From: Bugula neritina | Lineage: Eukaryota > Animalia > Bryozoa | NCBI GenBank assembly: GCA_964035545.1 | Contig: CAXIUT010000300.1 | Location: 1 to 12,828 of the forward strand | Direction of reading: 5' to 3' | Length of the DNA stretch: 12,828 nt | Part shown: positions 1 through 12,828 of the stretch, in pieces | Position numbering within the stretch: the first letter of the stretch is position 1 | How the letters are laid out: every line of letters begins with the position of its first letter | Notes under the pieces: generated by a model | Database searches by the model: none | What the model was told of the DNA's origin: nothing | What the model saw: only the letters and a program-made list of their open reading frames with translations | Made by a program: the position numbers and the translations under genes

Positions 1-81
1 CCCAACCCCAACCCCAACCCCAACCCCAACCCCAACCCCAACCCCAACCCCAACCCCAACCCCAACCCCAACCCCAACCCC
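1..81 (+). repeat. Left telomere, (CCCCAA)n
   Basis: Uninterrupted C4A2 tandem repeat from base 1, in the C-rich orientation expected at a 5' chromosome end; same repeat as Tetrahymena telomeres. Confidence 0.98.
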
Positions 82-269
82 CTTCATTTTATGATTTAAA
101 TAGTTAATTTTCTTTAATATTAGATACTAAATTTCATAAAATATGATAAAATTAAACATTAAGAAACTTATTCAATGAAAATAGATCTTAGAATATATCA
201 AATCGTTTTATATCTTTTAAAAAATAGAATATATCAAGAGTTATGAAAAAATAATGTTTCAAATATTAA

Positions 270-1154
270 TCAAGGATAGAGTTATTTCTATCTTTTTGCA
301 CTTTTCTTTTTCTACTAAATTCTTTCATATTTTCTTTTCATCCTACTGACATAATCACGTATAATATCTCCAACCTAGAACTAACTTTTGTTGTCTTAAG
401 TCATTGCTTCTCTCACTCCCAAAGGATGATTAATTCTAGATTTTTTCCTTTTTTTCTGACTAATCTAAATGTCTTTCAAGTGATTTTTAACATCTAAATC
501 GTAGTGAGTTATTTAGCTTGTAGGTAGATAGTGACTATGAGATCTATTTTTTATGGGTAGATAATTCGATGGAAGAAGTTCTTCTATTTTTTTATTTTTT
601 ACTATTGACTTTTTATCTCGATTTTTTGGTTTTAAAGAACTGATTATGTTTCTGTTGGGAGGAAATTTCGATCCCTTTATTTGTCTTGGACTTTCTTCTT
701 TCTTGTCCATGATAGCTCCCATAGTTTGAATTTATTCATCAATCATATTATCTTTTCTTGGATACTTTTAAACCCAAAGAGTTGATTTTTTCTTATTTAC
801 TTTTTATTATTCTTTTTATTCATTATTTATTTTTTATTATGGTGTTTGAGGGTCTTCTTCATGATTTTAGGAAGTTATTTTTTTTTATGTCATCATATTT
901 TATTGATGAACAACCATGAATTTGACAAGTTAGTTTATAGATAAAGATGTTTTTGGATCTAGATATTTACTATTTTCCATTGATTTCAATTGACTATGAA
1001 TTTTCAAGACCAAAGCGATGAACTTTTATTCGTCTGCTTCTTCATTTTTATAAAACTTGATGATTCTTTTTTGCAGAATATAGAGAAGTGAGTCAATGCA
1101 TTGATCATAGCACTATTCTTGCGATCGAGTTGCAAATCCTGAATATATCGACAT
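270..1154 (-). CDS. Hypothetical protein, 294 aa, intronless (UAR=Glu)
   Basis: ATG at 1154, open to TGA at 270-272 when TAA/TAG are read as Glu (885 nt). Begins MSIYSGFATRSQEECYDQCIDSLLYILQKRIIKFYK, followed by a K/E-rich low-complexity region. Contains the track ORF 513..722 in frame. Confidence 0.85.
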
Positions 1155-1193
1155 AACTATTAAATTATAAATGAGCTATAAGTTTATAGATGA

Positions 1194-2058
1194 TCAAAAC
1201 ATGCAGCTCTCATAAGTGGGAATCATATACTTGATATTGATATATGCGTCTTCTCCTCCATGTTTCTCCAATATCTATAGAGTTTATTGAATCAAATCAG
1301 ACAAATTTTCATTCTTTCTTTGTCCATAGTCGATCTTATCCCCAATGTTTACTATATTTATCTAAATTTGTACATCTCTTGTTTTTGAACATGTTGAAGA
1401 CTGGTAGGATCTGTCTGTAGTAAGGAACTAAAGCCTAGCCAATCATCTCACCTGCCAATACTAGTCTTTGAATCTTTTTCAAAGTAGAACACATAATATC
1501 ATGACTTTTTGTGGAAAGAGCTTCTAAAGTTATGGATTATTTACTTTTGATAGGAATGATGAGCTGAGGTAAAACTGGAAGTAGTTTATTTGGACTCTTC
1601 TCAATGAGTTCATCGATTCCTTGACAGGCTAAAAATTTATAGGGATCTTGAGTTTCTCTGAGTCCTTCAAAGAAAATGGGAAGGTGCAAGTGATAGTCGA
1701 GATGTTCTGGTTCCATTTTCCAAGTTAACTAAATAAATTTAGATTTACTTTTCTGATAGCTCCTTGGAAACTTACTCCTACAGGTAAATCACCTCTGTCA
1801 TAGTACTTTTTAAAGAGAGTTGTTTCTCCTAGTTTTCTACTTTATTGATATTATACGAATCGTTTGCGAATATATTTGATTTGGGTGCTTTGGGGACAGA
1901 TTGATGTTTTTTGGGGGCAAGAGATGAACTATCTAAATAGATTGGGAATTACTTCCTCCACTTCCTGTAAATTTGCTATTGATATTCATCAAGTTGGAGA
2001 GTTCTTTTGTTTTTTTATGTTCAGGAGAGTAGGCTCTTTTCTTTGCAGGGTATAACAT
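1194..2058 (-). CDS. PACRG: Parkin co-regulated protein (axonemal inner-junction protein), 253 aa, 5 introns
   Basis: Spliced translation gives FKKYYDRGDLP, LDYHLHLPIFFEGLRE, LLPVLPQLIIPIKKAL, GEALVPYYRQILP and [34 protein letters not shown], the characteristic PACRG motifs. Introns at 1933-1952, 1837-1856, 1729-1748, 1524-1544 and 1352-1373. Confidence 0.96.
1352..1373 (-). other. Spliceosomal intron, 22 nt (PACRG intron 5)
   Basis: gtacaaatttagataaatatag; removal restores KNKRLNIGDKIDY. Confidence 0.9.
1524..1544 (-). other. Spliceosomal intron, 21 nt (PACRG intron 4)
   Basis: gtaaataatccataactttag; removal restores the conserved IIPIKKAL spacing. It is a multiple of 3, so support comes from homology rather than reading frame. 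Confidence 0.8.
1729..1748 (-). other. Spliceosomal intron, 20 nt (PACRG intron 3)
   Basis: gtaaatctaaatttatttag; removal restores GAIRKLTWKME. Confidence 0.92.
1837..1856 (-). other. Spliceosomal intron, 20 nt (PACRG intron 2)
   Basis: gtataatatcaataaagtag; needed to join the N-terminal exon to the ETTLFKKYY frame. Confidence 0.8.
1933..1952 (-). other. Spliceosomal intron, 20 nt (PACRG intron 1)
   Basis: gtaattcccaatctatttag; matches the GTA...ATTTAG pattern and length of the other introns and restores frame together with intron 2. Confidence 0.8.
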
Positions 2059-2256
2059 TTCAGTTTCAATATAAATATTAAAATTATTGCTTCTTTTATT
2101 ATCTTAAATTGAAATTTGAACTTATTATCATGATTGTATGTTTCTAATATTTTTTTGTTAAAAATTATTTAAAAAGAACTTCAATATCTTTTTATTGTTA
2201 ATAAATATAGAGTTGTTATTTAAGTTCTTGATAAAATAAAATATATCTATAATTTG

Positions 2257-3548
2257 ATGCAAAAGAATAAAGAAAATTTCCAAAGCGAACCTAAAGGAGA
2301 TCGCTTCATTCCCAACTAAATTAGGTCCTGCGCCTTCCAGGTTGAGTACAATCGACCAACCCGATAAACTTCCGGGTCAAACTACGAAGAACTTCTTGGA
2401 AAAGGAATCCTCGATGAGATTGATCTCCTATCCAATCACAAAATAATGTCATTCAGTAACAAACCTCATCAAGATGCCACAAAAACTCTAAACAAACCTG
2501 ATATCACTAAAACTTTTAAGAAAATCGAACCATTTGGAGAGAAAAAAGTTCGCAAGATTAGTAAAAAACCTTACAAAATTTTGTAGGCTCCTAACCTACA
2601 AGATGATTTTTATCTTAACCTCTTAGATTGGTCTGATAACAATCAAATAGCTGTTGCTCTTGACTCATCTCTATACATATGGTCAGGTTGTTCTTCTGAT
2701 GTGAGTAGACTTTACTAAACTAATCAGATTAATGACTATATCTGTTCAGTATCATTTTGTGATGATAATAAGTTAGCATTTGGTAATAGCAATGGGCAAA
2801 TCAAAATTTATGATATTTGTAAAAAAAAAAAAATTAGTAGTTTTGAAGGTCATTATGGAAGAGTAGGAAGTCTTGATTGGTCGAGTGGACTTCTGGCTAG
2901 TGGTTCTCGAGATGGATTTGTTGCTACTTGGGATCTTAGATCAGGAATGATCAATAGATATAGAGCTCATACTCAGTAAATTTGTGGTTTAAAATGGAGT
3001 CCTGAAGGTAACTATATCGCTTCTGGAGGAAATGACAATAAATTAGTTGTATATTCTAGTAAAGGTAACAATGAATTGGTTAAATTTCATGAGCATAAAG
3101 CAGCAGTTAAGGCTATTGGTTGGTGTCCAAGTAATCCATCAACATTGGCCTCTGGAGGAGGAACTGCAGATAGACATATTCGTTTCTTCTCTACTCAATC
3201 TTGCTAACAGAATTATAGCATAGATACAGGTATTTATCAATTTATTTAGGATCTCAAATATGCAATTTAGTTTTTTCAAAGATATCCAACGAAATGATAA
3301 CTACTCATGGGTATAGTTTGAATCAGATCAACCTATGGAATACTAATAGTAACTGGGAACAGAAGTCTGTGAATAAAGTAGCAACTCTTACAGGGCATAC
3401 TTACAGAGTTTTATATCTTGCTATGAGTCCTTCAGGAGAATCTATTTTGACTGGAGCTGGAGATGAAACTTTAAGGTTCTGGAATGTATTTGATAGTTCT
3501 CAATACAAGAAGCATGAAACCTTATCTTTCCAAATGGACTTAAGATGA
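2257..3548 (+). CDS. FZR1: Fizzy-family APC/C coactivator (Cdh1/FZR1-like or CDC20), WD40 propeller, 423 aa, 1 intron
   Basis: C-box-like GDRFIPN, KIMSF, RKISKKPYKILEAPNLQDDFYLNLLDWS, HTQEICGLKWS, SGGNDN, HKAAVKAIGWCP, SGGGTADRHIRF, DTGSQIC, GHTYRVLYLAMSP, GAGDETLRFWNVF, C-terminal DLR*. Family assignment is firm; Cdh1 versus Cdc20 is less so. Confidence 0.93.
3230..3249 (+). other. Spliceosomal intron, 20 nt
   Basis: gtatttatcaatttatttag; removal restores the conserved IDTGSQIC. Confidence 0.93.
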
Positions 3549-3675
3549 GTATTTTTCAAACTTGATATCTATATTTATTGTTATTAAGATTTTCTTTGAA
3601 GTATTGTGAATATTGAATTCTAATATATTTATTTTTTTGATTTAATTATATTAAATATTTCATCATAAATCTTAT

Positions 3676-4298
3676 ATGGGTAGAGTAAGAACAAAAACAG
3701 TCAAAAGAGCAGCTAAGATCCTCCTTGAAAAGCACTATCAAAAGCTCACTAACGATTTCCACATCAATAAGAAAATCCTTTCTGAAGTTGCTAAGGTTCC
3801 AACCAAGAGTCTAAGAAATAAAATTGCTGGCTTTGCTACTCATCTTGTTAAACGTATTCAAAAAGGTCCAGTCAAAGGAATCTCACTAAAAGTTCAAGAA
3901 GAAGAAAGATAGAGAAGATTGGACTGGGTTCCTAAAGAATCTGAAATTAACATCGAAAAGGTATTGAATTCACTATTTAGGTTACTGTTGATTCTGAAAC
4001 CAATGAAATGATTAAGAGAAGAATGGGTGAAGACTTTGCTGCTAAGCTTATGTCAAATCTTTAGATCAAGGCTGCTGAAGTAGTTAAGAAAGATGCTAGA
4101 GGAGGAAGAAGAAAACCTAGAGAAAACAGAGAAAACAGAGAAGGAAGAGGAGAAAGAGGAGAACGCAAACCAAGAGAACCAAAAGAAGAAAAGAAAGAAG
4201 GAAAAGCTGAATAAGCTCCAAAAGAAGAAAAAGTTGAAGAAAAGAACGCTCCTAAACGTGAAGGAAGAAGAAGAGGAGGTCGCTAGGGTCAAGAATGA
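3676..4298 (+). CDS. RPS17: 40S ribosomal protein S17 (eS17) with C-terminal extension, 200 aa, 1 intron
   Basis: [14 protein letters not shown]...[32 protein letters not shown](TAG=E)[10 protein letters not shown]; intron 3961-3980; continues [12 protein letters not shown] to TGA at 4296-4298. Confidence 0.97.
3961..3980 (+). other. Spliceosomal intron, 20 nt
   Basis: gtattgaattcactatttag; removal gives [13 protein letters not shown], resembling the eS17 segment VDxETxEM. Confidence 0.92.
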
Positions 4299-4423
4299 TT
4301 CATTATTTTATACCAATGTTTAAAATAACATTATTCTTATAGGTTCTAATAACATAAAGTAAATTTCTTAGAAATATATATCTCAAATATATTCAAAAGT
4401 AAACAGGAAAACGTTATCAACGA

Positions 4424-4903
4424 TCATCTTAATCTTTTGGGAGTAAATACAGATTTTAGAAGAATATTTTGTTTTTTGATTTTTTATGATAAACTATCTT
4501 TTACTCTATTGTTTTATTTTTGTTTTTATTTAATGTTTTTTAGTTAAAATTGATGAAGTATTCCTTTGATTCTCGAGTTTTCTTTTTTGATGTCTTGACA
4601 AACAAAATCAAGTTCATTGGTGAGCATAGATTGGCAGTTTTTATGAAAAGATTGGGAAGATTTTGATCCTGTATTTCCCAAAGTTGATGGATTATCAGAA
4701 GAAATAGTTGAAATGATAAGCTAGTTATTTTTATTATAATTGATATTTTCTTATTGATGGGTGCCTCCTTCTGTCATAAGTTTTTTTACTCTTCTTCTTT
4801 TAACTTTCTTCTTTTGTTTTTCTAAGAATGAAAAGGTTATTTTGATATCAGATATATGTTTTTGTTTATTTTTTTCTACGTTATTTGATACCTTCCATTC
4901 CAT
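4424..4903 (-). CDS. Hypothetical basic protein, 159 aa
   Basis: ATG 4903 to TGA 4424-4426, open for 160 codons under UAR=Glu (MEWKVSNNVEKNKQKHISDIKITFSFLEKQKKKVKRRRVKK...VFTPKRLR*). Fills the gap between flanking genes; no recognisable domain. Confidence 0.7.
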
Positions 4904-5047
4904 TTATATTCTATATGAAGTTTTCAAAATTAAATCACTGATTAAACCATAATTGAACCCAATAATAAGTAAATTATTCTTGAAAATTAGGGTCAATATC
5001 AGTTTTATTTCTAGAAATAGCAATAATCGATAATAAATTTGTATTAA

Positions 5048-5536
5048 ATGTAAGCTCTAGCATCATACTTAAGACCTCGTAATCAAGGTTCGTTTGATTA
5101 GTAGTTATCTCTTCCTAAAATACCTGAAGTAGTTCATAATCAGTTGAATAAGACTTCTGTTCGAATGAAAAAAGTAAAACAACCGGTTAAGTATGTATCT
5201 GAAACTTCTTTCAGCCCTGAAGAATAACGAATTCATGAACAAGTTAAAATGGTACTACAGAAGCGAGAGAGAAGTCAAGATTAGAATTAAAGAATTATTG
5301 AATTATTGAAGGGAAGATAGTTGATCAAATAAAAAAAAATACTACCTAAAATAAAATAAAATCGAAGCACAGTATAAAAAAGATAGAGTACTAGTCCTAA
5401 AATAATGGGAAATATTTCATCAAGGACAAAAAGTAAGAGTATGAATGTGAAAGTAAGTTTAGATAATATTTTTAAAGATCAAAGTCAGTTTGTTAAAAAT
5501 TATTTTGCTGATATTAGTGGAAAACCTAAAAGATGA
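5048..5536 (+). CDS. Hypothetical protein, 162 aa
   Basis: ATG TAA(=Glu) start at 5048, open to TGA 5534-5536: MEALASYLRPRNQGSFDEELSLPKIPE...FVKNYFADISGKPKR*. No recognisable domain. Confidence 0.72.
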
Positions 5537-5727
5537 AATACAACTAATTCTAATACTTTTTTCTTGATTTATTCACTTCTTATGCCATATCTTATTTCTT
5601 TTCTTTTTCTTTAGCAATATCAAAAAACCATATTAGTTTAATATCAATATCACACAGATAGATAAATCATTAATACTGATGAACTATTATTACAAATCAA
5701 TTATTATTTGATATTATTTTATCAAAA

Positions 5728-8564
5728 ATGAATCTTGCTAAGTACATTTCTTTGTTGTTACTTTTATCCTTGCTCCAAGGATTAGGCATCAGAAAGGATC
5801 AACCCTGCCCATCTATAATAGGTTGTTAAATCTGTAACAATCCTGACTCAGGGTAGTGCGATGTCTGTAGTGAGGATCGTAATTTCTAGAAGTAGCCTGA
5901 TTCTAAAAAACAATGCCAGTGTATTGAGAATAACTGGTTGAATCAGAATATGAGTTTTTGTGATGTTTGTGAGAAGTTGATTCCTCAATGTTAGAGTTGT
6001 AGTTCAAAAGATGATCGATCAACATTCTGTTCGAGTTGTTCTGAAGGATATTTTTGGAATAATACTTTATGTGTTCCTTGCAAGTATAGCAATCCTCACT
6101 GTTTGAAGTGTACTACTGATGGCAAGGATTGCACATAATGCTAAAATGGAACATATCTTGATACAGGTATTTGTCTATCTTGTGGTACGAATTGCAGACA
6201 TTGCAAAAATAGTTCAAAATGTTAAGAATGCGAAGATGGTTCTTTCTTGAATACGACCTCTTCAATTTGTATATCTTGCAATGTTAGCAATTGTAAAACT
6301 TGTACTAAAAGCAATGCATGTGATAAATGCAAAGATGGATTTTATGTAAAAACTAGTGGAACAGTCAGAACAGTCTATAGCTGTCAGGCTTGTATGGCTA
6401 ATTGTTAATCATGTAAGGATAATTCAACTTGCGATAGATGTAAAAATAATTATTTTTTGAACTCTTCTAAAAAATGTGATAGTTGCACCTCGCTACCCAA
6501 CTGTTCCTAATGCTCATCGAATGGAACCTGTACCAAATGCATCAGTGAATAATTTTACACAAGTTAAGGAAAATGTCTTAGTTGTAATAATAATGGCAGT
6601 CATTGTAAAACTTGTAGCACTCCTAACTACTGTTTTACTTGTATAACCAATGAGTACTACCTCAGTAGTGATAATAAATGTGTTAGTTGTGCTTCTTTTA
6701 ACTAAGGTTGCAAAACATGTCAGGAATATCAGTATTGCTTATCATGTACTGATGATAGTTACTTCTTGAGTGAGGAATTACATGTCTGTGCCCCCTGTCG
6801 AGTATGGCTTAACTTCTGCACCAACTGCAAAGACAAATCTACTTGTACCACTTGCTAATCTAAATACTATATCCATGAGGGTTCTTGTCTATCTTGTTCT
6901 TCTCTGTTTGAAGGATGTTCGACTTGCAGTCCTGATTCTTGCGACACTTGTCAAGATGGATACTACTTGAGTTCAGGATAGTGCAAGTTCTGCAGTACTA
7001 AATTTAGTAATTGTGAGAGTTGCACATAATCAACATGCGACAGATGTCTTCCCTATTTCTTTATGGAATAACCCAGTGTATGTTCATCTTGCAACATCCA
7101 TCACTAGCAGTGCAAATCATGCACAAAGGAGCAATGTTTCGAATGCGATCCTCAATTTTTTGTTAAATAAAACTAGTGTTAGAACTGCACTAAATACATG
7201 TAAAATTGCTACAGTTGCCAAGACGTGGACAGATGTATCAAGTGCATAACAGATGAGTACTTTGTCTAGAACTAAACTTGTCTTAATTGCAGTTCATTTG
7301 ATCCCAAGTGTCGTACTTGCGATGGTCGTGATTACTGCACTTCTTGTTTCCAGAACACTTCGTATGCTCATAAAGGAAAATGTATTGATTGTTCTCATTT
7401 TGATTCTAATTGCAAATACTGTGACTAAAAATAAACTTGCACTGGGTGTGTCAGTCAGTAGTATCTGATCTAGAATGGTGCTTGTATTCTTTGTGGAAGT
7501 AAAATATAAAATTGTAGATTATGTGATTCCTACAACTGTTTGTAGTGTACTAACAATAGTTACTATGTAGATAGTGGCAAATGTCCTTCTTGTTCTAGTT
7601 TTGACTAGTTTTGTTAGATCTGTTCGAGCAAAGATGCATGTGTATCTTGTGTGGCTGATAAATCTTTCTTATCTGATAAAAAATGTATTCCATGCACTAT
7701 TATTTAAGATTGTATCACATGCAAAGACAATCATACATGTACTAGTTGTATTTCGAAATGGTATTATCTTGAATAAGGTTCTTGTCATCTTTGTTCTGAT
7801 GTGTTGCCTTATTGCCTCGAATGCAAAAACAAAAATCTTTGTCTTTAGTGCAATGAAGTCAGTTTACTGATCAATGGTTCATGTAGTCTTTGCAGTGATT
7901 TGCTTCCTAACTGTAGAACTTGTGATAGTAAATAGTGTAAGGATTGCAAACCTTCATACTTTTTGGATAAAGGAGCATGTTCATCTTGCCAAGTAGTCGA
8001 TGCCCAGTGCAGTGATTGTGATGGCAAATCTTGTTTTAAATGTAATAATGGTTTTTATCTGAATTCTAATAAAAAATGTTCAAAATGTATGGACAACTGT
8101 GCAGTATGTATCTCTAAAACTAATTGCACATTATGCAATACTAATTCTTATTATGAAAATAAAACTAACTAATGTATTGAATGTTCAACTAAAATAAGTT
8201 ATTGTTAGAAATGTAAATCATCTACCTAGTGTGTTAGTTGTTCAAAAAAAGCTATTTTGGTTTAAGATTTAACTTGTAGATTATGTAGTAGTTTGATTTA
8301 AGGATGTACTATTTGCAGTGATGCTTCAACTTGTCAATAATGTTAGGCTAATTGGGCACTAGATAATGGAAAATGTTCAGAACATTCATCGTCAACTGTC
8401 ATCATCATAGTCTGTGTGGTTGCTGGAATAGTAGCGATAGCAAGTGTGGGTACTAATTATCTTATTTAGCATATTTCGTTATGAAGAGAGGTAAAAAGGG
8501 AGATCGACCGCATAAATCAACTACTTTGCTTTCAGAAGAAGCCAATGCGCCTATAGCAGAATGA
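5728..8564 (+). CDS. Cysteine-rich (CXXC / furin-like repeat) type I membrane surface protein, 938 aa, 1 intron
   Basis: Signal peptide MNLAKYISLLLLLSLLQG; about 870 aa of CxxC repeats with aromatic-rich linkers; hydrophobic segment VIIIVCVVAGIVAIASVAYFVM followed by KRGKK; short tail to TGA 8562-8564. In frame with track ORF 7963..8172. Confidence 0.92.
8450..8469 (+). other. Spliceosomal intron, 20 nt
   Basis: gtactaattatcttatttag; removal completes the TM helix and basic stop-transfer segment. Confidence 0.88.
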
Positions 8565-8629
8565 TCTCATCTATTCAATAACAATAATTATATTTATATT
8601 CTTTTAAAGAGATATATAAAACACTAATA

Positions 8630-10759
8630 TCACTAAGTTGATTATTTTACTGGTTTTGTAGCAGTAGAAGAGAATTCTTTGGCATTAGATCCAAAAATAA
8701 AATGTTATTTTTATTTTTATGTCAATTTTTGATCAATAAATCGATTAAATCCCTGTAATTATTCGATATGATTACTAGCATTATTCTTTATTACTGTTCT
8801 TACTACATTATTAAATGTTTACATTGGTTTAGTCTGACTAAAAGAGTAGATTTATCACATTTTAATTTTTTAATCTCCTGTTTTAAACTACGAACATCCC
8901 ATTAGCTATACTTTTTACCTGCACTCATTCGACTTATTTTGCTATTCTGACTACATCCATCATCATCTTAGAAGACAGGTTATGGATTTCTTTATAAAAA
9001 TTATACTTTTGCTGTTATCTTTTAATTCTAATCTTGAAGTTATGCATTAGCTCGAACATACTCCTTCATTTGAATTTTCATTTAGAGAATAGCTGTACTC
9101 AGAGATATTATTCTGCCTAAAGTATACTGATTCTATACGAAACTTGATTGATTGACTGTTTATCTATTTTATATTGTTCTGCTTTTCTATTTTCTAATGC
9201 TTGGGTTCTTGCTAATTATACTTGTTTTATTTAAAATTTGTGGTTGTTTTTAAGGATTAATACTTTTTTGTAAAGTTGATAGTTATTTTTAATAATCAGC
9301 CAGTTTATCTAGAAGTGTTCTTTCGTTTCTTTAGATTTGTTAGTTCTTTTTTTTCAAACTTATATTATTTTAGTTGATTTAGCGTATAGAAGCTTATAAC
9401 CTTGTGATATCTTTTTGTAAAAATTGTACTCTTTATTCCATTTGTTGATAGGTTTGTCCATTGATTTCTTCTTGTTTGTCTTTTTATCCTTTTATCTGTT
9501 GCATTCTTATATCTTTATGTCTGTTTTAACTTTATTATAGCATTAGTTTTTGTTTCAAATCTAAATTTTATGAAGTTAGAGTCTCCTAGAATATTTTATA
9601 TTGATGTATTTTACCTTTAAGAAGAAGTATCTAATTACTCATCATATCTTTTTGTGCTCTTTACTCTTAAAGAATACCTATTAATTACTAATATTTTGGA
9701 TCCAAATCGCTAGTCATTGAAGGATTCGATACATTCTTTTTGCTATTTATTTTGATAGAATTAGCAGCTACTCCAAATTTTAAAGTATTAAGAGTTTATC
9801 CAATACTTTATTCTGTTTGATTTATTGTACATATAACTATTGTTTTTGAATTGCCTGTCAAACAAGGTTGCAGGATTCTTGTCAATCTTGAATCTCTAAA
9901 ATTTATATAATTATTTCTTTAACTTAGTGATCTTATTACATTAGATAAAGCTAGTAAACTTTTGTTTATATTTTAACTTTCTTTCTTTAGTAGTCCAACC
10001 GCATTGGTTTTACTGATGCTTTCACTGCCTGCAAGATCGACCATGCTGATCGTAGCAACAGATGAAGTTAAATCTTTGTGAGCTACTTCCAAGTTGATTC
10101 TGAAGATAGTGTGAGAACGAGAAGATTATTCGTTGATGTTATTGCATGCAAATTTTCTTCTACCTTCTCCATCACTGTACAATCTAAGTGAGTCCTCTTC
10201 ATTGTTGACTTAATCTTCAATTAGTTATTGTATAATTGCATTCTTTTTGGTATCATCTCGTATGTCAAGGAATTTTGATCCATTATCTCTGCTTAAAAGG
10301 TCAATTATGTTTTAGTTATAGATTTAAAAGTAGTTTATTCTAACTTTAGCTACCATCTGTTCATCTTATATTCTTCTGAATATCTCTTGGATAGTGAGAG
10401 GAATGATTCCTGGATTGTATTCAACTCCTTTCATAGTGTAAGTCTTGCCGGATGAGGTTTGTCCGTAGGCAAGGATGCAAGCTTAGTATTAAATAAAATA
10501 CCATTATAGCCTTCAAAGAGGTGCTCGATGATAGGAGTCATTACAGTTTTGAATATTTATCTATTTTTGCAGTTTTAATTGAATACTTCGTCTTCATTAT
10601 GACATTATTACTAAATTCAAAAGGCTAAGCTGAGTTGCGATTGACCAGAACTTCTTGTCTTGACGCATTTATCAGAGAGATCTCATCCATTAGTATAGGT
10701 TTTAACCTTACAAAAGTCTTAATGAACTCTGGATTTTTGTTAGTATCGCCTAGACGCAT
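8630..10759 (-). CDS. N-terminal-motor kinesin with coiled-coil tail (kinesin-7/CENP-E-like P-loop), about 688 aa, 2-3 introns
   Basis: [26 protein letters not shown] (P-loop), [24 protein letters not shown] (switch I), VDLAGSE (switch II), [31 protein letters not shown]. Introns 10592-10611, 10482-10501 and probably 8753-8775. Without the last intron the stop is at 8722-8724 (665 aa). Confidence 0.92.
8753..8775 (-). other. Probable spliceosomal intron, 23 nt (kinesin intron 3)
   Basis: gtaatcatatcgaataattacag; removal extends the ORF through the coding-like stretch 8633-8752. No homology support. Confidence 0.55.
10482..10501 (-). other. Spliceosomal intron, 20 nt (kinesin intron 2)
   Basis: gtattttatttaatactaag; removal restores [12 protein letters not shown]. 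Confidence 0.93.
10592..10611 (-). other. Spliceosomal intron, 20 nt (kinesin intron 1)
   Basis: gtaataatgtcataatgaag; removal gives FEFNEVF, matching the kinesin FxFDxVF segment. Confidence 0.88.
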
Positions 10760-10911
10760 TACTTCAAAATTAATAAACTATTCAAATCATACATATAAAA
10801 TAAACCTCCATTTTTACAACCAAATAATATTCTAAACAAAACATCAAATCAATTCTATCCTATAAAGTTAAGATTAAATAAACTAGTTATGTTTATAGAT
10901 GTAGAACTTGA

Positions 10912-11369
10912 TCATAATTCGGTGGGTTCGTTATCTTGTCTGTCTTTGATTGTTTTTTTCATTTATCCGACAGCATATTTCACAAAATCTTAGAAGGTTC
11001 TTTAGCCTGATTCATAGGATAAGGGTTGTTATTTATTTTGACCAAAAAATTTAATTGTAGGATATCCTTGAACTTGATAAGGTTCACCTGCTGCTCTTTC
11101 TTCTTCCATATTAACTGCTCCTACTCGTATCACTCCACCTAAAATCTATGCTGCTTTTTAAAATTCAGGAGCAGATGACTTGCAATGTCCACACCAAGGA
11201 GCTGTATCGATCTAAATGTACCATAGAATTCAACAAGCCAGAAATCATCGCTATTTACGACTTAATTTTTGAAGTTTTTGGCTGTGAGCTTGAAGACAGC
11301 TGAATCATCGCTGAAAAGTGCTAAGGTTGAGGCTAGACAAAGGGCAAAAACCACTAGGAATTTAGTCAT
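10912..11369 (-). CDS. Single-thioredoxin-domain protein disulfide isomerase (ER), 145 aa, 1 intron
   Basis: Signal peptide MTKFLVVFALCLASTLA; WLVEFYAPWCGHCK active site; VQGYPTIKFF; C-terminal PTEL* resembling a KDEL-type retention signal. Confidence 0.93.
11202..11221 (-). other. Spliceosomal intron, 20 nt
   Basis: gtacatttagatcgatacag; removal restores EFYAPWCGHC. Confidence 0.94.
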
Positions 11370-11406
11370 TGTATTATTACGTGTAAATAATAATTATGAA
11401 GGCAGA

Positions 11407-12621
11407 TCATCGAATATCAAAATGGGACCATTCTTTGTAGGAACAGCTATCAAAGAATTTCCAGATATGAAGCATTTGGTCTCCTGCTCCTGTAGCTACA
11501 AATTTTCCTCCAGGACTAAGAGCAGAATATAGGACTCTATTTTTGTGGCCATGGACTGTCAACTATCTCTTTCCCTACATATTCCAGATAATTATTTGGT
11601 TGAGTGAGAATCCTTGGCAACTTAATATTTATGGAGAATTGGCTGAGGAAATGAGACTGCATATTTGTGAACCTGTATCTATTTAATTGACCACTCCTTC
11701 TGCATCTTTCCAGAATTTAATTTTTCTATCATGGGTGCCTCCTCCAGTGATAAGGGTATTGGGAACGATCCAATCCAAAGCTTTAACAGCTGCTCTGTGT
11801 TCATAGTAGTCGAGATACTAATCGGCTTTTCTGAGATCGTAGATATAGACATAGTTATCATTTCCTCCTGCAGCTAGATAATTTGAATAGACTTTGACTC
11901 CACATATTTATTGATCATGGTATCTGGGAAAGGTTTTGACGATACCAGTAGATCTATTATCGTAGGTTTTGATGTTTCGATCTTTGGAGCCAGTGTAGAT
12001 ATTATTTTCATACCATTCAATGCAGGATATTCTTTATTGATGAGGTTTGAAAGAGGTGATAGTTTTTTGTTTGTAGTAGTCGTAGCAGTGAAAGGAACCC
12101 TAAGAGTATCCGATAGCTATTTTGGTTGTAGTTGGAGAAAAGTGGATGGCGTTTATTTATTATCTTATGTAGTTAAAAGTGTATTTCCGGTATAAAGAAC
12201 TATCGAATTAATCTTACATTGCCATATTGTAGAAGTAGAGGTTGTTATTGGCAGCTGCGCAGATGAAGTTGTTGTAGGACCAGTCTAGGAGGTCAGAATA
12301 GTAGTTATCGGACCATCCTTGGACTTTAAATTTTCTAATAGGTTTTTTATTTCTTTTGATTCCTGTGATTTATTTATGTTATTTTTACTTTTTTTATCTT
12401 TTATCGAGAGTATACTGTCTGATTGATTTGTTTTTGAAGAGTGACTATGATAGTTATGAGTGGTAGGAAGAGGTAGATTTATCTGATGAGGTTGATGATG
12501 AACGAATGCTATACTTTTCACTGTCTATTTTACGAATATGTCGATCATAGATTGATTTTCTTTTGCCTTATGATTTGGGGGTCAAGGGAGGAGTTTAGAA
12601 GGATGGGTGGGTATTTTTCAT
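11407..12621 (-). CDS. Divergent CDC20/Fizzy-family WD40 protein with IR tail, 404 aa, intronless
   Basis: ATG 12621 to TGA 11407-11409. DNYYSDLLDWS, TGSKDRNI, HDQEICGVK, AGGNDN, HRAAVKALDW, TGGGTHDRKIKFW, IDTGSQIC, GFSLNQIIIWN, GHKNRVLY, TGAGDQMLHIW, C-terminal FDIR*. Confidence 0.92.
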
Positions 12622-12703
12622 AGGAAGTATATTATGCAAATTGACTATTTAATATAAGCAAGATATGATTTGGTTTTATATGTTGATATCAATAATATAT
12701 TAT

Positions 12704-12828
12704 GGGGTTGGGGTTGGGGTTGGGGTTGGGGTTGGGGTTGGGGTTGGGGTTGGGGTTGGGGTTGGGGTTGGGGTTGGGGTTGGGGGTTGGGGTTGGGGTT
12801 GGGGTTGGGGTTGGGGTTGGGGGTTGGG
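12704..12828 (+). repeat. Right telomere, (GGGGTT)n
   Basis: G4T2 tandem repeat running to the last base, inverse orientation to the left end; two units have G5. Confidence 0.98.

Follow-up and report, generated by a model that had tools for sequence, protein, structure and literature searches.

The window, by which we mean the whole 12,828-nt stretch of DNA analysed here, is very probably (about 93%) a ciliate macronuclear mini-chromosome with a nuclear code of the peritrich type (NCBI translation table 30), in which UAA and UAG encode glutamate and UGA is the only terminator. In alignments with distant homologues, all nine TAA and TAG codons that lie on columns at least 85% conserved occupy Glu columns (P ~7e-12), and Glu accounts for 19 of the 328 columns conserved to this degree. 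The assignment of both codons (UAR) to Glu is real, and the code is one already described as table 30, not a new one.

A telomere-capped chromosome with ten genes

The 12.8-kb window is a complete telomere-capped ciliate mini-chromosome that carries ten genes. It is a linear molecule with C4A2/G4T2 repeats at both ends in the inward, C-rich 5′ orientation of ciliate macronuclear chromosomes, and the same telomere repeat terminates contigs of its metagenome relatives. Its features are as follows.

1..81, no strand: left telomere, 13.5 CCCCAA copies (Tandem Repeats Finder, 100% matches; also read directly)
270..1154, minus strand: G1, conserved gene, function not assigned; 294 codons, 15 TAA, 7 TAG, TGA at 270-272; TGA-delimited ORF
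1194..2058, minus strand: PACRG (parkin co-regulated protein); 260 codons, TGA at 1194-1196, introns 1352-1373 (22 nt), 1729-1748, 1837-1856 and 1933-1952 (20 nt each); Pfam ParcG, 5e-22
2257..3548, plus strand: Cdc20/Fizzy paralogue a (Cdc20a); 423 codons, intron 3230-3249 (20 nt), ..DLR then TGA at 3546-3548; Pfam WD40_CDC20-Fz
3676..4298, plus strand: RPS17 (ribosomal protein eS17); 200 codons, intron 3961-3980 (20 nt), K/E/R-rich C-terminal extension, TGA at 4296-4298
4424..4903, minus strand: G5, small gene, function not assigned; 159 codons, 5 TAA, 1 TAG, TGA stop; TGA-delimited ORF
5048..5536, plus strand: G6, small conserved gene, function not assigned; 162 codons, 6 TAA, 5 TAG, TGA stop
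5728..8564, plus strand: cysteine-rich repeat protein; 938 codons, intron 8450-8469 (20 nt), 24 TAA, 19 TAG
8722..10759, minus strand: kinesin; 665 codons, 42 TAA, 8 TAG, introns 10482-10501 and 10592-10611 (20 nt each), TGA at 8722-8724
10912..11369, minus strand: secreted thioredoxin-domain protein, from its translation; 145 codons, WCGHC motif, intron 11202-11221 (20 nt), ..PTEL then TGA
11407..12621, minus strand: Cdc20/Fizzy paralogue b (Cdc20b); 404 codons, 15 TAA, 5 TAG, ..FDIR then TGA
12703..12828, no strand: right telomere, 20.7 GGGGTT copies (Tandem Repeats Finder; also read directly)

Across positions 270-12621 the ten models comprise 3650 sense codons, among them 121 in-frame TAA, 52 TAG and no TGA, and TGA terminates every one of the ten. 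A sequence-only reading of this DNA had proposed ten genes with TGA ends over the same interval; they are borne out, and each in-frame TAA and TAG that it had listed is present at its position and in its context. The introns are uniformly short, nine of the ten measuring 20 nt and one 22 nt.

Several of the models are anchored by homologues. Over all exon joins, PACRG aligns colinearly with the Paramecium, Tetrahymena, insect and amoebozoan proteins, and it shares their end residue. The best solved structure for RPS17 is Tetrahymena eS17 (5.7e-39), and its intron corresponds to exactly 20 nt missing from relative L091. Among solved structures, Cdc20a matches human CDC20 and Cdh1 best. Cdc20b is 33% identical to the Cdc20a orthologue of relatives, and its C-terminal piece gives a sub-threshold Pfam WD40_CDC20-Fz match. 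Two pieces of the kinesin match the Pfam kinesin motor, a domain that is alignable with kinesins P0121-P0173. The translation of the cysteine-rich repeat protein has an N-terminal hydrophobic leader and a C-terminal hydrophobic stretch, and one piece of it yields sub-threshold Pfam VSP and furin-like matches; a 38-residue piece of the thioredoxin-domain protein likewise matches Pfam thioredoxin below threshold. G1 has orthologues in metagenome relatives at ~51% amino-acid identity, its longest piece being without a Pfam match, and G6 has full-length orthologues in 13 relatives' loci. G5, matched in one relative's locus (L010) over 92 codons, is the weakest of the ten models.

Termination at UGA

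As the sequence-only reading had proposed, TGA is the sole terminator observed, over a scope of one chromosome and the readable orthologue ends in its relatives' loci. From the off-frame TGA rate, the 3329 codons of the first eight models should include ~93 in-frame TGA; they include none. Since TGA was used to delimit the ORFs, its presence at the end of all genes is in part a circular finding. Orthologue ends give independent support for PACRG, Cdc20a, RPS17 and G6, and for PACRG distant homologues do so too. The codon immediately after the last residue is TGA in 8/8 PACRG, 24/24 Cdc20a and 8/8 readable G6 orthologue ends, and the Cdc20a TGA stands at the same place in all 24 relatives' loci. 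For RPS17 this holds in 51 of 55 orthologue ends, the other four contigs being without TGA within the codons read. The Cdc20b end (..DIR) and the end of the thioredoxin gene (..PTEL) resemble functional C-terminal motifs.

The conservation of these ends makes a context-dependent code quite unlikely. Under such a code UAA and UAG would mean Glu inside genes, yet terminate some genes near their 3′ ends, so that some modelled C-terminal tails would be untranslated. A TGA lying 3′ of the true stop would not be so conserved, and in all checkable PACRG, Cdc20a and G6 orthologues the conserved final residue is immediately followed by TGA. The last Glu of RPS17, GAA in the window, is TAA or TAG in 42 relatives' loci, with the conserved TGA always next. 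What speaks for this alternative is the occurrence of ambiguous codes in ciliates (PMC4967479), together with TAA or TAG codons within a few codons of TGA in RPS17 (..GGR-TAG-GQE-TGA), in G1 (..KR-TAG-K-TAA-LYP-TGA) and in the kinesin tail. The TGA ends of G1, G5, the cysteine-rich gene and the kinesin, moreover, are given by ORF delimitation alone.

By analogy with other ciliates with reassigned stops, UAA and UAG would be decoded by glutamate tRNAs with UUA and CUA anticodons, and eRF1 would recognise UGA alone. ARAGORN found no tRNA in the window and only tRNA-Arg(TCG) in 64 related loci, a small sample from which UUA and CUA anticodons are absent; neither the window nor the loci of relatives contained an eRF1 gene.

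The meaning of UAA and UAG

The in-frame TAA and TAG codons are read through, not terminal: the Pfam Cdc20 profile spans the TAA at 2977-2979, and the alignment of PACRG with its homologues stays colinear up to the final residue. The profile is matched over 50-136 before this TAA and over 138-211 after it, so that the codon fills exactly one position. Individual in-frame codons are as follows (a dot in the motif marks the codon).

1275..1277, minus strand: TAG in PACRG, TL.ILEKHGG; Glu in 116/120 homologues, GAG in relative L007
1284..1286, minus strand: TAA in PACRG, DLIQ.TL; Glu in 112/120 homologues, GAG in relative L007
1435..1437, minus strand: TAG in PACRG, MIG.ALVPYY; Glu in 115/120 homologues, GAA in relative L007
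2584..2586, plus strand: TAG in Cdc20a, KIL.APNLQDDFYLN; GAG in relative L007, Asp in human CDC20 (RILDAPEIRNDYYLN, PDB 4gga)
2977..2979, plus strand: TAA in Cdc20a, HTQ.ICGLKW; Glu in 77/78 homologue fragments, TAG in relatives L001 and L007
3910..3912, plus strand: TAG in RPS17, QEEER.RR; Glu in 106/107 homologues, GAA, TAA or TAG in relatives
9796..9798, minus strand: TAA in kinesin,.TLNTLKF; Glu in 21/22 homologues
10312..10314, minus strand: TAA in kinesin, IYN.NIIDLL; Glu in 25/26 homologues
10324..10326, minus strand: TAA in kinesin, YF.IYN; Glu in 25/26 homologues
11908..11910, minus strand: TAA in Cdc20b, HDQ.ICGVKV, the same column as 2977-2979 of paralogue a; Glu in 77/79 homologue fragments

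The nine conserved-column sites comprise six TAA (three in the kinesin and one each in PACRG, Cdc20a and Cdc20b) and three TAG (two in PACRG, one in RPS17). The remaining site listed, KIL[TAG]AP, had rightly been called a position that is normally Asp: the human protein has Asp there, whereas one relative has a Glu codon. Many TAA codons of the window sit at variable sites, which are uninformative on meaning. Moderately conserved non-Glu columns hold the TAA at Cdc20b position 268 (Pro in 75/118) and that at kinesin position 165 (Gly in 16/30).

Codetta-like scoring, which took in all alignable sites and in a control decoded 43/43 sense codons correctly, gives log10 log-odds for TAA (13 sites) of +5.2 for Glu, -2.4 for Gln and -5.6 for Lys, and for TAG (4 sites) of +3.7 for Glu and -2.2 for Gln. 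Glu is thus the best score for either codon. Orthologous codon pairs between the window and relative L007, at ~72% nucleotide identity, point the same way: Glu is the sense partner of window TAA in 9/18 pairs (P 5e-14) and of window TAG in 5/5 (P 1e-10), over a background of 1%. In the reverse direction, window GAA is paired with TAA or TAG of L007 in 5/39 cases, CAA in 0/25, AAA in 0/79 and TAT/TAC in 0/40. In the window and its de-duplicated relatives together, TAA and TAG fill 19.6% of the cells in Glu-consensus columns (99 TAA and 58 TAG of 802) and no more than 2.1% in columns of any other residue (2.1% in Asp, 1.7% in Gln, 0.08% in Lys and 0% in Tyr columns), the cells not being independent events since the relatives are kin to each other. 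TAA and TAG are interchangeable with GAA and GAG over evolutionary time. Conserved columns, Codetta-like scores and relatives therefore uphold what the sequence-only reading had claimed for TAA and for TAG, each separately.

These data leave very little probability to a table 6 code (UAR=Gln, as in Tetrahymena and Paramecium) under which the matches to Glu would be coincidental. For both codons Gln ranks second in score, the lead of Glu being 7.6 log10 units (TAA) and 5.9 (TAG). The nearest named relatives, Tetrahymena, Paramecium and Ichthyophthirius, do use UAR=Gln (PMC10553269), and at Cdc20a position 317, a variable column holding a TAA, Gln is the commonest residue (22/69). Nine conserved Gln columns were available, yet none is matched by TAA or TAG, and in relatives CAA and CAG are paired with TAA or TAG in 1/55 cases versus 10/122 for GAA and GAG. 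With negative Gln scores for both codons and no conserved Gln column matched, the table 6 assignment is rejected.

Just as improbable is the split code of Oligohymenophorea sp. PL0344, in which UAA is Lys and UAG is Glu. That organism is an oligohymenophorean with UGA as stop (PMC10553269), so the TAG data taken alone would fit. It is TAA that decides: its Lys score lies far below its Glu score, Glu is the residue of all six conserved columns with a TAA, window AAA is never paired with TAA or TAG, and TAA occurs in 1/1297 cells of Lys-consensus columns, so that UAA=Lys is rejected as well. The median intron of PL0344, 57 bp (PMC10553269), also stands against the 20 to 22 nt found here. Least probable of all, and refuted by conservation, is the reading of the in-frame stops as real, the products of pseudogenes or assembly errors: although all public gene calls on related contigs are fragments ending at TAA or TAG, the frames remain uninterrupted and match homologues colinearly across as many as 50 TAA/TAG per gene, PACRG shows purifying selection (85.5% protein identity to one relative at ~70% nucleotide identity), TGA alone is absent in frame, and the same pattern recurs in dozens of independent metagenome assemblies.

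Source lineage and known codes

The source of the UAR=Glu chromosome looks like an oligohymenophorean ciliate, given its C4A2 telomeres and its nearest named protein relatives, Tetrahymena, Paramecium and Ichthyophthirius. The data are consistent with a lineage within the Oligohymenophorea that is separate from Paramecium, Tetrahymena and scuticociliates. The contig is not of human origin. In a PACRG tree the window and its relatives form a clade of their own (support 94/89), placed in a polytomy with Paramecium, with Tetrahymena, Ichthyophthirius and Cyclidium, and with Pseudomicrothorax, a topology that is compatible with Peritrichia, not diagnostic of them. Cluster look-ups returned metagenome entries or Pseudomicrothorax, Cyclidium, Nassula and others, with no named peritrich protein among them, and no rRNA was found in the window. 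The source organism is probably a peritrich, from a group that would be species-rich and present in many public metagenome assemblies. It is unlikely that the window and its many metagenome relatives constitute a non-peritrich oligohymenophorean lineage with an independent reassignment of UAA and UAG to Glu. Such a lineage would represent a second ciliate origin of this code and would inform the question of why UAA and UAG so frequently undergo capture as a pair.

For a peritrich source, an already catalogued code would add no new biology. The practical consequence lies in annotation. Gene callers that assume the standard code would cut the proteins of the source group at every TAA and TAG, and on related contigs from JGI, ENA, NCBI and Logan assemblies each public gene call encountered breaks off at one of these two codons and is a fragment, which indicates that a large ciliate group present in many public metagenomes is mis-annotated. 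Among the calls listed, those for RPS17 of relatives that stop within the invariant QEEERE motif are 74, 75, 76 or 78 residues long, and none is 77; these lengths end just ahead of each of the four Glu residues of the motif. Full proteins would be recovered if the related contigs were re-called under table 30.

As the sequence-only reading had stated, peritrichs use UAR=Glu (PMC11687900, PMC10553269, PMC4967479) and most recoded ciliates use Gln (PMC11687900, PMC10553269). The peritrich nuclear code (table 30; Vorticella, Opisthonecta, Campanella, Carchesium) shows no difference from that of the window, which has its two Glu assignments, UAA and UAG, and its single stop, UGA. The ciliate context also fits, with C4A2 telomeres, oligohymenophorean affinities and very short introns, the last of these being reported, within a narrow length range, for three peritrich genomes (PMC13685798). 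The table 6 code of Tetrahymena, Paramecium and Oxytricha shares sense UAA and UAG and a sole UGA stop, but the residue in the window is Glu, not Gln. Oligohymenophorea sp. PL0344 (PMC10553269) is alike in UAG=Glu, in UGA as stop and in belonging to the class Oligohymenophorea. It differs in UAA=Lys and in its longer introns, whereas the window has UAA=Glu and introns of 20 nt.

In the Blastocrithidia nuclear code (table 31) UAR is Glu and UGA is Trp. The meaning of UAA and UAG is thus the same as in the window, where, in contrast, TGA is never in frame and ends every gene, and where telomeres and protein affinities are ciliate, not trypanosomatid. Condylostoma and karyorelicts likewise use standard stops as sense codons, but in their codes all three double in this way and no dedicated stop exists (PMC4967479), whereas the window reserves TGA for termination and has none within its reading frames.

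Gene content, introns and related loci

Comparative sequence evidence indicates that the window uses both UAA and UAG for Glu and UGA as its stop. Ciliate-type telomere repeats, read directly and with Tandem Repeats Finder, lie at both ends, so the window is a complete linear molecule; its G+C content is about 30%, and the sequence is not of human origin. Ten gene models, built with TGA as the sole stop, occupy 85.6% of it.

Features of the window (nt; strand in words)
1-81, left telomere, CCCCAA x13.5
270-1154, minus, G1, function not assigned
1194-2058, minus, PACRG; Pfam ParcG above threshold
2257-3548, plus, Cdc20/Fizzy paralogue a (Cdc20a); Pfam WD40_CDC20-Fz top match
3676-4298, plus, RPS17; best solved structure Tetrahymena eS17
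4424-4903, minus, G5, function not assigned
5048-5536, plus, G6, function not assigned
5728-8564, plus, cysteine-rich repeat protein, 938 codons
8722-10759, minus, kinesin; Pfam kinesin motor above threshold
10912-11369, minus, predicted secreted thioredoxin-domain protein; weak sub-threshold Pfam thioredoxin
11407-12621, minus, Cdc20/Fizzy paralogue b (Cdc20b)
12703-12828, right telomere, GGGGTT x20.7
20-nt introns: 1729-1748, 1837-1856, 1933-1952, 3230-3249, 3961-3980, 8450-8469, 10482-10501, 10592-10611, 11202-11221
22-nt intron, PACRG: 1352-1373

The ParcG and kinesin motor matches exceed the thresholds set by Pfam. For the Cdc20 pieces, WD40_CDC20-Fz ranks first (best 2.8e-30), single pieces falling below the whole-protein cut-off; thioredoxin, furin-like and VSP give weak, sub-threshold matches. 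Among solved structures, RPS17 leads to Tetrahymena eS17 and Cdc20 to human CDC20/Cdh1. Rfam found no RNA family in the window.

The cysteine-rich protein, with a hydrophobic leader, a C-terminal hydrophobic stretch and sub-threshold VSP/furin-like matches, bears a likeness to ciliate surface proteins; its gene (43) and that of kinesin (50) hold more than half of the window's TAA/TAG codons. The two Cdc20 genes lie near opposite chromosome ends in opposite orientation, and Cdc20b is only about 33% identical to a relative's Cdc20a orthologue. RPS17 carries a Lys/Glu/Arg-rich C-terminal extension of about 70 residues (4065-4298), in frame in the related metagenome loci L002, L007 and L091 and missing from Tetrahymena and other eukaryotic eS17.

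The models require ten introns, nine of 20 nt and one of 22 nt, all GTA...AG and A+T-rich, a near-invariant length. After splicing, PACRG and RPS17 stay colinear with their homologues over every exon join; exactly the RPS17 intron's 20 nt are missing from the L091 contig, and L007 lacks the 22-nt PACRG intron. At 12.8 kb with ten genes from telomere to telomere, the chromosome is far smaller than the macronuclear chromosomes known from Tetrahymena or Paramecium, but it exceeds the single-gene nanochromosomes of spirotrichs in size. Literature searches on the telomeres, chromosome sizes and intron lengths of peritrichs returned nothing specific, and no paper describing peritrich chromosome sizes.

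Exact look-ups and one metagenome scan yielded 92 related loci. In many of them the G1-PACRG-Cdc20a-RPS17 block recurs, 70-90% identical at the nucleotide level, and some have G5 and G6 as well. When window 270-5536 was compared with L007, L011, L044, L048 and L050, this left block was syntenic and its ends differed. At the position of the window's left telomere, L007 runs on into tRNA-Arg(TCG), EF-hand and kinase genes, and nothing beside RPS17 in any relative corresponds to the window's right half (cysteine-rich protein, kinesin, thioredoxin, Cdc20b). The group is therefore variable in its chromosome breakage sites or its gene order. The relatives' G+C spans 0.34 to 0.46, yet the RPS17 N-terminus is 94-99% identical.

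Termination at UGA

The ten models comprise 3650 sense codons, 121 TAA and 52 TAG in frame; TGA is absent from the reading frames and ends every model. In the first eight (3329 codons), about 93 in-frame TGA would be expected from its frequency in the other two frames. Together with the agreement of orthologue ends, these counts uphold the sequence-only reading, which had proposed UGA as the only stop; the nine in-frame codons it named were all found at the positions and in the peptides it gave.

Read-through is visible in the Pfam Cdc20 profile, of which positions 50-136 are matched before the TAA at 2977-2979 and 138-211 after it, so that this codon fills exactly one position. PACRG ends in PTYESCMF followed by TGA, with the same final residue as in Paramecium and Tetrahymena. 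The ends of Cdc20a (DLR) and Cdc20b (DIR) are presumably functional IR tails of APC/C co-activators, and we take the terminal PTEL of the thioredoxin protein to be a functional C-terminal motif. Orthologues in relatives have TGA immediately after the final residue in PACRG (8/8), Cdc20a (24/24), G6 (8/8) and RPS17 (51/55, the remaining four contigs having no TGA within the codons read). The last Glu of RPS17, GAA in the window, is TAA/TAG in 42 of those 51 ends and is followed by the conserved TGA.

A minor dual role, in which UAA/UAG would also terminate some genes, is very unlikely: it has room only at gene ends that lack a comparison (G1, G5, the cysteine-rich gene and kinesin), and is contradicted at every gene end open to comparison.

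Glutamate at UAA and UAG

Distant homologues were reached with stop-free pieces, fetched, and aligned by script to conceptual proteins bearing X at each TAA/TAG. PACRG homologues were found with a 162-residue stop-free piece of L007. Kinesin was represented by the 53 matches of one 50-residue query, sufficient for three conserved columns and sparse elsewhere. As PDB searches with pieces give residue ranges flanking the stop, the skipped residue was read via the relatives' stop-free pieces.

In-frame TAA/TAG on conserved columns (homologues with Glu)
RPS17, TAG 3910-3912: 106/107
Kinesin, TAA 10324-10326: 25/26
Kinesin, TAA 10312-10314: 25/26
Kinesin, TAA 9796-9798: 21/22
PACRG, TAG 1435-1437: 115/120
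PACRG, TAA 1284-1286: 112/120
PACRG, TAG 1275-1277: 116/120
Cdc20a, TAA 2977-2979: 77/78
Cdc20b, TAA 11908-11910, column shared with Cdc20a 2977-2979: 77/79

Only 19 of the 328 columns conserved to at least 85% in these families are Glu, and all nine TAA/TAG codons on such columns fall on Glu (chance about 7e-12). In the shared Cdc20 column, both paralogues use TAA for the Glu that is invariant in the H.QE(V/I)CG motif. Variable sites carry no signal, as expected, and two codons sit on moderately conserved non-Glu columns (kinesin Gly 16/30, Cdc20b Pro 75/118). The TAG of KIL.AP (dot, the codon), described earlier as normally Asp, indeed faces Asp in human CDC20, and a relative has GAG there. 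Codetta-like log-odds over all alignable sites favour Glu for TAA (+5.2, 13 sites) and TAG (+3.7, 4 sites); the control recovered the standard meaning of 43/43 sense codons with at least five sites, though it is somewhat favoured because the alignment score gains from sense residues but not from X.

Close relatives point the same way. Where L007 (about 72% identity) has a sense codon opposite a window TAA, it is a Glu codon in 9/18 cases (P 5e-14), and opposite a window TAG in 5/5 (P 1e-10), against a background of 1%. Conversely, L007 TAA/TAG stands opposite 5/39 window GAA codons, and opposite 0/25 CAA, 0/79 AAA and 0/40 TAT/TAC. With window and relatives de-duplicated at 97%, TAA/TAG fill 19.6% of 802 cells in Glu-consensus columns (99 TAA, 58 TAG) and 2.1% in Asp, 1.7% in Gln, 0.08% in Lys and 0% in Tyr columns; such cells are not independent events, and the contrast between Glu and the others is nonetheless very large. 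Among the public ORF calls listed for the relatives' RPS17 that end inside the invariant QEEERE, lengths are 74, 75, 76 or 78 residues, one for the position just before each of the four Glu, and never 77.

The assignment of both codons to Glu by the sequence-only reading is thus borne out by conserved columns, log-odds and codon pairs. Translation table 6 (UAA/UAG=Gln) retains hardly any credibility, given Gln log-odds of -2.4 (TAA) and -2.2 (TAG) and Glu at every conserved column on which the codons fall. Equally little can be granted to the PL0344 code (UAA=Lys, UAG=Glu), in view of the Lys log-odds of -5.6 for TAA, the near-empty Lys columns, the lack of AAA pairing and a median intron of 57 bp (PMC10553269) against 20 nt here. 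A Blastocrithidia-type code was rejected, TGA never being in frame. Pseudogenes can be dismissed, as PACRG is under purifying selection (its protein is 85.5% identical where nucleotide identity is about 70%) and the pattern recurs in dozens of assemblies.

By analogy with ciliate stop reassignment, UAA and UAG would be decoded by tRNA-Glu copies with UUA and CUA anticodons, and eRF1 may no longer read UAR. ARAGORN, run on the small sample of the window and 64 related loci, reported no UUA/CUA tRNA, none of any kind in the window and only the syntenic tRNA-Arg(TCG) in the loci.

Placement and the known peritrich code

In comparisons from which named peritrichs were absent, the nearest named proteins all come from Oligohymenophorea: for RPS17, Tetrahymena (86%) and Ichthyophthirius (83%); for PACRG, Paramecium (78-80%), Tetrahymena (78%) and Ichthyophthirius (76%). 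A PACRG tree without a named peritrich groups the window with three relatives in a separate clade (94/89), part of a polytomy that also includes Paramecium, Tetrahymena+Ichthyophthirius+Cyclidium, and Pseudomicrothorax. The relatives' contigs bear the same C4A2 telomere. Affinities, telomeres and introns are compatible with Peritrichia, none being diagnostic. We place the probability of a peritrich source at roughly 0.8-0.9; an independent origin of the UAR=Glu code is improbable.

Public gene calls of the group (JGI, ENA, NCBI, Logan; proteins P0001-P0026 and P0174-P0248, loci L003-L065) are systematically cut at TAA/TAG or extended into introns, the 111-residue RPS17 calls being read-through of the 20-nt intron. 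The main value of the result is practical: table 30, the peritrich code, is needed for this group's contigs in public metagenomes.

UAA=Glu and UAG=Glu with UGA=stop has been described for peritrich ciliates (PMC11687900; PMC10553269), in agreement with the earlier attribution of UAR=Glu to them; going by its citation in PMC4967479, the first report for UAA is reference 53 of that article. What was observed in the window is genuine, with high significance, and is an instance of this already known code. Three peritrich genomes also have a narrow, Paramecium-like intron length distribution (PMC13685798), which fits the 20-nt introns of the window.
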